This document shows, piece after piece, positions 1 through 64,000 of a stretch of DNA of 64,000 bases. The position numbers were made by a program, and so were the translations under genes. The DNA comes from Escherichia coli (GTDB taxonomy: Bacteria > Pseudomonadota > Gammaproteobacteria > Enterobacterales > Enterobacteriaceae), in the NCBI RefSeq assembly GCF_024502345.1, contig NZ_JALDNN010000001.1, one strand, 5' to 3'. Positions within the stretch are counted from its first letter, which is position 1, and the number at the start of each line of letters is the position of its first letter. A model generated the notes under the pieces. The model did no database searches, had not been told where the DNA came from, and saw only the letters and a list, made by a program, of their open reading frames with translations.

Positions 1-2
1 AA

Positions 3-1118
3 ACGTTTTTTGTCAAATTTATTGAACAACTGAAAGGTATTTCGGTTGAGGATGATGTTGAATTCAATTTTTTTGAATTGGGTGGTTCCGGATATCTCGA
101 AAATCCAACTACGGATTTGATGGCTTTGTTTATGGGAGCCCAGAAAATGGTGCCGCCATGGTTGCTCAAAGCATTGCTATGTTGCCTAGATGATTCCCTC
201 GATGTTGATGAAATTGATTTCACTTCTCTGGAGCTAATGAGAGAGGCCCGAACAGAAGATGGGAAATATATTGATATTCTTATCAGACATGATGAATTCA
301 TTATAGGTATTGAGCATAAAGTTCTGGCTGATACATATAATCCTTTTCCCAGCTATGTAAGTCTCATTGATAGTTACGGCGGCAACAATCAAAAACTATT
401 TCGCTGTATATTAAAGCCTGACGGTAACAGCGCTAAAGGCGTAGACGGTTGGCAACTGATCAATTATTCACTGCTGCTGGAAACCGCCATTCGACGTCTG
501 GGGTTAGAGATGATGAATCAAGAGTTCAGCAAGTGGACTTTTTTTTATCAGGAGTTTTTAAGTCATCTTAAAAAATTGAGTGAGGTTAGTATGGATAAGG
601 TATCTGATAAAAATGTGGAGTTTGTCACTGAAAATTTCACAGCTTTGATAAAATCGGTTCAATTGCTGGAAATGTACCAAAATGCTATCACCGAGGAAGC
701 TAAATCGGTTGTCTCAGAGGTATTGCCTGATATTCATATTGCAACAGGTATTAATAACTGGAAGGGTTACTATAAAGCAATTCATCTGATGCCGGGATGC
801 TGGGGGCAAGGTAAAACAGGAATTACGTTAGTTTATCGCCCTTCAGAGGATGGTCGAGATGAAGCTGAGTTCTATGTATATGGATGGATACATTCAGATG
901 ATTACCCTGAAGTTAATGCACTAAAAGAAGAAATAAGAGTTGCTTTAAGTGCTGGAGATTTCATTCCAACAGCTAGCCCTGAGGACTATGAAGTATCAAT
1001 TACTGGGAAGGGGAAAGTGCTTGAACTGAGTTTTTGGGGGAATACGAGAAGCAAAAAAGATGCACTGGTTCTTCTTAAGGATATGACTAAGTGGATGGAC
1101 TCAAAAATAAGAACATAA
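3..1118 (+). CDS. Hypothetical protein, 5'-truncated at window edge; PD-(D/E)XK-type nuclease motif (YIDILIRHDEFIIGIEHK)
   Basis: Frame is open from nt 3 with no in-frame stop before the track ORF at 78 (TTG), so the true start is upstream; stop TAA at 1116-1118; AT-rich codon usage. Confidence 0.7.
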   Translation, partial: TFFVKFIEQLKGISVEDDVEFNFFELGGSGYLENPTTDLMALFMGAQKMVPPWLLKALLCCLDDSLDVDEIDFTSLELMREARTEDGKYIDILIRHDEFIIGIEHKVLADTYNPFPSYVSLIDSYGGNNQKLFRCILKPDGNSAKGVDGWQLINYSLLLETAIRRLGLEMMNQEFSKWTFFYQEFLSHLKKLSEVSMDKVSDKNVEFVTENFTALIKSVQLLEMYQNAITEEAKSVVSEVLPDIHIATGINNWKGYYKAIHLMPGCWGQGKTGITLVYRPSEDGRDEAEFYVYGWIHSDDYPEVNALKEEIRVALSAGDFIPTASPEDYEVSITGKGKVLELSFWGNTRSKKDALVLLKDMTKWMDSKIRT

Positions 1119-1222
1119 AGTAATATGACTGAGTGATGACGATCTTTTTTAAATTGTGGATTATTAGGCTGGTAATTGAAGCGCCGAATAGACAGATATT
1201 AGAATAAAAGGAGAATATTCAA

Positions 1223-2404
1223 ATGATTTATCAGTGTGATACTTGCAGTAGAACGACTTTTGAGGTTAATTGTCCCTGGTGTAGTGGAGTTTCGCCTGTA
1301 AAAACGTCTGCATGGGGTTCAGCATCATCGACCTCACAAGCAATAGATATACAACGTATGACACCATTGAATCCATCGTTTTATCCAGAGTTTCAGTATC
1401 GTTCAAAGGGTGTTCTAAAAGATCTATTTGGGAAAAAGAAAGAGCAAACTCAGCTTAATCAATTGCTTGAAAATGTTCTCGAAAAATACTCCAGTTTAAA
1501 AGATCCATATTTTACTAACTTCATTTACACTTCCAGATTCTCACATAATAATAAATCGGAAGCAGATTACTCAACAGATAATGGTACATACTCCGAATTA
1601 CAACTTTTCCGTGAGGTGTTGGTCAGAAAAGGGTTCAATGAGCTTGAAGAGTTACCTGAGCTATTAGATAAATTACTCCTTACCACGTCATTTAACGCTC
1701 TTTATTATGGTTTCGCTAAGGAAGTTAAACGGCATATTAAATCTACACTTACTGAATCCTTGAAGTCATGGATTGAGGAAGCGGGTACCACTTTTAGGGC
1801 AGATCTTTCATTGTTTCTATTCTATATATGGAGCAATAAAATAGAGTTCTCATCAGTAGAGTTCAATGAAAAAGCGGAGGCTACGCCTGGTGTTCCTTTA
1901 GTTTCATTTGATGAAGTTAAAAAATACTTAGCTGTGTGCGAACATATTTATTTTGATATTCTGGTTGATAGATTAGCTACACGGCTCGAACATTTTAACC
2001 CTAACAAATTCGTCACCATGTATTTAGTTGATGCAATGGACGGTTTCCAGTTTGAAGATTTCCTTGTGGAAGTATTCCAGACTATGGGCTATGACGTCAA
2101 AGAAACCAAGAGAACGCAAGATCAGGGGGCAGATCTCTTCGTCACTCGATTTGGTAAGGATATGGTTATTCAGGCGAAAAATTATTCTGGTTCTGTAGGT
2201 AACTCGGCGGTGCAGCAGGTGATCTCTGCTAAAACATTCTATGGTTGTGATGAGGCGATGGTTGTGACTAATTCCTACTTCACTCGCTCTGCGAAAGAGT
2301 TAGCTGAATCAGCCTTGGTACGTCTGATCGACAGGGATGAACTGCAAAAGTATCTGGATGATTACAATCAGAAGATAATTGAAGATTTCCAGTCAAACTC
2401 GTAA
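1223..2404 (+). CDS. Zinc-ribbon protein with C-terminal Mrr-like (type IV restriction endonuclease-like) catalytic domain
   Basis: 393-aa ORF; SD aaggag upstream of ATG; N-terminal CDTC...CPWC; C-terminal GADLFVTRFGKDMVIQAKNYSG...LIDRDEL resembles the Mrr_cat core (D ... QxK). Confidence 0.75.
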   Translation: MIYQCDTCSRTTFEVNCPWCSGVSPVKTSAWGSASSTSQAIDIQRMTPLNPSFYPEFQYRSKGVLKDLFGKKKEQTQLNQLLENVLEKYSSLKDPYFTNFIYTSRFSHNNKSEADYSTDNGTYSELQLFREVLVRKGFNELEELPELLDKLLLTTSFNALYYGFAKEVKRHIKSTLTESLKSWIEEAGTTFRADLSLFLFYIWSNKIEFSSVEFNEKAEATPGVPLVSFDEVKKYLAVCEHIYFDILVDRLATRLEHFNPNKFVTMYLVDAMDGFQFEDFLVEVFQTMGYDVKETKRTQDQGADLFVTRFGKDMVIQAKNYSGSVGNSAVQQVISAKTFYGCDEAMVVTNSYFTRSAKELAESALVRLIDRDELQKYLDDYNQKIIEDFQSNS

Positions 2405-2589
2405 CTTTGCAGTCATATAGATATAGCAAAGGACAGGTAGGCCTCCGTGAGAGGGGGACTTACCTGTGCAGATTCTGTGCTCAAAGTTATCCAAGTCTAT
2501 CTATTTACTGCCAATTACAGTAAAATGAGTAAACAATTACAGCAAAGTTTCGCAATGCACTGCTATGTAACTCATTGATCCTGCGTAGA

Positions 2590-2645
2590 ATTTAAAATCC
2601 CTCGGCGTTCGCGCTGTGCGGGTTCAAGTCCCGCTCCGGGTACCA
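2590..2645 (+). repeat. attR-like partial tRNA-Leu (leuZ) copy: anticodon loop to 3' CCA only
   Basis: atttaaaatccctcggcgttcgcgctgtgcgggttcaagtcccgctccgggtacca matches the 3' half of E. coli leuZ; the preceding sequence does not match the 5' half. Confidence 0.8.
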
Positions 2646-2687
2646 TGGGAAAGATAAGAATAAAATCAAAGCAATAAGCAGTGTCGT

Positions 2688-2713
2688 GAAACCACCTTCG
2701 GGTGGTTTTTTTG
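2688..2713 (+). terminator. Rho-independent terminator downstream of the tRNA 3' end
   Basis: Stem accacc-ttcg-ggtggt followed by a T-run. Confidence 0.75.
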
Positions 2714-2840
2714 TGCCTGCAACTTGTCGTTACACCCTCCTTAATTTTTAATCACCGGCAAAGCCACTCAAAAAGTATCTCTGATACGGACCGGCATGTA
2801 AGATAGGTGCTGGCGAGTTGAGATCCACAAGGAAAAACGT

Positions 2841-3506
2841 ATGAAAACGGGACCGTTAAACGAAAGTGAGTTGGAATGGCTGGACGATATTCTGACCAAA
2901 TACAACACTGACCACGCCATCCTTGATGTGGCGGAGCTGGACGGTTTATTGACGGCGGTGTTGAGTTCTCCGCAAGAGATTGAACCGGAACAGTGGCTGG
3001 TTGCCGTGTGGGGTGGGGCTGACTATGTGCCGCGCTGGGCGTCAGAGAAAGAGATGACGCGCTTTATGAACCTGGCTTTTCAACATATGGCCGATACCGC
3101 AGAGCGTCTGAACGAATTCCCGGAGCAGTTTGAGCCGTTATTCGGCTTGCGAGAAGTTGATGGCAGCGAGCTGACGATTGTTGAGGAGTGGTGCTTTGGC
3201 TATATGCGGGGCGTGGCACTTTCTGACTGGTCAACATTGCCCGATTCGTTAAAACCAGCGCTGGAGGCGATTGCGCTGCACGGTACTGAGGAAAACTTCG
3301 AGCGGGTAGAAAAGATGTCGCCAGAAGCGTTTGAAGAGAGCGTAGATGCCATTCGACTGGCGGCGCTTGATCTACATGCGTACTGGATGGCGCATCCGCA
3401 GGAAAAAGCTGTTCAGCAACCGATCAAAGCAGAAGAGAAACCGGGGCGTAACGATCCTTGCCCGTGCGGTAGTGGTAAGAAATTTAAGCAGTGCTGCCTG
3501 CATTAA
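2841..3506 (+). CDS. yecA: SEC-C motif protein YecA (UPF0149)
   Basis: 221 aa; C-terminal [17 protein letters not shown] metal-binding motif; matches K-12 YecA. Confidence 0.93.
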
Positions 3507-3567
3507 GAGGCCAAATTGGGTGTCAGCGTTAATTCTGGCACCCAATAAGGAATTTGAGGCTATCTGA

Positions 3568-4779
3568 TCACCCCACTTCTGGTAACAACCCTGCCGCAAT
3601 CAAAAATTGCACGCCAATCACAGCAATACCACAGAGAAACACCACCACCAGCGCCGGACGACCACCTTTGACCCGGTAACCCGCCTGAGGATTGTGCTTT
3701 CTGCTTTGCCAGGTCAACAGCGAAGGGATAATCAATGCCAGTACCGCCAGCGCCACACCGGCGTAACCCAGCGCCATCACAAATCCTCGTGGATAAAACA
3801 GTGCAAACGCCAACGGCGGCAGAAAGGTAATTGCACCAGTTTGCAACCGTCCACCAACGGTATTTGAACGCTGAAATAAATCAGCCAGATAATCAAATAA
3901 GCCTAACGCAACGCCGAGAAATGACGTGGCGAGGGCTAAATCAGCAAATAAATGCACTGCCAGCTCAACATGCGGAGAGGCCACCATTTCGCGTAACGCC
4001 TGTAACAGCCCGTTTAATCCAGCATGATTAGCCAGCAATCCCATAAAGGTTGTTGAATCAATGCTGCCAAGCGTTGCCACCTGCCAGAAAATATATGCCA
4101 CCAGGGGGATCGCACTACCGGTTATAAACACCCAGCGTAGCTTACGAACGTTGCCATCCATATAGCTGACAATACTCGGCACGCTACCGTGAAAACCAAA
4201 TGAGGTAAAAATCACCGGGATTGCTGACAGAGCCAGCCCCTGTTGCAACGGCAGGGTTAAAAGATTCACTTTGTGAATATGCGGTAGCAGCAATACCAGC
4301 ATCACCACCAGAAAAATAATTTTGGCGCTGAACAGAAAACGGTTAAATAAATCGACCAGCGATGTTCCAACACAAACCACGCCACCGGCAACAAAAGTGA
4401 ACAACAGCACGCCAGCGGTTGCCGACATTGAAATACCTGTCCAGTCGCTGATGCTGGAGGCCAACAATTCACCGGCACCGCTGATGTATGCCGCAGTCAG
4501 AGCATACATTAAGAACATCATACTGAAGCCCGTCAGCCACTGACCGTAGCGTCCCAGATAGCGTTTTGCCAGCGTGCCAAGACCGGTATCTGCCGGAACA
4601 TGCTGGTACACCTCCAGCAGTAATAGCGCCGTGTAGCACATCAACGCCCAAAGCCCAATCAACAAGATTAACGTGACGCTAAAACCAACACCTGCCGCAG
4701 CCAGCGGCATTGCCAGCATGCCTGCGCCAATTGTGGTTCCCGCCACGATAAAAACACTTCCCAGAGTTCTGTTTTTCAC
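3568..4779 (-). CDS. tyrP: Tyrosine-specific transporter
   Basis: 403-aa polytopic membrane protein matching K-12 TyrP. Confidence 0.95.
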
Positions 4780-4870
4780 GCTTTCTTCTGTCCTGACGAT
4801 CTTTATGAGTGATATCTGCGGCGCAGGTTAAGGCATAACGGCTGCTTCGTCAAACCGACGTTACATATGG

Positions 4871-4888
4871 TGTAAATATAAATGTACA
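4871..4888. promoter_or_regulatory. TyrR box-like site upstream of tyrP
   Basis: TGTAAA-tataaa-TGTACA, one mismatch to TGTAAA-N6-TTTACA, about 90-110 nt upstream of the tyrP start. Confidence 0.5.
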
Positions 4889-4969
4889 ATAAAAAGCATT
4901 CAGTTCTGCTCTGGCGCAAAGTCTTCATAAGCGGCAATCGCTACGCTAGGCTTTTTTTGAGGAGGAACG

Positions 4970-5209
4970 ATGGACTCTATTCACGGTCATGAAGTGTTAA
5001 ATATGATGATTGAATCAGGTGAGCAATATACGCATGCCAGTCTGGAAGCTGCGATTAAAGCGCGTTTTGGTGAACAGGCACGTTTTCACACCTGCTCGGC
5101 AGAAGGGATGACAGCGGGAGAGCTGGTGGCGTTTCTGGCAGCAAAAGGCAAATTTATTCCTTCTGAAGACGGTTTTTCGACCGATCAGAGTAAGATTTGC
5201 CGTCACTGA
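4970..5209 (+). CDS. yecH: DUF2492 protein YecH
   Basis: 79 aa matching K-12 YecH. Confidence 0.9.
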   Translation: MDSIHGHEVLNMMIESGEQYTHASLEAAIKARFGEQARFHTCSAEGMTAGELVAFLAAKGKFIPSEDGFSTDQSKICRH

Positions 5210-5246
5210 TTTGAAACGGCGGCAGAAAACCTGCCGCCGGAGAGCA

Positions 5247-5744
5247 TTAGTTTTGTGTGTCGAGGGTAGAGAGTTCTTTGTCGATAAAATACAGACCTTC
5301 GCCGCTTTTGCCTGCCAGGCTTAATTTATCAATAATCGATTTGAACAGTTTCTCTTCTTCATGCTGCTCAGAAACATACCATTGCAGGAAATTAAATGTT
5401 GGGTAGTCCTGATTGGTCATTGCAGCATGAGCCAGTTCGTTAATTTTCTGGGTGATTAATTGTTCGTGTTTATAGGTTTCCTGGAATAATTCATCAAGTG
5501 AGGAATATTCAGCAAACGGAGATTCAACGGTATTAATACGCGGTAAATTGCCGGTATCAGTCAGGTAATCAAACAGACGCTGCATATGCGTCATCTCTTC
5601 CTGGGCGTGACGGCGCAGGAACGCGGCAGCACCTTCGAAGGTATGATAGCTGCACCAGGCGCTCATTTGCTGATAAAGCAGTGAAGAGTACAGTTCCAGG
5701 TTCATCTGCTCATTAAGTTTTTCAATCATTTCTGGTTTCAGCAT
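5247..5744 (-). CDS. ftnA: Ferritin FtnA
   Basis: Track ORF is 170 aa; internal start [10 protein letters not shown] gives the known 165-aa FtnA. Confidence 0.93.
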
Positions 5745-5914
5745 GATAGTGCTCCACAAAGGTTATATTTGTTGCTGTGGCGTCACTATAATTTGTTATT
5801 TTATTATTTGCAAAAGGTAAAATATAAACTTCAATTATTAAAAATACGAATGGGAATAAAACGCATTACCGCTATTTCTTTAATCAGCGAAGATCCCCTC
5901 GCTGATTAAAATAT

Positions 5915-6238
5915 TTAGAGAAAGACAGGGAAGGCGGAATGATGGCACTGATATGACAAAGTGAATTCCGTATTCAAACATAAGGAACCCGCAAAAAGGC
6001 TACAGTTGCCTACTGGCTGACCAAAGGGGATCGCGTGGGTATAGCCTTCCTGCTGGCATGCGCGATCGGCGATCCCGCGACTGACATAACGATCGGTATG
6101 GGCATGCTGCAAAAAAGCCTGGTTATAAACCAACCGTACAATACCTGTTGCCGCGTCAACTTCGCTCACATGGGCCTGGCGAGTAACCGTACACCCCGCC
6201 AGCGTTATTAATGAAAGAGTCAGAATCAGAAGTCTCAT
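5915..6238 (-). CDS. yecR: Lipoprotein YecR
   Basis: 107 aa; signal peptide with lipobox LAGC; matches K-12 YecR. Confidence 0.9.
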   Translation of the reverse strand: MRLLILTLSLITLAGCTVTRQAHVSEVDAATGIVRLVYNQAFLQHAHTDRYVSRGIADRACQQEGYTHAIPFGQPVGNCSLFAGSLCLNTEFTLSYQCHHSAFPVFL

Positions 6239-6402
6239 GGTCCAGCCAGAAGAGTAAGAGAAAGCACTATTTTACGCGTTACAGCGCTGCGACAATGACC
6301 GGAAAAGACGCCTGGCAGGCGCTATTTCTTGCCATCTGTAGGTGTCAGAAATAGGGGGGCTGTTTTTTGATTATCATTTTTATAACATTAAAGGGGTGTT
6401 TA

Positions 6403-6418
6403 TGTGATTTGTATCACA
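6403..6418. promoter_or_regulatory. CRP binding site upstream of azuC
   Basis: TGTGA-tttgta-TCACA, a perfect TGTGA-N6-TCACA. Confidence 0.7.
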
Positions 6419-6432
6419 TAAAGATTGATTTT

Positions 6433-6448
6433 TGTGATGGTTGTCATA
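6433..6448. promoter_or_regulatory. Second CRP-like site upstream of azuC
   Basis: TGTGA-tggttg-TCATA. Confidence 0.5.
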
Positions 6449-6500
6449 TTATAAGCGCAAAGACAATAACACCTGTATAACAAATGGTCGGAGTGCCGCG

Positions 6501-6587
6501 ATGAAACTGCGCAAAATCCTGAAAAGTATGTTCAATAACTATTGCAAGACGTTCAAAGACGTACCGCCAGGCAATATGTTCCGATAA
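6501..6587 (+). CDS. azuC: Small protein AzuC (28 aa), within the AzuCR dual-function RNA locus
   Basis: atgaaactgcgcaaaatcctg... encodes MKLRKILKSMFNNYCKTFKDVPPGNMFR; below the 60-aa track cutoff; terminator follows immediately. Confidence 0.85.
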   Translation: MKLRKILKSMFNNYCKTFKDVPPGNMFR

Positions 6588-6589
6588 CA

Positions 6590-6616
6590 AAAAACCTGCT
6601 CCGGCAGGTTTTTTTG
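6590..6616 (+). terminator. Rho-independent terminator of azuC
   Basis: cctgctccggcagg hairpin followed by a T7 run. Confidence 0.85.
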
Positions 6617-6701
6617 TGTCCTGATGACGGTGGATGTGACTATCGCTGAAGATGTGAAGCCGCTACTATAACGGCTTTCAAAATGCTATCAGGAGTTTAC
6701 G

Positions 6702-6953
6702 ATGTCCCAGCCGCTGAATGCCGATCAGGAACTGGTTTCTGATGTGGTTGCTTGCCAGTTGGTTATCAAACAAATTCTGGATGTTCTCGATGTAATCGCG
6801 CCCGTTGAAGTTCGCGAAAAAATGTCCAGCCAGCTGAAGAATATCGACTTTACTAACCATCCCGCCGCCGCAGACCCGGTCACCATGCGGGCAATCCAAA
6901 AAGCCATCGCGCTGATTGAACTCAAGTTTACCCCACAAGGCGGATCCCATTAA
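6702..6953 (+). CDS. yecJ: DUF2766 protein YecJ
   Basis: 83 aa matching K-12 YecJ. Confidence 0.9.
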
Positions 6954-7031
6954 AAAACCGCTGCTTCAAAAAGATGAGGCAGCGGTTTCTCAAAAACTTC
7001 ATCGGCGCAATGCATTAGCGCCGATGTATGA

Positions 7032-7535
7032 TCAATGCAGCTGATGCGACACGACATTCAGAACATGTTGGTCGGTCTGCACTGGGCACATACCAGCAAG
7101 TTTCGCACTGCGCACTTCATCAAGAATGATTTGCAGCAACAGACCATCATGCTGCTGTTCTTTTTCCAGATCGCGCAGGAAATTGACGGTTGAATCATCA
7201 TTCAGTTCTTTCGCTTCATCGGCTAACTGTGCCAACGTACTAGAACGTTGCTCGTATTCTTCCATCGTTTTTTGGAACAGTTCTTCCAGAGAGTTCAGTT
7301 TTTCACCGGGAACATCAATGGCTTTAACGATGGGGGTAGCGCCGACACTCTTCATAAAGTTAAACATGCGCATCATTTGGGTCACATTACTCTGTGCCTG
7401 GGCGCGAAGGAAAGTGGCGGTGCCGTTCAGACTCTGTTCAGAACACCAGTTACTCAGGTGAAGGTAGAGATTGGATGCGTAAAACTCGCGGTTAATTTGA
7501 GAGTTGAGTTTGAGAAGCATTCCAGCGGTTGCCAT
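7032..7535 (-). CDS. ftnB: Ferritin-like protein FtnB
   Basis: 167 aa matching K-12 FtnB. Confidence 0.92.
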
Positions 7536-8331
7536 ACCTAATATCCTTATATCCAGAAGTGGAGAGGTGCAAGATAAATCAAAACACCATAATTACTGTT
7601 TGCAGAATAATTCCTTTCTGCCGGTCCGAAATGTGATCGTGGAGTCAATTCTGACGATGATCTGAAATAAGAATAACGTCTGAACGGGTATAAGAAAATG
7701 CTTAAATCATCAAGTTTATATATTTTTACATTTCATTGATGAAATCAATGTAACTGCAATGAATTTTAATGATAGTGCTTTTTGTATCTTGTTGATATTA
7801 ATCAATTAATTTGAATTCATGATGAAGTGATGATTTTATAAAACGTTTTTTCATTTTTGCGAGATGGCTCTCATTATACGTGTTCTGTTAATTAATGAGC
7901 ACAGTGATAATTAATGACGAAATGAATGACGTGCATTTTCCACATCTTTGAGTTGCGGTTATTACACCATTTCAAAAACTCAACGCCAGGTAATGCGGCC
8001 TATTGACTGGTTAAAAAGAAGACATCCCGCATGGGTACCAAAGACAACAAGGATTTCCAGGCTAATCTTATGGATTAATCTGCTGTGCATTCGACAATTT
8101 GTCTGACAAATTGGCTTTCCCTTATGTCTTTTCCCGCTAAATTTATGCACGTTCTCACTGTAATTCTGCGATGTGATATTGCTCTCCTATGGAGAATTAA
8201 TTTCTCGCTAAAACTATGTCAACACGGTCACTTATCTTTTAGTTAAAAGGTAATGCTTTGTTTTCCGATTAATTTAACGAATGTCATTCGTTTTTGCCCT
8301 ACACAAAACGACACTAAAGCTGGAGAGAACC

Positions 8332-9321
8332 ATGCACAAATTTACTAAAGCCCTGGCAGCCATTGGTCTGGCAGCTGTTATGTCACAATCCGCTATGGCG
8401 GAGAACCTGAAGCTCGGTTTTCTGGTGAAGCAACCGGAAGAGCCGTGGTTCCAGACCGAATGGAAGTTTGCCGATAAAGCCGGGAAGGATTTAGGGTTTG
8501 AGGTTATTAAGATTGCCGTGCCGGATGGCGAAAAAACATTGAACGCGATCGACAGCCTGGCTGCCAGTGGCGCAAAAGGTTTCGTTATTTGTACTCCGGA
8601 CCCCAAACTCGGCTCTGCCATCGTCGCGAAAGCGCGTGGCTACGATATGAAAGTCATTGCCGTGGATGACCAGTTTGTTAACGCCAAAGGTAAGCCAATG
8701 GATACCGTTCCTCTGGTGATGATGGCGGCGACTAAAATTGGCGAACGTCAGGGCCAGGAACTGTATAAAGAGATGCAGAAACGTGGCTGGGATGTCAAAG
8801 AAAGCGCGGTGATGGCGATTACCGCCAACGAACTGGATACCGCCCGCCGCCGTACAACGGGTTCTATGGACGCACTGAAAGCTGCAGGATTCCCGGAAAA
8901 ACAAATTTATCAGGTACCTACCAAATCTAACGACATCCCGGGGGCATTTGACGCTGCCAACTCAATGCTGGTTCAACATCCGGAAGTTAAACATTGGCTG
9001 ATCGTCGGTATGAACGACAGCACCGTGCTGGGTGGCGTACGCGCGACGGAAGGTCAGGGCTTTAAAGCTGCCGATATCATCGGCATTGGCATTAACGGTG
9101 TGGATGCGGTGAGCGAACTGTCTAAAGCACAGGCAACCGGCTTCTACGGTTCCCTGCTGCCAAGCCCGGACGTACATGGCTATAAATCCAGCGAAATGCT
9201 TTACAACTGGGTAGCAAAAGACGTTGAACCGCCAAAATTTACCGAAGTTACCGACGTGGTGCTGATCACTCGTGACAACTTTAAAGAAGAACTGGAGAAA
9301 AAAGGTTTAGGCGGTAAGTAA
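8332..9321 (+). CDS. araF: L-arabinose ABC transporter periplasmic binding protein
   Basis: Track ORF 346 aa; internal start MHKFTKALAAIG with SD ggagag gives 329-aa AraF. Confidence 0.95.
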   Translation: MHKFTKALAAIGLAAVMSQSAMAENLKLGFLVKQPEEPWFQTEWKFADKAGKDLGFEVIKIAVPDGEKTLNAIDSLAASGAKGFVICTPDPKLGSAIVAKARGYDMKVIAVDDQFVNAKGKPMDTVPLVMMAATKIGERQGQELYKEMQKRGWDVKESAVMAITANELDTARRRTTGSMDALKAAGFPEKQIYQVPTKSNDIPGAFDAANSMLVQHPEVKHWLIVGMNDSTVLGGVRATEGQGFKAADIIGIGINGVDAVSELSKAQATGFYGSLLPSPDVHGYKSSEMLYNWVAKDVEPPKFTEVTDVVLITRDNFKEELEKKGLGGK

Positions 9322-9390
9322 TTTGCCGGAAAAATTCCCCTCTGCATGATGCAGAGGGGGTGTGAACGACCAGTGATTCACGGAGACGTT

Positions 9391-10905
9391 ATGCAACAGT
9401 CTACCCCGTATCTCTCATTTCGCGGCATCGGTAAAACGTTTCCCGGCGTTAAGGCGCTGACGGATATTAGTTTTGACTGCTATGCCGGTCAGGTTCATGC
9501 GTTGATGGGTGAAAATGGCGCAGGAAAATCAACTCTCTTAAAAATCCTCAGCGGCAACTATGCGCCAACCACGGGTTCTGTAGTGATTAATGGGCAGGAA
9601 ATGTCCTTTTCCGACACGACCGCAGCACTTAACGCGGGTGTGGCGATTATTTACCAGGAACTGCATCTCGTGCCGGAAATGACCGTCGCGGAAAACATCT
9701 ATCTCGGCCAGCTGCCGCATAAAGGCGGCATTGTGAATCGCTCATTGCTGAATTATGAGGCGGGTTTACAACTTAAACATCTTGGTATGGATATTGACCC
9801 GGACACGCCGCTGAAATATCTCTCCATTGGTCAGTGGCAGATGGTTGAAATTGCCAAAGCCCTGGCGCGTAATGCCAAAATTATCGCCTTTGATGAGCCA
9901 ACCAGCTCCCTTTCTGCCCGTGAAATCGACAATCTTTTTCGCGTTATTCGTGAACTGCGAAAAGAGGGGCGGGTGATCTTATACGTTTCTCACCGTATGG
10001 AAGAAATATTTGCCCTCAGCGATGCCATCACCGTCTTTAAAGATGGGCGTTATGTCAAAACCTTTACCGATATGCAGCAGGTTGACCACGACGCGCTGGT
10101 GCAGGCGATGGTCGGGCGCGACATTGGCGATATCTACGGCTGGCAACCGCGTAGTTATGGCGAGGAGCGCCTGCGTCTTGATGCTGTGAAAGCACCAGGC
10201 GTGCGTACGCCAATAAATCTGGCGGTTCGCAGTGGTGAAATTGTTGGGCTGTTTGGTCTGGTAGGGGCGGGGCGTAGCGAATTAATGAAAGGCTTGTTTG
10301 GCGGGACGCAAATCACCGCCGGTCAGGTTTATATCGACCAACAGCCGATCGATATTCGTAAACCGAGCCACGCCATTGCCGCAGGCATGATGCTCTGCCC
10401 GGAAGATCGCAAAGCGGAAGGCATTATTCCCGTGCACTCCGTTCGCGACAATATCAACATCAGTGCCAGACGTAAACATGTGCTCGGCGGTTGTGTAATC
10501 AACAACGGTTGGGAAGAAAACAATGCCGATCACCACATTCGTTCGCTCAACATCAAAACGCCGGGCGCGGAGCAACTGATCATGAATCTCTCAGGCGTAA
10601 ATCAGCAAAAAGCCATTCTGGGCCGCTGGTTATCGGAAGAGATGAAGGTCATTTTGCTGGATGAACCTACGCGCGGCATTGATGTTGGCGCTAAGCACGA
10701 AATATATAACGTAATTTATGCGCTGGCGGCGCAGGGTGTGGCGGTGCTGTTTGCCTCCAGCGACTTACCTGAAGTCCTCGGCGTTGCCGACCGGATTGTG
10801 GTGATGCGGGAAGGTGAAATCGCCGGTGAATTGTTACACGAGCAGGCAGATGAGCGTCAGGCATTGAGCCTTGCGATGCCTAAAGTCAGCCAGGCTGTTG
10901 CCTGA
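9391..10905 (+). CDS. araG: L-arabinose ABC transporter ATP-binding protein
   Basis: Internal start [10 protein letters not shown] gives 504 aa; two Walker A-type ABC domains. Confidence 0.95.
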
Positions 10906-10919
10906 GTAAGGAGAGTATG

Positions 10920-14272
<3,353 letters not shown>

Positions 14273-14278
14273 GAGCGG

Positions 14279-14707
14279 TTAATCTCCCGTAAGTGGAACT
14301 AACAGCACATCGACCTCACTTGAGGCAATAACTCTTTTCGCCGAGCAGGATGCTCGCGAAAAGAAACTGTGATTGTGATTACCGCAAATCACCAAATCGA
14401 AATGATGCTTGTGACATACTTCCAGAATATGTTCGCTTAACTCACCGTAGGCAATAAACGTCTTGTCAACGGGATACCCCGCATCCTGAATTAACTTATC
14501 AAGAAAGCTTTGCGTTTCTTCCTGCATCACGCTGCGTAAATCTTCAAGCATCGGCGCAGCTAATTGATTGTACATTTCCGGGTCGGAAGCGAGAGTAATT
14601 AAACTGATGTGTCCCTTTACTGGCCTGGCGATAGATACCGCTTTTGCCAGCAGTTGCTGACTTTCCGGTGTAACCGCAACAGCGACAAGAATATTGCTAT
14701 AGCTCAT
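14279..14707 (-). CDS. uspC: Universal stress protein C
   Basis: 142 aa matching K-12 UspC (YecG). Confidence 0.92.
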   Translation of the reverse strand: MSYSNILVAVAVTPESQQLLAKAVSIARPVKGHISLITLASDPEMYNQLAAPMLEDLRSVMQEETQSFLDKLIQDAGYPVDKTFIAYGELSEHILEVCHKHHFDLVICGNHNHSFFSRASCSAKRVIASSEVDVLLVPLTGD

Positions 14708-15209
14708 AACCTGTTCCTTATTCTGTGAACTTCAGGTGACATTAAAGCTTTACTCCTAATGGAGAAACGACGCAATCCCAACTCGGTCAAACAGGTAAAT
14801 ATTAGTCTGATTATTAGTAAAGACAATTAATCAATCACTCCCGGTGATCATATAATTTCAAATGTAATTATAAGAAAATAGTGTACTGATTCTCCGCATT
14901 AAACAAGTGGTTAATATATGTAAAACATTTCATCAACATTAAGTTGATTGTTGCCTTTCTTTGTATTTAATTAGTTTGTTGTGCGGTAAGTGTCTGTTTA
15001 AAAATAGCTTATCTGGTATTGCATGAAAGTGATTATTTATAGCAGATGATTATTTACGGTGAGTTATTTTGACTGTGCGCAACATCCCATTTCGATTATT
15101 CCTGTTTCATTTTTGCTTGCTAGCGTAGCGAAAAACTTTTTAACAGATTGAAATACACCCAAAACAAAAGTATGACTTATACATTTATGTTAAGTAACTG
15201 AGTGTTTTG

Positions 15210-15225
15210 TGTGATCTGCATCACA
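15210..15225. promoter_or_regulatory. CRP site in the flhDC regulatory region
   Basis: TGTGA-tctgca-TCACA, a perfect consensus about 270 nt upstream of the flhD ATG, consistent with the known CRP activation site. Confidence 0.8.
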
Positions 15226-15486
15226 CATTATTGAAAATCGCAGCCCCCCTCCGTTGTATGTGCGTGTAGTGACGAGTACAGTTGCGTCGATTTAGGAAAA
15301 ATCTTAGATAAGTGTAAAGGCCCATTTCTATTTGTAAGGACATATTAAACCAAAAAGGTGGTTCTGCTTATTGCAGCTTATCGCAACTATTCTAATGCTA
15401 ATTATTTTTTACCGGGGCTTCCCGGCGACATTACGGGGTGCGGTGAAACCGCATAAAAATAAAGTTGGTTATTCTGGGTGGGAATA

Positions 15487-15837
15487 ATGCATACCTCCGA
15501 GTTGCTGAAACACATTTATGACATCAACTTGTCATATTTACTACTTGCACAGCGTTTGATTGTTCAGGACAAAGCGTCCGCTATGTTTCGTCTCGGCATA
15601 AATGAAGAAATGGCGACAACGTTAGCGGCACTGACTCTTCCGCAAATGGTTAAGCTGGCAGAAACCAATCAACTGGTTTGTCACTTCCGTTTTGACAGCC
15701 ACCAGACGATTACTCAGTTGACGCAAGATTCCCGCGTTGACGATCTCCAGCAAATTCATACCGGCATCATGCTCTCAACACGCTTGCTGAATGATGTTAA
15801 TCAGCCTGAAGAAGCGCTGCGCAAGAAAAGGGCCTGA
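15487..15837 (+). CDS. flhD: Flagellar master regulator FlhD
   Basis: Start [12 protein letters not shown] gives 116 aa; the track ORF begins 9 nt upstream at GTG. Confidence 0.95.
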
Positions 15838-15839
15838 TC

Positions 15840-16418
15840 ATGAGTGAAAAAAGCATTGTTCAGGAAGCGCGGGATATTCAGCTGGCAATGGAATTGATCA
15901 CCCTGGGCGCTCGTTTGCAGATGCTGGAAAGCGAAACACAGTTAAGTCGCGGACGCCTGATAAAACTTTATAAAGAACTGCGCGGAAGCCCACCGCCGAA
16001 AGGCATGCTGCCATTCTCAACCGACTGGTTTATGACCTGGGAACAAAACGTTCATGCTTCGATGTTCTGTAATGCATGGCAGTTTTTACTGAAAACCGGT
16101 TTGTGTAATGGCGTCGATGCGGTGATCAAAGCCTACCGTTTATACCTTGAACAGTGCCCACAAGCAGAAGAAGGACCACTGCTGGCATTAACCCGTGCCT
16201 GGACATTGGTGCGGTTTGTTGAAAGTGGATTACTGCAACTTTCCAGCTGCAACTGCTGCGGCGGCAATTTTATTACCCACGCTCACCAGCCTGTTGGCAG
16301 CTTTGCCTGCAGCTTATGTCAACCGCCATCCCGGGCAGTAAAAAGACGTAAACTTTCCCAGAATCCTGCCGATATTATCCCACAACTGCTGGATGAACAG
16401 AGAGTACAGGCTGTTTAA
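15840..16418 (+). CDS. flhC: Flagellar master regulator FlhC
   Basis: 192 aa; starts 2 nt after the flhD stop. Confidence 0.96.
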
Positions 16419-16444
16419 CTGATACGGTGAGGCGCAACATTCCA

Positions 16445-16476
16445 GCAGCGGTAACGACGTACCGCTGCTTTTTTTT
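16445..16476 (+). terminator. Rho-independent terminator after flhC
   Basis: gcagcggta-acgac-taccgctgc hairpin followed by a T8 run. Confidence 0.8.
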
Positions 16477-16544
16477 GCCCCAATCGCGCGTTAACGCCTG
16501 ACGACTGAACATCCTGTCATGGTCAACAGTGGAAGGATGATGTC

Positions 16545-17428
16545 GTGCTTATCTTATTAGGTTACCTGGTTGTTCTCGGTACAGTTTTCGGCGGTTATTT
16601 GATGACCGGTGGAAGCCTTGGAGCACTCTATCAACCCGCTGAACTGGTGATTATTGCCGGTGCAGGGATTGGGTCGTTTATCGTCGGCAATAATGGCAAA
16701 GCGATTAAAGGCACGCTGAAGGCGCTGCCGTTGCTGTTTCGTCGCTCCAAATACACCAAAGCAATGTATATGGATCTGCTGGCTCTGCTTTATCGGTTGA
16801 TGGCGAAATCGCGGCAGATGGGGATGTTTTCGCTGGAACGTGATATTGAAAATCCCCGTGAGAGCGAGATCTTCGCCAGCTACCCACGCATCCTCGCGGA
16901 TAGCGTCATGCTTGATTTTATCGTCGATTATCTGCGTCTGATTATCAGCGGTCATATGAACACCTTCGAAATCGAAGCCCTGATGGATGAAGAGATTGAG
17001 ACGCACGAAAGCGAGGCAGAAGTCCCGGCGAACAGTCTGGCGCTGGTCGGGGACTCACTTCCGGCGTTTGGTATTGTCGCGGCTGTAATGGGGGTCGTTC
17101 ACGCGTTAGGTTCAGCCGATCGTCCTGCCGCCGAGCTGGGTGCGCTTATCGCACATGCGATGGTGGGGACTTTCCTCGGCATTTTATTGGCTTACGGATT
17201 TATTTCCCCATTAGCGAGTGTTTTACGTCAGAAAAGCGCCGAAACCAGCAAAATGATGCAGTGCGTCAAAGTCACTCTGCTTTCTAATCTGAACGGTTAC
17301 GCACCGCCTATCGCCGTTGAGTTTGGTCGCAAAACGCTCTATTCCAGCGAACGTCCGTCGTTTATTGAACTGGAAGAGCATGTGCGTGCGGTGAAAAATC
17401 CGCAACAACAGACGACAACCGAGGAAGC

Positions 17429-17432
<4 letters not shown>
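16545..17432 (+). CDS. motA: Flagellar stator protein MotA
   Basis: 295 aa; GTG start. Confidence 0.95.
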
Positions 17433-20324
<2,892 letters not shown>

Positions 20325-20344
20325 ATGAGTAAAAAGGTAACAAT

Positions 20345-20848
20345 ATGACCGGTATGACGAATGTAACAAAGCTGGCCAGCGAGCCGTCAGGCCAGGAATT
20401 TCTGGTATTTACCCTTGGTGATGAAGAGTACGGTATTGATATTCTGAAAGTGCAGGAGATCCGTGGCTACGATCAGGTAACACGGATTGCAAACACGCCA
20501 GCGTTTATCAAAGGCGTCACGAATCTGCGCGGCGTTATTGTGCCGATTGTTGACTTACGAATTAAGTTCAGCCAGGTGGATGTGGACTATAACGACAACA
20601 CGGTAGTTATCGTCCTGAATCTCGGACAACGGGTGGTTGGCATCGTGGTTGACGGCGTCTCAGACGTGCTTTCATTGACGGCGGAGCAAATTCGTCCGGC
20701 ACCAGAATTTGCCGTGACGCTTTCAACAGAATATCTCACTGGACTGGGCGCACTGGGCGACCGGATGTTGATTCTGGTGAACATCGAAAAACTGCTGAAC
20801 AGCGAAGAGATGGCGCTGTTAGATAGCGCGGCGTCAGAAGTGGCGTAA
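20345..20848 (+). CDS. cheW: Chemotaxis coupling protein CheW
   Basis: 167 aa. Confidence 0.96.
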
Positions 20849-20876
20849 TTCTCCCGATTTCCTCAATTGAAATGAA

Positions 20877-20904
20877 CCCGATGATCTGCGCATCGGGTTT
20901 TTTA
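20877..20904 (+). terminator. Rho-independent terminator after cheW
   Basis: cccgatg-atctgcg-catcggg hairpin followed by a T-run. Confidence 0.8.
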
Positions 20905-20934
20905 TTTCAATTTCGCGGCGGGTGGCATCAGCAA

Positions 20935-20961
20935 TAAAGTTTCCCCCCTCCTTGCCGATAA
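20935..20961 (+). promoter_or_regulatory. Sigma-28 (FliA) class 3 promoter of the tar-tap-cheRBYZ operon
   Basis: TAAAGTTT-N11-GCCGATAA, an exact match to the FliA consensus. Confidence 0.9.
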
Positions 20962-20992
20962 CGAGATCAACTTGTTTTCAGGAAGGTGCCTT

Positions 20993-22654
20993 ATGATTAA
21001 CCGTATCCGCGTAGTCACGCTGTTGGTAATGGTGCTGGGGGTATTCGCACTGTTACAGCTTATTTCCGGCAGTCTGTTTTTTTCTTCCCTTCACCATAGC
21101 CAGAAGAGCTTTGTGGTTTCCAATCAATTACGGGAACAGCAGGGCGAGCTGACGTCAACCTGGGATTTAATGCTGCAAACGCGCATTAACCTGAGTCGTT
21201 CAGCGGTACGGATGATGATGGATTCCTCCAATCAACAAAGTAACGCCAAAGTTGAATTGCTCGATAGCGCCAGGAAAACATTGGCGCAGGCAGCGACGCA
21301 TTATAAAAAATTCAAAAGCATGGCACCGTTACCTGAAATGGTCGCTACCAGTCGTAATATTGATGAAAAATATAAAAACTATTACACAGCGTTAACTGAA
21401 CTGATTGATTATCTAGATTATGGCAATACTGGAGCTTATTTCGCTCAGCCAACCCAGGGAATGCAAAATGCAATGGGCGAAGCGTTTGCTCAGTACGCCC
21501 TCAGCAGTGAAAAACTGTATCGCGATATCGTCACTGGCAACGCAGATGATTACCGATTTGCCCAGTGGCAACTGGCGGTTATCGCGCTGGTGGTGGTATT
21601 GATTCTGCTGGTGGCGTGGTACGGCATTCGCCGTATGTTGCTTACTCCGCTGGCAAAAATTATTGCTCACATTCGCGAAATCGCCGGTGGTAACCTGGCG
21701 AATACCCTGACCATTGACGGGCGCAGTGAAATGGGCGACCTGGCGCAGAGCGTTTCACATATGCAACGCTCTTTGACTGACACCGTCACTCATGTCCGCG
21801 AAGGTTCAGATGCCATCTATGCCGGTACCCGTGAAATTGCGGCGGGCAACACCGATCTTTCCTCCCGTACTGAACAGCAGGCATCCGCGCTGGAAGAAAC
21901 TGCCTCCAGCATGGAGCAGCTCACCGCGACAGTGAAGCAAAACGCCGATAACGCCCGCCAGGCCTCGCAACTGGCGCAAAGTGCCTCCGACACCGCCCAG
22001 CACGGCGGCAAAGTGGTGGATGGCGTAGTGAAAACGATGCATGAGATCGCCGATAGTTCGAAGAAAATTGCCGACATTATCAGCGTTATCGACGGTATTG
22101 CCTTCCAGACTAATATCCTCGCGCTGAATGCCGCGGTTGAAGCCGCGCGTGCGGGTGAACAGGGCCGTGGTTTTGCCGTGGTGGCGGGTGAAGTGCGTAA
22201 TCTTGCCAGTCGCAGCGCCCAGGCGGCAAAAGAGATCAAAGCCCTCATTGAAGACTCCGTCGCACGCGTTGATACCGGTTCGGTGCTGGTCGAAAGCGCC
22301 GGGGAAACAATGAACAATATCGTCAATGCTGTCACTCGCGTGACTGACATTATGGGCGAGATTGCATCGGCATCGGATGAACAGAGCCGTGGCATCGATC
22401 AAGTCGCATTGGCGGTTTCGGAAATGGATCGCGTCACGCAACAGAACGCATCGCTGGTGCAGGAATCAGCTGCCGCCGCCGCTGCGCTGGAAGAACAGGC
22501 GAGTCGTTTAACGCAAGCGGTTTCCGCGTTCCGTCTGGCAGCCAGCCCACTCACCAATAAACCGCAAACACCATCCCGTCCTGCCAGTGAGCAACCACCG
22601 GCACAGCCACGACTGCGAATTGCTGAACAAGATCCAAACTGGGAAACATTTTGA
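20993..22654 (+). CDS. tar: Methyl-accepting chemotaxis protein II (aspartate/maltose)
   Basis: Start [11 protein letters not shown] gives 553 aa; C-terminal NWETF pentapeptide. Confidence 0.95.
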
Positions 22655-22699
22655 CGAGTATTTACTAACGCGGTCATTGCCGCCTGATGGGGAGCGTTG

Positions 22700-24301
22700 A
22701 TGTTTAATCGTATTCGAATTTCGACCACGCTGTTTTTAATTTTGATTCTCTGCGGGATCTTGCAGATTGGCAGTAACGGCATGTCTTTTTGGGCATTTCG
22801 CGACGATTTGCAACGACTGAATCAGGTCGAGCAGAGCAATCAGCAACGTGCGGCATTAGCGCAAACTCGGGCGGTAATGTTACAGGCCAGTACCGCGCTG
22901 AACAAAGCGGGCACTCTGACGGCACTTAGCTATCCGGCGGATGACATTAAAACGTTGATGACGACGGCGCGCGCCAGTCTGACGCAATCCACCACGCTGT
23001 TTAAAAGTTTTATGGCGATGACTGCGGGCAACGAGCACGTCAGGGCATTGCAAAAAGAGACGGAGAAAAGTTTTGCCCGCTGGCACAACGATCTCGAACA
23101 TCAGGCGACCTGGCTTGAAAGTAATCAACTTTCGGATTTCCTCACAGCGCCGGTGCAGGGATCACAGAATGCGTTTGACGTTAACTTTGAGGCCTGGCAG
23201 GTGGAGATCAACCATGTGCTGGAAGCCGCCAGTGCGCAAAGCCAGCGTAACTATCAGATTTCGGCGCTGGTGTTTATCAGCATGATTATTGTTGCGGCGA
23301 TCTACATCAGCAGTGCGCTGTGGTGGACGCGCAAGATGATTGTTCAACCACTGGCCATTATCGGTAGCCATTTTGACAGCATTGCTGCGGGTAATCTGGC
23401 GCGTCCGATTGCGGTATATGGTCGCAACGAGATCACCGCCATTTTTGCCAGCCTGAAGACCATGCAGCAGGCTTTGCGTGGGACGGTGAGTGATGTGCGT
23501 AAGGGAAGCCAGGAGATGCACATTGGTATCGCGGAGATTGTCGCAGGCAATAACGATCTCTCAAGTCGTACCGAACAGCAGGCGGCATCGCTGGCACAAA
23601 CGGCCGCCAGTATGGAGCAATTAACCGCCACGGTAGGGCAAAACGCCGATAACGCACGACAGGCGTCGGAACTGGCAAAAAATGCCGCGACAACGGCGCA
23701 GGCGGGCGGTGTTCAGGTCAGTACCATGACTCACACCATGCAGGAGATCGCCACCAGCTCGCAAAAAATTGGCGACATTATCAGCGTTATCGACGGAATT
23801 GCTTTCCAGACCAATATTCTGGCCCTGAATGCGGCAGTGGAAGCGGCTCGCGCCGGAGAGCAGGGGCGTGGTTTTGCGGTAGTGGCAGGTGAAGTGCGCA
23901 ATCTTGCCAGCCGTAGCGCGCAGGCAGCAAAAGAGATCAAAGGGCTGATCGAAGAGTCAGTCAATCGTGTCCAGCAGGGTTCGAAACTGGTGAATAACGC
24001 CGCCGCGACCATGACCGATATTGTCAGTTCGGTGACCCGCGTGAACGACATTATGGGAGAAATTGCTTCGGCGTCGGAAGAACAACGGCGGGGGATTGAG
24101 CAGGTTGCACAGGCTGTCAGCCAGATGGATCAGGTGACTCAGCAGAACGCCTCGCTGGTAGAAGAAGCGGCGGTGGCAACGGAACAACTGGCGAATCAGG
24201 CCGACCATCTTTCGTCGCGTGTGGCGGTATTTACCCTTGAAGAACATGAAGTAGCACGACATGAGTCGGCGCAGTTACAAATTGCGCCAGTGGTATCCTG
24301 A
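22700..24301 (+). CDS. tap: Methyl-accepting chemotaxis protein IV (dipeptide/pyrimidine)
   Basis: ATG at 22700 gives 533 aa; tar paralogue. Confidence 0.95.
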   Translation: MFNRIRISTTLFLILILCGILQIGSNGMSFWAFRDDLQRLNQVEQSNQQRAALAQTRAVMLQASTALNKAGTLTALSYPADDIKTLMTTARASLTQSTTLFKSFMAMTAGNEHVRALQKETEKSFARWHNDLEHQATWLESNQLSDFLTAPVQGSQNAFDVNFEAWQVEINHVLEAASAQSQRNYQISALVFISMIIVAAIYISSALWWTRKMIVQPLAIIGSHFDSIAAGNLARPIAVYGRNEITAIFASLKTMQQALRGTVSDVRKGSQEMHIGIAEIVAGNNDLSSRTEQQAASLAQTAASMEQLTATVGQNADNARQASELAKNAATTAQAGGVQVSTMTHTMQEIATSSQKIGDIISVIDGIAFQTNILALNAAVEAARAGEQGRGFAVVAGEVRNLASRSAQAAKEIKGLIEESVNRVQQGSKLVNNAAATMTDIVSSVTRVNDIMGEIASASEEQRRGIEQVAQAVSQMDQVTQQNASLVEEAAVATEQLANQADHLSSRVAVFTLEEHEVARHESAQLQIAPVVS

Positions 24302-24319
24302 AGTGATTGAGAAGGCGCT

Positions 24320-25180
24320 ATGACTTCATCTCTGCCCTGTGGGCAAACGTCTTTATTGTTACAGATGACCGAGCGCCTGGCGCTTTCCGACGCGCATTTT
24401 CGGCGGATAAGTCAATTGATCTATCAACGAGCCGGGATCGTTCTGGCTGACCATAAACGCGACATGGTTTACAACCGACTGGTTCGTCGTTTGCGTTCGC
24501 TGGGAATGACGGATTTCGGTCATTATCTGAACTTGCTGGAATCTAATCAGCACAGCGGTGAGTGGCAGGCGTTTATCAATTCGCTGACCACGAATCTGAC
24601 GGCATTTTTCCGTGAGGCACATCATTTCCCTCTTCTCGCGGATCACGCACGTCGCCGTTCTGGCGAGTATCGCGTATGGAGCGCGGCGGCTTCGACCGGC
24701 GAAGAGCCGTACAGCATTGCGATGACGCTGGCTGACACATTGGGCACCGCGCCCGGACGCTGGAAAGTGTTTGCCAGTGATATCGACACCGAAGTGCTGG
24801 AAAAAGCCAGAAGCGGTATCTATCGCCATGAAGAGTTGAAAAACCTGACGCCGCAGCAACTGCAACGGTATTTCATGCGAGGGACGGGACCGCATGAAGG
24901 GCTGGTACGCGTGCGTCAGGAGCTGGCGAACTATGTTGATTTTGCCCCGCTGAATTTACTGGCGAAACAGTACACCGTGCCGGGGCCGTTTGATGCGATC
25001 TTCTGTCGTAACGTCATGATCTACTTCGATCAAAATACCCAGCAGGAGATTTTGCGCCGCTTTGTTCCGCTCCTTAAACCCGACGGATTGCTGTTTGCGG
25101 GTCACTCTGAAAACTTTAGCCACCTTGAGCGCCGCTTCACGCTGCGTGGTCAGACGGTGTATGCGCTAAGTAAGGATTAA
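24320..25180 (+). CDS. cheR: Chemotaxis methyltransferase CheR
   Basis: 286 aa. Confidence 0.96.
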
Positions 25181-25182
25181 CG

Positions 25183-26636
<1,454 letters not shown>

Positions 26637-26646
26637 GGATGCGACT

Positions 26647-27291
26647 ATGATGCAACCATCAATCAAACCTGCTGACGAGCATTCAGCTGGCGATATCATT
26701 GCGCGCATCGGCAGCCTGACGCGTATGCTGCGCGACAGTTTGCGGGAACTGGGGCTGGATCAGGCCATTGCCGAAGCGGCGGAAGCCATCCCCGATGCGC
26801 GCGATCGTTTGTACTATGTTGTGCAGATGACCGCCCAGGCTGCGGAGCGGGCGCTGAACAGTGTTGAGGCGTCACAACCGCATCAGGATCAAATGGAGAA
26901 ATCAGCAAAAGCGTTAACCCAACGTTGGGATGACTGGTTTGCCGATCCGATTGACCTTGCCGACGCCCGTGAACTGGTAACAGATACACGACAATTTCTG
27001 GCAGATGTACCCGCACATACCAGCTTTACTAACGCGCAACTGCTGGAAATCATGATGGCGCAGGATTTTCAGGATCTCACCGGGCAGGTCATTAAGCGGA
27101 TGATGGATGTCATTCAGGAGATCGAACGTCAGTTGCTGATGGTGCTGTTGGAAAACATCCCGGAACAGGAGTCGCGTCCAAAGCGTGAAAATCAGAGTTT
27201 GCTTAATGGACCTCAGGTCGATACCAGCAAAGCCGGTGTGGTAGCCAGTCAGGATCAGGTGGACGATTTGTTGGATAGTCTTGGATTTTGA
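26647..27291 (+). CDS. cheZ: CheY-P phosphatase CheZ
   Basis: Internal start [11 protein letters not shown] gives 214 aa. Confidence 0.95.
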
Positions 27292-27296
27292 TTTGT

Positions 27297-27365
27297 ATTG
27301 CCTGATGTGGCGTGACCACGTCATATCAGGCGGTCTGATAAGGTGATGACGCCGCATCCGACAAA
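27297..27365. repeat. REP (repetitive extragenic palindromic) elements
   Basis: gcctgatgtggcgtgaccacgtcatatcaggc and gatgacgccgcatccgaca palindromic units. Confidence 0.7.
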
Positions 27366-27492
27366 CGCACACTATGCTTGATGTGTGGCAGCAAAAGCCC
27401 TAAATCCCGCCTGTTTTGCCCCTTACTCAAACCATTGAACGCTTTGCGCTCTGGCATCATTTACGCTTAATACTCTTTCCAGGATTGGCGAC

Positions 27493-28641
27493 GTGTCTGA
27501 CGAGAGCGACGACAAAACAGAAGCCCCCACACCTCACCGACTAGAAAAAGCGCGGGAAGAGGGGCAAATCCCACGTTCCCGTGAACTGACTTCACTGCTG
27601 ATTTTGCTGGTGGGCGTGTGTGTTATCTGGTTTGGCGGTGTGTCCCTGGCCCGTCGATTGTCGGGCATGCTCTCCGCTGGGCTGCATTTTGATCACAGTA
27701 TTATCAAAGACCCGAATCTGATCCTCGGGCAGATTATTCTGCTGATCAGAGAAGCCATGCTGGCGCTGCTACCGCTGATTAGCGGCGTGGTGCTGGTAGC
27801 GCTCATTTCTCCGGTCATGCTGGGGGGGCTGGTATTTAGCGGAAAATCCTTGCAGCCGAAGTTTTCCAAACTCAACCCGCTACCGGGCATTAAACGGATG
27901 TTCTCGGCACAGACTGGCGCGGAGTTGCTTAAAGCAATTTTGAAAACCATCCTGGTTGGCAGCGTGACGGGGTTTTTTCTCTGGCATCACTGGCCGCAGA
28001 TGATGCGCTTACTGGCCGAGTCTCCGATTACCGCCATGGGTAATGCGATGGATTTGGTAGGGCTATGCGCACTGCTGGTGGTGCTTGGTGTCATTCCAAT
28101 GGTGGGGTTTGACGTCTTTTTCCAAATCTTCAGCCACCTGAAAAAGCTGCGAATGTCGCGGCAGGATATTCGTGATGAGTTCAAACAAAGCGAAGGCGAC
28201 CCCCATGTTAAAGGACGGATCCGTCAGATGCAGCGAGCTGCCGCACGGCGTCGGATGATGGCCGATGTGCCGAAAGCGGATGTCATTGTCAATAACCCGA
28301 CCCACTATTCGGTAGCGTTGCAGTATGACGAAAACAAAATGAGCGCACCGAAAGTGGTCGCTAAAGGTGCAGGGCTGGTCGCGCTGCGCATTCGTGAAAT
28401 TGGCGCTGAAAATAACGTCCCGACGCTTGAAGCGCCGCCGCTGGCGCGAGCGCTGTATCGACATGCGGAGATTGGTCAACAAATCCCGGGTCAACTGTAC
28501 GCCGCGGTGGCGGAAGTGCTGGCCTGGGTCTGGCAACTGAAACGCTGGCGTCTGGCTGGTGGACAGCGCCCTGTACAACCTACTCATCTTCCGGTGCCGG
28601 AAGCACTGGATTTTATTAACGAGAAACCGACCCATGAGTAA
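27493..28641 (+). CDS. flhB: Flagellar export apparatus protein FlhB
   Basis: 382 aa; GTG start. Confidence 0.94.
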   Translation: MSDESDDKTEAPTPHRLEKAREEGQIPRSRELTSLLILLVGVCVIWFGGVSLARRLSGMLSAGLHFDHSIIKDPNLILGQIILLIREAMLALLPLISGVVLVALISPVMLGGLVFSGKSLQPKFSKLNPLPGIKRMFSAQTGAELLKAILKTILVGSVTGFFLWHHWPQMMRLLAESPITAMGNAMDLVGLCALLVVLGVIPMVGFDVFFQIFSHLKKLRMSRQDIRDEFKQSEGDPHVKGRIRQMQRAAARRRMMADVPKADVIVNNPTHYSVALQYDENKMSAPKVVAKGAGLVALRIREIGAENNVPTLEAPPLARALYRHAEIGQQIPGQLYAAVAEVLAWVWQLKRWRLAGGQRPVQPTHLPVPEALDFINEKPTHE

Positions 28642-30712
28642 TCTGGCCGCGATGCTGCGCCTGCCCGCAAACCTGAAATCGACACAATGGCAGATCCTTG
28701 CCGGACCGATTTTGATCCTGTTGATCTTGTCGATGATGGTGCTGCCACTGCCCGCATTCATACTCGACCTGTTGTTTACCTTCAATATTGCCTTGTCGAT
28801 CATGGTGTTGCTGGTGGCGATGTTTACCCAGCGCACGCTTGAGTTTGCTGCGTTTCCGACCATTCTGTTGTTTACTACGTTGTTGCGTCTGGCACTTAAC
28901 GTGGCTTCAACCCGTATCATTTTGATGGAAGGGCATACCGGCGCGGCGGCGGCAGGGAAGGTGGTCGAAGCGTTCGGTCACTTCCTCGTTGGTGGCAATT
29001 TCGCTATAGGTATCGTGGTGTTTGTCATTCTCGTGATCATCAACTTTATGGTCATTACCAAAGGTGCCGGGCGTATCGCAGAAGTGGGTGCGCGCTTTGT
29101 TCTCGATGGTATGCCGGGTAAGCAGATGGCGATTGACGCCGACCTTAACGCTGGATTGATTGGTGAAGATGAGGCGAAAAAACGCCGCTCCGAAGTGACT
29201 CAGGAAGCCGATTTTTACGGCTCAATGGACGGGGCAAGTAAGTTTGTTCGCGGCGATGCCATCGCCGGGATCCTCATCATGGTCATTAACGTTGTCGGCG
29301 GGTTGCTGGTCGGCGTGCTGCAACATGGCATGAGCATGGGACACGCGGCGGAAAGTTATACGCTATTGACCATTGGCGACGGTCTGGTGGCACAAATTCC
29401 GGCGCTGGTGATTTCTACCGCCGCGGGGGTCATCGTTACGCGTGTCAGCACCGATCAGGATGTTGGCGAGCAGATGGTGAATCAGCTTTTCAGTAACCCA
29501 AGCGTTATGTTGTTAAGCGCCGCCGTGCTCGGTTTACTCGGCCTGGTGCCTGGAATGCCGAACCTGGTATTTTTGCTGTTCACGGCGGGATTGCTCGGGC
29601 TGGCCTGGTGGATACGCGGGCGCGAACAAAAAGCGCCTGCCGAACCCAAACCGGTAAAAATGGCAGAAAATAATGCTGTAGTCGAAGCAACGTGGAATGA
29701 TGTGCAGCTGGAAGATTCCCTGGGAATGGAAGTAGGCTATCGGCTGATCCCGATGGTCGATTTCCAGCAGGATGGTGAGTTGTTGGGCCGTATACGCAGT
29801 ATCCGCAAGAAATTTGCCCAGGAGATGGGATTTCTGCCGCCAGTGGTGCACATTCGCGACAATATGGATCTGCAACCTGCCCGCTATCGCATTTTGATGA
29901 AAGGCGTGGAGATAGGCAGTGGTGATGCTTATCCGGGGCGCTGGCTGGCGATTAACCCTGGAACCGCTGCCGGGACGTTACCTGGTGAGGCGACCATCGA
30001 TCCGGCATTTGGCCTGAATGCTATCTGGATTGAAAGTGCGCTAAAAGAACAGGCGCAGATTCAGGGGTACACCGTGGTTGAGGCCAGCACGGTGGTGGCA
30101 ACGCATCTTAACCACCTCATTAGCCAGCATGCCGCAGAGCTGTTTGGTCGTCAGGAGGCGCAACAGCTGCTGGATCGCGTCGCCCAGGAGATGCCAAAGC
30201 TGACGGAAGATCTCGTTCCTAGCGTCGTCACGCTCACCACACTGCATAAAGTGCTGCAAAATCTCCTCGATGAAAAAGTACCGATTCGCGATATGCGCAC
30301 CATTCTCGAAACGCTGGTGGAACATGCGCCCATCCAAAGCGATCCGCATGAATTAACCGCCGTCGTGCGCGTAGCGTTGGGGCGAGCGATTACCCAGCAG
30401 TGGTTCCCCGGCAAAGATGAAGTCCATGTTATTGGCCTCGACACGCCGCTGGAACGTTTGTTATTGCAGGCGTTGCAGGGCGGGGGCGCACTGGAGCCAG
30501 GTCTGGCGGATCGTTTGCTGGCGCAAACTCAGGAAGCGCTATCCCGTCAGGAGATGCTGGGTGCGCCGCCAGTATTGTTGGTGAACCACGCGCTGCGACC
30601 ATTATTGTCTCGCTTCCTGCGCCGCAGCTTGCCGCAGTTAGTGGTTCTGTCGAATCTGGAACTGTCTGATAACCGACATATCCGTATGACAGCGACAATT
30701 GGCGGTAAATGA
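28634..30712 (+). CDS. flhA: Flagellar export apparatus protein FlhA
   Basis: Internal start MSNLAAMLRLP gives 692 aa; 8-nt overlap with flhB. Confidence 0.95.
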   Translation: MSNLAAMLRLPANLKSTQWQILAGPILILLILSMMVLPLPAFILDLLFTFNIALSIMVLLVAMFTQRTLEFAAFPTILLFTTLLRLALNVASTRIILMEGHTGAAAAGKVVEAFGHFLVGGNFAIGIVVFVILVIINFMVITKGAGRIAEVGARFVLDGMPGKQMAIDADLNAGLIGEDEAKKRRSEVTQEADFYGSMDGASKFVRGDAIAGILIMVINVVGGLLVGVLQHGMSMGHAAESYTLLTIGDGLVAQIPALVISTAAGVIVTRVSTDQDVGEQMVNQLFSNPSVMLLSAAVLGLLGLVPGMPNLVFLLFTAGLLGLAWWIRGREQKAPAEPKPVKMAENNAVVEATWNDVQLEDSLGMEVGYRLIPMVDFQQDGELLGRIRSIRKKFAQEMGFLPPVVHIRDNMDLQPARYRILMKGVEIGSGDAYPGRWLAINPGTAAGTLPGEATIDPAFGLNAIWIESALKEQAQIQGYTVVEASTVVATHLNHLISQHAAELFGRQEAQQLLDRVAQEMPKLTEDLVPSVVTLTTLHKVLQNLLDEKVPIRDMRTILETLVEHAPIQSDPHELTAVVRVALGRAITQQWFPGKDEVHVIGLDTPLERLLLQALQGGGALEPGLADRLLAQTQEALSRQEMLGAPPVLLVNHALRPLLSRFLRRSLPQLVVLSNLELSDNRHIRMTATIGGK

Positions 30713-31104
30713 TGAGAACCTTATTAGCAATATTATTGTTTCCGCTGCTGGTGCAAGCCGCCGGGGAGGGGATGTGGCAGGCAAGTAGTGTAGGAATTAC
30801 GCTAAATCATCGCGGTGAGTCGATGTCGTCTGCACCTCTTTCTACGCGACAACCTGCTTCAGGATTGATGACGCTGGTGGCGTGGCGGTATCAGCTTATC
30901 GGCCCGACACCTGCAGGACTGCGGGTTCGCTTGTGTTCGCAATCTCGTTGTGTCGAATTAGAGGGGCAGAGCGGAACCACCGTGGCCTTTTCCGGTATAG
31001 CGGCAGCAGAACCGTTGCGCTTTATCTGGGAAGTGCCTGGCGGTGGGCGGTTAATTCCGTCGCTGAAAGTACAACGTAATGAAGTGATTGTGAATTATCG
31101 CTGA
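30712..31104 (+). CDS. flhE: Flagellar protein FlhE
   Basis: 130 aa with signal peptide; ATGATG at 30709-30714 overlaps the flhA stop. Confidence 0.9.
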   Translation: MRTLLAILLFPLLVQAAGEGMWQASSVGITLNHRGESMSSAPLSTRQPASGLMTLVAWRYQLIGPTPAGLRVRLCSQSRCVELEGQSGTTVAFSGIAAAEPLRFIWEVPGGGRLIPSLKVQRNEVIVNYR

Positions 31105-31161
31105 AGGACAAAAAAAATTACGCGCTCGCGAGTATGTTTAATGACTCAGTGAAAAAGGCTG

Positions 31162-31209
31162 GATGTTTTGTTGCATTCATTTATCAGGAATAGCTTGCAA
31201 CAAAACATG
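31162..31209. terminator. Long hairpin between convergent flhE and yecT (putative bidirectional terminator)
   Basis: 13-bp perfect inverted repeat atgttttgttgca / tgcaacaaaacat with a 20-nt loop. Confidence 0.5.
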
Positions 31210-31224
31210 CCAAAAATATGTGAA

Positions 31225-31713
31225 TTATCCTCTTGTCAAAGGGCTTGGATAAAAATCTTCAGAGTTACGGTATAGCTGCAACTGGCGAGTTCGCGTATTG
31301 GTCTGTATGATCATACATGATAGCCATTCTGATTCAGAATAAGGGTCACTTAAATCCTGAACATCCTCATTTGAAAGGATTAATTCACATTCTTTGTCCC
31401 TAAAATCCAGCCAGGCTCGTTGTGATTTTTTAAGCAAGTTAAGTTGTTCGGTATCAGGTTTTTTTGCACCTGTGCGTGGCACTTGTTCTATATAACGATA
31501 AGCTTCACCATAAGCTTTATTTAATTGCGCATCGACGAGGTTGTATTCTTGTCGCAGACATGATTTGATCACGTTAATGTCAGTATCATCATCTGAATTT
31601 TTTTGCCAACAATCTTTGATGGCTGAAATGTCATGATCATTTACTATAACCGTATCTTCTGCGTAAGCCTGGCAAGAGATAATGCCTAATGTTAATACAA
31701 GAAATTTAAACAC
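31225..31713 (-). CDS. yecT: DUF1311 (LprI-like) periplasmic protein YecT
   Basis: 162 aa with signal peptide; matches K-12 YecT. Confidence 0.85.
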   Translation of the reverse strand: MFKFLVLTLGIISCQAYAEDTVIVNDHDISAIKDCWQKNSDDDTDINVIKSCLRQEYNLVDAQLNKAYGEAYRYIEQVPRTGAKKPDTEQLNLLKKSQRAWLDFRDKECELILSNEDVQDLSDPYSESEWLSCMIIQTNTRTRQLQLYRNSEDFYPSPLTRG

Positions 31714-31889
31714 TGCGGTATTCCTTAAATTGAACCGTTATCGTTTTCCTGGGCCTGGATATTACGCTTCTGGCCTCTTACTCAACAGTGAGAAAACGAT
31801 GGCATGTCCGTTTTCAGAATACATTTAGATGGCAATAAAAAAGCCTGATCGGCTAACCCTGATCAGGCTTCACTCTCACGAAAAATCGA

Positions 31890-33623
31890 TTACATACGCT
31901 CTACAGTCTCAATACCCAGCGTATCCAGACCCAGCTTCAGCGTCTTCGCTGTCAGTTGTGCCAGTTTCAGACGGCTGTTACGCACTTCTTCGTTTTCTGC
32001 GCTGAGGATCGGGCAGTGCTCGTAGAAGCCAGAGAACAGACCGGCCAGATCGTACAGGTAAGCACACATTACATGCGGCATGCCTTCACGGGCAACCACG
32101 GTGAGGGTTTCTTCAAACTGCAGCAGGCGAGCTGCCAGTTGCGCTTCACGATCTTCACGGATGATAACCGGAGCTGCAGCCAGTTGCTCTTCGTTAATTT
32201 CTGCTTTACGGAACACGGACAATACACGCGTGTATGCATACTGCATGTATGGCGCGGTATTACCCTCAAACGCCAGCATGTTGTCCCAGTCGAAGATGTA
32301 GTCCGTGGTGCGGTTTTTGGAGAGATCCGCATATTTCACCGCACCAATACCAACCGCGTTAGCCAGTTTTTCCAGCTCGTCGGCTGGCATATCCGGGTTC
32401 TTTTCTGCCACCAGACGGCGTGCACGTTCCAGGGCTTCATCCAGCAGATCGGCCAGTTTCACTGTACCACCCGCGCGGGTTTTGAACGGTTTGCCGTCTT
32501 TACCCAGCATCATGCCGAACATGTGGTGTTCCAGCGGTACGGATTCCGGTACATAGCCTGCTTTACGGACGATCGCCCATGCCTGCATCAGGTGTTGATG
32601 CTGACGGGAGTCGATGTAATACAGCACGCGATCGGCATGCAGTGTTTCATAACGATATTTCGCACAGGCGATATCAGTGGTGGTGTAGAGATAGCCGCCA
32701 TCTTTCTTCTGAATGATCACGCCCATCGGTTCGCCTTCCTTGTTTTTAAACTCATCAAGGAATACGACGGTCGCCCCTTCGCTTTCTACTGCCAGACCTT
32801 TGGCTTTGAGATCCGCCACAATTCCTGGCAGCATTGGGTTGTAGAGGCTTTCGCCCATCACGTCATCACGGGTCAGCGTCACGTTGAGACGATCGTAAGT
32901 GATCTGGTTCTGCGTCATGGTGATGTCGACCAGTTTGCGCCACATCTCGCGGAAATATTCGTCACCGCTTTGCAGTTTTACCACGTAGTTACGTGCACGC
33001 TCGGCAAACTCTTCATCTTCGTCGTAATGTTTTTTCGCATCGCGGTAGAAACCTTCAAGGTCAGCCAGTTCCATTTCACCGGCGTTTTCCTGCTGCTGCT
33101 TTTCCAGCCATGCAATCAGCATACCGAACTGAGTGCCCCAGTCGCCGACGTGGTTTGCGCGAATCACTTTGTGACCGAGGAACTCCAGAGTACGCACTGC
33201 TGCGTCACCAATAATGGTAGAGCGCAGGTGACCGACGTGCATCTCTTTCGCCACGTTTGGCGCAGAGTAGTCAACCACAATGGTCTGTTTTTCTGGCGTA
33301 GCAACACCGAGACGATCGGACGCCAGCGCCTGCTGAACATGTTCAGCCAGGAATGCCGGATCAAGGAAAATGTTGATAAAGCCTGGACCGGCGATCTCAA
33401 CTTTGCTGGCGATACCGTTAAGATCCAGATGAGTCAGCACCTGCTCTGCTAATTGTCGCGGTGCCATACCCAGTTTTTTAGCAACTGCCATCATGCCGTT
33501 AGCCTGATAGTCGCCGAACTGAACTTTTGCTGACTGACGAACCTGCGGTTCGCAATCCGCAGGCGCGCCTGCCGCAATCATGGCCTGACGGACTTTTTCT
33601 GAGAGAAGAGCCTGAATATTCAC
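31890..33623 (-). CDS. argS: Arginine--tRNA ligase
   Basis: 577 aa; class I HIGH motif HVGHLR. Confidence 0.97.
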
Positions 33624-33838
33624 CGGAATACCTTACATTGATGAAGCGAGCAAAAATTGCCCGCACCAGTTAAAGAAATTAGGGCGGGAGTATACTGCAA
33701 ATGGCTGTTTTCGTCAGCAACGTGCGCGTGGCGTATTGCCGTTTTCACTATTGCATCAGAAGCGGCGTGAAATCAGCGGTTGGTTGGCGCAGGGCAACAG
33801 GGTAAATTAACGCTTTTACTGAAAGACGAAGAGTGATT

Positions 33839-34405
33839 ATGGCGAACTGGCAATCTATCGACGAGCTGCAGGATATTGCATCGGATTTACCGCGATTTAC
33901 CCACGCATTAGATGAACTTTCCCGCCGTCTGGGGTTGAATATCACTCCGCTGACTGCCGATCACATTTCTTTGCGTTGCCATCAAAACGCCACTGCTGAA
34001 CGCTGGCGTCGCGGGTTTGAACAGTGTGGCGAGCTTTTGTCAGAAAATATGATCAATGGCAGACCGATTTGTCTGTTTAAATTGCATGAACCGGTACAGG
34101 TTGCGCACTGGCAGTTTTCTATTGTGGAGCTACCGTGGCCCGGGGAAAAACGTTACCCACACGAAGGTTGGGAACATATTGAAATCGTTCTGCCGGGTGA
34201 TCCAGAAACGCTGAATGCCCGTGCGCTGGCATTGCTTTCTGATGAAGGACTCAGCCTACCGGGGATCTCAGTGAAAACCAGTTCGCCAAAAGGTGAGCAT
34301 GAGCGATTACCGAATCCGACGCTGGCGGTCACCGATGGCAAAACAACTATTAAGTTTCATCCATGGTCCATTGAAGAGATCGTTGCCAGCGAGCAGTCGG
34401 CGTAA
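33839..34405 (+). CDS. yecM: VOC-family protein YecM
   Basis: Start MANWQSIDELQD gives 188 aa. Confidence 0.9.
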   Translation: MANWQSIDELQDIASDLPRFTHALDELSRRLGLNITPLTADHISLRCHQNATAERWRRGFEQCGELLSENMINGRPICLFKLHEPVQVAHWQFSIVELPWPGEKRYPHEGWEHIEIVLPGDPETLNARALALLSDEGLSLPGISVKTSSPKGEHERLPNPTLAVTDGKTTIKFHPWSIEEIVASEQSA

Positions 34406-34409
34406 TTAA

Positions 34410-35165
<756 letters not shown>

Positions 35166-35551
35166 TTTTTACCGTTGCATCATGTCGCCCAATATGATGC
35201 TTGCTCGTACCAGGCCCCTGCAATTTCAACAGGGGCCTTTTTTTATCCCTGAGCAGTATAAAAAACGAACGATTACCGTGATCTGTTGAGCGGGTGACAG
35301 TGAACATAGCGTTGTGCTAAAAATATTTTATATATTCACATTAATTATGGGATTTAAATTACTAAAACTAATAAATATATATTCTAAATAGCAACTGGTT
35401 ATTCCTTAGCAATTAATGATTACATTGTAATAAATCATATTCTTTATCGATTATTTCAGGCAGTGTTGTGCCGAATTATGCAAGCGGTTAATTCGTTGTA
35501 TATTTAATTATACAATGATTTCGGTGTTCTGGAATTTAATTAGAGGAATCT

Positions 35552-36652
35552 ATGCGAGGGAAAAAACGCATTGGGTTATTGTTTTTGCTGATAGCGGTTG
35601 TGGTTGGTGGCGGCGGGTTATTGCTGGCGCAAAAAGCCTTACATAAAACGTCGGATACAGCATTTTGCCTTTCCTGCCACTCGATGAGTAAACCTTTTGA
35701 GGAATATCAGGGAACTGTCCACTTTTCGAACCAGAAAGGGATACGTGCGGAATGTGCCGATTGCCATATTCCAAAGTCAGGGATGGATTATTTATTTGCT
35801 AAATTAAAGGCATCTAAAGATATTTATCATGAATTTGTTAGCGGCAAAATAGACAGTGATGATAAGTTCGAAGCTCATCGCCAGGAAATGGCCGAAACAG
35901 TATGGAAAGAATTAAAGGCAACTGACTCTGCAACCTGCCGTAGTTGCCATTCTTTTGATGCTATGGATATAGCCTCGCAAAGTGAATCTGCGCAGAAAAT
36001 GCATAACAAAGCACAAAAGGGCGGCGAAACCTGTATCGATTGTCATAAAGGCATTGCCCATTTTCCGCCAGAAATAAAAATGGATGACAACGCGGCGCAT
36101 GAGCTGGAAAGTCAGGCCGCTACTTCAGTGACTAATGGCGCACATATTTATCCTTTCAAAACTTCTCGCATAGGCGAGCTGGCTACCGTGAATCCTGGTA
36201 CCGATCTCACCGTCGTTGATGCCAGTGGCAAACAGCCGATCGTTCTGTTGCAGGGTTATCAAATGCAGGGCAGTGAAAACACGCTCTACCTGGCGGCAGG
36301 TCAACGGCTGGCGCTAGCCACATTAAGTGAAGAAGGTATCAAGGCGCTCACGGTAAACGGGGAATGGCAGGCTGACGAATACGGCAATCAATGGCGTCAG
36401 GCGTCTTTACAGGGTGCGCTTACCGATCCCGCATTAGCGGACCGTAAACCGCTATGGCAATACGCTGAAAAACTTGACGATACCTATTGCGCTGGTTGTC
36501 ATGCCCCTATTGCCGCCGACCATTACACCGTCAATGCGTGGCCTTCCATTGCCAAAGGAATGGGGGCACGAACCAGCATGAGCGAAAACGAACTGGACAT
36601 TTTAACGCGGTATTTCCAGTACAACGCCAAAGATATTACCGAGAAACAGTGA
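35552..36652 (+). CDS. torY: NapC/NirT-family multihaem c-type cytochrome TorY
   Basis: 366 aa; several CxxCH haem motifs (CLSCH, CADCH, CRSCH, CIDCH, CAGCH). Confidence 0.94.
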
Positions 36653-36676
36653 TCCTCGTTGATCAGGGAGGAAGTT

Positions 36677-39106
36677 ATGACATTAACAAGACGTGAATTT
36701 ATTAAACACAGCGGTATTGCCGCTGGAGCGCTGGTGGTGACATCGGCAGCACCGCTACCCGCATGGGCAGAAGAGAAGGGCGGTAAAATCCTCACCGCGG
36801 GACGTTGGGGAGCGATGAACGTAGAAGTGAAGGACGGCAAGATTGTTTCTTCGACAGGTGCGCTGGCGAAAACCATACCGAACTCCTTACAGTCTACGGC
36901 GGCGGATCAGGTACACACCACGGCGCGTATTCAGCATCCGATGGTGAGAAAAAGCTATCTCGATAATCCACTGCAACCGACGAAAGGTCGTGGCGAAGAT
37001 ACCTATGTACAGGTGAGCTGGGAACAAGCATTAAAACTGATTCATGAGCAACACGATCGCATTCGCAAAGCTAACGGACCATCGGCTATTTTTGCCGGAT
37101 CTTACGGCTGGCGCTCTTCTGGCGTGTTGCATAAAGCGCAAACGTTACTGCAACGTTATATGAACCTGGCAGGCGGTTATTCCGGGCATAGCGGCGATTA
37201 TTCAACCGGGGCAGCACAGGTGATCATGCCGCATGTGGTCGGTTCTGTAGAGGTGTATGAACAGCAGACCTCCTGGCCGCTGATTCTGGAAAACAGCCAG
37301 GTTGTGGTGCTGTGGGGGATGAACCCGCTGAATACCTTAAAAATTGCCTGGAGCAGTACCGATGAGCAAGGGCTGGAATACTTCCATCAGCTGAAAAAAT
37401 CTGGCAAACCAGTGATTGCCATTGATCCTATCCGCTCCGAAACCATCGAGTTCTTTGGCGATAATGCCACCTGGATCGCGCCGAATATGGGCACCGACGT
37501 GGCACTGATGTTAGGGATTGCGCATACCCTGATGACACAAGGCAAACACGATAAAGTGTTCCTTGAAAAATACACTACCGGGTATCCGCAGTTTGAAGAG
37601 TATCTGACAGGTAAGAGCGATAATACGCCGAAGAGCGCGGCCTGGGCGGCGGAAATTACTGGCGTACCGGAAGCGCAGATAGTCAAATTCGCTGAACTGA
37701 TGGCGGCGAATCGCACAATGCTGATGGCAGGCTGGGGAATTCAGCGCCAGCAATATGGTGAACAGAAACACTGGATGCTGGTGACGCTGGCGGCGATGTT
37801 AGGGCAGATTGGTACACCGGGCGGCGGTTTTGGTTTCTCTTATCATTACTCCAACGGTGGCAACCCGACGCGTGTTGGCGCCGTGCTGCCGGAAATGTCT
37901 GCGGCGATTGCCGGACAGGCCAGCGAGGCCGCTGATGATGGCGGAATGACGGCGATTCCTGTTGCCCGTATCGTCGATGCGCTGGAAAATCCTGGCGGCA
38001 AATATCAGCATAACGGTAAAGAACAAACGTATCCGAATATCAAAATGATCTGGTGGGCGGGTGGCGGTAACTTTACCCATCACCAGGATACTAATCGTCT
38101 GATCAAAGCATGGCAGAAACCGGAGATGATCGTCGTTTCTGAATGCTACTGGACTGCAGCTGCTAAACATGCAGATATCGTATTACCGATCACCACATCG
38201 TTTGAGCGCAATGACTTGACGATGACCGGTGATTACAGCAACCAGCATATTGTGCCGATGAAGCAGGCTGTCGCTCCGCAATTTGAAGCGCGTAACGATT
38301 TTGACGTGTTTGCCGATCTTGCTGAATTACTGAAACCTGGCGGAAAAGAGATCTATACCGAAGGTAAAGATGAAATGGCGTGGCTGAAATTTTTCTATGA
38401 TGCCGCTCAGAAAGGTGCCCGTGCGCAACGCGTCACTATGCCAATGTTTAATGCCTTCTGGCAGCAAAATAAACTGATCGAAATGCGCCGCAGCGAGAAG
38501 AACGAACAGTATGTTCGTTATGGTGATTTCCGCGCCGATCCGGTGAAAAATGCGCTGGGTACGCCAAGCGGCAAAATTGAGATTTACTCCAAAACGCTGG
38601 AAAAATTTGGCTATAAGGATTGCCCGGCACACCCGACTTGGCTTGCGCCTGATGAGTGGAAGGGTACCGCCGACGAGAAGCAGTTACAGCTTCTGACCGC
38701 ACATCCGGCACACCGTTTACACAGTCAGCTTAACTATGCGGAACTCCGTAATAAATATGCGGTTGCCGATCGTGAACCGATCACTATTCACACCGAAGAT
38801 GCTGCACGCTTTGGTATTGCGAATGGCGATCTGGTGCGTGTCTGGAACAAACGTGGTCAGATTTTGACAGGCGCGGTGGTGACTGACGGGATCAAAAAAG
38901 GCGTGGTATGCGTGCATGAAGGTGCATGGCCAGATCTGGAAAATGGCTTGTGTAAAAACGGCAGTGCGAACGTGTTAACGGCGGATATCCCCAGCTCGCA
39001 GCTGGCAAATGCCTGTGCCGGTAACTCTGCGCTGGTGTATATCGAAAAATATACGGGTAACGCACCGAAGTTAACGGCGTTTGATCAGCCAGCTGTTCAG
39101 GCATAA
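36677..39106 (+). CDS. torZ: Molybdoenzyme TMAO/N-oxide reductase TorZ (BisZ)
   Basis: Start [13 protein letters not shown] (Tat motif) gives 809 aa. Confidence 0.95.
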
Positions 39107-39157
39107 GACGTGAAAAGCGCCCGGAAACGGGCGCTGAGGTTATGCAAACATAAAGCT

Positions 39158-39262
39158 GCCTGATGCGCTATGCTTATCAGGCCTACATAGTCCCTGCAAT
39201 ATATTGAATTAGCAAGGTTTTGTAGGCCGGATAAGGCGTTCACGCCGCATCCGGCAGTAATA
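39158..39262. repeat. REP/BIME cluster
   Basis: gcctgatgcgctatgcttatcaggcctac and tgtaggccggataaggcgttcacgccgcatccggca units. Confidence 0.8.
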
Positions 39263-39270
39263 CCAGACCT

Positions 39271-41418
<2,148 letters not shown>

Positions 41419-41470
41419 ACAAACTCCCTTTAAAATGGCCGATGGCACCTGTCTATGATAGGTGGCAAAT

Positions 41471-42289
41471 TCAGAAAAGAGAAGATTGCTGTGGAATAGC
41501 CGGAACTGCTCCGATCTCTGGAAGCGTTTTACGTAAGTCTTCCCACAGGGTATGTACCAGTTCCGGGGCCTGGGCAATATCTGGCGTATGTAAAAAAAGA
41601 TAAGGCGTAGTGGTCTGATGCCACTGCGCTAATTTTTGTAACCAGACCTGAAATAATTCCCGGTTTTGCGTCATATCATCACTACCGATAAAACGGATCA
41701 GCGGATTTGTCGCCGTCAGTACAGCATGTACCGGAACTTTAGGTTTTTTTCGTTGAGCGTCGCGAATAGCTTCACTGTGTGGACGTGCTGCATGAACCGG
41801 GCGGCTGTCTAAAATCACCCGATTAACGCCGCGCTGATGTAAACCGCGATTAAGCGTTTGTTCCTCTTCCCCTTTGGCGAAAAACTGTGGATGGCGGACT
41901 TCCACACCATAATTAAATTCGCCAGGGAGAGAATCGAGAAAATGCCAAAGCGCAGGCAGCTCCCGTGGGCCGAATGTGGCAGGCAGTTGCAGCCAGTATT
42001 GCCCAATGCGCGGAGCCAACGGTGACATGCGGGTCAAAAATTCAGTCACTAAATCATCGCAATGTCGTAATGCTGCCTGATGCGAAATGGTCGCCGGAAA
42101 CTTAAAACAGAAGCGGAAGTCATCTGTGGTCTGTTCACGCCAGCGCAGGACAACCTCGGGTTTCGGCAGGGCGTAAAGCGTGGTGTTGCCCTCCACGCAG
42201 TTAAAGTGGCGGGCATACTCTTCAAGGCTGGTGATCCCCAACCGCACCCATTTAGGATGCGACCATTGCGGTAGACCGATGTAAATCAT
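41471..42289 (-). CDS. yecE: DUF72 protein YecE
   Basis: 272 aa. Confidence 0.9.
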
Positions 42290-42852
42290 AACGCGTGAAG
42301 GATCTCTTCCACGCTACGCACACGGGCGATGCGCGGGTAGATATGATTAATGCTGTTATTGTGTTGCTCGGCGCTGGCGGCACTACAGGCGTCTTCGGCA
42401 ATCACCAGATTAAAGCCAAGTTCCCAGGCATTGCGGGCGGTGGATTCAACACCGATATTGGTCGAGATCCCACATAACACTATTGTATCGATACCTCGGC
42501 GGCGTAATTGCAACTCCAGATCCGTACCGTAAAACGCACCCCACTGACGTTTGATGATTTCGATATCACTGTCAGTTGCACCTAATGCAGCTGGATGTTG
42601 CCACCAGTTTTCGGGCAACACTTTAGCGGGGGAGGGGGCATCAACCGGCTGTTTTAATGCTTCGGCGTAATCGGCAGACCAGCCAACTCGCACCAGAAAC
42701 ACGGGCTGACCGCTGGCGCGAAATTTCGCCGCCAGCTTCCCGGCGCGATTAACTACCTCATCGGCAGTATATGGACCACCGGCAAAAGGTAAGATGCCTT
42801 CTTGTAAATCGATCACCACCAGCGCAGTGGTTTTAGCATTAAGTTCAAGCAT
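42286..42852 (-). CDS. yecD: Isochorismatase-family hydrolase YecD
   Basis: Internal start [13 protein letters not shown] gives 188 aa. Confidence 0.9.
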
Positions 42853-43161
42853 AATGACTCCTGAAAAAACAAAATCGTGCCTCACACCTTAATGCGATTA
42901 GCCGATGGCGGAACGACAAATTTTGTTAATTTTTATGAGTTCGGGCAACACCTTTATAGCAAACTGGCGTAGAGTCTGATTTCAGGCCCGATATAAAGTG
43001 GTAACGAGGCGTTCCAGCGCGGGCCAGGCTCTTACGGTGCGGCAGAATTTCCAGTATAATAGCCGCCTTTTTTCATTCAGTTGTGACATACAGCTAACGC
43101 TGCGACTTGGTCACCTGCGCAGCAGGGGGCATCCGCCGGCAGCTAAGTTAAGGGATATCTC

Positions 43162-44934
43162 ATGCGTACAGAATATTGTGGACAGCTCCGTTTGTCCCAC
43201 GTGGGGCAGCAGGTGACTCTGTGTGGTTGGGTCAACCGTCGTCGTGATCTTGGTAGCCTGATCTTCATCGATATGCGCGACCGCGAAGGTATCGTGCAGG
43301 TATTTTTCGATCCGGATCGTGCGGACGCGTTAAAGCTGGCCTCTGAACTGCGTAATGAGTTCTGCATTCAGGTCACGGGCACCGTACGTGCGCGTGACGA
43401 AAAAAATATTAACCGCGATATGGCGACCGGCGAAATCGAAGTGCTGGCGTCCTCGCTGACTATCATCAACCGCGCAGATGTTCTGCCGCTTGACTCTAAC
43501 CACGTCAACACCGAAGAAGCGCGTCTGAAATACCGCTACCTCGACCTGCGTCGCCCGGAAATGGCTCAGCGCCTGAAAACCCGCGCTAAAATCACCAGCC
43601 TGGTGCGCCGTTTTATGGATGACCACGGCTTCCTCGACATCGAAACTCCGATGCTGACCAAAGCCACGCCGGAAGGCGCGCGTGACTACCTGGTGCCTTC
43701 TCGTGTGCACAAAGGTAAATTCTACGCGCTGCCACAATCCCCGCAGTTGTTCAAACAGCTGCTGATGATGTCCGGCTTTGACCGCTACTATCAGATCGTT
43801 AAATGCTTCCGTGACGAAGACCTGCGCGCTGATCGTCAGCCTGAATTTACTCAGATCGATGTGGAAACTTCTTTCATGACCGCGCCGCAAGTGCGTGAAG
43901 TGATGGAAGCGCTGGTGCGCCATCTGTGGCTGGAAGTGAAGGGCGTGGATCTGGGCGATTTCCCGGTAATGACCTTTGCGGAAGCCGAACGCCGTTATGG
44001 TTCTGATAAACCGGATCTGCGTAACCCGATGGAACTGACCGACGTTGCTGATCTGCTGAAATCTGTTGAGTTTGCAGTATTTGCAGGTCCGGCGAACGAT
44101 CCGAAAGGTCGCGTTGCCGCTCTGCGTGTTCCGGGTGGCGCATCGCTGACCCGTAAGCAGATCGACGAATACGGTAACTTCGTTAAAATCTACGGCGCGA
44201 AAGGTCTGGCTTACATCAAAGTTAACGAACGCGCGAAAGGTCTGGAAGGTATCAACAGCCCGGTAGCGAAGTTCCTTAATGCTGAAATCATCGAAGCCAT
44301 CCTGGATCGTACTGCCGCGCAAGATGGCGATATGATTTTCTTCGGTGCCGACAACAAGAAAATTGTTGCCGACGCGATGGGCGCACTGCGCCTGAAAGTG
44401 GGTAAAGACCTTGGTCTGACCGACGAAAGCAAATGGGCACCGCTGTGGGTTATCGACTTCCCGATGTTTGAAGACGACGGTGAAGGCGGCCTGACGGCAA
44501 TGCACCATCCGTTCACCTCACCGAAAGACATGACGGCTGCAGAGCTGAAAGCTGCACCGGAAAATGCGGTGGCGAACGCTTACGATATGGTCATCAATGG
44601 TTACGAAGTGGGCGGTGGTTCAGTACGTATCCATAATGGTGATATGCAGCAGACGGTGTTTGGTATTCTGGGTATCAACGAAGAGGAACAGCGCGAGAAA
44701 TTCGGCTTCCTGCTCGACGCCCTGAAATACGGTACTCCGCCGCACGCAGGTCTGGCATTCGGTCTTGACCGTCTGACCATGCTGCTGACCGGCACCGACA
44801 ATATCCGTGACGTTATCGCCTTCCCGAAAACCACGGCGGCAGCGTGTCTGATGACTGAAGCACCGAGCTTTGCTAACCCGACTGCACTGGCTGAGCTGAG
44901 CATTCAGGTTGTGAAGAAGGCTGAGAATAACTGA
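43162..44934 (+). CDS. aspS: Aspartate--tRNA ligase
   Basis: 590 aa. Confidence 0.97.
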
Positions 44935-45051
44935 TATGACTCAAATACACGAAATCATTCGCGTTGCATCGAGGCGGCAACTGAGTGAACTCCCATGAGC
45001 ATAGATAACTATGTGAATGGGATGAGCGAAGGCAGTCAACGAAGAGGCAGC

Positions 45052-45504
45052 GTGAAGGATAAAGTGTATAAGCGTCCCGTTTCGATCTTAGTGGTCATCT
45101 ACGCACAAGATACGAAACGGGTGCTGATGTTGCAGCGGCGTGATGACCCCGATTTCTGGCAGTCGGTAACCGGCAGCGTGGAAGAGGGTGAAACCGCGCC
45201 GCAAGCTGCCATGCGCGAAGTAAAGGAAGAGGTCACCATTGATGTTGTCGCCGAACAACTGACCTTAATTGACTGTCAGCGCACGGTAGAGTTTGAAATT
45301 TTTTCACATTTACGTCATCGCTATGCGCCGGGCGTGACGCGTAATACGGAATCATGGTTCTGTCTTGCGCTTCCGCACGAGCGGCAGATCGTTTTCACTG
45401 AACATCTGGCTTACAAGTGGCTTGATGCGCCTGCTGCGGCGGCGCTCACTAAGTCCTGGAGCAACCGGCAGGCGATTGAACAGTTTGTAATTAACGCTGC
45501 CTGA
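45052..45504 (+). CDS. nudB: Dihydroneopterin triphosphate diphosphatase NudB
   Basis: GTG start ([11 protein letters not shown]) gives 150 aa; Nudix box [21 protein letters not shown]. Confidence 0.9.
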
Positions 45505-45532
45505 ACAGGCAGGGCTATCTGGAGATATTTTT

Positions 45533-46273
45533 ATGGCAGGTCATAGTAAATGGGCCAACACCAGACATCGTAAAGCTGCGCAGGATGCTAAGCGCGGTAA
45601 AATCTTCACTAAAATCATTCGTGAGCTGGTAACCGCGGCTAAGCTGGGCGGTGGCGATCCGGACGCTAACCCGCGTCTGCGTGCAGCAATTGATAAAGCA
45701 CTGTCTAACAACATGACCCGCGACACACTGAACCGCGCAATTGCACGTGGTGTGGGCGGTGATGATGATGCAAACATGGAAACCATCATCTACGAAGGTT
45801 ACGGTCCTGGCGGCACGGCAATCATGATTGAATGTCTGTCTGACAACCGCAACCGTACCGTTGCTGAAGTGCGTCATGCATTCAGCAAATGTGGCGGTAA
45901 CCTCGGTACTGATGGTTCCGTAGCCTATCTGTTCAGCAAAAAAGGCGTGATCTCCTTCGAGAAAGGCGATGAAGACACCATCATGGAAGCAGCATTGGAA
46001 GCAGGTGCTGAAGACGTTGTGACCTATGATGACGGCGCGATTGATGTCTACACTGCATGGGAAGAAATGGGTAAAGTGCGCGACGCTCTGGAAGCGGCAG
46101 GTCTGAAAGCAGACAGCGCGGAAGTTTCCATGATCCCGTCCACCAAAGCTGATATGGATGCAGAAACCGCACCGAAACTGATGCGTCTGATCGATATGCT
46201 GGAAGATTGCGACGACGTGCAGGAAGTTTACCATAACGGTGAAATCTCTGATGAGGTTGCAGCGACTCTCTGA
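45533..46273 (+). CDS. yebC: YebC/PmpR-family transcriptional regulator
   Basis: 246 aa. Confidence 0.95.
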
Positions 46274-46307
46274 TTAGGCCTGCTAAACAGCAAAACGGAG
46301 ACGCGTG

Positions 46308-46829
46308 ATGGCTATTATTCTCGGCATTGACCCGGGTTCGCGCGTGACCGGCTATGGCGTCATCCGCCAGGTAGGCAGGCAACTGTCCTACCTGGGTAGC
46401 GGATGCATACGCACCAAGGTGGATGATTTACCGTCTCGTCTGAAGCTCATCTATGCGGGCGTGACGGAAATCATCACCCAGTTCCAGCCAGATTATTTCG
46501 CCATTGAACAAGTCTTTATGGCCAAAAATGCCGACTCGGCTCTGAAACTGGGGCAGGCGCGCGGCGTGGCGATTGTGGCGGCGGTGAATCAGGAATTGCC
46601 GGTATTTGAATACGCGGCACGTCAGGTAAAGCAAACGGTGGTAGGTATTGGTAGTGCCGAAAAAAGCCAGGTGCAGCATATGGTCCGCACCTTGCTGAAA
46701 CTGCCCGCTAATCCACAGGCGGATGCCGCCGATGCGCTGGCGATTGCCATCACCCACTGCCACGTTAGTCAGAATGCGATGCAGATGAGCGAATCGCGGC
46801 TGAACCTGGCGAGAGGGCGACTGCGTTAA
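46308..46829 (+). CDS. ruvC: Holliday junction resolvase RuvC
   Basis: Start [12 protein letters not shown] gives 173 aa. Confidence 0.96.
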
Positions 46830-46830
46830 G

Positions 46831-47433
46831 TTATACCGCCTCGGTCAGTTCCGGCTGAGGCGTTTCCACTCCCTCCGCATGAATCAACACCAAACCCGGA
46901 TGATGCCACAAACTGGCTGGCGTGACGGTTTTACGCTCCCACGGAATAGAACCCAGGAACCAGAATTTCCAGAAAGTGAGTTTTGCATTCGGATTGCTAT
47001 TTAACAATTCTCCAAACGTCTCTATTTCACCCACCGGAATACATAGCGCTTCTTTATAAATATCAAAAACAAATTTTGAACAGAACTGGCGCGAAGATTC
47101 GTATTTAAAACCGGTGTGGTAAAGTTTGCGTAGCCGGGAGGGAACCTGTTCAACAATTCGTTGTTTTTGTTGTTCTGTCAGCCCAGCGTCTAATCGCTTT
47201 ATAGCATAGCGTTGATTAGACGAACGTTTAATAAAACGAGATAGCGTGGTGATGGTTGAAAGGGGAACCCGGCTTTCTGCAACCAGGAAGTCTTCACCGT
47301 TATGACCGATAATGATCCCGACGTGATTACTCCAGCAATTTGATGCGGCTGATATTTGACCAAATAAGGCAGCACCTATACATGTAAAGACGATATCTCC
47401 AATTTCATATTCAGCAGGGTAATTAATATTCAC
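46831..47433 (-). CDS. yebB: DUF830 protein YebB
   Basis: 200 aa. Confidence 0.88.
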
Positions 47434-47637
47434 GTTGTCATTCCATTGAAATAGATACGAATATACGTAATAGCATAAAAAATTATTTTTTCAGGAGGCG
47501 CAATGTATATTTTTATTACGCATTTCTTCACTGAATACGTAATATTTAAATATTTGCTTCCAATATAACCTGTAGAATAAATCATACTGCGCCATTTTTC
47601 AGTTCATCGAGACACCTCGCAAGTTTTCTTCATCCTT

Positions 47638-47657
47638 CGCTGGATATCTATCCAGCA
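47638..47657. promoter_or_regulatory. LexA (SOS) box upstream of ruvAB
   Basis: cgCTGgatatctatcCAGca, a CTG-N10-CAG motif about 50 nt upstream of ruvA. Confidence 0.8.
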
Positions 47658-47706
47658 TTTTTTTATCATACAGCATTATCTTTGATTCATTACGCAGGAG
47701 CGTCAT

Positions 47707-48318
47707 GTGATAGGCAGACTCAGAGGCATCATCATTGAAAAACAACCCCCGCTGGTGTTAATTGAAGTGGGCGGCGTAGGCTATGAAGTGCATATGCCGA
47801 TGACCTGTTTTTATGAACTCCCTGAAGCGGGTCAGGAAGCGATCGTTTTCACCCACTTTGTGGTGCGTGAAGACGCGCAACTGCTGTACGGTTTTAACAA
47901 TAAACAAGAGCGCACGTTGTTTAAAGAGTTAATCAAAACCAACGGCGTCGGCCCGAAGTTGGCGCTGGCGATCCTCTCCGGAATGTCAGCGCAGCAGTTC
48001 GTTAATGCCGTTGAACGTGAAGAAGTGGGAGCACTGGTGAAACTGCCGGGCATTGGTAAAAAAACCGCCGAGCGTTTAATTGTCGAAATGAAAGACCGAT
48101 TTAAAGGTTTGCACGGCGATCTCTTTACGCCAGCCGCCGATCTGGTGCTCACGTCACCTGCCAGCCCGGCGACCGACGATGCTGAACAGGAAGCGGTTGC
48201 CGCGCTGGTGGCGCTGGGCTATAAACCACAAGAAGCAAGCCGCATGGTGAGCAAAATCGCTCGCCCTGACGCCAGCAGTGAAACATTAATTCGCGAAGCC
48301 CTACGCGCCGCGTTATGA
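47707..48318 (+). CDS. ruvA: Holliday junction branch migration protein RuvA
   Basis: 203 aa; GTG start. Confidence 0.96.
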
Positions 48319-48323
48319 GGTAA

Positions 48324-49337
<1,014 letters not shown>

Positions 49338-49338
49338 G

Positions 49339-49468
49339 TCGGATTGGTCGCTCGCACCGCATCCGACATTGGCAGTGTGCCTGATGCGACGCTATTCGCG
49401 TCTTATCAGGCATATACCAGAGATAGCGAACCGTAGGTCGGAAAAGGCGCTCGCGCCGCATCCGACAT
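49339..49468. repeat. REP/BIME cluster (three palindromic units)
   Basis: gtcggattggtcgctcgcaccgcatccgac; gcctgatgcgacgctattcgcgtcttatcaggc; gtaggtcggaaaaggcgctcgcgccgcatccgac. Confidence 0.8.
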
Positions 49469-49480
49469 TTTAGGTTTAAA

Positions 49481-50266
49481 TTAACTGGCCTGTTTTTTCA
49501 TCATACTGATAATAAACAATAGTGCAGCACATAGTACTACCGACGGACCCGCCGGCGTATCGTAAAATGCGGAAAAGGTTAAACCGCCAGTCACTGCCAC
49601 CATCCCCACCAAAACAGCGACACCAGCCATCTGTTCCGGCGTGCGGGCAAAGCGACGCGCAGTAGCTGCAGGAATAATCAGCAACGAAGTAATAATCAAC
49701 GCACCGACAAATTTCATCGCTACACCAATCGTCAATGCCGTCACCAGCATCAACAACAATTTCACGCGCTGTAATTTCACACCATCAACAAACGCCAGAT
49801 CCGGGCTAATCGTCATCGACAGCAAATTGCGCCATTGCCAGAACAAAATAGCCACCACGATGACCACGCCAATTGCAATAGAGATGAGATCTTCTGGCGT
49901 CACTGCCAGTAAATCACCGAACAGGTAAGCCATCAAATCAACACGAATGTTAGACATCAGACTAACGACCACCAGGCCCAGCGACAGGGCACTGTGCGCC
50001 ATAATCCCTAATAACGTGTCGATCGCCAGCTGTGGACGCTTCTCCAGCCATACCAGACCGCCCGCCAGCAGCAGCGTAACGGCAATTACCGCATAGAATG
50101 GATTCACGTCCAGCAACAAACCAAACGCGACACCAAGTAATGAGGCATGAGCCAGCGTATCACCGAAATAAGACATACGACGCCAGACTACAAACGAACC
50201 CAGCGGACCCGCGGCACAGGCGAGCATGATCCCGGCTAACCAACCGGGAAATAATAATTCAATCAT
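49481..50266 (-). CDS. znuB: Zinc ABC transporter permease ZnuB
   Basis: 261 aa. Confidence 0.95.
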
Positions 50267-51018
50267 GAGCGATCATTTCCCCGACGCAAAACAATTCGTC
50301 CCTGTAAATCGTGACGATGATTATGATGATGGCGATAGATACCCAGTTGTTCAGCACCACGAGGACCAAACATTGAAATAAACTCCGGATGCAGGGAAAC
50401 AACTTCCGGTGTGCCGGAACAACAAATGTGGTGATTCAGGCACAGCACTTCATCGGTTTTTGCCATCACCAGATGCAGATCGTGAGAAACCATTAAAACG
50501 CCACAATCCAGTTCACGACGCAGTTGGTCAATAAGGTCATATAACGCCACCTGACCATTTACATCCACGCCTTGAGTGGGTTCATCCAGCACTAATAATT
50601 GCGGGCGATTTAACAATGCTCGCGCTAACAGTACACGCTGCGTTTCGCCACCAGAGAGCTTTTGCATCGGTGCGTTAATCAGGTGCCCGGCCTGGACACG
50701 TTTCAGTGCAGGCAAAATATCTTCTTTATGTGTACCAGGGCGTAAGCGTAAAAAACGGTTTACGGTCAGTGGCAACGTGGTGTCGAGATACAGCTTCTGC
50801 GGTACATAGCCGATGCGCAGTTTTCCGTTGCGCTTGATAACCCCTTCATCGGGTGTTACCAGCCCGAGCACTACCCGTACCAGTGTCGACTTACCTGCGC
50901 CATTTGGCCCAAGTAAAGTCAAAATTTTTCCAGGTTTAAGTTCCAGCGACACATCAGAGAGGACGCGGCGTTGGCCAAAAGAAACCGAGACATTTTCCAG
51001 GGAAACCAGACTTGTCAT
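50263..51018 (-). CDS. znuC: Zinc ABC transporter ATPase ZnuC
   Basis: 251 aa; Walker [10 protein letters not shown]; 4-nt overlap with znuB. Confidence 0.95.
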
Positions 51019-51042
51019 GTTAATTTTAGTCTTGCAGTAGTC

Positions 51043-51065
51043 ATGAAATGTTATAATATCACACT
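51043..51065. promoter_or_regulatory. Zur box in the divergent znuA / znuCB promoter region
   Basis: tgaaatgttataatatcacactt, near-palindromic around GAAATGTTATAATATCACA. Confidence 0.8.
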
Positions 51066-51096
51066 TCTCATATTCATTACGATGATTGGTCGCATT

Positions 51097-52029
51097 ATGT
51101 TACATAAAAAAACGCTTCTTTTCGCAGCATTATCCGCCGCTCTCTGGGGAGGTGCAACACAGGCCGCAGATGCCGCCGTTGTCGCTTCGCTTAAACCCGT
51201 TGGGTTCATCGCTTCTGCCATTGCTGATGGGGTAACAGAAACGGAGGTTTTACTTCCTGACGGCGCTTCAGAACATGATTATTCACTGCGTCCATCGGAT
51301 GTAAAACGCTTACAGAACGCGGACTTAGTCGTTTGGGTTGGCCCGGAGATGGAAGCGTTTATGCAAAAACCGGTAAGCAAATTACCAGAAGCGAAGCAGG
51401 TAACGATTGCGCAGCTTGAAGATGTGAAACCGCTACTGATGAAAAGTATTCACGGCGATGATGATGATCACGACCACGCGGAAAAAAGTGACGAAGATCA
51501 CCATCACGGCGATTTCAACATGCATCTTTGGCTTTCCCCAGAGATAGCGCGGGCTACAGCGGTTGCAATCCATGGAAAATTAGTGGAACTTATGCCGCAA
51601 AGTCGAGCCAAACTTGACGCCAACCTGAAGGATTTTGAGGCACAATTAGCCTCAACCGAAACGCAGGTTGGTAACGAGCTCGCGCCGCTCAAGGGGAAAG
51701 GTTATTTCGTTTTTCACGATGCTTACGGCTATTTCGAAAAACAGTTCGGACTGACACCGCTTGGTCATTTTACCGTTAACCCTGAGATTCAACCTGGCGC
51801 GCAGCGTTTACATGAAATAAGAACACAGTTGGTTGAGCAAAAAGCAACCTGCGTTTTTGCTGAGCCACAGTTCAGGCCAGCGGTCGTTGAGAGCGTCGCA
51901 CGAGGGACATCCGTTCGTATGGGAACGTTGGATCCCCTGGGGACGAATATCAAACTGGGTAAAACAAGCTATTCAGAATTCCTGAGTCAATTAGCCAACC
52001 AGTATGCGAGCTGCCTGAAAGGAGATTAA
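51097..52029 (+). CDS. znuA: Zinc ABC transporter periplasmic binding protein ZnuA
   Basis: Internal start [12 protein letters not shown] gives 310 aa; His-rich loop [19 protein letters not shown]; the track ORF is extended to 352 aa. Confidence 0.95.
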
Positions 52030-52044
52030 TGAGGAAGTGATTAC

Positions 52045-53367
52045 GTGCAACAGATAGCCCGCTCTGTCGCCCTGGCGTTTAATAATTTACCGCGACCACA
52101 CCGCGTTATGTTGGGGTCGCTCACCGTTCTTACTCTGGCCGTCGCTGTCTGGCGGCCCTATGTTTATCACCGCGATGCCACGCCAATTGTCAAAACCATT
52201 GAGCTGGAACAGAACGAAATTCGTTCGCTCTTGCCTGAAGCCAGTGAGCCGATTGATCAAGCTGCACAAGAAGATGAAGCCATTCCCCAGGACGAACTGG
52301 ATGACAAAATCGCCGGTGAAGCGGGCGTGCATGAATATGTTGTTTCCACTGGCGATACGCTAAGCAGCATTCTCAATCAGTATGGTATTGATATGGGTGA
52401 TATCACCCAACTGGCTGCGGCCGACAAAGAATTGCGTAACCTGAAAATCGGTCAACAACTCTCCTGGACATTAACCGCGGACGGCGAACTGCAGCGCCTC
52501 ACCTGGGAAGTGTCTCGTCGTGAAACCCGAACCTATGACCGTACTGCCGCTAACGGTTTTAAAATGACCAGCGAAATGCAGCAAGGAGAGTGGGTTAACA
52601 ATCTGCTGAAAGGTACCGTCGGGGGGAGCTTTGTTGCCAGCGCCAGAAACGCCGGTTTAACCAGCGCCGAAGTGAGCGCAGTGATTAAAGCCATGCAGTG
52701 GCAAATGGATTTCCGCAAACTGAAAAAAGGCGATGAATTTGCGGTATTAATGTCTCGAGAAATGCTTGATGGTAAACGTGAGCAAAGCCAGCTGCTGGGC
52801 GTACGTTTGCGTTCAGAAGGTAAAGATTATTACGCTATCCGCGCTGAAGATGGCAAATTCTACGATCGTAACGGTACTGGTCTGGCGAAAGGATTCTTGC
52901 GATTCCCGACGGCGAAACAGTTCCGTATCTCGTCTAACTTTAACCCGCGTCGTACTAATCCGGTGACCGGTCGCGTTGCACCACACAGAGGTGTTGATTT
53001 CGCCATGCCGCAGGGTACGCCAGTGCTTTCAGTGGGTGACGGTGAAGTGGTGGTTGCCAAACGCAGTGGCGCAGCAGGTTATTATGTGGCTATTCGTCAT
53101 GGTCGCAGCTACACCACGCGTTATATGCACTTGCGCAAGATTCTGGTGAAACCGGGACAGAAGGTGAAACGTGGCGACCGTATCGCGCTTTCCGGTAATA
53201 CCGGACGTTCAACCGGGCCGCATCTGCACTATGAAGTATGGATAAACCAGCAGGCCGTAAACCCGCTGACGGCAAAACTGCCGCGTACCGAAGGGCTGAC
53301 CGGCTCCGATCGTCGCGAATTCCTGGCGCAGGCCAAAGAGATTGTGCCGCAGCTACGGTTTGATTAA
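52045..53367 (+). CDS. mepM: Murein DD-endopeptidase MepM (YebA); LysM plus M23 peptidase
   Basis: 440 aa; GTG start. Confidence 0.93.
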
Positions 53368-53486
53368 TTAACATCCATTCGCAGCCGGTACGCAGTCAGT
53401 ACCGGCTTTTTTTATTTGGTGCGGGGCAAGTTGCGCCGCTACACTATCACCAGATTGATTTTTGCCTTATCCGAAACTGGAAAAGC

Positions 53487-54458
53487 ATGGAAACGAAAAA
53501 AAATAATAGCGAATACATTCCTGAGTTTGATAAATCCTTTCGCCACCCGCGCTACTGGGGAGCATGGCTGGGCGTAGCAGCGATGGCGGGTATCGCTTTA
53601 ACGCCGCCAAAGTTCCGTGATCCCATTCTGGCACGGCTGGGACGTTTTGCCGGACGACTGGGAAAAAGCTCACGCCGTCGTGCGTTAATCAATCTGTCGC
53701 TCTGCTTTCCAGAACGTAGTGAAGCTGAACGCGAAGCGATTGTTGATGAGATGTTTGCCACCGCGCCGCAAGCGATGGCAATGATGGCTGAGTTGGCAAT
53801 ACGCGGGCCGGAGAAAATTCAGCCGCGCGTTGACTGGCAAGGGCTGGAGATCATCGAAGAGATGCGGCGTAATAACGAGAAAGTTATCTTTCTGGTGCCG
53901 CACGGTTGGGCCGTCGATATTCCTGCCATGCTGATGGCCTCGCAAGGGCAGAAAATGGCAGCGATGTTCCATAATCAGGGCAACCCGGTTTTTGATTATG
54001 TCTGGAACACGGTGCGTCGTCGCTTTGGCGGTCGTCTGCATGCGAGAAATGACGGTATTAAACCATTCATCCAGTCGGTACGTCAGGGGTACTGGGGATA
54101 TTATTTACCCGATCAGGATCATGGCCCAGAGCACAGCGAATTTGTGGATTTCTTTGCCACCTATAAAGCGACGTTGCCCGCGATTGGTCGTTTGATGAAA
54201 GTGTGCCGTGCGCGCGTTGTACCGCTGTTTCCGATTTATGATGGCAAGACGCATCGTCTGACGATTCAGGTGCGCCCACCGATGGATGATCTGTTAGAGG
54301 CGGATGATCATACGATTGCGCGGCGGATGAATGAAGAAGTCGAGATTTTTGTTGGTCCGCGACCAGAACAATACACCTGGATACTAAAATTGCTGAAAAC
54401 TCGCAAACCGGGCGAAATCCAGCCGTATAAGCGCAAAGATCTTTATCCCATCAAATAA
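53487..54458 (+). CDS. lpxM: Lipid A myristoyltransferase LpxM (MsbB)
   Basis: 323 aa. Confidence 0.95.
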
Positions 54459-54545
54459 AAAAGCCTCTCGCGAGGAGAGGCCTTCGCCTGATGATAAGTT
54501 CAAGTTTGCTTCAGAATATTCGAAATCTGTTGAACTATCATTGAA

Positions 54546-54585
54546 CTGTAGGCCGGATGTGGCGTTTTCGCCGCATCCGGCAACG
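54546..54585. repeat. REP element
   Basis: ctgtaggccggatgtggcgttttcgccgcatccggcaacg. Confidence 0.75.
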
Positions 54586-54588
54586 TAC

Positions 54589-56031
54589 TTACTCTACCGT
54601 TAAAATACGCGTGGTATTAGTAGAACCCACGGTACTCATCACGTCGCCCTGGGTGACAATCACCAGGTCACCAGACATCAAGTAACCTTTATCGCGCAGC
54701 AGATTAACCGCTTCGCTGGCAGCTGCTACGCCGTCATTAGCGCTATCAAAGTGCACCGGCGTAACGCCACGATAGAGAGCAGTCAGGTTCAGCGTACGTT
54801 CATGGCGCGACATGGCGAAAATTGGTAGACCAGAGCTGATACGGGAGGTCATCAGCGCGGTACGACCCGATTCGGTCATGGTAATGATCGCCGTAACGCC
54901 TTTCAGGTGGTTAGCTGCGTACATTGCTGACATGGCAATAGCTTCTTCCACATTGTCGAACTGAACGTCCAGACGGTGTTTAGAAACGTTGATGCTCGGG
55001 ATTTTTTCCGCACCCAGGCAAACGCGCGCCATGGCTGCAACAGTTTCTGACGGATACTGCCCAGCGGCAGTTTCTGCAGACAGCATCACAGCGTCAGTAC
55101 CATCCAGAACGGCGTTTGCTACGTCCATGACTTCTGCACGCGTCGGCATCGGGTTAGTAATCATTGACTCCATCATCTGGGTCGCCGTGATTACCGCGCG
55201 GTTAAGCTGACGTGCACGACGGATCAACGCTTTCTGAATGCCGACCAGTTCCGGGTCGCCAATTTCCACACCGAGGTCGCCACGTGCAACCATTACCACG
55301 TCAGAGGCGAGGATGATGTCATCCATTGCATCCTGGCTGCAAACGGCTTCCGCACGTTCAACCTTGGCAACAATTTTCGCATCACATCCTGCATCGCGTG
55401 CCAGGCGACGGGCATAGTTCAGATCTTCGCCACAGCGTGGGAAGGAGACAGCCAGGTAATCTACGCCAATCAACGCCGCAGTCTTAATGTCTGCTTTGTC
55501 TTTTTCGGTCAGCGCTTCAGCCGACAAACCGCCGCCAAGTTTGTTGATACCTTTATTGTTGGAGAGGGGACCACCGACGGTGACTTCGGTGAACACTTTC
55601 ATGCCCTGAACTTCCAGTACTTTTAACTGGACGCGACCATCGTCCAGCAGCAGGATGTCGCCAGGCACAACGTCAGCAGGCAGGCCTTTGTAGTCGATAC
55701 CGACTTTTTCTTTGTCGCCTTCACCTTTACCCAGGTTGGCGTCGAGCAGGAATTTATCCCCAATATTGAGGAAAACTTTGCCTTCTTTAAAGGTGGATAC
55801 ACGGATTTTGGGCCCCTGGAGGTCACCCAGAATAGCCACATGACGCCCCAGTTTTGCGGCAATCTCACGAACTTTATCCGCGCGCATTTTGTGATCTTCA
55901 GGCGAGCCGTGAGAAAAGTTCATACGTACAACGTTGGCACCCGCCGCGATAACTTTTTCAAGGTTATTATCGCGATCTGTTGCTGGGCCTAACGTGGTAA
56001 CGATTTTTGTTCTGCGAAGCCTTCTGGACAT
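54589..56031 (-). CDS. pykA: Pyruvate kinase II
   Basis: Internal start [16 protein letters not shown] gives 480 aa; the track ORF is extended by 47 aa. Confidence 0.95.
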
Positions 56032-56158
56032 GTAATACTCCGTTGACTGAAACAACCAGGTGTTGCTTGAACATGAAATCCGAATGAAATAACGCCGCGA
56101 TGGCGATAAATTAATCTCATTCGGATGTCGTATAAGATTAGGACAGTGACAGTCGCTT

Positions 56159-57028
56159 TTAGCGATCGTCACTTAAATTAAGTAACTGCTTATCAAAACG
56201 CGATTCCTTCAGCGCTTCCTTGACCCGCTTCAAGTTATCTCTGAATTTTGCACCGCGCCGCAAAGTAAATCCTGTCGCCAGCACATCTATCACGGTCAGC
56301 TGTGCAAGTCGAGAAACCATGGGCATATAAATGTCAGTATCTTCCGGTACGTCGAGGGTAATTGCCAGCGTTGCTTCCCGGGCGAGCGGGGTACCCGCAG
56401 AGGTGAGGGCAATCACCATAGCGTCGTTTTCGCGTGCCAGCTGCGCCAGCTCGACCAGATTTTTTGTTCTTCCGGTGTGAGAAATCAGCACCACCACGTC
56501 TCCGTCGCTACAATTCATACAACTCATGCGTTGCAGCACAATATCATCGGAGTACACCACCGGAACATTAAAACGAAAGAACTTATTCATCGCATCGTGG
56601 GCAACGGCGGCTGAAGAGCCTAATCCGAAAAAGGCGATTTTTTTTGCCTGAGTGAGCAAGTCGACGGCGCGGTTGATGGCAGATTTATCCAGTGAATGAC
56701 GGACATGATCGAGCGTTGCCATTGCGGACTCAAATATTTTCCCCGTGTATGATTCAACGCTGTCATCTTCATTGACGTTGCGATTAACATAGGGAGTGCC
56801 ATTCGCCAGACTTTGTGCCAGATGAAGTTTAAAATCAGGAAAACCGCGCGTGTCCATGCTGCGACAGAAACGATTCACCGTCGGTTCGCTAACATTGGCT
56901 TCCAGCGCCAGAGCAGCAATACTCGAATGGATCGCGTTATCGGGCGAAGCCAGAATGACCTCGGCAACTTTGCGCTCCGATTTGCTCAAATGTTCCAGCT
57001 GAGACTGGATTTTTTCCAGCATATTCAT
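56159..57028 (-). CDS. hexR: RpiR-family transcriptional repressor HexR
   Basis: 289 aa; HTH plus SIS domain. Confidence 0.94.
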
Positions 57029-57365
57029 GATGTAAAGAGACTCACGGGTAATGACGATTTCCGCACTGAAAGAAATCGAAATGCAGTTTTGTCAGATATT
57101 ACGCCTGTGTGCTGTGTTAATGACAAAAGCAGATAAAAAAGTTGTTATTTTTTTTCATAACATGATCAGTGTCAGATTTTTACCCAATGGAAAACGATGA
57201 TTTTTTTATCAGTTTTGCCGCACTTTACGCGCTTTTACCGTAATCGCACGGGTGGATAAGCGTTTACAGTTTTCGCAAGCTCGTAAAAGCAGTACAGTGC
57301 ACCGTAAGAAAATTACAAGTATACCCTGGCTTAAGTACCGGGTTAGTTAACTTAAGGAGAATGAC

Positions 57366-58841
57366 ATGGCGGTAACGCAAACAGCCCAGGCCTGTGACCT
57401 GGTCATTTTCGGCGCGAAAGGCGACCTTGCGCGTCGTAAATTGCTGCCTTCCCTGTATCAACTGGAAAAAGCCGGTCAGCTCAACCCGGACACCCGGATT
57501 ATCGGCGTAGGGCGTGCTGACTGGGATAAAGCGGCATATACCAAAGTTGTCCGCGAGGCGCTCGAAACTTTCATGAAAGAAACCATTGATGAAGGTTTAT
57601 GGGACACCCTGAGTGCACGTCTGGATTTTTGTAATCTCGATGTCAATGACACTGCTGCATTCAGCCGTCTCGGCGCGATGCTGGATCAAAAAAATCGTAT
57701 CACCATTAACTACTTTGCCATGCCGCCCAGCACTTTTGGCGCAATTTGCAAAGGGCTTGGCGAGGCAAAACTGAATGCCAAACCGGCACGCGTAGTCATG
57801 GAGAAACCGCTGGGGACGTCGCTGGCGACCTCGCAGGAAATCAATGATCAGGTTGGCGAATACTTCGAGGAGTGCCAGGTTTACCGTATCGACCACTATC
57901 TTGGTAAAGAAACGGTGCTGAACCTGTTGGCGCTGCGTTTTGCTAACTCCCTGTTTGTGAATAACTGGGACAATCGCACCATTGATCATGTTGAGATTAC
58001 CGTGGCAGAAGAAGTGGGGATCGAAGGGCGCTGGGGCTATTTTGATAAAGCCGGTCAGATGCGCGACATGATCCAGAACCACCTGCTGCAAATTCTTTGC
58101 ATGATTGCGATGTCTCCGCCGTCTGACCTGAGCGCAGACAGCATCCGCGATGAAAAAGTGAAAGTACTGAAGTCTCTGCGCCGCATCGACCGCTCCAACG
58201 TACGCGAAAAAACCGTACGCGGGCAATATACTGCGGGCTTCGCCCAGGGCAAAAAAGTGCCGGGATATCTGGAAGAAGAGGGCGCGAACAAGAGCAGCAA
58301 TACAGAAACCTTCGTGGCGATCCGCGTCGATATTGATAACTGGCGCTGGGCCGGTGTGCCATTCTACCTGCGTACTGGTAAACGTCTGCCGACCAAATGT
58401 TCTGAAGTCGTGGTCTATTTCAAAACACCTGAACTGAATCTGTTTAAAGAGTCGTGGCAGGATCTGCCGCAGAATAAACTGACTATCCGTCTGCAACCTG
58501 ATGAAGGCGTGGATATCCAGGTACTGAATAAAGTTCCTGGCCTTGACCACAAACATAACCTGCAAATCACCAAGCTGGATCTGAGCTATTCAGAAACCTT
58601 TAATCAGACGCATCTGGCGGATGCCTATGAACGTTTGCTGCTGGAAACCATGCGTGGTATTCAGGCACTGTTTGTACGTCGCGACGAAGTGGAAGAAGCC
58701 TGGAAATGGGTAGACTCCATTACTGAGGCGTGGGCGATGGACAATGATGCGCCGAAACCGTATCAGGCCGGAACCTGGGGACCCGTTGCCTCGGTGGCGA
58801 TGATTACCCGTGATGGTCGTTCCTGGAATGAGTTTGAGTAA
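57366..58841 (+). CDS. zwf: Glucose-6-phosphate 1-dehydrogenase
   Basis: 491 aa. Confidence 0.97.
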
Positions 58842-59075
58842 TATCTGCGCTTATCCTTTATGGTTATTTTACCGGTAACATGATCTTGCACAGATTGTAG
58901 AACAATTTTTACACTTTCAGGCCTCGTGCGGATTCACCCACGAGGCTTTTTTTATTACACTGACTGAAACGTTTTTGCCCTATGAGCTCCGGTTACAGGC
59001 GTTTCACTCATAAATCCTCTGAATGAAACGCGTTGTGAATCATCCTGCTCTGACAACTCAATTTCAGGAGCCTTT

Positions 59076-60887
59076 ATGAATCCACAATTGTTACGCGTAA
59101 CAAATCGAATCATTGAACGTTCGCGCGAGACTCGCTCTGCTTATCTCGCCCGGATAGAACAAGCGAAAACGTCGACCGTTCATCGTTCGCAGTTGGCATG
59201 CGGTAACCTGGCACACGGTTTCGCTGCCTGCCAGCCAGAAGACAAAGCCTCTTTGAAAAGCATGTTGCGTAACAATATCGCCATCATCACCTCCTATAAC
59301 GACATGCTCTCCGCTCACCAGCCTTATGAACACTATCCAGAAATCATTCGTAAAGCCCTGCATGAAGCGAATGCGGTTGGTCAGGTTGCGGGCGGTGTTC
59401 CGGCGATGTGTGATGGTGTCACCCAGGGGCAGGATGGAATGGAATTGTCGCTGCTAAGCCGCGAAGTGATAGCGATGTCTGCGGCGGTCGGGCTGTCCCA
59501 TAACATGTTTGATGGTGCTCTGTTCCTCGGGGTGTGCGACAAGATTGTCCCGGGTCTGACGATGGCAGCCCTGTCGTTTGGTCATTTGCCTGCGGTGTTT
59601 GTGCCGTCTGGACCGATGGCAAGCGGTTTGCCAAATAAAGAAAAAGTGCGTATTCGCCAGCTTTATGCCGAAGGTAAAGTGGACCGCATGGCCTTACTGG
59701 AGTCAGAAGCCGCGTCTTATCATGCACCGGGAACATGTACTTTCTACGGTACTGCCAACACCAACCAGATGGTGGTGGAGTTTATGGGGATGCAGTTGCC
59801 AGGCTCTTCTTTTGTTCATCCGGATTCTCCGCTGCGCGATGCTTTGACCGCTGCCGCTGCGCGTCAGGTTACACGCATGACCGGTAATGGTAATGAATGG
59901 ATGCCGATCGGTAAGATGATCGATGAGAAAGTGGTGGTGAACGGTATCGTTGCACTGCTGGCGACCGGTGGTTCCACTAACCACACCATGCACCTGGTGG
60001 CGATGGCGCGCGCGGCCGGTATTCAGATTAACTGGGATGACTTCTCTGACCTTTCTGATGTTGTACCGCTGATGGCACGTCTCTACCCGAACGGTCCGGC
60101 CGATATTAACCACTTCCAGGCGGCAGGTGGCGTACCGGTTCTGGTGCGTGAACTGCTCAAAGCTGGCCTGCTGCATGAAGATGTCAATACGGTGGCAGGC
60201 TTTGGTCTGTCTCGTTATACCCTTGAACCATGGCTGAATAATGGTGAACTGGACTGGCGGGAAGGGGCGGAAAAATCACTCGACAGCAATGTGATCGCTT
60301 CCTTCGAACAACCTTTCTCTCATCATGGTGGGACAAAAGTGTTAAGCGGTAACCTGGGCCGTGCGGTTATGAAAACCTCTGCCGTGCCGGTTGAGAACCA
60401 GGTGATTGAAGCGCCAGCGGTTGTTTTTGAAAGCCAGCATGACGTTATGCCGGCCTTTGAAGCGGGTTTGCTGGACCGCGATTGTGTCGTTGTTGTCCGT
60501 CATCAGGGGCCAAAAGCGAACGGAATGCCAGAATTACATAAACTCATGCCGCCACTTGGTGTATTATTGGACCGGTGTTTCAAAATTGCGTTAGTTACCG
60601 ATGGACGACTCTCCGGCGCTTCAGGTAAAGTGCCGTCAGCTATCCACGTAACACCAGAAGCCTACGATGGCGGGCTGCTGGCAAAAGTGCGCGACGGGGA
60701 CATCATTCGTGTGAATGGACAGACAGGCGAACTGACGCTGCTGGTAGACGAAGCGGAACTGGCTGCTCGCGAACCGCACATTCCTGACCTGAGCGCGTCA
60801 CGCGTGGGAACAGGACGTGAATTATTCAGCGCCTTGCGTGAAAAACTGTCCGGTGCCGAACAGGGCGCAACCTGTATCACTTTTTAA
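59076..60887 (+). CDS. edd: Phosphogluconate dehydratase
   Basis: 603 aa. Confidence 0.97.
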
Positions 60888-60923
60888 GACGACAAATTTG
60901 TAATCAGGCGAGAGAAAACTCTG

Positions 60924-61565
60924 ATGAAAAACTGGAAAACAAGTGCAGAATCAATCCTGACCACCGGCCCGGTTGTACCGGTTATCGTGGTAAAAAAACT
61001 GGAACACGCGGTGCCGATGGCAAAAGCGTTGGTTGCTGGTGGGGTGCGCGTTCTGGAAGTGACTCTGCGTACCGAGTGTGCAGTTGACGCTATCCGTGCT
61101 ATCGCCAAAGAAGTGCCTGAAGCGATTGTGGGTGCCGGTACGGTGCTGAATCCACAGCAGCTGGCAGAAGTCACTGAAGCGGGTGCACAGTTCGCAATTA
61201 GCCCGGGTCTGACCGAGCCGCTGCTGAAAGCTGCTACCGAAGGGACTATTCCTCTGATTCCGGGGATCAGCACTGTTTCCGAACTGATGCTGGGTATGGA
61301 CTACGGTTTGAAAGAGTTCAAATTCTTCCCGGCTGAAGCTAACGGCGGCGTGAAAGCCCTGCAGGCGATCGCGGGTCCGTTCTCCCAGGTCCGTTTCTGC
61401 CCGACGGGTGGTATTTCTCCGGCTAACTACCGTGACTACCTGGCGCTGAAAAGCGTGCTGTGCATCGGTGGTTCCTGGCTGGTTCCGGCAGATGCGCTGG
61501 AAGCGGGCGATTACGACCGCATTACTAAGCTGGCGCGTGAAGCTGTAGAAGGCGCTAAGCTGTAA
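60924..61565 (+). CDS. eda: KDPG/KHG aldolase
   Basis: 213 aa. Confidence 0.97.
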
Positions 61566-61573
61566 AAGTCAAA

Positions 61574-61600
61574 ATGCCCGATCGAGGATCGGGCATTTTT
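61574..61600. terminator. Bidirectional rho-independent terminator between convergent eda and purT
   Basis: atgcccgatc-gag-gatcgggcat hairpin flanked by A-run and T-run. Confidence 0.8.
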
Positions 61601-61620
61601 GTAGCGTTTTTTTGCCGGGT

Positions 61621-62799
61621 TTAACCCTGTACTTTTACCTGTCCGGCGGCGTGCTTCGCGCGTTCAATGGCGTCAACAACACTCTCTGCAGTAGCCAGTG
61701 CCACCCCCAGACGACGGCTGCCATCAATTTCCGGCTTACCAAATAAACGAATCTGCAAATCTGCGCCTACGGCATTCTGCACATTATCAAACGTGACATT
61801 CTGACTGGTCAGTTGTGGCAGAATAACGGCAGAAGCTGCAGGACCATACTGACGGATCCCGCCAACCGGAAGTCCGAGGAAGGCACGTACATGCAGGGCA
61901 AACTCTGAGAGATCTTGAGAAATTAACGTCACCATCCCGGTATCATGTGGACGAGGGGAGACCTCACTGAAAATCACCTCATCACCACAGACAAACAGCT
62001 CGACACCAAACAGACCATAACCGCCCAGTGCCAGCACCACTTTACGGGCAATCTCCTGCGCACGTTCAAGGGCAAGCGGGCTCATTTGCTGTGGTTGCCA
62101 GGATTCACGGTAGTCGCCATCTTCCTGGCGATGACCTACTGGTGCACAGAAATGGACGCCATCCACCGCGCTGACGGTTAGCAGGGTAATTTCGAAGTCA
62201 AACTTAACGACGCCTTCAACAATTACGCGGCCCGCTCCGGCGCGACCGCCTTGCTGAGCGTATTCCCATGCCTGAGCAAGTTGCTCTGCAGAGCGAATAA
62301 ACGTCTGCCCCTTGCCGGAAGAGCTCATCACCGGTTTTACAATGCAGGGATAGCCAATGGCGGCAACCGCCTCGCGGAAAAGGCTTTCGCTATCGGCAAA
62401 ACGATAAGTGGAAGTGGGCAGCTGCAGCTCTTCTGCCGCCAGGCGACGGATACCCTCGCGATTCATCGTTAATTTCGTTGCGCGAGCGCAGGGGACAACA
62501 TTCAGTCCTTCCTCTTCAAGTTGGATCAGCATATCGGTGGCAATAGCTTCGATCTCCGGCACGATATAATGTGGTTTTTCCAGTTCAACCACACGGCGTA
62601 ATGCATCACCATCAAGCATATTAATGACATGGGAGCGATGCGCGACATGCATGGCTGGTGCGTCGGCATAGCGATCGACGGCAATCACCTCTACGCCGAG
62701 ACGCTGACACTCGATTGCCACTTCTTTACCCAGTTCACCGGAGCCTAATAACATCACGCGAGTTGCTGCCGGACGCAGCGCAGTGCCTAATAACGTCAT
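61621..62799 (-). CDS. purT: Formate-dependent GAR transformylase PurT
   Basis: 392 aa. Confidence 0.96.
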
Positions 62800-62836
62800 A
62801 ACGAATATCCCCTGATTAATTCCGCGCGCAGTATAA

Positions 62837-62852
62837 ACGAAAACGTTTGCGT
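62837..62852. promoter_or_regulatory. PurR operator upstream of purT
   Basis: acgaaaacgtttgcgt, the palindromic PUR box. Confidence 0.8.
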
Positions 62853-62895
62853 GTGTCTTTATTGCTGGTGTTGATTTCTCAACCGAAAAGAAATA

Positions 62896-62915
62896 TACTG
62901 TATAAAATCACAGTT
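62896..62915. promoter_or_regulatory. LexA (SOS) box upstream of yebG
   Basis: taCTGTataaaatcACAGtt, a CTGT-N8-ACAG motif about 20 nt upstream of yebG. Confidence 0.85.
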
Positions 62916-62932
62916 ATTATGAGAGGCTGCAA

Positions 62933-63223
62933 ATGGCGGTTGAAGTTAAATACGTAGTCATTCGTGAGGGCGAAGAGAAAATGTCGTTTACCAGCAAAAA
63001 GGAAGCCGATGCTTATGACAAAATGCTTGATACGGCGGATCTGCTTGACACCTGGCTGACAAATTCTCCAGTGCAAATGGAAGACGAGCAACGTGAAGCC
63101 CTTTCGCTATGGCTGGCAGAACAAAAAGATGTGCTGAGCACCATTCTGAAAACCGGCAAATTACCGTCCCCACAGGTCGTCGGTGCTGAATCCGAAGAGG
63201 AAGATGCCTCACACGCGGCCTGA
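62933..63223 (+). CDS. yebG: DNA damage-inducible protein YebG
   Basis: 96 aa. Confidence 0.93.
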   Translation: MAVEVKYVVIREGEEKMSFTSKKEADAYDKMLDTADLLDTWLTNSPVQMEDEQREALSLWLAEQKDVLSTILKTGKLPSPQVVGAESEEEDASHAA

Positions 63224-63241
63224 AGCAACTTGCGCTCCTGA

Positions 63242-63646
<405 letters not shown>

Positions 63647-63970
63647 TGGCTTCTGATAATTCGATTGACCGTTGGCGGATGCGGCGCGAGTGCCTTGTCC
63701 GCCCACAACACACCACAATCGTAGGCCTGAGAAGACGCAACAGCGTAGCATCGGGCAATCAGCATCATACTGTGCCACTCAAAACGTCAAACTACTTTCA
63801 CCTAAAATACCCTTATCACCTGATATACAGTAAACACCTTACCTGGCGCGAATTTCTTTGAATAACGGCCAACCGCCCCGCTTATTTGCGCATCTTTTGT
63901 CTCGATATACATTTTCTGACATCCTCATCCACTATGCTACAGGCACTAAAATGGTTATTGAGGAGCAAAT

Positions 63971-64000
63971 ATGGCTAACCTGTTAAATCAACTGCAATCC
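63971..64000 (+). CDS. yebE: First codons of YebE-like inner membrane protein (3'-truncated by window end)
   Basis: aggag SD followed by ATG GCT AAC CTG TTA AAT CAA CTG CAA TCC (MANLLNQLQS); position matches yebE in K-12. Confidence 0.45.
   Translation, partial: MANLLNQLQS

Follow-up and report, generated by a model that had tools for sequence, protein, structure and literature searches.

Two adjacent nuclease genes at the edge of a mobile island of Escherichia coli, named here gene 1 and gene 2, are probably independent and separable single-gene cassettes carried in the variable cargo arm of a pipolin. Both are predicted from their sequences to encode active nucleases, and each cassette appears to be modular and methyltransferase-independent. 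The novelty is modest and lies mainly in gene 2. The window under analysis is a stretch of 64,000 nucleotides, 100% identical to E. coli CT02, and its relevant features are the following:

1..1118, + strand: gene 1, coding sequence running off the left window edge (375 aa, WP_042202021.1; PADLOC candidate family PDC-S26)
63..560, + strand: PDDEXK_4 nuclease domain of gene 1, aa 25-190 (Pfam, E=4e-13)
243-245, 273-275, 312-314 and 318-320, + strand: codons of the gene 1 catalytic residues E85, D95, E108 and K110, respectively
738..1109, + strand: C-terminal alpha/beta domain of gene 1, aa 250-373, without Pfam family
1119..1222, + strand: spacer of 104 nt between both genes, with gene 2's own AAGGAG Shine-Dalgarno sequence
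1223..2404, + strand: gene 2, coding sequence of a stand-alone protein (393 aa, WP_042202023.1)
1223..1288, + strand: four-cysteine motif of gene 2, C5-x2-C8 ... C17-x2-C20, a putative zinc ribbon
1355..2017, + strand: central helical region of gene 2, aa ~45-265, confined to the gene 2 family
2030..2353, + strand: Mrr_cat nuclease domain of gene 2, aa 270-377 (Pfam, E=1e-29)
2054-2056, 2132-2134, 2171-2173 and 2177-2179, + strand: codons of the gene 2 catalytic residues E278, D304, Q317 and K319, respectively
2587-2680, + strand: att direct repeat, a partial tRNA-Leu (leuZ) 3' end plus downstream bases, which is the yecA-side end of the pipolin

A sequence-only reading had described gene 1 as a 5'-truncated PD-(D/E)XK nuclease gene, and this was borne out by the Pfam match and by the annotated start, a TTG codon located 10 nt before the window. 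The protein presents, within a restriction-endonuclease-like fold, the conserved E/D ... (D/E)xK catalytic constellation of the PD-(D/E)XK nuclease superfamily, with E85, D95, E108 and K110 invariant across 34 homologues whose identity goes down to 29%, and its C-terminal fold is similar to those of YktB/DUF1054, T3SS-chaperone/YbjN-like proteins and the MotA C-terminal domain. Neither an NCBIfam family nor a PHROGs match was found for gene 1, and the plasmid collection contained only distant relatives of it, at 25-32% identity. The PADLOC profile PDLC04981 (PDC-S26) matched gene 1 with E=2.5e-50 over aa 5-296 (model positions 9-295 of 358, ~80%), and six further PDC-S26 profiles also matched. 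The same reading recognized no named defence system in the pair, which is right in that neither gene has a characterized named system, although gene 1 does belong to this candidate family. The PDC systems are 145 candidates, "single- and multi-gene", found as genes embedded in other systems (bioRxiv 10.1101/2024.01.29.577857), and this wording together with the naming suggests that the "S" in PDC-S26 stands for single-gene. The family is listed with the commonest defence systems that enterobacterial pipolins carry (PMC11551731), and a literature search for experimental work found its name only in that paper. As PDC-S26 is a bioinformatic candidate family, membership of gene 1 in it is uninformative on mechanism.

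The combination of an N-terminal zinc ribbon with a C-terminal Mrr-like core, also noted at first reading, was recovered for gene 2, the ribbon remaining putative. Its four cysteines (C5, C8, C17 and C20) do not vary among 14 homologues, are mostly kept at 34-59% identity and are missing in two distant members. In the AF2 model the cysteine motif forms short beta strands of low confidence, and confidence is low over aa 1-125 overall, so a specific sensor function for this segment is without structural support. The protein carries the Mrr_cat catalytic domain with the D...QxK signature, and relatives down to 34% identity share E278, D304 and Q317 without exception, with K319 present in at least 90%. 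Outside the nuclease domain there was no fold match, and aa 1-265 had no Pfam match. When aa 1-267 were searched with phmmer against 1.84 billion representatives, 47 matches were obtained, of which the full-length ones all measured 338-394 aa, and nine aligned full-length relatives showed the same architecture. The family is compact, and 60% identity is conserved from Enterobacterales to Burkholderiales. No NCBIfam family was found for gene 2, PHROGs matches were confined to the nuclease domain, sequenced phages contained no full-length relative, and plasmids contained just one, on a Burkholderia replicon. A profile search of PDB sequences gave no relatives of either the gene 1 or the gene 2 family. 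These data point to gene 2 as the founder of a compact three-part family composed of a zinc ribbon, a helical module and an Mrr-type D..QxK nuclease.

According to the CT02 annotation, the host element is a 27.5-kb pipolin at leuZ, bounded by pgsA and yecA. The intact copy of this tRNA-Leu gene (NZ_CP081698.1 1953835-1953921) lies 27.5 kb upstream of the window repeat in the source genome, and its alignment with the window showed an identical core at 2587-2652, corresponding to the 3' part of leuZ, with similarity running on to ~2680. ARAGORN detected no intact tRNA in window positions 1-12000, as expected for an att repeat that is a partial copy. Both genes are co-oriented on the + strand just inside this repeat, so their early description as cargo at an island edge was correct, and their GC content of 0.36-0.40, versus 0.52 in yecA, supports a foreign origin. 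The annotated order of the island is leuZ, an integrase, DUF2787, an 866-aa "DNA polymerase", an excisionase-like HTH protein, a second tyrosine recombinase and a Type I R-M array. This array consists of eight co-oriented genes, hsdM, hsdS, PDC-S12, hsdR, an M48 peptidase, the GmrSD/BrxU-like HEC-06, gene 1 and gene 2, with the PDC-S12 gene embedded within the Type I R-M operon; the six genes that come before gene 1 are upstream of it and outside the window. The initial remark that no methyltransferase was visible is true within the window, but hsdM lies in the same orientation ~8 kb upstream of gene 1, beyond the window limit.

The island is a pipolin, a described type of mobile element with a gene for a primer-independent DNA polymerase B. 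As in the published elements (PMC11551731, PMC7385651), a tRNA-Leu between pgsA and yecA, att repeats, recombinases of the IntSXT and IntP2 types and DUF2787 are present. Published enterobacterial pipolin cargo includes Type I R-M, PDC-S12, HEC-06 and PDC-S26 (PMC11551731), with which the insertion site and the PADLOC-scanned cargo of CT02 agree, and near-identical copies of both genes are present in ETEC H10407, a known pipolin host. The only Pfam match of the 866-aa protein, named DNA polymerase by PGAP (L001:2472-5072), was a weak one to DNA_pol_B_2 (E=0.011), with no NCBIfam match and no PDB sequence match, and its identity as piPolB is weakly suggested by that match plus the context.

Given their location adjoining the att site, both genes could work for the mobile element, with a part in its excision, replication or addiction, or they could be nuclease genes that are selfish or in decay; several truncated copies do exist in E. 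coli and in other genomes, and the defence role of both families is something that we infer. However, the conserved core of pipolins, formed by piPolB, IntSXT, IntP2, DUF2787 and two orphan proteins, with a recurrent WYL as well, includes neither of them, and both genes are found outside pipolins too. Moreover, across orders the full-length proteins show strong conservation and keep their catalytic residues invariant, and known defence genes recur as their neighbours, all of which makes a role outside defence highly improbable.

The pair had also been put forward as a candidate uncharacterised two-gene cassette, with its conservation as neighbours to be checked, and a census of relatives did not support a conserved pair. 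Gene 1 was present at only 7 of the 63 species-level loci with gene 2 relatives, all seven at ~98% gene 2 identity or more, and many intact solo copies of each gene were found. Gene 2 was alone at 96% and 94% identity (loci L017 and L018), at 86% in Yersinia, 84% in a Kosakonia prophage, 81% in Dickeya, 79% in Klebsiella (237 blocks of the contig index), 75%, and at every locus of 66% or less. PDC-S26 likewise behaved as a single gene, with solo homologues of gene 1 as intact ORFs in Kluyvera (77%), Pantoea (71%), Xenorhabdus (51%) and Pectobacterium (48%). L017 lacks exactly the gene 1 cassette (L001:19967-21222), and gene 2 there has taken over the leader found ahead of gene 1 in the window. 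A clean absence of gene 1 next to an intact gene 2 is seen in Atlantibacter and Enterobacter. In E. coli p10A a deletion splits gene 1 and leaves gene 2 intact, and four other complete genomes gave a similar two-piece match to gene 1. The junctions of the cassettes fall at L001:19966/19967, at window 1222/1223 and at window ~2404-2412.

Cooperation of the two nucleases, at least within the Enterobacterales sub-lineage where they are adjacent, would imply, for example, that one senses and nicks and the other degrades, or that they form a hetero-oligomer. Such a system would account for the recurrence of a 2.44-kb block with both genes in three contexts of that sub-lineage: in pipolins where either of two distinct genes lies upstream (gene 1 96-100% and gene 2 98-100% identical), downstream of CBASS in E. 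kobei (88% and 94%) and in Pantoea sp. M_9 (80% and 89%). Across these contexts the junctions are constant (left, L001:19967-19972; right, 22404-22412) while both genes diverge in step, and their prevalence among 5426 complete E. coli genomes is similar, 214 for gene 1 and 243 for gene 2. Against it, the solo gene 2 copies of L017 and L018, cleanly missing gene 1, are nested inside the paired clade, the p10A strain has a broken gene 1 beside an intact gene 2, both families are mostly solo elsewhere, and they differ in taxonomic range and in size (407 vs 45 clusters). We consider a two-nuclease system unlikely. The block could reflect co-transfer or optional cooperation within the sub-lineage, and as a transfer unit it holds for its three contexts but not for L017, L018 or p10A.

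The sequence between the genes argues in the same direction, as the spacer is strongly divergent between block copies and there is no translational coupling. Each gene has its own Shine-Dalgarno sequence. Two promoter-like hexamer pairs (1176-1205 and 1189-1216) were found in the spacer and no terminator-like site, but the promoter and terminator scan was no richer than that of shuffled sequence, so that the two sites are no evidence of separate transcription. No Rfam RNA family was detected in window 1-3000, and a repeat search yielded just short, chance-like matches. A paralogous origin of gene 1 and gene 2 was considered and rejected.

The neighbourhoods of relatives bear on a different view, according to which both genes are accessories of the upstream Type I R-M/HEC-06 array within one co-regulated, multi-layer operon. 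From hsdM through gene 2 the eight genes do share one orientation, with short gaps after hsdR, the PDC families were discovered embedded in such systems, and the hsdR-M48 neighbour families occur at 8 of 63 gene 2 loci, all of them in Enterobacterales with gene 2 identities of at least 79%. This association with Type I R-M is, however, confined to close Enterobacterales relatives. Elsewhere gene 2 relatives are found beside GajA/GajB (Gabija), PD-Lambda-1, PDC-M48B, PDC-S15, an AbiO/Nhi-like protein, PDC-M37B and CBASS, beside integrases and Rhs loci, and in one lambdoid prophage in the early region, between recET-like genes and a cI-like repressor. There are likewise copies of gene 1 with no R-M in the vicinity, and the E. 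kobei block follows CBASS, not R-M, making the accessory role very unlikely. A gene upstream of gene 2 in Erwinia and Pantoea, with the same 105-nt spacing, was considered as a cryptic gene 1 analogue and rejected, as it is an integrase.

Under the favoured reading of two independent cassettes, each nuclease would act alone in methyltransferase-independent restriction or abortive infection. The analysis shows the domain content, the intact catalytic residues, the modularity and the association of the genes with defence islands, whereas any such defence activity, with its substrate and trigger, is what we infer. Gene 1 would be a PD-(D/E)XK DNA nuclease whose C-terminal alpha/beta domain may bind a protein cue. 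Gene 2 would most likely be Type IV-like, its N-terminal module selecting the target, either modified DNA or a phage-derived cue, and its Mrr/MspJI/FokI-like domain cutting DNA, probably as an oligomer. A bolder version, in which gene 2 represents a novel class of stand-alone restriction or abortive-infection nuclease whose zinc-ribbon and helical N-terminal module is a new kind of sensor of modified DNA or of a phage cue, and PDC-S26 might cooperate with it in the sub-lineage that carries the block, is rather doubtful.

Should one gene or the other confer protection from phage, one or two single-gene nucleases would join the defence repertoire of E. coli, and protection by gene 1 would provide the first functional data on PDC-S26, common in pipolins including that of ETEC H10407. 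Gene 2 is the more useful target owing to its compact family, to an N-terminal module not known elsewhere and to its repeated location beside known defence systems. The clean cassette junctions, in turn, show the gene-by-gene rebuilding of pipolin cargo arrays. A specialist would find none of this surprising, since no domains are more frequent than PD-(D/E)XK and Mrr-like nucleases among the defence genes validated recently. In the DefensePredictor preprint, 14 PD-(D/E)XK proteins from E. coli were validated.

We compared the element and both genes with known systems. With enterobacterial pipolins (PMC5695915, PMC7385651, PMC11551731) the CT02 island shares the insertion site, att repeats, two tyrosine recombinases, DUF2787, a large DNA polymerase gene and a bimodular organization in which defence cargo occupies the distal end, and no element-level difference was found. 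Similarly, no feature sets gene 1 apart from PDC-S26, defined by "guilt-by-embedding" (Payne et al., bioRxiv 10.1101/2024.01.29.577857), and gene 1 likewise lies in or beside a Type I R-M region. Gene 2 is not described as a defence gene in PMC11551731, where neither "Mrr" nor "restriction endonuclease" occurs, and judging from its matches it resembles known defence families in the nuclease domain only. This Mrr-like domain, matched over gene 2 aa ~260-385, is common to ZorD of Zorya type II (E=2e-21), PDC-S02 (E=3e-16) and NA-iREase1 (E=6e-15), and the PADLOC matches to PDC-S02, ZorD and mREase_IV are limited to aa ~260-390 and to the C-terminal part of the models, not full-length. Gene 2 differs from these systems in being unaccompanied by helicase, NACHT or Zorya partner genes, and the island contains no Zorya genes. 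The NACHT-associated NA-iREase1 domains are termed "inactive", whereas the catalytic residues of gene 2 are conserved. Mrr and MspJI/AspBHI, which are Type IV or modification-dependent enzymes, have modified-DNA readers (a winged helix in Mrr, SRA-like domains); none of these was detected in gene 2, as its N-terminal 265 aa match no Pfam family, and in their place it carries the family-specific putative zinc ribbon and helical module.

Within the window's first 2.4 kb lie the two long co-oriented ORFs described in the sequence-only reading, and these features are real:

Window <1-1118, plus strand: gene 1, a PD-(D/E)XK protein of 375 aa, cut by the left edge of the window; in the source genome, E. 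coli CT02 (NZ_CP081698.1, a 100% match), the annotated TTG start precedes the window by 10 nt.
Window 1223-2404, plus strand: gene 2, a putative zinc-ribbon/Mrr protein of 393 aa.

Strong Shine-Dalgarno sequences are present separately before each gene, and the GC content over the two is 0.36-0.40, compared with 0.52 in the adjoining yecA. Low GC was also detected between ftnB and araF (window 7500-8250, 0.34-0.35 versus about 0.5 around), and outside the window (L002:32706-34627) the source strain has an IS5 element inserted in sdiA and a ybcM pseudogene.

The PD-(D/E)XK-type motif proposed for gene 1 was confirmed by a PDDEXK_4 domain at residues 25-190 (Pfam), and residues E85, D95, E108 and K110 showed no variation among 34 homologues with identities down to 29%. 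The protein matched the PADLOC profile PDC-S26 with E=2.5e-50 and around 80% of the model covered; gene 1 is thus a candidate that had been catalogued before. The PDC families, 145 untested candidates, derive from genes found inside BREX, DISARM and Type I R-M systems (bioRxiv 10.1101/2024.01.29.577857). We favour that gene 1 would act as a PD-(D/E)XK nuclease under the control of its own C-terminal alpha/beta domain.

The N-terminal zinc ribbon and C-terminal Mrr-like core attributed to gene 2 held as well: the cysteines at the N-terminus (C5-x2-C8 ... C17-x2-C20) were invariant in 14 homologues, an Mrr_cat domain closes the protein (Pfam, E=1e-29), and in homologues down to 34% identity E278, D304 and Q317 are unchanged and K319 almost so. 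The profile searches proposed for both proteins, which placed gene 1 in PDC-S26, connected gene 2 with known or candidate defence families (ZorD, PDC-S02 and mREase_IV in PADLOC, NA-iREase1 in Pfam) through its nuclease domain only. For residues 1-267, a search of 1.84 billion representative proteins gave 47 matches, the full-length ones all of 338-394 aa and with an architecture common to the nine that were aligned, and in the same set the module was not found joined to other effector domains. The like size and architecture of these matches support that the N-terminal module is limited to the gene 2 family. The Mrr-like stand-alone nucleases, of which gene 2 is an uncharacterised one, are a very common class; what is really new here is only the private N-terminal module of gene 2.

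The claim of an uncharacterised two-gene cassette was largely not sustained, given the PDC-S26 match of gene 1, the known type of the island and the rarity of the pairing. Gene 1 relatives form 45 clusters, mostly from Enterobacterales, and gene 2 relatives 407, from Enterobacterales, Pseudomonas, Burkholderiales and sporadic others. One genome per species was scanned; gene 2 relatives turned up at 63 loci, and only seven of these also held a gene 1 relative (tblastn, all 45 gene 1 relatives as queries), all with a gene 2 identity of about 98% or more. Six of the seven were confirmed by a profile search on six-frame ORFs; in the remaining one, which meets a contig edge, just the 3' end of gene 1 is present. 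At most 8 of the 63 loci had any one neighbour family in common. Instead of being conserved neighbours, as had been suggested for checking, both genes stand alone in many taxa.

Occurrences of each gene alone (percent identity)
Gene 2: Atlantibacter (96%) and Enterobacter (94%), directly after HEC-06
Gene 2: Yersinia (86%)
Gene 2: Kosakonia oryzae (84%; L085/L086, 6001-7179), in a lambdoid/Rac-like prophage, recET-like and kil-like genes on one side and a cI-like repressor on the other
Gene 2: Dickeya (81%), flanked by Rhs loci
Gene 2: Klebsiella (79%), 237 blocks of the contig index
Gene 2: Erwinia and Pantoea (75%), adjoining an integrase
Gene 2: all loci at 66% or less
Gene 1: Kluyvera (77%), resident gene at the same pgsA/tRNA locus
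Gene 1: Pantoea (71%)
Gene 1: Xenorhabdus (51%)
Gene 1: Pectobacterium (48%)

The prophage region taken by gene 2 in Kosakonia is the one occupied in phage lambda by the exclusion genes rexAB. In Kluyvera (L074, GCA_047779425.1, 4051-8128; L075-L077), the resident gene 1 paralogue lies directly at the pgsA/tRNA site, and in a Kluyvera strain that has the pipolin as well, gene 1 is followed by gene 2 and then by a second copy of gene 1.

A 2.44-kb block with both genes recurs with a common left junction (L001:19967-19972, L001 being the source-genome stretch that covers the island) and right end (22404-22412). It was found in pipolins with differing upstream genes (HEC-06 or a 163-aa ORF), in E. 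kobei following a CBASS operon (gene 1 88%, gene 2 94%), and in Pantoea sp. M_9 following hsdR and M48 remnants (gene 1 80%, gene 2 89%). This recurrence shows that both cassettes have been kept together in one Enterobacterales sub-lineage despite 10-20% divergence and changed neighbours, which agrees with the co-transfer of adjoining cargo and leaves a small probability to an optional cooperation of the two genes. In L017, the Atlantibacter locus, the DNA matches the source island up to L001:19966 and again from 21223, where gene 2 begins with its ATG; gene 2 there uses the leader that stands before gene 1 in the window. In E. coli p10A (L087, NZ_CP049081.1, 3001-3907) gene 1 has lost about 220 bp internally and is left as two ORFs of 119 and 202 aa next to an intact gene 2, and the same two-piece match was found in four other complete genomes of human, seawater and frog sources. 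Together with the solo occurrences, these loci show that the two genes can be separated and that each can persist without its partner. We consider the cooperation improbable; the pairing is a sub-lineage linkage and not a family-wide property. The junctions at L001:19966/19967 (34 nt before window position 1), window 1222/1223 and around 2404-2412 recur in four loci from unrelated genomes (L013, L017, L081 and L083), and the cargo genes are exchanged as precise single-gene cassettes; no repeat or recombination-site motif accounting for the precision of these junctions was found.

In other taxa, gene 2 relatives have among their nearest neighbours Gabija GajA and GajB, PD-Lambda-1, PDC-M48B, PDC-S15, an AbiO/Nhi-like protein and PDC-M37B, and 7 out of 20 scanned neighbours matched PADLOC families at E<=1e-5. 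With the CBASS operon upstream of the E. kobei block, this neighbourhood supports a defence role for gene 2, by association only. Each protein would be a methyltransferase-independent DNA endonuclease working alone, and gene 2 would be Type IV-like, its target picked by the private module of Zn ribbon and helices. The main alternative is that gene 2 would be a nuclease set off by phage infection (abortive infection); the Type IV-like reading is favoured jointly by its layout, a non-catalytic N-terminal module with a Mrr/MspJI/FokI-like cleavage domain and an intact D..QxK, and by its nearest characterised catalytic domains, which are those of modification-dependent enzymes.

The absence of a methyltransferase holds within the window; beyond it, the array that includes both genes holds hsdM. 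According to the annotation, an intact tRNA-Leu lies 27.5 kb upstream, following pgsA, tRNA-Gly and tRNA-Cys, and from there to yecA the island carries, in order, an integrase, DUF2787, DUF726 and an HTH regulator; an 866-aa "DNA polymerase", a small HTH and a second tyrosine recombinase; and a co-oriented array of hsdM, hsdS, a YecA-family gene, hsdR, an M48 peptidase, a DUF262 gene, gene 1 and gene 2. By PADLOC profiles, the YecA-family protein belongs to PDC-S12 (E=2e-98), and the protein with DUF262 to the BrxU/GmrSD-like family HEC-06 (E=1e-39). The polymerase gave only a weak PolB-type Pfam match (E=0.011), so this pipolin hallmark is deduced from context. Window 2587-2652 matches the 3' part of leuZ exactly, with likeness extending to about 2680, and no intact tRNA was found in window 1-12000. 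What had been named attR is this partial copy beside yecA (2587-2680), whereas in the pipolin literature attR is the repeat overlapping the tRNA gene (PMC7385651); the element is the same under the opposite convention.

Embedded between hsdS and hsdR, the PDC-S12 gene (L001:13263-13946) precedes gene 1 by about 6 kb and so falls outside the window; it is a full-length paralogue of host yecA (window 2841-3506; 57% identity, E=2e-98), and the likeness takes in the SEC-C metal-binding motif at the C-terminus. On the chromosome, host yecA, which encodes a housekeeping protein, directly adjoins the insertion site, a closeness that may be coincidence.

The island is a known type of element. Gene 2 is present at 96.5% identity in ETEC H10407, a known pipolin host (PMC7385651), and gene 1 at 97.3% in strain SEC470. 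In enterobacterial pipolins, a conserved core lies by the integration site, and defence cargo that can be exchanged occupies the distal end (Mateo-Caceres and Redrejo-Rodriguez, PMC11551731), and our island shares with them this layout, the insertion site at the tRNA-Leu between pgsA and yecA, and a cargo of Type I R-M, PDC-S12, HEC-06 and PDC-S26.

Follow-up and report, generated by a model that had tools for sequence, protein, structure and literature searches.

The window analysed here, a stretch of 64,000 nucleotides of Escherichia coli DNA, begins inside an open reading frame (gene 1) which carries a PD-(D/E)XK-like motif and is followed on the same strand by a second gene (gene 2). This raises the question of whether gene 1 is a fragment or a whole gene, whether its product belongs to the nucleases the motif points to, and what such a protein would do at this place, alone or together with its neighbour.

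Limits of gene 1

From nt 3 the frame of gene 1 runs without interruption on the plus strand to a TAA at 1116-1118, and it comprises 371 codons and the stop. A preliminary description of the locus regarded the gene as cut by the window edge, which is true, though by 10 nt only. Positions 1-2840 of the window match the E. coli CT02 chromosome with 100% identity. In the record of this strain gene 1 is annotated as WP_042202021.1, a 'PD-(D/E)XK nuclease family protein' of 375 aa (1128 nt); the start codon is a TTG 10 nt ahead of the first position of the window, and an AAGGAGG ribosome-binding site precedes the TTG with a spacing of 5 nt. The part of the gene that belongs to the window (1-1118, +) contains residues 5-375 and the stop codon, and only residues 1-4 (four codons including the start, 10 nt) are found outside.

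The N-terminus and further domains had been taken to be missing. This is wrong, because the CT02 record places just four codons beyond the window, and with 375 aa the protein is as long as its relatives: the homologues in our alignment have 330-422 aa, most of them 370-395, and the closest ones exactly 375 aa. The same description had associated an in-frame stop immediately upstream with a short ORF. Such a stop does exist in CT02, a TAA located 15 nt upstream of the TTG start, but the ORF is not short. Gene 1 is nearly complete in the window and no domain is lost.

Family assignment and catalytic residues

In the Pfam search that had been proposed for this gene, the protein matched PDDEXK_4 (PF14281) with an E-value of 4.1e-13 and a score of 50.1, and the match covers the model from end to end (positions 1-182 of 183). 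It spans residues 21-186 of the visible translation and, together with the fold order in the AlphaFold2 (AF2) model, delimits an N-terminal PD-(D/E)XK nuclease domain at 63-560 (+). In total seven PADLOC models for the candidate system PDC-S26 match gene 1, namely PDLC04981 as the best one (E 2.5e-50, profile positions 9-295 of 358) and six further models. A precomputed PF14281 assignment is present in 45 out of 45 homologues. Scans of gene 1 against NCBIfam and PHROGs gave no matching family. When solved structures were searched by sequence, with the protein as well as with the family profile, only chance-level matches were obtained (eL28, E about 0.6), and a literature search on PF14281 and PDDEXK_4 found no papers.

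The string in which the motif had been noticed, YIDILIRHDEFIIGIEHK, is encoded at nt 267-320, with the D codon at 273-275, the E codon at 312-314 and the K codon at 318-320. By itself, a hydrophobic-D...ExK pattern would be weak evidence for a nuclease. In its loose form it occurs in five of the 58 long ORFs of the window (mechanically called in six frames, at least 150 aa). The motif of gene 1 is above chance because of the full-length PDDEXK_4 match, the PDC-S26 match and the invariance of D95, E108 and K110. It is a real motif, and the string chosen for it holds the invariant catalytic D...ExK. Together with E37 these residues are invariant in 35 out of 35 relatives of an alignment covering 29-88% identity and in 44 out of 44 sequences down to 18% identity. 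N38, E85, N117, Y122, W154, K181, W182 and W257 are invariant in the 44 sequences as well.

Comparison of gene 1 with six orthologues gave dN/dS values of 0.04-0.27, the value for the 77% identical copy from Kluyvera being 0.07, and the gene is under purifying selection. That the protein belongs to the PD-(D/E)XK (PDDEXK_4) family can hardly be doubted. Judging from its sequence we also consider it likely that this predicted metal-dependent nuclease is truly active.

Predicted structure and the Walker A-like string

The AlphaFold2 model of the gene 1 protein (mean pLDDT 83.8) is divided into three parts. The N-terminal core has the order alpha-beta-beta-beta-alpha-beta, in which strand 2 bears D95 (273-275) and strand 3 bears E108-x-K110 (312-320), so that the invariance of the residues and the AF2 strands together mark the catalytic core at 273-320 (+). 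The first long predicted helix has at its N-terminal edge the invariant acidic residue E37 (codon at 99-101, +; motif GYLENPT). The core is succeeded by a long helical linker (residues ~181-244) and then by a C-terminal alpha+beta domain (residues ~245-375; 723-1115, +) which in the model is a separate unit and to which no Pfam family corresponds. The fold of this domain is like that of the sandwiches of type III secretion chaperones, YbjN, YktB and the MotA C-terminal domain, and also like PsiB. The protein is acidic in all three segments; this charge lends no support to a DNA-binding C-terminal domain, though it is not decisive.

Within the C-terminal domain the string GCWGQGKT (795-818, +) resembles a Walker A motif. 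The likeness had been suspected to be coincidental, and this is borne out. A GxxxxGK[ST] pattern is kept at this place in only two of the 35 relatives, where just P268, W271 and G272 are conserved, and in the AF2 model the string forms the loop of a beta-hairpin between two beta strands (E261-268 / E277-284) and not a strand-loop-helix. The scans of NCBIfam and Pfam gave no match of gene 1 to an NTPase family. The reading of gene 1 as a P-loop NTPase is ruled out by the poor conservation of the string and its location in the hairpin.

The pipolin context

In CT02 the genes are arranged in the order pgsA, tRNA-Gly, tRNA-Cys, tRNA-Leu, integrase, DUF2787, DNA polymerase and a second tyrosine recombinase, and further on hsdM, hsdS, a YecA-family gene, hsdR, an M48 peptidase gene, DUF262, gene 1 and gene 2. 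A 133-bp repeat at 2590-2722 (+) of the window (also at L002:3867-3997) is 95.5% identical to the 3' 56 nt of the tRNA-Leu gene leuZ plus the downstream terminator and represents attR, the right-end repeat of a pipolin. The chromosomal yecA (2841-3506, +) is the first core gene beyond the mobile element. The window starts within the pipolin and leaves it at about nt 2722, and gene 1 and gene 2 are the last cargo genes of this element, which has a size of ~27.5 kb and is inserted at leuZ.

The known site of E. coli pipolins is a tRNA-Leu gene between pgsA and yecA, and their core genes are tyrosine recombinases, WYL, DUF2787 and piPolB (PMC11551731). The element described here is like other E. 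coli pipolins in its DNA polymerase, two tyrosine recombinases, DUF2787, the leuZ site and the direct att repeats; the pipolin polymerase is the DNA polymerase gene annotated in RefSeq, which we read as piPolB. The pipolin is the host element of gene 1 and not a homologue of it. PDC-S26 is among the most frequent defence systems of the pipolins of Enterobacterales (PMC11551731).

At 96-99% identity the cargo module, with or without DUF262, is also found in Buttiauxella, Citrobacter, Klebsiella, Enterobacter and Intestinirhabdus. In SCEC020023 and no fewer than ten further E. coli strains a 4.5-kb pipolin remnant cut by IS1 (L027:5970-10613) consists of tRNA-Leu, IS1, a DUF262 pseudogene fragment, intact copies of gene 1 and gene 2, and attR, and possesses neither integrase nor polymerase. 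Kluyvera sichuanensis (L012:6782-19648) harbours a 77% identical homologue at the pgsA / tRNA / yecA hotspot, immediately behind the tRNA cluster, and in this 21-kb locus no homologue of the type I restriction-modification (R-M) genes, DUF262, Mrr, piPolB or the integrases was found.

The YecA-family gene between hsdS and hsdR of the pipolin type I R-M operon (L001:2263-2946) is a paralogue 57% identical to yecA. The rest of the window, as far as it was examined (to about nt 61200), has the usual core genes of E. coli with ara, ots, flhDC, mot/che, flhBAE, argS, torYZ and cmoAB, and further with aspS, ruvABC, znu, lpxM, pyk, zwf and edd. Rfam small RNAs in the window are MicL (34937-35244, +), C0465 (20868-20945, -) and ES036 (CssrF; 39179-39221, -).

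Gene 2 and the question of a partner

Gene 2 (1223-2404, +) encodes a protein of 393 aa, which according to its domain and PADLOC matches is an Mrr-type endonuclease and corresponds to PDC-S02. The protein comprises an N-terminal Cys-rich stretch (CxxC...CxxC), about 250 residues that match no family and, at the C-terminus, an Mrr_cat domain (E 1e-29). This last domain has further matches to the NACHT-associated 'inactive' REase and to ZorD-type Mrr domains. The gap of 104 nt between the two genes had been given correctly: the spacer extends from 1119 to 1222 (+) and the ATG of gene 2 is at 1223, preceded by an AAAGGAG ribosome-binding site at 1207-1213. A scan of this spacer found no terminator-like hairpin. 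It contains two weak promoter-like matches, which across positions 1-3000 are no commoner than in shuffled sequences, and the promoter and terminator scans of the spacers gave counts at or below the shuffled expectation. As far as can be judged from these scans, read-through transcription from gene 1 into gene 2 would be possible.

The two genes could therefore be thought of as one co-transcribed pair of a PD-(D/E)XK and an Mrr-type nuclease in which both proteins are needed, and several observations are in line with this: the common strand and the gap without a terminator-like hairpin, the adjacency of the genes in all copies of at least 96% identity from six genera, their co-occurrence in E. 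coli (the gene 1 sequence in 214 genomes, that of gene 2 in 243), and the intact state of both in the IS1-truncated remnant. However, the adjacency is restricted to copies which are at least 96% identical. At 12 divergent loci with gene 1 homologues of 24-77% identity, from Kluyvera, Pectobacterium, Rahnella, Yersinia, Kosakonia, Aeromonas, Polaromonas, Stutzerimonas, Vreelandella, Crenobacter and Burkholderia, tblastn found a gene 2 homologue within 10 kb in none, and an all-against-all comparison of the neighbouring ORFs revealed no neighbour family common to them. On plasmids, too, the neighbours of gene 1 homologues differ from one plasmid to another. Moreover, gene 1 and gene 2 match two separate single-gene PADLOC candidates (PDC-S26 vs PDC-S02), about 30 E. 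coli genomes contain the gene 2 sequence, full or partial, without gene 1, and gene 2 has its own ribosome-binding site.

Because the adjacency is found only in copies of at least 96% identity, a functional pairing is unsupported. A functional system of these two genes is unlikely, and an obligate, co-transcribed pair of nucleases strikes us as very doubtful. A conserved partner gene is ruled out by the all-against-all comparison over 14 loci, in which the only cluster present at several loci consisted of antisense 'shadow' ORFs inside the gene. On the basis of these sequence comparisons gene 1 qualifies as a single-gene system with gene 2 as an independent neighbour and with no obligate partner.

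Size and distribution of the family

With a cut-off of E <= 1e-3, a profile search of 1.84 billion representatives retrieved 1812 clusters, and with E <= 1e-10 it retrieved 984; almost all comprise proteins of 340-420 aa. AFDB50 contains 512 structural matches that share the two-domain build, and the only label they carry is 'PD-(D/E)XK nuclease superfamily protein'. The 90% identity cluster of WP_042202021.1 has 1172 member sequences. Within E. coli the gene 1 sequence is present in 214 of 5426 complete genomes (about 4%), in every case on the chromosome, and enterotoxigenic strain ETEC H10407 is one of the carriers. An intact ORF is kept in no fewer than 211 E. coli genomes, and also in six other genera.

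Conjugative plasmids from Klebsiella, Cupriavidus and Vibrio encode distant relatives of gene 1. The hsd operon of the Vibrio plasmid is followed by a gene for an SprT/M48-like metalloprotease, just as hsdR of the E. coli pipolin has an M48 peptidase gene after it. In Polaromonas and Vreelandella (L019:8022-11191 and L022:9965-12713) the homologue stands alone, inserted 10-13 nt behind a housekeeping gene of the same strand. A MetX-family gene adjoins it at both loci, which may be a coincidence. The homologue of Crenobacter oryzisoli (L023:10094-11151) is split into two ORFs and is probably a frameshifted pseudogene or the result of a sequencing error. A tblastn search with gene 1 against 50,697 phage records gave no match, and an assignment as a phage gene is thereby ruled out.

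A possible role in defence and its alternatives

The explanation we prefer for these data is that gene 1 encodes a complete, stand-alone, pipolin-borne PDDEXK_4 nuclease acting in defence, and we give this full reading a probability of about 0.55. The protein would be built from two domains joined by the helical linker. The N-terminal one would be a metal-dependent PD-(D/E)XK phosphodiesterase with E37, D95, E108 and K110 as its active site, and the C-terminal one would supply the recognition of a target or a trigger. As a single-gene defence nuclease (a PDC-S26 candidate) the protein would cleave invading DNA. The data show the limits of the gene, its family, the conserved catalytic residues, the purifying selection, the pipolin around it and the lack of a conserved partner; nuclease activity, the role in defence and any role of the C-terminal domain are our inference.

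The support for such a role is by association. Gene 1, the second-to-last cargo gene, belongs to the variable, defence-rich half of the element, where a type I R-M operon and a GmrSD-like DUF262 gene precede it and the Mrr-type endonuclease gene comes next. On the Vibrio alginolyticus plasmid NZ_CP014052.1 (L026:769-9397) a type I R-M operon accommodates, between hsdS and hsdR, a distant PDDEXK_4 relative and two GTPase genes. A homologue from Burkholderia is found among NERD and SMODS genes, one from Rahnella adjoins an HNH endonuclease, and the persistence of intact gene 1 and gene 2 in the IS1-truncated remnant also supports defence. Against it speak distant homologues which stand alone between housekeeping genes (metX-metW/chrA, ubiH/MetX-like esterase, mtfA/rluA). 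Among the immediate neighbours scanned at these sites there was no convincing PADLOC defence match, the sole match being MetW against the methyltransferase model mad2. The PADLOC assignment itself has to be read with care. The PDC systems as a whole are 145 putative, 'guilt-by-embedding' candidates, derived from genes embedded in type I R-M operons (bioRxiv 10.1101/2024.01.29.577857). In addition, the chromosomal yecA matches PDC-S12 with an E-value of 1e-110, so PADLOC candidate models can flag non-defence genes, and the PDC-S12 model would flag the core gene yecA in every E. coli.

Instead of opposing phages, gene 1 might serve the mobile element, be it in recombination, excision, replication, the processing of pipolin DNA or the competition between elements. 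PD-(D/E)XK folds include recombination nucleases. Gene 1 is close to attR, with only gene 2 in between, and homologues are carried by conjugative plasmids or have integrases as neighbours. Alone among the frequent 'defence systems', PDC-S26 is not enriched in genes recently exchanged with other elements (PMC11551731), and it therefore behaves more like a stable component. However, divergent homologues have neither piPolB nor an integrase nearby, and some of them lie between housekeeping genes. Gene 1 is also intact in the remnant from which integrase and polymerase are gone, and it belongs to the variable cargo module, outside the core genes named for pipolins (PMC11551731). We therefore hold a service to the element to be improbable. 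Similarly doubtful to us is a toxin-like or abortive-infection effector, in which the chaperone-like C-terminal domain would hold the nuclease until infection releases it and the cell is killed. This proposal can draw on the likeness of the C-terminal fold to protein-binding folds (type III secretion chaperones, YbjN, PsiB), on the overall acidity of the protein and on the relative inside a type I R-M operon, which occupies the slot of backup effectors such as PrrC.

That gene 1 is a catalytically dead or otherwise non-functional relic, annotated through a domain match alone, is very improbable. The family is known from sequence and predicted structure alone, and the Crenobacter homologue is in two ORFs, but the catalytic residues are invariant in the sampled members of about 1800 cluster-level relatives, dN/dS is far below 1, and intact ORFs are kept both across E. 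coli (at least 211 genomes) and in six further genera. Among the defence readings a more far-reaching one is that PDC-S26 represents an undescribed kind of single-protein immune nuclease, whose C-terminal sensor unleashes the PD-(D/E)XK domain. Here the chaperone-like domain would sense a phage protein, or an anti-restriction protein which disables the neighbouring type I R-M system. We regard this as unlikely; if it were true, the array of R-M, DUF262, PDDEXK_4 and Mrr genes would be a layered backup system of the pipolin.

Comparison with known systems and implications

Gene 1 as such is already known, as it is represented by RefSeq protein WP_042202021.1, a Pfam family and PADLOC PDC-S26; the element that hosts it and the site of insertion have been published as well. 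With the other PDDEXK_4 / PDC-S26 proteins it shares full-length HMM matches, the two-domain build of ~350-400 aa and the residues E37/D95/E108/K110. There is no structural difference between them, and the difference lies in the position, as gene 1 follows a type I R-M operon whereas its relative on the Vibrio plasmid is embedded in one. Stand-alone restriction-endonuclease-like defence nucleases, such as Mrr-like type IV enzymes and Upx-like single-gene systems, have the PD-(D/E)XK core in common with gene 1, which is likewise without a methyltransferase or ATPase partner and has R-M and type IV-like genes as its neighbours. Embedded backup defences of the PrrC type occupy the hsdS-hsdR slot in which a distant member of the gene 1 family is likewise found. 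However, PrrC is an anticodon nuclease of the ABC-ATPase type, whereas the gene 1 protein, because its Walker A string is spurious, has no ATPase, and it is encoded outside the hsd operon here.

With 375 aa, clear catalytic residues and the status of a single-gene defence candidate, gene 1 is a handy test case, for which natural backgrounds with the full pipolin and with the two-gene remnant both exist. If gene 1 does act in phage defence, one of the 145 'guilt-by-embedding' candidates would be validated, and the family, with its roughly 1800 sequence clusters, would gain a function.

Follow-up and report, generated by a model that had tools for sequence, protein, structure and literature searches.

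The catalytic pattern E...D...QxK is used by Mrr and by MspJI-type enzymes. In E. coli Mrr, a Type IV enzyme with no cognate methyltransferase, the Mrr_cat domain (D...QxK) forms the C-terminal part of a single polypeptide and is preceded by a winged helix (Mrr_N). In the Type IIM enzymes MspJI and AspBHI the DNA reader is beta-rich and SRA-like. Domains of the Mrr_cat type also match profiles of ZorD and of LmuA from Lamassu, as well as the nuclease parts of LlaBIII, Avs4 and Upx. ZorD, from Zorya, contains a Snf2/SWI2 helicase, while the NA-iREase1 domains have lost their catalytic residues and are linked to NACHT/STAND NTPases. Shedu (SduA) has a different nuclease, DUF4263, and N-terminal modules that are swapped between members. 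Restriction by single proteins that lack a methyltransferase has been described for the END nucleases, which combine a Type IIS-like nuclease with an inactive EndoIII domain (PMC12191111), and for CMoRE, which has a GIY-YIG nuclease (PMC12923530). In both, a distinct domain fused to the nuclease senses modified DNA of phages (PMC12191111, PMC12923530).

Here we describe a gene, gene 2, from a 64,000-nucleotide stretch of Escherichia coli DNA (the window). Like Mrr, its product is a single polypeptide with a C-terminal Mrr_cat domain, D...QxK and no cognate methyltransferase, but its N-terminus is all-helical, has no beta wing, and carries a putative zinc knuckle instead of the winged helix. 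By sequence, predicted fold and motifs the protein belongs to the Mrr_cat/PD-(D/E)XK superfamily; what is new is an undescribed, family-specific control module on a familiar nuclease. The searchable literature yielded no description or experimental test of any member of the family, and the N-terminal string MIYQCDTC was found in no tested protein of those DefensePredictor supplementary files that were complete.

Results

Coding sequence and expression signals

The features of the locus are collected in Table 1. Close homologues of gene 2 also begin MIYQC (26-sequence alignment), and a ribosome-binding site (AAAGGAGAA), read from the sequence, lies 6 nt 5' of the ATG. Two sigma-70-like matches in the gap that follows gene 1 each agree at 9 of 12 positions, and are weak, as shuffled sequence gives as many. 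The corresponding gap upstream of gene 2 homologues has a median of 105 bp (54 loci), which is consistent with gene 2 having its own promoter. The GC content of gene 2 is 35-43%, compared to ~50% for the flanking core genes. The protein has a pI of 5.05 as a whole and contains six Cys residues (C5, C8, C17, C20, C239 and C342), four of them within its first 20 residues. A search of positions 1-3000 of the window against Rfam matched no RNA family.

Table 1. Positions of gene 2, its signals, the domains and putative catalytic residues of its product, and the nearby attachment site, numbered along the window.
Feature	Position	Strand	Details
Promoter-like hexamer pairs and RBS	1176..1216	+	RBS AAAGGAGAA at 1208-1216; within 104-bp gap 3' of gene 1
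Gene 2 CDS, complete	1223..2404	+	393 aa, ATG start; RefSeq WP_042202023.1, 'restriction endonuclease'
Putative zinc knuckle/ribbon, residues 5-20	1235..1282	+	C5-x2-C8-x8-C17-x2-C20 (CDTC-x8-CPWC)
Variable linker, residues 22-45	1286..1357	+	predicted disordered; pLDDT <50 at 23-41
Pro/aromatic-rich strand, then helix	1358..1531	+	PLNPSFYPEFQY, then 40-residue helix 64-103 with GKKKEQ; pI 9.0, mildly basic
All-helical core, residues 123-262	1589..2008	+	helices 125-135, 147-171, 176-204, 229-257; variable loop 205-235
Mrr_cat PD-(D/E)XK nuclease domain, residues 270-377	2030..2353	+	PF04471, E=9.8e-30
E278	2054..2056	+	codon GAA; acidic residue of helix 1, FE motif
D304 (GADLF)	2132..2134	+	codon GAT; putative metal-binding Asp
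Q317-A318-K319	2171..2179	+	codons CAG GCG AAA; QxK version of (D/E)xK motif
C-terminal helix, residues 371-393	2333..2401	+	DELQKYLDDYNQKIIEDF; helix 371-392 in AF2 model
attR of island	2590..2652	+	63-bp exact repeat of 3' part of tRNA-Leu; 186 bp past stop codon

The Mrr_cat nuclease domain

PF04471 matched not only the gene 2 protein but 26 of 29 family sequences, the other three being C-terminally truncated fragments. Weaker Pfam matches to NA-iREase1 and Mrr_cat_2 overlap it on the C-terminus of the gene 2 protein. NCBIfam, PHROGs and PADLOC likewise picked out this domain and no other part of the protein. A preliminary description of the gene, made from the sequence alone, had quoted several strings as an Mrr_cat pattern; these lie at residues 277-374 (FEDFLVEVFQTMGYDV at 277-292, GADLFV at 302-307, VIQAKNYSG at 315-323 and LIDRDEL at 368-374), in agreement with the Pfam assignment.

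The putative catalytic residues are highly conserved. E278 is kept in all full-length family members, and D304 is invariant in the close alignment and kept in all full-length members of the divergent one. Q317-A-K319 is likewise invariant in the close alignment, and reads QAR in the divergent member P0124. Overall, every full-length member retains E, D and QxK, even at 34% identity. The PD-(D/E)XK pattern suggests a catalytic role for E278, and the protein is probably a Mg2+-dependent nuclease. In the AlphaFold2 (AF2) model, residues 266-370 form an alpha/beta nuclease domain with a restriction-endonuclease-like fold, in which E278, D304 and Q317-x-K319 fit the E...D...QxK pattern. Structure prediction, proposed at the outset as a check on the C-terminus, thus supports the assignment. 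R371, L374 and N382 are conserved in the C-terminal helix.

The N-terminal knuckle and the helical module

The four-Cys motif at the N-terminus was correctly recognised in the preliminary description, although its spacing was not: the two pairs are separated by eight residues rather than 11, and the motif spans residues 5-20 rather than 5-21. Every one of the 26 close homologues has all four Cys, which are largely retained in relatives of 34-45% identity, while distant members show variants of the knuckle (for example, CxxC...C-HH). Residues 1-21 were modelled as a small beta-hairpin knuckle with a pLDDT of ~90, and the motif suggests that it binds a metal, most likely zinc. The linker that follows differs in both length and sequence among homologues.

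Residues 21-265 had no match in Pfam, NCBIfam, PHROGs, PADLOC or the PDB in sequence and profile searches, which bears out the earlier view that the central region has no assignable motif. Extending this to relatives, residues 1-265 had no Pfam match in the query or in any of 29 of them. No known modified-base reader (SRA, PUA, Mrr_N, YTH or EVE) was detectable in the protein. The structure search, made with the whole protein, gave no fold match for the helical module, which may still have remote similarities. A resemblance to SAP/HeH-like motifs was considered for residues ~128-152 (LFREVLVRKGF...LLDKLL) and was rejected, as the Pfam SAP, HeH and Rho_N models gave no match. A similarity of residues 175-378 to 'restriction endonucleases' of Bacillus plasmids, seen with tblastn, was also discarded; the pairwise view traced it to weak drift of the alignment ahead of the Mrr domain rather than to a shared domain.

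In the AF2 model, a short strand (residues 46-48) precedes a long helix, 64-103, predicted with a pLDDT of 88-95. Invariant positions within 46-103 are P48, P51, Y54, F57, Y59, G63, K71 and P95-Y96-F97-x-N99. This is the sole basic part of the N-terminal module, and its GKKKE is invariant. A loop at 104-122 is of low confidence (pLDDT <50 at 113-115), and leads into the helical core, where the pLDDT is 85-96. The helical domain is acidic (pI 5.3), which is not what a large DNA-binding surface would lead one to expect. In the 26 close homologues many residues of this middle region are invariant, as are the four Cys and the nuclease motifs.

The quality of the model depended on the alignment. 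A first AF2 model from 26 sequences (≥60% identity) was poor over residues 1-125 (pLDDT <50). Adding members of 34-45% identity gave the model used here, with a mean pLDDT of 84.9 and a pTM of 0.74. Together with the pLDDT of 85-96 in the core, this pTM indicates a compact whole that includes the helical domain.

Selection was analysed by dN/dS (Nei-Gojobori) on 80 codon-aligned pairs of homologues with dS between 0.15 and 1.2. Gene 2 overall had a dN/dS of 0.039, showing strong purifying selection, and no segment showed any sign of diversifying selection. The lowest values were those of Mrr_cat (residues 263-370, 0.014) and the C-terminal helix (0.016). The helical segments are about as constrained as the nuclease (0.018-0.028 vs 0.014), with values of 0.018 for 46-103, 0.028 for 123-204 and 0.020 for 236-262, and the loop at 205-235 reached 0.10. 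The knuckle (1-21) had a dN/dS of 0.05 and the linker (22-45) the highest of all segments, 0.17. Thus, the middle region is a genuine, strongly constrained, family-specific all-helical domain. The preliminary suggestion that it could be a sensor or specificity domain is plausible, but the region lacks the variability of a swappable specificity module.

The module is confined to one family

A search of 5.8 billion protein clusters recovered a tight family of ~390 residues with 60-98% identity, all labelled 'restriction endonuclease', from Enterobacterales, Pseudomonas and Burkholderiales. A profile of residues 1-262 was then scored with HMMER against 1.84 billion representative proteins. It matched 51, all of them family members or fragments apart from one weak match to a long repetitive protein, so the N-terminal module is an orphan domain restricted to a single ~390-aa family. 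Every full-length member with this module ends in Mrr_cat, and none of the 51 matches pairs it with another effector. As Mrr_cat is its sole effector among these matches, it is not a shuffled sensor.

Using the closer alignment as query, a scan of 100,044 species, each represented by a single genome, found 63 loci, of which 57 were essentially full length. Most are in Gamma- and Betaproteobacteria, with sporadic occurrences in metagenome-assembled genomes of Planctomycetota, Bipolaricaulota, Chloroflexota, Victivallaceae and others. Within E. coli, gene 2 is present in 243 of 5426 complete genomes (4.5%), always on the chromosome, and 219 copies are nearly full length. The family is nearly absent from plasmids and rare in viral collections (four loci in IMG/VR), and no member was found in isolated phage genomes. 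The divergent members P0148 and P0128 come from metagenomic contigs that are too short for their neighbours to be read.

Gene 2 lies at the end of a pipolin

The window matches the chromosome of E. coli strain CT02 with 100% identity. There, gene 2 comes last in an island of 27.4 kb that is integrated at tRNA-Leu and flanked by pgsA and yecA. The attL of this island is the intact tRNA-Leu. The attR repeat matches exactly the segment that spans the 3' end of tRNA-Leu at attL (L010, 13867-13929), and ARAGORN found no complete tRNA at 2590-2652. Genes for two integrases and a B-family DNA polymerase identify the island as a pipolin. Integration of E. coli pipolins at the same tRNA-Leu site has been described (PMC11551731).

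Ahead of gene 2, and on one strand, the island carries hsdM, hsdS, a YecA-like gene (PDC-S12), hsdR, an M48 peptidase gene, a DUF262/HEC-06 gene and gene 1, which encodes a PD-(D/E)XK protein (PDC-S26) at 78-1118. The position of gene 2 beside a Type I restriction-modification system recalls the mcrBC-hsdRMS-mrr region of K-12. ETEC H10407 has the same block, with an MZA system after it. Other hosts have other arrangements. The Klebsiella homologue stands alone by folD, with a satellite or prophage next to it in some cases and not in others, and that of Pseudomonas SCB32 lies 3' of a gene for an HNH protein that matches a Type IV restriction endonuclease profile. In Paraburkholderia the homologue is found amid HIT and HNH genes, and in Kosakonia within a lambdoid prophage, between kilR/recET and the repressor.

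Neighbours within three genes were clustered for the 57 full-length species loci. No family occurred in more than eight of them, and no recurrent methyltransferase gene was found beside gene 2 homologues; the hsdM of the nearby Type I system is part of another operon, which is confined to the enterobacterial island. The median intergenic gaps at these loci are 105 and 127 bp. Gabija adjoins the homologue in seven loci; PDC-S25, PDC-M01B, integrases and helicases occur in a few loci each, and HNH Type IV-like and AbiO/Nhi-like genes in others. At least 17 of the 57 loci include a recognised defence gene no more than three genes away, while many adjoin housekeeping or unknown genes; many of the loci are related by descent, and many of the rest are uninformative. 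Two more defence genes were found among 10 further neighbours sampled, the others being housekeeping, transposase or unknown genes. These data support gene 2 being an autonomous, horizontally mobile nuclease gene that is often, but not always, found among defence systems.

Comparison with known systems

PADLOC contains no full-length model for the gene 2 protein. Its best profile matches, to ZorD (2e-21) and PDC-S02 (3e-16), both arise through Mrr_cat (residues ~260-385). The protein matches only the last ~130 of the 1071 positions of the ZorD profile and has no helicase Pfam domain, so it is not a ZorD. Nor is it a PDC-S02 protein, as only its C-terminal part (residues 261-391) aligns, to profile positions ~185-329, leaving the N-terminal parts of that profile unmatched. 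Lacking Mrr_N, it does not belong to the Mrr Type IV family proper. It is also placed outside the MspJI family by the lack of an SRA-like domain: its all-alpha N-terminal module has no detectable similarity to the readers of MspJI and AspBHI, and structural matches to these enzymes were limited, the best covering 125-157 aligned positions with a query-normalised TM-score of 0.21-0.24. In contrast to Shedu, the nuclease is Mrr_cat and the N-terminal module is invariant. The domains of END and CMoRE were not detected in it with Pfam. Finally, it is not an NA-iREase1 protein because its catalytic residues are present, and it has neither an NTPase domain nor a conserved NTPase neighbour.

The preliminary description had also noted that Mrr-type nucleases usually target modified DNA. 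That the gene 2 protein does so does not follow from the domain alone, which also occurs in ZorD, LmuA, LlaBIII, Avs4 and Upx, and the N-terminal winged helix that defines Mrr and the SRA-like domain of MspJI are both absent.

Discussion

What does gene 2 do? With no conserved methyltransferase or partner, any discrimination between self and non-self must be intrinsic to the protein, and an intact nuclease in this situation implies either that its target is absent from host DNA or that it is switched off until infection. The reading we prefer, with a probability of about 0.4, is that gene 2 encodes a self-contained defence endonuclease, without a methyltransferase, that directly reads an invariant feature of foreign DNA in the manner of a Type IV enzyme. 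Mrr_cat (E278, D304 and Q317-x-K319) would be a Mg2+-dependent cutting module, and the N-terminal two-thirds, a zinc knuckle on a flexible linker plus the helical domain, would be a built-in targeting or licensing module. This module would set which DNA is cut, or when, so that the nuclease stays harmless to the host, and the protein would act as a single polypeptide against phages and other mobile DNA. The feature recognised would be chemically invariant, either a modified base or an unusual DNA structure, and gene 2 would then behave as a modification-dependent, Type IV enzyme with a new recognition domain.

This Type IV-like reading is favoured by the extreme conservation of the N-terminal module and its strict one-to-one linkage to the nuclease, by a nuclease fold close to those of MspJI and AspBHI, and by the company of Type I restriction-modification, DUF262/GmrSD-like and HNH Type IV-like proteins. 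The low variability of the module is also easier to reconcile with a ligand that does not change than with a phage protein that evolves fast. We place it no higher because the module is acidic, because it contains no known modified-base reader, and because Mrr_cat is common in infection-activated systems. A defence role is favoured by the mobile and defence-island settings, the low GC, the patchy spread across phyla and the presence in just 243 of 5426 E. coli genomes; the modest count of loci with a nearby defence gene (17 of 57), the scarcity in viral contigs and the lack of a full-length PADLOC model speak against it. A bolder version, that the knuckle and helical module are an undescribed sensing domain which, with Mrr_cat, makes up a novel anti-phage system of one gene that recognises its target by a principle of its own, is one we hold tentatively and consider doubtful. 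Here the all-helical, acidic domain might read either hypermodified DNA or a DNA structure; alternatively, the nuclease might be unlocked by some conserved cue of infection. That gene 2 is an anti-phage gene of a fairly ordinary kind is plausible.

The infection-activated systems suggest a different way to keep a solitary, intact nuclease that has no methyltransferase under the restraint it must somehow have. The N-terminal module could auto-inhibit Mrr_cat until a phage protein, a nucleic-acid intermediate or a perturbation of the host unlocked or oligomerised it, and the freed nuclease would then degrade DNA indiscriminately, following the logic of Shedu, Avs4 and Lamassu with a new sensor. 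The packing of the helical domain with the nuclease in the compact model (pTM 0.74), the acidity of the sensor region, and the use of Mrr_cat-type folds as effectors in Avs4, ZorD, Lamassu LmuA and Upx are all consistent with this. However, sensors of phage proteins usually diversify, while few parts of the protein are as conserved as this module (dN/dS 0.02-0.03); it is never swapped for another sensor, or joined to another effector, and Pfam detected no NTPase, repeat array or other signalling domain. We regard such a triggered nuclease as possible, though on balance unlikely. An activity outside immunity is improbable. A structure-specific nuclease that processes DNA for the mobile element or the host, by cutting junctions, mismatches or flaps, or through addiction or exclusion, would explain why many loci have no recognised defence neighbours, why the Kosakonia prophage copy sits beside recET, and why the E. 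coli copy rides on a self-replicating pipolin. It fits poorly with the variety of carriers (pipolins, prophages, satellite-adjacent islets and plain chromosomal islets), with a sporadic presence within species (4.5% of E. coli), with sequence similarity to Mrr_cat and not to Hjc or NucS, and with recurrent neighbours that, where identifiable, are defence systems.

Two further explanations carry much less weight. The label 'gene 2' in the preliminary description implied an operon with gene 1, and the two might work solely together as a dual-nuclease system: they are on the same strand, 104 bp apart, and the pair is kept in E. coli, Citrobacter, Klebsiella michiganensis, Buttiauxella and Intestinirhabdus. 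Yet this pairing is limited to the enterobacterial island. Gene 1 homologues adjoin gene 2 in just six of the 57 species loci, all of them copies of one island that are ≥98% identical, and are absent beside the Klebsiella, Pseudomonas, Paraburkholderia and Kosakonia copies; PADLOC, moreover, ranks gene 1 as a single-gene candidate. An obligate pair is thus very improbable. We give almost no credence to the idea that the Mrr-like domain has lost its activity, like those of the NACHT-associated iREase family, and that the protein acts as a DNA-binding or regulatory factor. The secondary match to NA-iREase1 (E=5.6e-15) and the QAR of P0124 point that way, but Mrr_cat scores far ahead (103.5 vs 55.7 bits), and E278, D304, Q317 and K319 are present and conserved across the family.

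The interest of gene 2 lies in a compact orphan domain and in the ease with which it can be tested. A specialist would not be surprised by the gene, as Mrr_cat is very commonly fused to N-terminal regions of various kinds, and if it proved inert against phages it would be one of very many uncharacterised fusions of this kind. If gene 2 protects against phage, the family would provide a new, small recognition domain with a tractable ligand, and should this ligand prove to be a modified base, the protein might serve as a reagent, as MspJI and AbaSI do. A gene 2 that protects against phage would also add one more compact, single-gene nuclease without a methyltransferase to the defence repertoire, carried by E. 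coli pipolins (including that of ETEC H10407), Klebsiella, Pseudomonas and Burkholderiales, and would fill a place in the inventory of pipolin defence modules, where it is at present an unclassified 'restriction endonuclease'.

A pipolin inserted at tRNA-Leu

In E. coli CT02, a 27.4-kb pipolin is inserted at tRNA-Leu with pgsA on one side and yecA on the other, and its right arm forms the left end of the window. Besides two integrases and a piPolB DNA polymerase, the element carries a defence module made up of a Type I R-M system, PDC-S12, an M48 peptidase, HEC-06/DUF262, PDC-S26 and gene 2.

The PDC-S12 component (PADLOC, E=2e-98) is a YecA-family gene that lies between hsdS and hsdR. Its product is 57% identical to chromosomal YecA, which is encoded just beyond attR, the tRNA-Leu 3' repeat that ends the island; thus, the Type I R-M operon contains a paralogue of the host gene that flanks the island. 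Gene 1, directly upstream of gene 2, encodes a protein of the PD-(D/E)XK type; its PADLOC match (E=2e-50) is PDC-S26, a single-gene candidate. Because the window edge truncates this gene, the ORF list gave it a false TTG start at 78.

Positions of the pipolin arm and associated genes (L001 and L010, CT02 stretches bearing the rest of the island; L078, ETEC H10407 locus)
Feature	Position	Remarks
Pipolin right arm	window 1-2652	upstream continuation L001 1-22404 and L010 13836-22001
Island YecA-family gene (PDC-S12)	L001 13263-13946	
Gene 1 (PDC-S26)	L001 19991-21118	375 aa; window portion 78-1118, true start upstream of window
Chromosomal yecA	window 2841-3506	immediately outside attR
Gene 2 copy and MZA system, ETEC H10407	L078 10617-19182	

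Sequence features and neighbours of the gene 2 family

Residues 128-152 of the gene 2 protein (nt ~1604-1678), LFREVLVRKGFNELEELPELLDKLL, loosely resemble a SAP/HeH two-helix DNA-binding motif; Pfam returned no SAP, HeH or Rho_N match supporting this motif. The divergent metagenomic member P0124 (391 aa) has ENSADL for DQGADL and IQARHC for IQAKNY, the latter placing Arg at the catalytic Lys position. In P0124 the nuclease may have been inactivated or altered.

At five Pseudomonas loci (L035, L038, L039, L040 and L069), a gene for a 134-150-aa protein that matched none of the PADLOC profiles lies directly upstream of the gene 2 homologue, on the same strand. Its recurrence there could mark a lineage-specific accessory gene, or could simply reflect shared synteny. 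At four other loci in this genus (L024, L028, L030 and L052), a ~349-aa protein with the N-terminus MSGARQHFIPRFLQKGF recurs beside the homologue, on its downstream side. A PADLOC search with this protein gave no match at the threshold used; it may resemble DUF4238-type defence candidates.

Variation at the gene 2 end among E. coli

IS1, IS5 or ISKpn26 has inserted beside or within gene 2 in several E. coli genomes, and 24 of the 243 E. coli carriers (~10%) have only a partial copy. Elsewhere in CT02, outside the window, sdiA is interrupted by IS5 (L010 7706-9627). ETEC H10407 has a gene 2 copy at 96.5% nucleotide identity, and a complete set of MZA genes (mzaA-E) lies between this copy and the island end. 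The position of the MZA system downstream of gene 2 therefore shows that the gene 2 end of the island undergoes cargo exchange.

Follow-up and report, generated by a model that had tools for sequence, protein, structure and literature searches.

In E. coli, transcripts that end by Rho-dependent termination carry stable stem-loops at their 3' ends, which have neither a U-tract nor an A-tract and are followed by sequence with a mild excess of C over G (Dar and Sorek 2018, PMC6061677). Such a stem halts PNPase and RNase II after diffuse termination further downstream (PMC6061677). Pipolins of E. coli are integrated at a Leu-tRNA gene between att-like direct repeats and are reservoirs of defence systems (PMC7385651, PMC11551731). 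The main text of PMC11551731 does not mention a hairpin, an inverted repeat, or a terminator, and PMC7385651 does not mention a hairpin. A "leuZ-associated island" is listed for one APEC strain (PMC4313913).

The DNA analysed here (the window) is a stretch of 64,000 nucleotides of the E. coli chromosome around yecA, tyrP, and ftnA. The hairpin occupies positions 2433-2467 on the + strand, with the 5' arm at 2433-2446, the loop GUGAGA at 2447-2452, and the 3' arm, which contains a bulged A at 2458, at 2453-2467. RNA folding gave 14 bp, including two G.U pairs. The inverted repeat acaggta...tacctgt noticed in a first-pass annotation of the window indeed exists: ACAGGTA at 2433-2439 and TACCTGT at 2461-2467 are the outer arms of the hairpin, and a repeat search recovered the identical arms (inverted repeat I1). 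However, that annotation had placed the structure at 2440-2476, which is 7-9 nt too far right, and about 35 nt downstream of the stop of gene 2, whereas the hairpin starts 28 nt past the TAA at 2402-2404. Because of this shift, the fold of 2440-2476 alone gave only the inner stem (-8.4 kcal/mol).

The RNA folding that had been proposed as a check confirmed the structure once the true span was used. The + strand RNA folded at -24.0 kcal/mol, compared with -11.7 ± 2.4 kcal/mol for shuffled sequences (z = -5.1), and none of 200 shuffles was as good. The - strand RNA, in which both G.U pairs turn into A.C mismatches, folded at only -14.5 kcal/mol. With DNA folding, values of -8.5 and -5.6 kcal/mol were obtained, and the arms are 79% complementary as DNA. 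The hairpin, whose surroundings contain 38.6% G+C, is real and non-random. When all 40-nt windows of the 64-kb window were folded, nine loci including the hairpin reached -22 kcal/mol or lower on the + strand. The other loci are REP-like, terminator-like, or within coding sequence: those at 27293-27338, 49373-49418, and 54541-54592 look REP-type (GCCTGATG/GCCGGATG), that at 6949-6994 has the look of a terminator (AAAAAACCGCTGCCTCA...), and the strong folds at 12899, 30443, 40139, and 46363 are probably in coding sequence.

Folding of 2405-2500 also gave a smaller stem-loop of 6 bp, CTTTGC...GCAAAG, at 2405-2431 on the + strand, directly after the gene 2 stop. In the commonest E. coli allele (about 130 genomes; the sequence L011 reads ...ATATAGCACAGG...), a 5-nt deletion removes this smaller stem-loop, and the same deletion lengthens the main stem, forming a perfect 9-bp GCACAGGTA/TACCTGTGC.

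As a G+C-rich stem-loop past a gene, the hairpin resembles an intrinsic terminator and falls in a similar energy range. It is nevertheless not an intrinsic terminator, because no U-tract follows the stem; the bases there are GCAGATTCTGTGCTC (also given as GCAGAUUCUGUG and GCAGATTCTGTG), as the first-pass annotation had recognized from the absence of a T-run. The upstream sequence, AUAUAGCAAAGG, contains no A-tract, and a terminator scan found no site at the hairpin on either strand. The true intrinsic terminator is that of leuZ, 220 nt downstream (stem 2689-2708, T-run to 2712). A promoter/terminator scan and a search for the IHF consensus gave nothing at the hairpin site, and the covariance models of Rfam 15 had no match in 2400-2600, even at E ≤ 1. 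REP elements are also exonuclease barriers. REP/BIME sequences are extragenic palindromes of similar stability, and the REP-like hairpins of the window score similarly; in contrast to these, the hairpin occurred at a median of one place per genome (maximum two) in 245 of 5,426 genomes, always in the same locus type, and being single-copy it is not a REP element. Compared by eye, it is also presumably unlike the REP consensus.

The gene preceding the hairpin, gene 2 (1223-2404, + strand, 393 aa, from the ORF list), is the last cargo gene of an island and closes a run of eight + strand genes. Its protein has N-terminal Cys pairs and a Mrr-type restriction endonuclease domain (Pfam Mrr_cat, 7e-30; NA-iREase1, 8e-16), and the gene is annotated as "restriction endonuclease" in strain CT02. 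Together with gene 1 (PDDEXK_4), it looks like an uncharacterised defence pair. By composition counts, Rho might load on a C-rich, G-poor untranslated stretch at 2468-2545 on the + strand: in windows of 78 nt whose starts lie at 2460-2500, the C/G ratio was 1.36-1.5 with 13-14% G, compared with a ratio of 0.65-0.7 upstream, which is a mild excess. A GTG-start ORF of 43 aa (2447-2578) spans the att arm of the island described below. It is probably spurious, since other arm variants have a 1-nt indel inside it.

The island is delimited by a 130-bp att direct repeat at 2590-2719 (+ strand), which was defined by alignment with the intact leuZ and its downstream copy in attL of CT02. The repeat consists of the 3' part of the tRNA-Leu(UAA) gene leuZ (2590-2645, starting in the anticodon loop and reaching CCA) and of its terminator (2689-2712). 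ARAGORN found no complete tRNA in the window, which places window 1-2719 at the far end of the island and the intact leuZ off the left edge. According to the ORF list and the CT02 annotation, the first core gene beyond the island is yecA (2841-3506, + strand). Positions 1-2836 of the window are identical to CT02. The intact leuZ of CT02 is found 27.4 kb further left, with a separate copy of the tRNA 3' part and terminator after it. Between the repeats, CT02 carries genes for an integrase, an 866-aa DNA polymerase, a second recombinase, and an HTH protein, and a rightward defence run composed of type I R-M, M48 peptidase, DUF262, PD-(D/E)XK, and the Mrr-like gene 2. For the integrase, which is encoded next to leuZ, Pfam gave Arm-DNA-bind_3 (2e-14) and Phage_integrase (8e-24). 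The 866-aa "DNA polymerase", whose gene is outside the window and which was considered as the primer-independent family B DNA polymerase (piPolB) of pipolins, had no Pfam match. Judged by its integration at a Leu-tRNA gene and its 130-bp direct repeat, comparable to the att-like repeats of pipolins (PMC7385651, PMC11551731), the leuZ-integrated island of CT02, whose far end is window 1-2719, matches the pipolins described for E. coli. The island is inserted immediately beside the chromosomal yecA; in CT02, a gene for a "YecA family protein" (L001, 10884-11567, outside the window) also lies between hsdS and hsdR of the type I R-M operon of the island.

A conserved terminal arm of about 127 bp (2463-2589, + strand) precedes the att repeat, as determined by blastn and the alignment of 11 tails. 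In a distant blastn search, the 180 nt after gene 2 had matches in 686 of 5,426 E. coli genomes and were found at full length in 184, the carriers of the full tail having mostly two alleles. Most alignments started at query positions 57-61, corresponding to window 2461-2465. Ten further loci were fetched, of which eight had arm-adjoining cargo unlike that of the window; the cargo among the fetched loci comprised the MZA system, dCTP deaminase, Hhe, AAA+HNH, DUF262, and IS-disrupted ends. Despite these differences, the approximately 127 bp from 2463 to the att repeat were common to all ten. The arm contains a direct repeat, CAATTACAG, at 2512 and 2534 (D1) and the sequence GCAATGCACTGCTAT at 2552-2566. 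Variable defence genes cluster in the slot that separates the att arm from the last backbone genes (window 1-2404; L003-L010, L133, and L134); depending on the strain, this hotspot holds MZA, anti-phage dCTP deaminase, SIR2, Hhe, AAA+HNH, or DUF262. The hairpin is a landmark that marks, to the base, the border of the variable defence cargo and the conserved arm of the leuZ family. The first-pass suggestion of an island-end structure accordingly holds for the location, since the hairpin adjoins the conserved arm of the leuZ island, with 123 nt left to the att repeat, and shares bases of its 3' arm with an att-arm motif; it holds for the location only.

This motif, the tandem CCTGTGC-N4-TCTGTGCTCA at 2463-2483 (+ strand), forms the outer edge of the conserved arm and is a putative pair of integrase arm-type sites. 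It is unique in the window, where 0.01 occurrences are expected by chance, and its overlap with the 3' arm of the hairpin (2453-2467) is limited to the last 5 nt of the latter. Neither the 5' arm nor the inner stem belongs to the conserved arm; both fall in the variable DNA towards the cargo. The same motif was found 8-9 bp beyond the repeat in attL of CT02, ZYB62, and an Enterobacter MAG. Written as CCTGTGC-N4-YCTGTGCTCA, the family includes window 2463-2483, L012 19009-19030, L188 27884-27905, and L031 at about 1187-1208. The attL motif is followed by GCAATGAGCTGCAAT, which resembles GCAATGCACTGCTAT, and a GCAATG-N3-TGCWAT element follows the tandem motif in both att arms. This arrangement suggests that the tandem motifs are arm-type sites, about -125 and about +140 bp from a presumed crossover in the anticodon loop, at which the integrase would bind. 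A contig scan with TGTGCNNNNYCTGTGCTCA over 298 Gb had the Enterobacter attL (L031) as its only useful yield, nearly all matches being due to chance because the pattern is too short for 298 Gb. A metagenome scan with the arm pattern, together with a viral scan, added few further junction types. More useful than the hairpin itself are two by-products of the analysis, the candidate arm-type site pair in both att arms and the modular end of the island.

Versions of the hairpin at other loci were examined for their association with gene 2 or with the arm. In TOK-001, the hairpin is intact (-22.8 kcal/mol), although 9.8 kb of MZA genes come before the arm. EC1722-1 has a diverged but fully paired version after gene 2, CCAGGTAAGTTTCC GTATCA GGGGACTTACCTG (13 bp, -20.7 kcal/mol), which is separated from the arm by a dCTP deaminase module. 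Intact versions follow gene-2 copies that are near-identical or 89% identical, even at 2.4 or 9.8 kb from the arm. In CFSAN061762, a canonical bidirectional terminator stands at the end of gene 2, and a leftward SIR2 gene comes next. The copies beside the arm in CFSAN061762 and NT1F10, into which no + strand gene reads, have a broken outer stem (-16 and -14 kcal/mol). The hairpin is therefore intact when apart from the arm and broken beside the arm without a + strand gene, so that its integrity tracks close gene-2 relatives more than arm contact.

This association does not extend far beyond close relatives. Thirteen loci were fetched from other genera and from metagenomes; together they hold ten additional gene-2 homologues with identities of about 78-89%. 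In Pantoea sp. M_9, gene 2, hairpin, and arm are arranged as in the window. In Yersinia rochesterensis, the gene is intact, the hairpin has decayed to -7 kcal/mol, and the arm has decayed too. In homologues at 75-85% identity (Kosakonia, Klebsiella, Dickeya, Pectobacterium, other Pantoea, and metagenomes), the hairpin was absent and the downstream structures were unrelated. The idea that the hairpin is a conserved 3' UTR element of the gene-2 family was rejected, because among the ten homologues only that of Pantoea sp. M_9 carries it, the Yersinia one being decayed.

All 12 related versions folded better on the + strand. In an alignment of ten versions, seven pairs varied on one side, always by wobble exchange, and the pairing-keeping changes were C to U opposite G, G.U to A-U, and U.G to U-A. 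No pair was altered on both sides in this alignment; 87.1% of its cells were paired compared with 86.8% in shuffles, and the covariation score was not above the shuffle control. Shared ancestry alone can therefore explain the conservation. Between E. coli and Pantoea sp. M_9, the identity was 80-86% in the stems, 29% in the loop, and 68% in the upstream UTR. The 3' half of the hairpin is better conserved than the 5' half, as is expected if the constraint acts on the att arm and not on pairing. The pattern of conservation falls short of proof but is compatible with selection on a sense-strand RNA structure.

We tentatively favour the interpretation that the hairpin protects the 3' end of the defence operon mRNA as a stem-loop without a U-tract, with a probability of roughly 45%. 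It would lie in the 3' UTR of the rightward defence operon (type I R-M, DUF262, PD-(D/E)XK, and Mrr-like gene 2). RNA polymerase would pass the gene-2 stop and the hairpin without release, because there is no U-tract, and would terminate later, either after Rho loading at 2468-2545 or, as a backstop, at the leuZ terminator (2689-2712). The 3'-5' exonucleases PNPase and RNase II would then shorten the tail until they reach the stem base (about 2467-2470), and the stem would set and shield the steady-state 3' end of the mRNA. The 3' half of this stem is formed by the opening bases of the conserved att arm, the first CCTGTGC motif among them, and the 5' half lies on the variable cargo side. Transcription across the hairpin, the involvement of Rho and exonucleases, and the effect on mRNA stability are what we infer from the sequence; the structure of the hairpin, its strand bias, its position, and its context are shown by the analysis.

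The hairpin shares with the class of Dar and Sorek (PMC6061677) a stable fold near the stop codon, the absence of U-tract and A-tract, and C>G downstream. It differs from that class in lying in horizontally acquired DNA, in that half of its stem is an att-arm motif and a canonical terminator follows 220 nt on, and in being known here from sequence alone. We prefer the protective stem-loop because of the + strand bias of the fold, its position 28 nt past a + strand stop, the excess of C over G downstream, and the integrity of the hairpin with gene-2 relatives. These points, with Yersinia as an exception to the last, also favour, indirectly, the RNA-stability element that the first-pass annotation had offered as one possibility, whereas the lack of compensatory covariation gives it no help. 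The distant homologues without the hairpin, its decay in Yersinia, and the missing covariation count against a role in the mRNA. In addition, the canonical terminator 220 nt downstream could alone provide a stable 3' end. U-less 3' stem-loops have already been mapped by the hundreds in E. coli, and this hairpin itself matters little. If it does stabilise the mRNA, the end of the island can give a ready-made 3' end to whichever cargo is last.

A second explanation, which we hold to be somewhat unlikely, is that the hairpin has no function of its own and is a fortuitous or hitchhiking palindrome, produced for example by a small inverted duplication beside the arm, and retained only because the end of the island is of recent origin and is passed on by transfer and recombination. 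The lack of compensatory changes and the pairing statistics equal to the shuffle control fit this explanation. Furthermore, the length of the G-run ranges between 4 and 7 G, which slippage would produce, the 5' arm has been freely lost in L002, L003, L134, and Yersinia, and the whole tail is confined to the 184 genomes of 5,426 mentioned above. On the other hand, a 14-bp stem with a z of -5.1 is unlikely to arise by chance in AT-rich DNA. The hairpin has been kept in E. coli, in the diverged lineage EC1722-1, and in Pantoea, with stems that outconserve the loop, and all its imperfections are wobble-compatible on the sense strand only, which argues against a structure without function.

It is more doubtful that the hairpin acts at the DNA level in recombination. 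Its 5' arm might be a third, inverted arm-type site (GCACAGG), or the integrase, an excisionase, or a DNA-bending host protein might recognise the whole palindrome at the outer border of attP/attR. As in the arm sites of the lambda/P4/SXT type, the 3' arm overlaps the tandem motif that opens the arm and recurs in attL of three strains, and the integrase of the island has an arm DNA-binding domain. The 5' arm agrees with the inverted copy of the site at 7 of 7 positions in the commonest allele, in which the perfect 9-bp GCACAGGTA/TACCTGTGC is formed, and at 6 of 7 positions in the window; the variants with SIR2 or IS disruption still have a remnant of the hairpin adjoining the arm. However, unlike such sites, of which those proposed here are putative, the 5' arm and the inner stem are outside the conserved arm, and the complementarity reaches inner-stem bases that do not belong to the motif. 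The copy of the motif in attL has no such partner. The spacing between the arms varies from 7 to 26 nt among variants, which makes a poor fit to the fixed site of a protein dimer. Moreover, the arms have only the 79% complementarity and the weak DNA fold noted above, the wobble pairs favour one strand in 12 of 12 versions, and the hairpin is intact when apart from the arm.

Shuffle tests of the junctions between cargo and arm, which covered 10 sequences representing 8 independent junction types, bear on the same question. The junctions outside the window family and L004 were no more stable than shuffles (Fisher p = 0.41). In the real sequences, the first motif had a pairing partner upstream slightly more often than in shuffles (Fisher p = 0.009 with the 8 types and 0.023 without the window family), and in ZYB62 a co-varying pair, CACAGATA/TATCTGTG, takes the place of ACAGGTA/TACCTGT; this trend may be a weak lead for a role at the DNA level. 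A hairpin at every arm-variant junction was considered and rejected, because only the window family and the unrelated 9-bp hairpin of L004 beat shuffles. In line with the protective stem-loop, two other variants of the island have hairpins of their own that lack a U-tract and lie past the last + strand gene; that of L004 is immediately ahead of the arm, and that of L009/ZYB62 directly follows the stop codon.

A bolder view, which we regard as highly improbable, makes the stem-loop a working part of the pipolin attachment region, and not of the mRNA, that incorporates the outermost integrase arm site. Transcription of the defence operon, or extrusion of the hairpin in the excised and replicating circle, would in that case modulate integrase binding, excision, or priming by the DNA polymerase of the element.

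Finally, a retroregulator like lambda sib, which would control the integrase in the excised circle alone, or a hairpin for single-strand recombination that would mark where new modules are inserted, is largely refuted by the anatomy and hardly tenable: the hairpin lies by an attachment site, just across it from the integrase end and parted from the integrase gene through integration as in lambda, and in two composite islands the MZA and dCTP deaminase cargo starts right after ...TACCTGTG, but, unlike in lambda, int is upstream of the hairpin on no transcript, cargo transcripts through the hairpin in the circle would reach the leuZ terminator copy of the island before int, the - strand hairpin is weak, and for insertion the single-stranded DNA fold of -8.5 kcal/mol and the TOK-001 junction count against it. 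At that junction (L133 11314-11379; L189-L192), the MZA module is joined to the hairpin via the truncated left end of ISEc52 (IS3 family) with a 7-bp microhomology, ACCTGTG, followed by IS903-like remnants. Site-specific insertion of defence modules at the hairpin was rejected, the junction having the truncated ISEc52 end and the microhomology of an ordinary deletion.

Two further observations concern the ends of the island. An arm variant of the L008 type, about 80% identical to window 2463-2590, was present on 21 plasmids of E. coli, Citrobacter, Klebsiella, and Raoultella, and BLAST against plasmids gave nothing beyond copies of this variant; a fragment of the island end has therefore moved onto plasmids. 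In attL of ZYB62 (L188 27717-27803), the reconstituted leuZ has the T-stem GTGTGGG...CCCACTC, compared with GTGCGGG...CCCGCTC in the attR fragment. This compensatory change shows that the 3' half of the tRNA comes from the island itself.

Follow-up and report, generated by a model that had tools for sequence, protein, structure and literature searches.

The AzuCR RNA of Escherichia coli was first named IS092 or IsrB and described as a small RNA (Raina et al. 2022, PMC8915982). It is 164 nt long, with a transcription start site (TSS) at 1988001, and encodes AzuC, a 28-residue amphipathic membrane-associated protein that binds GlpD and raises its activity; synthesis of AzuC and its interaction with GlpD were established with a SPA tag, ribosome profiling and co-purification of GlpD. 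The same RNA, acting as AzuR, pairs with cadA and galE through bases of the azuC coding region and so represses both. For cadA, the pairing was demonstrated with compensatory mutations and overlaps the coding sequence. As the pairing region lies inside the coding sequence, translation and pairing compete. A further layer is provided by FnrS, which blocks azuC translation anaerobically by pairing, also supported by compensatory mutations (PMC8915982).

AzuC and its RNA are abundant in glucose and scarce in glycerol or galactose owing to repression by CRP, according to the passages of PMC8915982 that cite Hemm et al. 2010. The review PMC12612679, where it cites the same work, also gives CRP repression of azuCR. 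Two CRP sites were predicted by Hemm et al. 2010, as reported by later papers citing it, and may be the pair described below. The yecJ-yecR spacer was the most abundant clone class in a cAMP-CRP genomic SELEX (59 clones), and isrB is among the CRP targets confirmed by that method (Shimada et al. 2011, PMC3105977). Such abundance provides direct evidence, in vitro, that CRP binds the spacer very strongly.

The sequence analysed here, hereafter the window, is a stretch of 64,000 nucleotides of E. coli. The initial annotation, made from the sequence, had reported a 28-residue open reading frame (ORF) between yecR and yecJ, and had correctly named it azuC. The ORF was found at 6501–6587, where RefSeq annotates azuC. 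It had been described as missed by the ORF track, which is correct as regards the 60-residue cut-off of that track, but the gene is present in standard annotation. We estimate the probability that the whole element is the azuCR locus (azuC/azuR, formerly isrB/IS092), repressed by cAMP-CRP, at about 95%. The AzuC peptide matches the NCBIfam equivalog NF033642 with 75.9 bits (cut-off 30, E = 1.3e-21) over the entire profile (1–26 of 26); a profile search of Pfam returned no family for it. The matching region of strain MS8345 carries the RefSeq label "azuC: stress response protein AzuC", and the gene order yecR-azuC-yecJ is common to the window and to the annotations of strain MS8345 and K-12. 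Of 5426 complete E. coli genomes, 5419 contain a match to a region of 451 bp around the ORF; the matching places number 5436, two of them on records labelled as plasmids.

Comparison with the annotated azuC/isrB locus of K-12, which had been proposed as a check, showed that positions 6399–6659 of the window are identical base for base to K-12. This segment covers the promoter, the CRP sites, the RNA, the ORF and the terminator, so that the two are the same locus. Over the 462 bp compared (6240–6701), four single-nucleotide differences were found, at 6285, 6298, 6398 and 6660, none of them inside the unit. The features are collected in Table 1. At 6398, 5 bp upstream of the distal CRP core, the window has G where K-12 and most E. 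coli have A; the change sits within the NarP and PhoP motif positions of Ekdahl et al. 2025. An exact match to the 81 bp at 6360–6440 occurs in 14 of the 5426 complete genomes, for example in O103:H2 STEC strains.

Table 1. Features of the azuCR locus and its flanking genes, in window coordinates.
Feature	Position	Strand	Remarks
yecR	5915–6238	−	Flanking gene; Pfam YecR
NarP motif (Ekdahl)	6384–6400		Just upstream of the distal core; coordinates mapped
PhoP motif (Ekdahl)	6397–6414		Overlaps the distal core; coordinates mapped
FNR motif (Ekdahl)	6402–6421		Coincides with the palindrome of the perfect distal CRP site; coordinates mapped
Distal CRP site	6403–6418	.	TGTGATTTGTATCACA; perfect core TGTGA-N6-TCACA; K-12 1988042–1988057
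−35 hexamer	6425–6430	+	TTGATT; promoter scan; nearly invariant across genera
Proximal CRP site	6433–6448	.	TGTGATGGTTGTCATA; one mismatch
−10 hexamer	6447–6452	+	TATTAT; promoter scan; 16-bp spacer after −35
AzuCR (AzuR / IsrB / IS092) transcript	6459–6617	+	Mapped from K-12 MG1655 ncRNA azuR b4434 (1987843–1988001, 159 nt)
FnrS pairing site	6470–6476	+	CACCTGT; 25–31 nt upstream of the ORF; Raina 2022
Shine-Dalgarno	6490–6493	+	GGAG; 7 nt before ATG; kept across genera
azuC coding sequence	6501–6587	+	ATG at 6501, 28 codons, TAA at 6585–6587; product MKLRKILKSMFNNYCKTFKDVPPGNMFR; RefSeq and K-12 annotation (MG1655 b4663, 1987873–1987959), NF033642, coding signature
Predicted AzuR-cadA seed	6539–6559	+	AzuCR nt 81–101, azuC codons 13–20; windowed duplex prediction
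Terminator hairpin	6589–6615	+	AAAAAACCTGC-TCCG-GCAGGTTTTTTT; folding
yecJ	6702–6953	+	Flanking gene; Pfam DUF2766

Both ends of AzuCR are uncertain by a few nucleotides, the annotated length being 159 nt and that in the literature 164 nt. The uncertainty of the TSS is about 3 nt, as the K-12 coordinate places the ATG at +43 and the paper numbers the coding sequence 40–126 (PMC8915982). A terminator belonging to azuC itself had been claimed, and the hairpin following the stop codon bears this out: its predicted folding energy is −18 kcal/mol (z = −4.5), and none of 200 shuffled sequences folds as well. The unit had been delimited as 6403–6587. All its elements are there, but it runs past 6587, with the terminator and the RNA's 3′ end at about 6615–6617. 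A consensus terminator scan did not call the hairpin, probably since no free T tail is left once the A-run and the T-run pair. Across 55 sequences the hairpin stem hardly varies and forms the sole robust conserved structure in the RNA; beyond it, consensus folding (alifold) gave a 3-bp helix and a short hairpin made mostly of invariant pairs, with no convincing covariation. Searching Rfam 15 produced no AzuCR match, only sub-threshold, terminator-like ones (STnc370, 33.4 bits against a gathering score of 54). The library probably holds no AzuCR model, so that the missing match is no argument against the identity of the RNA.

A perfect and a near-perfect CRP site had been reported ahead of the ORF, and both were recovered, the distal one exact and the proximal one with a single mismatch. 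With the TSS at 6459 they are centred at −48.5 and −18.5; the paper's numbering of the coding sequence gives −51.5 and −21.5. The two sites bracket the −35 hexamer, and the proximal one fills the 16-bp promoter spacer and covers the first two bases of the −10 hexamer. In the 64-kb window, two perfect cores were observed against 0.07 expected, and none of 100 shuffles reached two. When one mismatch was allowed, no window-wide enrichment was found (3 cores against 2.05 expected). From the background rate in the window, the probability of finding a second site within about 60 bp by chance was estimated at about 0.4%. A sigma-70 promoter (6425–6452) drives a transcript of about 160 nt, from 6459 to about 6617, ending at the intrinsic terminator. 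When glucose is absent, cAMP-CRP represses azuCR transcription; in the proposed mechanism, two dimers bind at the two centres. As judged from the positions, CRP on the proximal site would sterically exclude RNA polymerase, and the distal site may add affinity or cooperativity.

One further perfect CRP core occurs in the window, TGTGATCTGCATCACA at 15210–15225, between uspC (14279–14707, − strand) and flhD (ATG at 15487). Its centre lies 269.5 nt upstream of the flhD ATG, a position that presumably fits the known CRP activation site of flhDC, assuming a leader of 198 nt. No IS element was found upstream of flhD in the window, unlike in MG1655. Closer to azuC, the yecR-azuC spacer contains a G+C-rich palindrome, CGCCTGGCAGGCG, at 6309–6321, 71–83 nt upstream of the yecR start codon. 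It gave a terminator-like call on the plus strand; read on the minus strand, it precedes TCTTTTCC. Genomic SELEX with FlhDC is reported to have yielded a peak in this spacer, for which yecR was named as target.

The conservation of the locus was examined in 80 species-level loci of Enterobacteriaceae, with yecJ as an unbiased anchor. In 59 of them the azuC ORF precedes yecJ; these come from Escherichia, the Citrobacter amalonaticus/sedlakii group, Enterobacter, Lelliottia, Kosakonia, Leclercia, Silvania, Pluralibacter, Kluyvera, Huaxiibacter, Pseudescherichia and Pseudenterobacter. In Salmonella, C. koseri, the C. freundii complex, Buttiauxella and Entomohabitans, azuC is missing and other genes occupy its position upstream of yecJ. 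Two CRP-like cores, each with at most two mismatches, precede azuC in 58 of the 59 loci, spanning at least 12 genera, and the centre-to-centre distance is exactly 30 bp in every one of these 58. The 21 azuC-negative loci showed no core with one mismatch or fewer in the 700 bp preceding yecJ. The half-sites have kept their bases (top-base frequency of 0.94 in the distal and 0.99 in the proximal site), and the N6 spacers drift freely (0.58 and 0.68, with 0.52 in the upstream flank). The right half of the proximal site reads TCATA in all 59 azuC loci, and the block TCATATTAT is present in 58 of 60 sequences. The invariant −10 hexamer TATTAT begins with the very T that counts as the mismatch in the proximal site, which is why this site is never perfect. 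The −35 hexamer, a block of the 5′-UTR (TAACACCTGCATAACA), the GGAG and the terminator are conserved between genera as well; the alignment showed no conservation between genera in the stretch from the distal CRP site to yecR. Cross-genus conservation of the CRP sites, their fixed phasing and the −10 origin of the proximal mismatch were not found in the literature on azuCR, as far as it was consulted.

The C terminus of AzuC varies. Most genera have a 27-residue protein ending in PPGAMF; the 28-residue form ending in PPGNMFR occurs in Escherichia and in a Pluralibacter metagenome-assembled genome, and one C. amalonaticus sequence ends in GDMFR. In Escherichia sp. MOD1-EC7003, a natural deletion has removed yecR, the CRP sites and azuC together; what is left of the azuC terminator is a degenerate sequence (AAAAAAACTGTTCCGGCTGGTTTTTT) that borders on ftnA, about 270 bp upstream of yecJ. 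A 212-residue gene (MKIALMMENSQ...) replaces azuC between yecR and yecJ in Salmonella enterica subsp. arizonae and diarizonae and in C. koseri. In the C. freundii complex, a transporter gene of about 457 residues adjoins yecJ.

The FNR consensus is TTGAT-N4-ATCAA, and the distal site, GTGAT-TTGT-ATCAC, agrees with it at 8 of 10 positions. Both mismatches, G in GTGA and C in TCAC, are CRP-type bases at the positions that discriminate CRP sites from FNR sites, and across genera the CRP-type GTGA...TCAC bases of the distal site have a top-base frequency of at least 0.9. These points bear on a recent proposal that FNR, NarP and PhoP are additional repressors of the isrB promoter (Ekdahl et al. 2025, PMC12266141). 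The FNR motif positions given there (U00096.3 1988039–1988055 and 1988042–1988058) map onto the distal palindrome. Mutation of the FNR motif or deletion of fnr relieves repression, an earlier FNR ChIP-seq signal nearby is cited, and the main occupancy changes are placed "further upstream" of the annotated CRP sites (PMC12266141). The NarP region was not conserved between genera in the alignment.

The distal palindrome could accordingly be primarily an FNR operator, for anaerobic repression, or an operator shared by CRP and FNR. The mapped motif, the mutation and fnr data and the partial fit to the consensus speak for this; we regard it as possible but rather doubtful. The discriminating bases are of the CRP type and conserved, the site is one of a phased pair of which the second member is also CRP-type, and the spacer is the top clone of the cAMP-CRP SELEX (PMC3105977). 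As the FNR motif and the CRP core coincide, mutation of the "FNR motif" also destroys the CRP site and does not separate the two regulators. A combined picture, in which a conserved "CRP clamp" of two dimers with 30-bp phasing in at least 12 genera includes a distal palindrome that doubles as an FNR operator, is offered tentatively. If it held, a single DNA element would receive both carbon and oxygen signals, in competition or additively, and the promoter-mutation evidence of 2025 for FNR would be confounded by loss of the CRP site.

Most CRP sites activate, and this general rule would favour a reading in which the pair activates azuCR from class I or class II positions, or else serves the divergent yecR promoter. 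Class I sites lie at −61.5 and further upstream, and class II sites at −41.5. The centres found here fit neither class, which argues against an activating role, as does the overlap of the proximal site with the −10 hexamer. For yecR, the location in a divergent spacer and the first assignment of the SELEX peak to yecJ/yecR (Shimada et al. 2011, PMC3105977) can be invoked. The sites, however, accompany azuC (58 of 59 loci with the gene, 0 of 21 without it); Salmonella and C. koseri keep yecR and have neither azuC nor the sites, and conservation stops at the distal site on the yecR side. Activation of azuCR is also at odds with the published CRP-dependent repression and the higher levels of RNA and protein in glucose, as these are conveyed by the passages cited above. 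Both versions are thus judged very improbable. Repression of azuCR by cAMP-CRP is retained; the catabolite control suggested by the initial annotation is documented in the literature, with the refinement that it acts by repression, giving high expression in glucose, and not by activation.

An ORF of 28 codons is not in itself beyond chance, as 34 ORFs of at least 20 residues overlap a 2-kb stretch at this place. Since its length is weak evidence, it is the cross-species comparison that settles the coding status of azuC. Among 54 distinct orthologous ORFs compared pairwise, the differences per site at codon positions 1, 2 and 3 were 0.051, 0.093 and 0.321. The ratio of synonymous to non-synonymous codon differences was 9327:4755 in the azuC frame, against 948:13427 and 2304:12387 in the frames shifted by +1 and +2, and 792:13290 in antisense frame 0. 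The substitutions show clear coding selection, on the + strand only. Transcription and translation over 6501–6587, the absence of which would have spoken against the gene, are documented by Northern analysis, SPA tagging and ribosome profiling (Raina et al. 2022, PMC8915982). That the RNA is a purely non-coding small RNA with an incidental ORF, as the original description of IS092/IsrB might suggest, or that the real gene is the antisense 48-residue ORF at 6444–6590 (− strand), the frame of which is interrupted by a stop in just 1 of 60 sequences, is next to impossible in view of the lack of synonymous bias in antisense, the conserved GGAG ahead of a conserved start codon and the published detection of the tagged protein and of ribosome footprints. 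The antisense frame is open as a by-product of the sense codon usage of azuC: stops arise in it only from the sense codons TTA, CTA and TCA, which azuC almost never uses, and the single interrupted sequence is probably accounted for by one CTA codon.

The ORF list shows azuC as the 3′ part of a 48-residue ORF with a TTG start (6441–6587). This extension was rejected: its start codon, at 6441, precedes the TSS, and the 5′-UTR alignment contains indels of lengths not divisible by three.

A duplex was predicted between the AzuR seed listed in Table 1 and positions −3 to +19 of cadA, which comprise the ribosome-binding site and start, at −19.6 kcal/mol; adjacent registers gave −17.7 to −21.9 kcal/mol. 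For galE, several candidate duplexes of −22.7 to −24.2 kcal/mol were obtained at different positions, with none standing out. The synonymous sites of the cadA-pairing codons vary freely between genera (orthologous loci L003–L082): all four ACN codons occur at codon 17, and the amino acid differs at codon 16. On this pattern, the AzuR-cadA pairing may be lineage-specific or co-evolving with cadA. The FnrS site lies within the conserved 5′-UTR block TAACACCTGCATAACA and reads CACCTGC in most other genera. The FnrS target, CACCTG(T/C), resembles the 5′ arm of the terminator, AACCTGC (positions compared, 6470–6476 and 6595–6608), and the 3′ arm, GCAGGT, could in principle pair with the 5′ UTR.

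The azuC/azuR locus is already known and well characterised, being annotated in RefSeq, covered by its own NCBIfam model, studied experimentally since 2002–2010 and the subject of a full mechanistic study in 2022; the finding holds but is unremarkable. It serves as a positive control, in that reading the sequence alone recovered a real gene of less than 60 residues together with its regulatory sites. The small additions made here are the comparative footprint with its 30-bp phasing, the origin of the proximal mismatch and the overlap of CRP and FNR motifs. The point for specialists is that the recently assigned FNR motif is physically the distal CRP palindrome.

AzuCR has counterparts among other dual-function RNAs. 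Spot 42/SpfP (spf) of E. coli is also CRP-repressed, is linked to carbon metabolism and encodes a very small protein; its sequence is unrelated, and SpfP (15 residues) acts on CRP itself. VcdRP of Vibrio cholerae is likewise a CRP-repressed dual-function RNA, the protein of which stimulates citrate synthase as AzuC stimulates GlpD (PMC12612679). It differs in coming from another genus, in its length of 306 nt, in its unrelated 29-residue protein and in its dependence on Hfq; moreover, its coding and pairing regions are separate, whereas those of AzuCR overlap (PMC8915982). SgrS/SgrT of E. coli similarly links sugar metabolism to a small protein through a dual-function RNA (PMC8915982), but its regulator is the activator SgrR instead of CRP as repressor, and it codes and pairs through separate regions (PMC8915982, PMC12612679).

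Follow-up and report, generated by a model that had tools for sequence, protein, structure and literature searches.

Results

A 19-bp palindrome upstream of araF

The araF coding sequence, the first of the araFGH genes, occupies 8332-9321 on the plus strand of the window (the 64-kb stretch of DNA that was analysed), according to the RefSeq annotation of identical DNA, and its upstream neighbour ftnB lies on the minus strand at 7032-7535. Between them is a 797-bp intergenic region (7536-8331; 35% GC), found in 5417 of 5426 complete E. coli genomes. An earlier note on this DNA had drawn attention to a perfect 19-bp palindrome in the araFGH regulatory region, about 220 nt upstream of araF. Re-reading the sequence bore this out: positions 8095-8113 read CAATTTGTCTGACAAATTG, i.e., CAATTTGTC-T-GACAAATTG. 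This is a perfect 9+1+9 palindrome, identical to its reverse complement at all but the unpaired centre base; an A at 8094 and a G at 8114 block further extension. The palindrome indeed sits in the ftnB-araF intergenic DNA, ending 218 nt before the araF ATG (8332) and centred 228 nt before it. The same 19-mer is present in MG1655 at 1,986,347-1,986,365.

To gauge how unusual such symmetry is, we calculated that palindromes with arms of at least 9 nt and a loop of 0-4 nt are expected ~0.04 times in the intergenic region, and those with the same minimal arms and a loop of exactly 1 nt ~0.27 times in the entire window. Other E. coli strains carry TAATTTGTCTGACAAATTC, TGATTTGTCTGACAAATAA or an A as the centre base, so the perfect 19-bp symmetry is lineage-specific. 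An Rfam search returned nothing relevant at the palindrome, and a promoter and terminator scan placed no promoter-like site there; the two terminator-like hits in 7900-8340 fell at 7928-7946 and 8183-8195.

The constrained unit is an inner 15-mer

We examined the conservation of the palindrome in 80 araF loci from Enterobacteriaceae, one per species; information content was computed on the 65 species with indel-free geometry, and a separate alignment spanned 22 genera. Most of the 80 loci contained a related element at the matching distance from the araF start. Among the 65 species, positions 8097-8111 (ATTTGTCnGACAAAT) held 1.46 bits per column, as against 0.42 and 0.58 in the adjacent left and right spacers, and the neighbouring AraC-type and CRP-type blocks held 1.22, 1.51 and 1.64 bits per column. 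The centre base (8104) carried 0.12 bits, and the outer bases of the palindrome (8095, 8096, 8112 and 8113) 0.3-0.5 bits. An unpaired centre base free of constraint is what is expected of a site bound by a dimer.

The alignment of 22 genera gave a similar picture at single-base level: TTGT (8099-8102), A8106 and A8108 were invariant and C8103, G8105, C8107 and A8109 nearly so (C8107 and A8109 at no less than 90%), with hypervariable DNA flanking the core on both sides. Within E. coli the core was constant, and C8095, A8096, T8104, T8112 and G8113 were polymorphic. The unit under constraint is the inner 15-mer, not the whole 19-mer. In three Citrobacter species an unrelated sequence replaces the element, which must therefore be dispensable in some lineages; Pantoea has a different architecture in this region.

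The core lies in fixed register between two AraC-type pairs

We scanned 8000-8260 in both orientations for the AraC half-site consensus TAGCn7TCCATA (10 scored positions). Four half-sites were recovered, all oriented against araF transcription and arranged as two pairs with 21 bp phasing inside each. The distal pair, a direct repeat at 8048-8085 (minus strand), comprises 8048-8064 (CAAGGATTTCCAGGCTA, 8/10) and 8069-8085 (TATGGATTAATCTGCTG, 9/10), and the proximal pair at 8123-8160 (minus strand) comprises 8123-8139 (TATGTCTTTTCCCGCTA, 8/10) and 8144-8160 (TATGCACGTTCTCACTG, 7/10). For comparison, among the 128,000 positions scored in the window, 38 reached a score of 8 and 6 a score of 9. The neighbouring sequence ttatggattaatc (8068-8080), which the earlier note had likened to an AraC half-site, proved to be part of the 9/10 half-site of the distal pair. 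This pair is conserved across genera and probably corresponds to araFG2, which Hendrickson et al. (1990/1992) reportedly footprinted; the proximal pair, at 1.51 bits per column across species, we take to be araFG1, needed for arabinose control.

The gap between the two pairs spans 37 bp (8086-8122), and its centre, 8104, is also the centre of the palindrome. The distance from the core centre to the end of the distal pair was 19 bp in 65 of the 80 species, that to the start of the proximal pair was likewise 19 bp in 67, and the inner half-sites were 54 bp apart in 66 of the species; centre to centre, the two AraC sites are 75 bp apart. The left (8086-8096) and right (8112-8122) spacers are thus fixed in length and variable in sequence, the signature of elements that must hold register. 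Since 54 bp corresponds to ~5.1 helical turns, the inner AraC half-sites would lie on the same face of the helix, and the core, 27 bp or ~2.6 turns from the centre of each, on the opposite face.

The palindrome is upstream of the promoter-proximal activator sites

Downstream of the proximal AraC-type pair lies a CRP-like site at 8172-8187 (TGTGAtattgcTCTCC; 1.64 bits per column), whose TGTGAT (8172-8177) is invariant across genera. A second CRP-like site, TGTCAacacggTCACT at 8217-8232, is found in Escherichia only. From this conservation we infer that 8172-8187, rather than 8217-8232, is the araFGH CRP site. A probable extended -10 element follows on the plus strand at 8207-8214, where an invariant G8207 precedes TAAAAC; G8207, T8209, A8210, A8213 and T8215 are invariant across the 22 genera. 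The araFGH promoter, in the 1992 work of Hendrickson et al., reportedly has a weak -10 that two changes bring to consensus, no -35, and an essential G just upstream of the -10. At ParaFGH, CRP is stated to bind over the -35 region, with AraC upstream of it (PMC2893085).

Taken with these promoter features, the conservation would set the transcription start at about 8219-8221, so that the palindrome would be centred near -116. Alternatively, a start near 8266 would make use of the 8217-8232 CRP-like site and place the palindrome near -162. With either start, the palindrome is upstream of the promoter-proximal activator sites.

The core matches the binding motif of YieP

The motif derived for the little-studied regulator YieP by ChIP-exo is atTTGTaTGAcaAAT, capitals denoting positions above 1 bit (Nguyen-Vo et al. 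2020; PMC7642389). The araF core, ATTTGTCTGACAAAT, agrees with it at 14/15 positions, including 10/10 of the high-information (capital) positions; the sole mismatch falls at a low-information position and turns the motif into its perfectly symmetric form. By chance, ~0.001 matches scoring 14/15 or better would be expected in the intergenic region, and 40 shuffles of the window produced none; in the unshuffled window, no site other than that at araF reaches 13/15. The earlier note was right about the AraC-like neighbour and about the poor fit to CRP; its statement that the palindrome could not be assigned to an operator is superseded by this match. The feature at 8097-8111 (ATTTGTCtGACAAAT; no strand assigned) is accordingly listed here as a conserved core and predicted YieP operator, on the strength of its conservation and the motif match.

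We scanned targets of YieP with the same motif. At ykgE, a site established through Reg-Seq, mass spectrometry and knockout work (PMC7567609), the match is ATTTGTATGACAAAT (15/15). At rydC, which YieP represses (PMC11340327), ATTTGTATGATAAAT (14/15) is centred ~22 bp before the annotated 5' end of rydC. Two sites, AATTGTATGACATAT (13/15) and ATTCATATAACAAAT (12/15), were found at sdaC, where they have been validated by EMSA, ChIP-exo and reporter assays and where YieP activates from far upstream (PMC8282354). The yohJ match is AATTGTATGATGAAT (12/15). Of note, it was this yohJ upstream sequence that gave the lead to YieP in the first place; yohJK is YieP-repressed.

The YieP protein contains GntR and FCD domains, which places it in the family that recognises TnGTnnnACnA. 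The inner part of the araF core, TTGTCTGACAA, fits this two-fold symmetric pattern with an unconstrained centre. A site matching the YieP motif at no fewer than 11/15 positions was present at the equivalent place in 73 of the 80 orthologous loci. In Siccibacter, Franconibacter, Cedecea, Mangrovibacter, Buttiauxella and some others, the core takes the form ATTCATCATACATAT or that of intermediates such as ATTTGTCATACATAT. ATTCATCATACATAT is a poor palindrome, yet its reverse complement, ATATGTATGATGAAT, scores 12/15 against the YieP motif and is nearly the yohJ site, and ATTTGTCATACAATT, from other Escherichia lineages, is one base off sdaC site 2. Variants that lose symmetry and stay YieP-like favour recognition by a protein over a DNA hairpin. 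Conservation of yieP has been reported for Escherichia, Klebsiella, C. koseri, Leclercia and Phytobacter, among others (PMC11340327), and the araF site is likewise conserved in these five.

A motif match is not equivalent to binding, as FIMO predicts 1,025 YieP sites against ~23-33 ChIP-exo peaks (PMC8282354), so most matches must be unbound. In the same genome-wide predictions, the 13/15 sdaC site ties for tenth (PMC8282354); the 14/15 araF site should rank near the top. Should the araF site be among the ChIP-exo peaks from which the motif was built, the match would not be fully independent and the link would already be on record. We found no YieP-araF link in the literature, including the YieP papers and those of their supplements that were searched, the ChIP-exo site tables (Gao 2018; Nguyen-Vo 2020) lying outside this search; pairing araF with SELEX, ChIP-exo, GntR or YieP likewise turned up no link. 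Published RNA-seq of yieP deletions was performed in glucose, glycerol or LB without arabinose, conditions in which araFGH is not induced; this may help to account for the lack of a reported YieP effect on the operon.

A predicted YieP operator in the araFGH control region

We consider it likely, judging from the sequence, that the core at 8097-8111 is the operator of a YieP dimer that modulates AraC/CRP-dependent activation of araFGH. The predicted dimer on ATTTGTCnGACAAAT would have an AraC dimer site on either side, with the CRP site and core promoter further downstream; given distances fixed to the base pair and spacers of free sequence, it may act inside a single stereospecific AraC-YieP-AraC-CRP assembly. 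A bend induced by YieP could either join the two AraC dimers or force them apart. In this manner YieP would tune the AraC/CRP-dependent induction of the high-affinity arabinose transporter, following its own signal and the expression of yieP, which is repressed by the anaerobic sRNA FnrS. Direct blocking of RNA polymerase and simple promoter occlusion, the apparent means of YieP repression at ykgE, rydC and yohJ, are excluded because the site is too far upstream; by analogy with sdaC, we lean towards modulation from upstream. The effect may be small or condition-specific, because deletion of the upstream AraC site araFG2 is reported to have had only a slight effect, with araFG1 being essential (the 1992 study of Hendrickson et al.).

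Going further, araFGH could be a conserved and previously unreported member of the YieP regulon, in which YieP, bound midway between two same-face AraC dimers and on the opposite face, completes a fixed AraC-YieP-AraC-CRP complex that gates uptake by the YieP ligand and, through FnrS and yieP, by oxygen. We offer this fuller scheme tentatively and regard it as rather doubtful in its entirety.

The core might instead be bound by another GntR/FadR-family regulator whose half-site is similar (DgoR, FadR, PdhR or an uncharacterised paralogue, for example), and it does fit the family-wide TnGTnnnACnA pattern. FadR and PdhR boxes have the 5-1-5 geometry too, with one base changed in each half: GGT and ACC are required there, against invariant TGT and ACA at araF, and position 8100, where FadR and PdhR require G, is a T here and never G in the ~65 species. 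The operators of E. coli DgoR at dgoR, TTGTAGTACAA and TTGTAGTACCA, conform to a box (TTGTAsTACAA) that has TTGT and ACAA in common with araF, but next to the centre they carry A and T where araF has a near-invariant C and G. A further counterpart is the footprint of LhgR, a GntR/FadR-family sensor of L-2-hydroxyglutarate in Pseudomonas putida W619, which is identical to the 11-mer TTGTCTGACAA at araF 8099-8109 (PMC8206213); as organism, regulator and ligand all differ, this likeness shows only that the 11-mer is a bona fide FadR-subfamily operator core. Beyond the family core, the conserved flanks ATTTGT and ACAAAT match YieP over all 15 positions. Furthermore, when we looked for sites resembling TTGTCnGACAA in the MG1655 promoters of dgoR, glaR/csiR, lgoR, rspR/rspA, mcbR/mcbA, glcC and yieP, only the known DgoR boxes came up, and the promoters of glaR, lgoR, rspR, mcbR and glcC contained no similar motif. 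We therefore hold it unlikely that a GntR/FadR-family regulator other than YieP is the cognate protein. We also set aside TTATCAGACAA, located upstream of yieP: it lies in what we read from the sequence, rather than from annotation, as the rrnC leader, and was taken as a chance occurrence. Nor did the gene neighbourhood in other genera offer an adjacent regulator gene: ftnB and a DJ-1/PfpI-like gene lie upstream, and neither encodes a transcription factor.

The element might also belong to the AraC/CRP machinery itself, as an extra contact or as a bend or spacer between the AraC sites, with no third protein involved. Its position exactly midway between the half-site pairs, at invariant spacing, would suit such a role, and AraC reportedly tolerates varied half-site arrangements (Carra and Schleif 1993). 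Nonetheless, the 17-mers overlapping the palindrome all match AraC at fewer than 7/10 positions in either orientation, the best (8080-8096) at 6/10, compared with 7-9 for the flanking half-sites. The 5-1-5 geometry is incompatible with the CRP pattern TGTGA-N6-TCACA, a 22-bp dyad; as the earlier note had it, there is no CRP fit, the halves of the palindrome being 1 bp apart where CRP needs 6. The motif was absent from the control regions of araBAD/araC, araE and xylAF, which we searched, and a pure spacer or bend needs no base-specific two-fold symmetry matching the motif of another regulator. All this makes a role confined to AraC and CRP very unlikely. A location outside the mapped AraC and CRP footprints would not count against its having a function, for it lies between the AraC half-site pairs and the phylogenetic footprint supports one. 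By eye, the consensus sequences of CRP, FNR, Fis, IHF, LexA, PhoB, sigma-54 and Lrp-type regulators misfit the palindrome in geometry or at key bases.

Finally, a chance palindrome or a DNA or RNA hairpin without any protein role, for which the AT-rich intergenic DNA (35% GC) and the unconstrained outer two base pairs of each arm might speak, is effectively refuted by the pattern of conservation, since the core is held at a fixed position in roughly 65 species amid hypervariable spacers and its variants keep the motif though arm complementarity is lost; besides, such palindromes are expected only ~0.04 times in the region, and a hairpin is impossible with a 1-nt loop.

Discussion

Since the 1980s, araFGH has served as a textbook case of AraC/CRP control, and models of its promoter usually include no other input. 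If a YieP dimer does bind the 15-bp core, a third regulator would stand in register between the AraC sites, and the two-input model would be incomplete. YieP would in turn gain a well-characterised, easily assayed target promoter with which to find its signal, and araFGH would become useful for studying cooperation or competition between AraC and a GntR-type dimer. A fixed complex of this kind, if it exists, would add a new, stereospecific form of co-regulation to a promoter that is among the oldest models. Were YieP irrelevant here, the case would still be a clean example of how a motif match and a phylogenetic footprint together assign an orphan palindrome. In a diauxic shift, a model with AraC and CRP only under-predicted ParaFGH expression ~twofold (PMC2893085), which may be a weak hint of a missing input.

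As a kind of element, a YieP operator is known; what would be new, on the present reading of the sequence, is the candidate third input, the rigid architecture and araFGH as the target. The operators at ykgE, rydC, yohJ and sdaC share the 15-bp motif with araF and are AT-rich, imperfect or perfect 7-1-7 dyads; unlike them, the araF copy of the motif is fully symmetric, in the C/G form. YieP acts as a repressor at ykgE, rydC and yohJ, from sites that overlap the promoter or lie downstream of it. The predicted araF site, by contrast, is placed well upstream and has AraC sites on both sides, a position resembling that of the far-upstream activating sites of sdaC. Among relatives of YieP, the FadR, PdhR and DgoR boxes show the same 5-1-5 or 6-1-6 TnGTnnnACnA dyad bound by a winged-helix dimer.

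The architecture, too, has precedents. CRP binds between araO1 and araI at araBAD, and HU sits at the apex of the GalR loop. In both cases, as proposed here for YieP, a second protein lies between the sites of one and the same sugar regulator and helical phase matters. Unlike CRP at araBAD or HU in the GalR loop, however, the factor at araFGH would be a ligand-responsive regulator of the GntR type, set between AraC sites 75 bp apart.

Loss or replacement of the YieP-type core

Comparison of the araF loci fetched from Enterobacteriaceae species revealed that the YieP-type core, i.e., the conserved 15 bp that form the predicted YieP operator upstream of araF, is not kept in every lineage. In three Citrobacter loci, those of Citrobacter sp. 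FP75 (L046), Citrobacter sp. Res13-Sevr-PEB04-36 (L048) and C. gillenii (L053), the core is replaced by an unrelated sequence, CCCATCGAAAAAAA or CCCACCAAAAAAA, at ~-245 to -215 from the araF ATG. Since all three retain both the flanking AraC half-sites and their total spacing (53 bp), the replacement looks like a lineage-specific loss of the predicted third input. The araF control region of Pantoea (L067, L076 and L080) is of a different architecture (~-260 to -180 from the ATG): TGTGAT motifs recur 73 bp apart, with two copies in L076 and three in each of the other two loci, and a TTGTGATCCATTG element stands in place of the core.

The DNA separating ftnB from the araF control region differs as well. 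Other Enterobacteriaceae carry a gene of 186-195 aa followed by a terminator hairpin (L009 and L072, positions 1600-2250), its product appearing, as judged by eye, to be DJ-1/PfpI-like, whereas E. coli lacks this gene and in its place holds ~500 bp of non-coding DNA with 35% GC (window 7536-8040).

A candidate YieP operator at rydC

YieP was reported to repress rydC, yet rydC lies outside the ChIP-exo regulon (PMC11340327), and we found no defined YieP site at rydC in that paper, the source of the repression result. In the MG1655 rydC region (L101), a 14/15 match to the published YieP motif, ATTTGTATGATAAAT, has its centre ~22 bp upstream of where the rydC 5' end is annotated (L101 2522-2536, MG1655 1,491,521-1,491,535). 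It is likely the YieP operator of rydC.

Additional elements of the araF promoter and leader

A fifth AraC-like half-site, TATGGAGAATTAATTTC (window 8188-8204), scores 7/10 against TAGCn7TCCATA and overlaps the -35 region and the right half of the CRP-like site at the araF promoter; within it, CTCyTATGGA is invariant across genera. Because of this half-site, the published AraC site names cannot be assigned with certainty at araF. Downstream lies a good CRP-like site, TGTCAacacggTCACT (window 8217-8232, 8/10), found in Escherichia only, with no conserved counterpart in the other genera. Two readings fit this site: an additional CRP input or promoter specific to the lineage or, if transcription starts near 8266, the true CRP site.

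Two conserved blocks, gcTAATGCcTTGTTTT (window 8249-8264) and CCCTACAtAAAA (window 8299-8310), are located downstream of the probable start site and upstream of the araF Shine-Dalgarno; given a 5' UTR of ~110 nt, post-transcriptional control could act on them. Shortly 3' of the araF stop codon (9321) and 5' of the annotated araG start (~9391), a GC-rich hairpin with 11-bp arms, CCCCTCTGCATGATGCAGAGGGG (window 9337-9359), may serve as an intercistronic stabiliser or attenuator, raising AraF relative to AraG and AraH.

Palindromes elsewhere in the window

Between yecR and azuC, the perfect 10+4+10 palindrome TTTATGTGATTTGTATCACATAAA (window 6399-6422) is a consensus CRP site (TGTGA-N6-TCACA) and lies ~80-100 bp upstream of azuC (~6501-6587, coordinates by annotation transfer); it is probably the CRP site controlling azuC/azuR. 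Two further palindromes, both terminator-like, AAAAAACCTGCTCCGGCAGGTTTTTT directly 3' of azuC (window 6589-6614) and AAAATGCCCGATCGAGGATCGGGCATTTT (window 61571-61599), are flanked on both sides by A and T runs and have the look of bidirectional intrinsic terminators.

Follow-up and report, generated by a model that had tools for sequence, protein, structure and literature searches.

A native, uninterrupted control region of the flagellar master operon flhDC in a wild, non-K-12 Escherichia coli strain

Results

The flhDC locus has intact coding sequences flanking a long, low-G+C spacer

We analyzed a contiguous stretch of Escherichia coli DNA of 64,000 nucleotides ('the window'), in which the gene order is araFGH, otsB, otsA, uspC, a spacer, flhD, flhC, motAB, cheAW, tar, tap, cheRBYZ, and flhBAE. 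The E. coli flhDC locus runs here in the orientation opposite to that in the MG1655 reference (NC_000913.3); the genes, the orientation of the genes to each other, and the regulatory sequence are as in MG1655, and the spacers of the two are 99.2% identical outside the insertion sequence (IS) present in MG1655. The spacer lies between the divergent genes uspC and flhD and is followed by flhC and motAB-cheAW, the location expected for the native flhDC class-1 promoter; the annotations of collinear genomes show the same arrangement. A reading of the DNA made from the sequence alone (the sequence-only reading) had described a region of ~780 nt between uspC and flhD at 14708-15486; these limits are exact, and the region comprises 779 bp and ends one base before the flhD ATG. 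The features of the region are listed in Table 1.

FlhD and FlhC are 100% identical to the MG1655 proteins, and their coding sequences are intact. An in-frame GTG is present upstream of the flhD ATG, at 15478. UspC, the gene for which is also annotated in the collinear GmM062 genome, differs from MG1655 UspC at a single amino acid (Q62 in the window vs. H). All 13 downstream flagellar and chemotaxis genes (motAB, cheAW, tar, tap, cheRBYZ, and flhBAE) are present as full-length ORFs. The flhDC locus looks competent; motility would hinge on growth conditions and on those parts of the regulon that lie beyond the window. The spacer most similar to that of the window is the one in PK5, where the CDS annotated as flhC (locus L002, 3780-4415; 636 bp) begins where flhD is expected and motA is 296 bp closer than in the window. 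This arrangement suggests a deletion fusing flhD and flhC in PK5, a strain that is probably non-motile.

The G+C fraction of the spacer (14708-15486) is 0.353, as compared to 0.501 for the whole window. The low G+C content fits the role described for the spacer, which is to offer binding sites to H-NS and numerous further repressors (PMC5493358).

Table 1. Features of the uspC-flhD region, in window coordinates; signed positions refer to the inferred flhDC start site unless stated otherwise
Feature	Position	Strand	Description
uspC	14279-14707	minus	ORF, 142 aa, divergent from flhD; same position as annotated CT02 uspC
uspC-flhD intergenic region	14708-15486		779 bp, 35% G+C, without insertion sequence
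Upstream AT-rich stretch	14814-15193		IS1/IS5 insertion sites of K-12 and other strains, all unoccupied here
IS5 target TTAG	14814-14817		Published site about -476 (PMC5100188)
IS5 target TTAG	14971-14974		Published site -315 (PMC5100188); equals 516 bp before ATG (PMC11237407)
IS5 target CTAG	15120-15123		Published site -166 (PMC5100188)
NCTC9008 IS1 target	15144-15152		-145 to -137; junctions with 9-bp duplication
MG1655 IS1H target CATTTATG	15182-15189		-107 to -100; BLAST junctions and 8-bp duplication
IS5 target TTAA	15190-15193		Published hotspot -99 to -96 (PMC5100188)
Rare SNP	15198	plus	C vs. T elsewhere; -91, between IS hotspot and CRP site
cAMP-CRP site TGTGATCTGCATCACA	15210-15225	plus	Predicted; perfect core TGTGA-N6-TCACA; centre -71.5 from inferred start
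Weak sigma-70 promoter, predicted	15254-15282	plus	-35 TTGTAT 15254-15259, 17-bp spacer, -10 TACAGT 15277-15282
flhDC transcription start, inferred	15289	plus	198 nt before flhD ATG
flhDC 5' leader	15289-15486	plus	198 nt, from predicted start
AsflhD antisense RNA region	15289-15508	minus	5' end 15508 = +22 of flhD; mapped from MG1655 b4839
RcsAB-box-like TAGGAAAAATCTTA	15293-15306	plus	+5 to +18; sequence match
Rare SNP	15432	plus	T vs. C elsewhere; +144 of leader, 55 nt before ATG, inside AsflhD
flhD	15487-15837	plus	116 aa counted from ATG at 15487; identical to K-12 FlhD
flhC	15840-16418	plus	192 aa; identical to K-12 FlhC

The control region carries a perfect CRP core upstream of a weak predicted promoter

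The sequence-only reading had placed a consensus CRP site at 15210-15225, and TGTGATCTGCATCACA is found exactly there, with a core that matches at 10 of 10 positions. The pattern TGTGAN6TCACA occurs 2 times in the 64-kb window, vs. 0.07 times expected from shuffled sequences. The only match besides TGTGATCTGCATCACA is a second perfect CRP core, TGTGATTTGTATCACA, located at 6403-6418, about 85 bp upstream of the small gene azuC (6501-6587).

The right half-site of the CRP core in the window is TCACA (A at 15225), whereas that in MG1655 is TCACG (G). The exact 60-mer 15199-15258 is present in 2,854 of 5,359 genomes, O157:H7 EDL933 among them, and K-12 derivatives such as DH1 and MC4100 have one mismatch in this 60-mer. 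We conclude from these genome counts that the perfect CRP core is the majority E. coli allele and that K-12, with TCACG, is the minority deviant.

Three concordant mappings place the flhDC transcription start at 15289. First, the IS5 target TTAA, for which the published position is -99 to -96 (PMC5100188), sits at 15190-15193, which puts +1 at 15289. Second, the AsflhD annotation of MG1655 (1978176-1978395) maps through alignment to 15508-15289 of the window, such that its 3' end (1978395) falls on 15289. Third, an flhD fragment of 220 nt has been described as complementary to an antisense RNA starting at +22 of the ORF (PMC9600491). Measured from this predicted start, the centre of the CRP core is at -71.5, in agreement with the expected spacing of about 71.5-72 bp upstream. 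Secondary sources back the centring value of -71.5. The CAP site of flhDC has been given as 'at -72' (PMC9600491).

The promoter hexamers, TTGTAT and TACAGT, were assigned by their spacing to the start site, and 7 of 12 consensus positions match. A consensus scan of 14600-15600 for promoters and terminators (9-of-12) returned nothing; the absence of a promoter match in the scan is explained by the match of TTGTAT and TACAGT to only 7 of 12 consensus positions. Weak hexamers and an empty scan are in keeping with a weak, activator-dependent promoter. Downstream of the predicted start, at +5 to +18, lies the RcsAB-box-like sequence TAGGAAAAATCTTA, which corresponds to the Rcs box reportedly assigned by Francez-Charlot et al. 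2003. The position of TAGGAAAAATCTTA agrees with a description of Rcs boxes as sitting 'just downstream of the transcription start' (PMC11879457).

Two rare substitutions in the spacer have no predicted effect

The flhDC 5' leader has been described as a target of CsrA and of the sRNAs McaS, ArcZ, OmrA, OmrB, and OxyS (PMC3634460, PMC10578931, PMC9600491). An Rfam search at gathering and permissive thresholds identified no RNA family in 14600-16600. Elsewhere in the window, MicL sRNA (34937-35244, plus strand, 373.7 bits), C0465 (20868-20945, minus strand, 111.6 bits), and ES036/CssrF (39179-39221, minus strand, 45.5 bits) scored above the Rfam gathering score. The CT02 leader has a 1-bp deletion in a T-run (ATTATTTTTTACC; position 15404 of CT02 locus L008, corresponding to window position 15405), and the CT02 spacer is 778 bp in length.

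The window differs from the compared wild genomes at 15198 (C) and 15432 (T), and it differs from most of them at 15320 (G). The exact 60-mer 15165-15224, which carries 15198C, is found at full length in 3 listed genomes among the 5,145 that gave a match; the band of at least 99% identity contains 19 records. The exact 66-mer 15400-15465, which carries 15432T, has no full-length match among 5,374 genomes, 5,347 of which match this otherwise highly conserved stretch at 95-99% identity. The rarity of the two alleles is one argument for an alternative reading, according to which the structure of the region is intact and its regulation is atypical, through 15198C (at -91) and 15432T (at +144). This reading also draws on published work in which motility changes through point mutations upstream of flhDC (PMC11237407, PMC5100188).

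A further argument for atypical regulation comes from predicted pairing of the leader with sRNAs, for which we used a sliding 25-nt duplex scan with K-12 sRNA sequences, a procedure that ignores intramolecular structure and is indicative only. The strongest predicted pairing, at -35.2 kcal/mol, is between ArcZ nt 91-113 and leader positions 15420-15429 and 15434-15442, and 15432 lies between these two helices; the duplex makes use of the ArcZ terminator hairpin. However, 15432 is unpaired in the predicted duplex, in a 4-nt internal loop, and the energy of the duplex is the same with either allele. With the other sRNAs, the sliding scan gives allele differences of 1-2 kcal/mol that involve non-seed regions and are not robust. 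Full-length RNAduplex predictions for ArcZ, OmrA, OmrB, OxyS, and McaS against the leader were discarded because the duplexes, at -40 to -64 kcal/mol, were too long to be realistic.

Predicted folding of the RNA from +1 to +228 also argues against atypical regulation, since it shifts only slightly between alleles: folding energies are -55.3 kcal/mol for the window, -54.9 kcal/mol with 15432C, and -54.2 kcal/mol with 15432C and 15320A, and the mean unpaired probabilities of the ribosome-binding region are 0.19, 0.17, and 0.16, respectively. Neither rare SNP is in the CRP core, the -35 or -10 element, or the Shine-Dalgarno region, and single rare SNPs are to be expected in any wild strain. We conclude that 15198C and 15432T are the sole unusual features of the region, that neither is predicted to have an effect, and that atypical regulation through these variants is improbable. 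The specific proposal that 15432T, alone or with 15198C, could change how FlhDC synthesis is controlled by sRNAs or antisense RNA is decidedly improbable; if true, such a change would represent a natural point-mutation route to altered motility, replacing IS insertion.

The spacer contains neither an insertion sequence nor the scar of one

IS5 insertions have been reported upstream of the flhD start site at -99 to -96, -166, -315, and -476 (PMC5100188), and an IS insertion 516 bp upstream of the flhD ATG has been published (PMC11237407). We placed these published positions on the window by reading the sequence (Table 1), and a separate check confirmed TTAA at 15190-15193. BLAST comparison of the window with the MG1655 region yields two collinear blocks that overlap by 8 bp in the window, at 15182-15189 (CATTTATG), and that are parted in MG1655 by the 768-bp IS1H. 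This pattern of overlap and gap indicates that MG1655 carries IS1H together with an 8-bp target duplication, CATTTATG, at the equivalent of 15182-15189, whereas the window has the empty site. Apart from IS1H and its duplication, MG1655 is collinear with the window. The statement of the sequence-only reading that K-12 stocks carry IS elements at this location agrees with the MG1655 annotation, which has IS1H between flhD and uspC, and with the published IS5 sites upstream. Among natural isolates, IS1 is found in the spacer of, for example, the collection isolate NCTC9008, which has the same locus and flanks about 99.5% identical to the window; NCTC9008 carries IS1 and a 9-bp duplication at the equivalent of 15144-15152, and the window is unoccupied there.

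Searches within the spacer gave concordant results. No ORF of more than 40 aa is present in 14708-15486, the longest being two ORFs of 40 aa. A repeat search of the spacer detected only inverted repeats of 10-13 nt, whose arms are separated by 400-680 nt and which have no direct repeats on either side. BLAST with MG1655 IS1H and IS5A detected no similarity in the whole 64-kb window at E<=1e-3 and, against the spacer, nothing but chance 8-11-mers. The ORF list, the repeat search, the BLAST results, and the equal length of the spacer in other genomes uphold the earlier claim that the region has no transposase ORF and no terminal inverted repeats. The interval in which IS-activated alleles carry their element, about -96 to -476 relative to the start site, contains no IS here. 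In GmM062, an IS1X4 that is absent from the window is located between ftnA and yecR (locus L006, 7626-8323, corresponding to window position about 5960).

The same data bear on an alternative reading in which a former IS was excised or decayed and left a scar with regulatory consequences, such as a target duplication, an IS end, or a small deletion. Loss of an IS does occur: some stocks are mixtures of cells with and without the element (PMC11237407). However, the spacer is 779 bp, with no indel relative to PK5, GmM062, 160-11H1, 300709, and MG1655 minus IS1H and one copy of the duplication, so that relative to five independent genomes it differs by substitutions only (3-4 in each of PK5, GmM062, 160-11H1, and 300709). 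Furthermore, every known target sequence is present once: no duplicated target (4 bp for IS5, 8-9 bp for IS1) is found, and CATTTATG, TTAA, and the other targets are single at the relevant positions. The alignments of 14708-15486 showed neither an IS remnant nor a target-site duplication, no IS1 or IS5 fragment was detected, and none of the inverted repeats is meaningful. Excision with complete precision would leave no trace and would amount to the native state. We conclude that a regulatory scar of a former IS is most unlikely and that the spacer is uninterrupted.

The uninterrupted form is the norm among E. coli genomes

We used two queries to bound the frequency of interrupted spacers among complete E. 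coli genomes. Because the search merges pieces separated by less than about 725-890 bp and gives summary numbers, the counts of interruption are to be read as bounds. When the query was the whole spacer, a single place accounted for at least 80% of it in 5,271 of 5,421 genomes (150 of 5,421 falling short), and two places were found in 118 genomes. With the 451-bp hotspot segment (14800-15250) as query, for which any insertion of more than 725 bp splits the match, at least 80% is found in one place in 5,338 genomes, and two places are found in only 69 of 5,419 genomes. These counts suggest that interrupted spacers occur in roughly 1-3% of complete genomes, many K-12 laboratory derivatives included, and that the uninterrupted form is the species norm, in about 97-99% of sequenced E. 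coli genomes.

The regions of typical wild strains (PK5, 160-11H1, GmM062, 300709, and EDL933) have, like the window, a 779-bp spacer, no IS, and the perfect CRP core, and they differ from the window at 3-4 spacer positions.

The window derives from a wild lineage and not from K-12

IS-free K-12 lines (BW25113, MG1655 CGSC 7740, and NZ_CP010440.1) have an uninterrupted spacer in which all IS targets are kept (PMC5493358, PMC11237407), and such lines have been described as poorly motile before an IS inserts. The window might accordingly be a K-12 stock of the MG1655 CGSC 7740 or BW25113 type that never gained, or that lost, an IS, and hence a poorly motile laboratory lineage; the gene order is the same as in K-12, and some K-12 records, e.g. 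NZ_CP010440.1 ('K-12 MG1655'), give a full-length spacer match in one piece.

This possibility is refuted by SNP density and is extremely unlikely. Across the locus, the window falls short of near-identity with MG1655: the two differ by 13 SNPs over 5.2 kb, and 6 of these lie within the 779-bp spacer. The IS-free K-12 lines have the K-12 alleles at the six spacer SNP positions; the window is a different lineage. A 16-kb comparison with 5,426 complete genomes gave as best match not K-12 but the human wild isolate GmM062 (99.8%), and the best spacer match is 99.6%, with three mismatches. No tRNA genes were found in the window, whereas K-12 has leuZ-cysT-glyW near yecA. The left end of the window, at 1-2404, is a non-K-12 island with a nuclease and restriction-endonuclease pair that is at least 80% covered in only 213 of the 5,426 genomes.

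This two-gene candidate defence island adjoins yecA and comprises ORFs 78-1118 and 1223-2404, both on the plus strand. The product of ORF 78-1118 is a PD-(D/E)XK nuclease (Pfam PDDEXK_4, 8.7e-11; PADLOC candidate family PDC-S26, 2.6e-46), and that of ORF 1223-2404 is an Mrr-type restriction endonuclease (Pfam Mrr_cat, 7.4e-30) that also resembles the ZorD C-terminus and PDC-S02. At the spot of the island, GmM062 has the anti-phage gene hhe and an IS3, and on this account the yecA-adjacent spot looks like a variable defence hotspot. The island is 100% identical in CT02; this identity extends over 1-2836 of the window, after which CT02 is about 1% divergent (292 mismatches in 31 kb). The onset of divergence at 2837 indicates, from sequence comparison, a recombination boundary at the island edge, and with the divergence of about 1% from there onward the window is a mosaic wild lineage. 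CT02 itself was considered as the source of the window and rejected on account of this divergence.

The sequence-only reading had held that the region looks like the uninterrupted ancestral form. This description is supported, with the qualification that the window is non-K-12, so that absence of an IS is the species norm and not a notable ancestral state of K-12.

Discussion

Our results indicate that the spacer between uspC and flhD is, almost certainly, the class-1 control region of flhDC, the flagellar master operon, in its native and uninterrupted form, and that the strain is a wild one outside K-12. This conclusion rests on what we observed, namely the anatomy of the sequence, the lack of an IS, the collinear alignment with other genomes, allele frequencies, and the intact flhD and flhC genes, and we found nothing that contradicts it. 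Protein binding, the start site, and the level of expression in this strain are matters that we infer from the sequence. The uninterrupted region is already known: the locus has been studied heavily, and this is its usual and well-described wild-type state.

According to the mechanism that we propose for this native, uninterrupted region, transcription would begin at about 15289 from the weak sigma-70 promoter TTGTAT-17-TACAGT and would depend on cAMP-CRP bound at 15210-15225, the centre of which, at -71.5, corresponds to a class I activator position. The roughly 480 bp of AT-rich upstream DNA and the early transcribed region would bind repressors, for which the proposed candidates are H-NS, LrhA, OmpR, Fur, IHF, MatA, YjjQ, and RcsAB (with its box at +5 to +18). 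After transcription, the leader would be controlled by CsrA, McaS, ArcZ, OmrA, OmrB, and OxyS and by the antisense RNA AsflhD. Insertion of IS1 or IS5 between -96 and -476 in K-12 lines relieves upstream repression and raises motility; with no such insertion here, native control of flhDC expression would be expected to operate in full.

An flhDC upstream region free of IS elements is the default in E. coli and is informative only within K-12 laboratory lineages. For annotation, the lesson is that the CRP site of K-12 (TCACG) is the minority form and that the perfect palindrome is the common allele. The flhDC region of this strain is a standard one, and motility should therefore follow normal catabolite, envelope-stress, and sRNA control and not IS derepression.

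Follow-up and report, generated by a model that had tools for sequence, protein, structure and literature searches.

The closest described systems are the two class 3 (sigma-28/FliA) promoters of Escherichia coli K-12 that serve motAB-cheAW ('mocha') and tar-tap-cheRBYZ ('meche'). By FliA ChIP-seq, the site '(flhC)motAB-cheAW' was recovered with a FAT value of 101 (PMC4183435, Table 2, Fitzgerald et al., 2014) and the tar site with a FAT value of 57, and deletion of fliA lowered motA RNA from 302 to 1, flhC RNA from 320 to 107 and tar RNA from 251 to 0 (PMC4183435). The same work reported that the promoter inside flhC, which had been predicted earlier, drives motA, and that a plasmid-complemented flhC deletion remains non-motile because the motA promoter is destroyed (PMC4183435). 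This promoter is the most conserved among all FliA promoters; it constrains Ala177-Asp178 of FlhC, the D178A variant of FlhC is fully functional, and species without Asp178 tend to have a FliA motif in the flhC-motA gap instead (10.1101/188474). From the motA 5' UTR arises MotR, a sigma-28-dependent sRNA that ends at a terminator before motA and that binds Hfq and base pairs with fliC, rpsJ and other targets, as found by RIL-seq and structure probing (PMC10578931, Melamed et al., 2023, eLife). Readthrough of the MotR terminator gives the motAB-cheAW mRNA, and control of this readthrough has been ascribed to S10-NusB antitermination (PMC10578931). The literature already covers the two promoters, the placement of the motA promoter within a gene, the constraint that it puts on the evolution of FlhC, and MotR; the only point below that is possibly new is a predicted antiterminator helix at the 5' end of the MotR leader.

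We have compared with these systems a stretch of 64,000 nucleotides of E. coli (RefSeq assembly GCF_024502345.1, contig NZ_JALDNN010000001.1), hereafter the window. It contains the flhDC-motAB-cheAW-tar region of E. coli: positions 15400-21100 match 5,405 of 5,426 complete E. coli genomes, the best matches being 99.9% identical, and the RefSeq annotation of near-identical genomes gives the order flhC, motA, motB, cheA, cheW, tar. The window strain is not MG1655, the strain of the cited papers, but the two are identical over the compared sites. The K-12 28-mers TAAACTTTCCCAGAATCCTGCCGATATT (mocha) and TAAAGTTTCCCCCCTCCTTGCCGATAAC (meche) recur verbatim in the window, the latter in the same position between cheW and tar, without a detectable difference in either promoter; the two promoter sites lie 4586 bp apart in the window as in MG1655, and the K-12 mocha promoter, like the window site, overlaps FlhC Ala177-Asp178. 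The distance from the otsA to the flhC FliA site is 777 bp greater by the published MG1655 coordinates than in the window, and the uspC-flhD intergenic region of the window (14708-15477, 770 nt) is free of IS elements. The extra 777 bp is in keeping with the IS1 element that MG1655 carries upstream of flhD; the window strain thus has an uninterrupted flhDC regulatory region. The features on which the argument on motA turns are the following.

15840-16418, plus strand: flhC coding sequence, 192 codons (ORF list, translation, RefSeq annotation), host to the motA promoter and to the first 37 nt of MotR.
16349-16375, plus strand: class 3 (sigma-28/FliA) promoter of motAB-cheAW and MotR, inside flhC codons 170-179.
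16382, plus strand: the A (+1) at which MotR and the motAB-cheAW mRNA both begin, in flhC codon 181/182 and 7 nt past the -10 element.
16382-16476, plus strand: MotR sRNA, about 95 nt, running from the last 37 nt of flhC through the intergenic leader to the flhC terminator (literature, primer mapping).
16444-16476, plus strand: intrinsic terminator common to flhDC and MotR, with stem 16444-16453/16460-16469, loop 16454-16459 and U-run 16470-16476.
16545-17432, plus strand: motA coding sequence, which opens the motAB-cheAW operon and begins with GTG 164 nt downstream of +1 (ORF list, annotation).

FliA sites were sought with a matrix built from 47 published FliA ChIP-seq sites, from which the three sites falling in the window had been excluded, and 127,946 positions of the window were scored (maximum possible 29.1 bits). 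Published sites reach a median of 16.5 bits under this matrix, and the weakest of the 50 still scores 5.8 bits. The tar site ranks first with 27.2 bits, followed by the flhC-internal site with 23.3 bits, well above that median, and by a site inside otsA with 16.4 bits. The otsA site (13116-13143, minus strand, TGAAATTGCACCAGATCGAGCCGATAAT) is itself the published weak intragenic ChIP site '(otsA)', with a FAT value of 2 and otsA RNA unaffected. A consensus scan allowing up to three mismatches returned four matches where 0.62 would be expected by chance. One of them, a three-mismatch match at 55754-55780 on the minus strand, was taken as a chance match: it has GGGGATAA where the consensus has GCCGATAA, reaches 11.6 bits and is absent from the published ChIP sites.

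The promoter before tar and its surroundings are made up as follows.

20874-20900, plus strand: terminator hairpin of cheW (motAB-cheAW operon), a 10-bp stem followed by a T-run (terminator scan), just upstream of the tar promoter.
20935-20961, plus strand: class 3 (sigma-28/FliA) promoter of tar-tap-cheRBYZ, an exact consensus match with the top matrix score, identical to the published ChIP site.
20968-20992, plus strand: predicted 5' UTR of tar, bounded by the ATG at 20993 and by a predicted transcription start about 7 nt past the -10 element.

All 16 consensus bases are present in the tar promoter, with the -35 element TAAAGTTT (20935-20942) and the -10 element GCCGATAA (20954-20961) separated by an 11-nt spacer. 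No other exact match to TAAA-N14-16-GCCGATAA occurs in the 64 kb, and 100 dinucleotide-preserving shuffles give an expectation of 0.00. It is placed between the cheW terminator hairpin and the tar ATG, which follows the end of the -10 element by 31 nt on the same strand; the ORF list instead gives an upstream in-frame TTG (20972) as the start of tar. The transcription start is predicted from the motA promoter, where +1 follows the -10 element by 7 nt. With binding and FliA dependence carried over from the literature on the identical sequence, the tar site is a genuine and ordinary textbook intergenic class 3 FliA promoter. On the opposite strand to cheW and tar, Rfam places a match to the candidate sRNA C0465 (RF00116, 111.6 bits) at 20868-20945; the cheW terminator hairpin lies within this match, which also overlaps the tar -35 element.

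The second promoter, TAAACTTTcccagaatcctGCCGATAT at 16349-16375 on the plus strand, lies within the coding sequence of flhC. Its -35 element TAAACTTT (16349-16356) and its -10 element GCCGATAT (16368-16375) are separated by the correct 11-nt spacer and hold 14 of the 16 consensus bases; the -35 element has C for a consensus G, and the -10 element has T for the final A. The site is 170 nt upstream of the motA GTG and about 42-43 nt before the end of flhC, within the last 70 nt of the gene. The published +1 cloning primer ACAACTGCTGGATGAACAGAGAGTAC aligns exactly with 16382-16407, which sets the start at the A at 16382. An earlier, sequence-only reading of the window had called the tar element a perfect FliA promoter, and this is borne out by a site that is exact, unique in 64 kb, top-scoring and published as a ChIP site. 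The same reading had seen no comparable match before motA, and here it was mistaken. It had further left the motA promoter as either degenerate or inside flhC: the location inside flhC proves right, but a site with 23.3 bits and a FAT value of 101, against 57 for tar, is not degenerate. The matrix scan that it had suggested for 16200-16545 was run, and the overlooked site at 16349-16375 falls inside that interval.

The flhC-internal promoter is also conserved. Searching with FlhC gave 80 loci from about 35 Enterobacterales genera, of which 71 gap-free genes entered the codon analysis. When each locus was scanned over flhC and the 400 nt after its stop codon, the top FliA-matrix match was found at the same position, ending 42 nt before the end of flhC, in 78 of the 80 loci, with TAAACTT and GCCGATA invariant and a spacer that varies freely. 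The two exceptions, of which one has codon 3 of flhC turned into a stop and the other a 1-nt spacer deletion, are informative rather than contradictory. In Enterobacter sp. Ag1 (L020:1501-1530) codon 3 of flhC reads TAG where E. coli has GAA, and yet the locus keeps an intact internal motA promoter, MotR leader and terminator. In Enterobacter cloacae DSM 26481 (L068:1995-2060) the deletion leaves a 10-nt spacer and frameshifts the last 19 FlhC residues, giving a 203-aa product; it reflects either an error in sequencing or a mutation that strikes protein and promoter together and affects motility.

A match inside a coding sequence may be read as a by-product of conserved FlhC residues (RKLS...AD) rather than as a selected promoter, and residues 167-172 and 177-178 are indeed 100% conserved as protein in the 71 genes. 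The synonymous positions make this reading highly improbable. Third positions in flhC have a median conservation of 0.59, and the 11 degenerate codons with an invariant third position all fall within codons 167-184: GTA AAA (167-168), CGT AAA CTT (170-172), NNT GCC GAT (176-178) and CAA CTG CTG (182-184). CTT encodes Leu172 in 71/71 genes but 12% of the other leucines of flhC, GCC encodes Ala177 in 71/71 genes as against 31% of alanines elsewhere, and CGT, AAA and GAT under the promoter are each kept in 71/71, CGT being used at 35% elsewhere in the gene. At codon 176 the third position is always T, though the amino acid varies. Since the synonymous sites under both promoter elements are thus frozen in all 71 genes, the promoter element is selected as DNA and not through the protein alone. 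Moreover, FlhC D178A is fully functional, and species lacking Asp178 have the FliA motif in the gap instead (10.1101/188474), which also speaks against a mere protein effect. Our codon result agrees with the published constraint on Ala177-Asp178 and adds to it the codons under the -35 element (170-172), those transcribed first (182-184) and an upstream block at codons 167-168:

16338-16345, plus strand: GTAAAAAG (-44 to -37), an invariant block that precedes the -35 element, in flhC codons 167-169.

All 71 genes share this block unchanged, down to the third positions of GTA and AAA, and in our view it may be an UP-element-like contact. One stretch of DNA thus encodes FlhC residues 170-179 as well as the promoter, and this double role keeps its codons frozen across Enterobacterales.

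A degenerate, weak FliA site in the 126-nt gap between flhC and motA (16419-16544) would place the motA promoter where promoters mostly are, in intergenic sequence, and some proteobacteria without FlhC Asp178 do have a FliA motif there (10.1101/188474). In the window, no FliA-like site was found within this gap: the best position reaches 1.2 bits, a background value that 758 of 127,946 positions match or exceed and that is far from the 5.8 bits of the weakest of the 50 ChIP sites. A sigma-70 consensus scan of 15000-21500 likewise gave no plus-strand site in the gap, and overall no excess over shuffles. As both the published ChIP motif and the published start site are inside flhC, we give next to no credence to a promoter in the gap. 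The sequence-only reading, which had reported only the flhC terminator and weak partial matches in this interval, was right that no comparable FliA match lies there; published dRNA-seq, ChIP-seq and RNA-seq comparisons of wild type with a fliA deletion put the start at 16382, outside 16419-16544. Finally, since flhC is followed at 126 nt by motA on the same strand, motA might have no promoter of its own and be expressed by class 1 readthrough from flhDC across the flhC terminator, but this is negligibly probable given a strong terminator with a 10-bp GC-rich stem and 7 U, and given that fliA deletion leaves flhC RNA at 107 and motA RNA at 1, which puts the flhDC share at about 1% or less.

We conclude, with near certainty, that the region holds two ordinary class 3 FliA promoters, of which the motAB-cheAW promoter is embedded in flhC, starts transcription at 16382, has MotR or the readthrough mRNA as its products and lies in codons that have been frozen. 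Binding, FliA dependence, the start site, MotR and readthrough are taken here from the MG1655 literature, and the matches, their ranking, the conservation and the covariation were computed in this study.

Expression of motA from a promoter inside flhC requires readthrough of the terminator at 16444-16476. Terminator scan and folding give this hairpin a 10-bp stem with 6 GC pairs, followed by 7 U. By sequence alone, an intrinsic terminator between the flhC-internal promoter and motA counts against this promoter serving motA; the published readthrough and expression data resolve the point in favor of the promoter. RNA polymerase starting at 16382 meets the terminator, transcripts that stop there are released as the Hfq-binding sRNA MotR, and those that read through become the motAB-cheAW mRNA. 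In an alignment of 40 leaders from 40 genera, the hairpin and U-run are kept in both Enterobacteriaceae and Erwiniaceae while the loops vary; pairing holds in 94.7% of cells, and compensatory changes occur at 3 pairs (19 cells). The covariation score of 0.222 was reached by 0/500 shuffles, and slid-partner controls were lower. A functional terminator thus stands between the promoter and motA, consistent with the two published products, MotR and the readthrough mRNA. Pectobacterium and Brenneria (L072-L078) keep the flhC-internal promoter and the invariant block at the start of the transcript, and their leader after the flhC stop is different: two alternative hairpins overlap in it, GUAGCGAU/AUCACUGU and CUAUCAC/GUGAUAG with a following U-run, which hints at a terminator region that is wired differently.

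The MotR of the window and the published sRNA show no sequence difference, the +1 primer, the arms used for M1 mutagenesis, the 3' cloning primer and the terminator being the same. Primers SM001, SM467 (both arms) and SM002 match exactly at 16382-16407, 16408-16426, 16430-16448 and 16529-16548, and the GTG altered by the seed mutation M1 (PMC10578931) maps to 16427-16429. An Rfam search of the whole window at the gathering threshold returned no match to a MotR family; unrelated to the finding, it returned the MicL sRNA at 34937-35244 (plus strand, 373.7 bits) and ES036/CssrF at 39179-39221 (minus strand, 45.5 bits). In the published RIL-seq data, tar.5UTR is a partner of MotR in two conditions, with 43 and 44 chimeric fragments (PMC10578931). 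The MotR segment GAUACGGU (16421-16428), which overlaps the M1 seed, is an exact 8-mer complement of ACCGUAUC in tar (21000-21007, codons 3-5); some 8-mer complement arises by chance in about 4% of shuffled leaders. The global duplex energy of MotR with the tar leader was no better than that of shuffles, 380/500 and 162/500 of which were at least as stable. The 8-mer, the only specific complementarity found, is weak evidence for a link between the two promoters.

Two further segments of the MotR leader may bear on how the terminator is passed.

16386-16393, plus strand: invariant 5' block CUGCUGGA, at +5 to +12, proposed 5' strand of a hypothetical antiterminator helix.
16441-16448, plus strand: UCCAGCAG, at +60 to +67, proposed 3' strand, made up of a conserved UCC and the first 5 nt of the terminator 5' stem.

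The 5' block is part of CAACTGCTGGA (16383-16393, +2 to +12), the longest invariant run in flhC, synonymous sites included. CUGCUGGA is perfectly complementary to UCCAGCAG over an 8-bp helix, and the UCC beyond the terminator stem is at least 90% conserved amid otherwise variable intergenic sequence. In nascent-RNA folds the helix forms with a probability of 0.97 until the 3' half of the terminator emerges; for the full leader at equilibrium the terminator is favored (-27.6 vs. -23.1 kcal/mol). In the alignment, 98.1% of the proposed helix is paired, without two-sided changes, one strand being invariant coding sequence; the helix is without covariation because its 5' strand does not vary. In the leaders of Pectobacterium and Brenneria, where the terminators differ, the predicted helix is no better than in shuffles, and the 5' block is equally invariant, so something else must also constrain this block.

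On these grounds we raise, as a tentative and rather doubtful model, that readthrough at the flhC/MotR terminator depends on the origin of the transcript, via a 5' antiterminator helix that would be free to form only in the untranslated sigma-28 RNA. In a sigma-28 transcript starting at 16382, CUGCUGGA would be untranslated and available to pair with UCCAGCAG, and this pairing would sequester the base of the terminator stem and lead to readthrough into motA. In flhDC transcripts the same segment would be translated as FlhC Leu183-Asp185, which would block the helix and result in near-complete termination; that ribosomes translating flhC mask the segment is what we infer. The flhDC transcripts appear to pass the terminator at about 1% or less, as judged from flhC RNA at 107 and motA RNA at 1 in the fliA deletion.

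If true, the helix would explain why flhDC readthrough is about 1% or less while sigma-28 motA mRNA (302) is comparable to flhC mRNA. It would also explain the conserved UCC outside the stem and part of the synonymous-site invariance in codons 182-185. A further point is the chance mutant MotR*, described as 'more abundant' (PMC10578931). The mutation changes TGC to GAG at 16387-16389 (+6 to +8), and in our folds it lowers the probability of the helix to 0.10-0.20; the model would explain the greater abundance of MotR*, although MotR* could also merely be more stable. In the literature covered by our search, which was incomplete, we found no proposal of an antiterminator in the MotR leader, and the 5' helix is absent from the text of PMC10578931. 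Attenuators and the expression platforms of riboswitches resemble the MotR leader in having an upstream segment that is complementary to the 5' half of a terminator and is predicted to form first. The MotR leader differs from attenuators in that it is not known to respond to a ligand, leader peptide or protein and in that its terminator is the more stable structure at equilibrium, and we do not claim that it belongs among them.

In summary, the locus suggests that genome scans should look within the preceding gene for a 'missing' promoter, and that a promoter is not excluded as the source of a gene's mRNA by a terminator lying between the two. If real, the predicted helix would give a simple account, at the level of RNA, of why a single terminator separates the flagellar master operon from motA and yet lets sigma-28 transcripts pass, and it would set the ratio of MotR to motA output.
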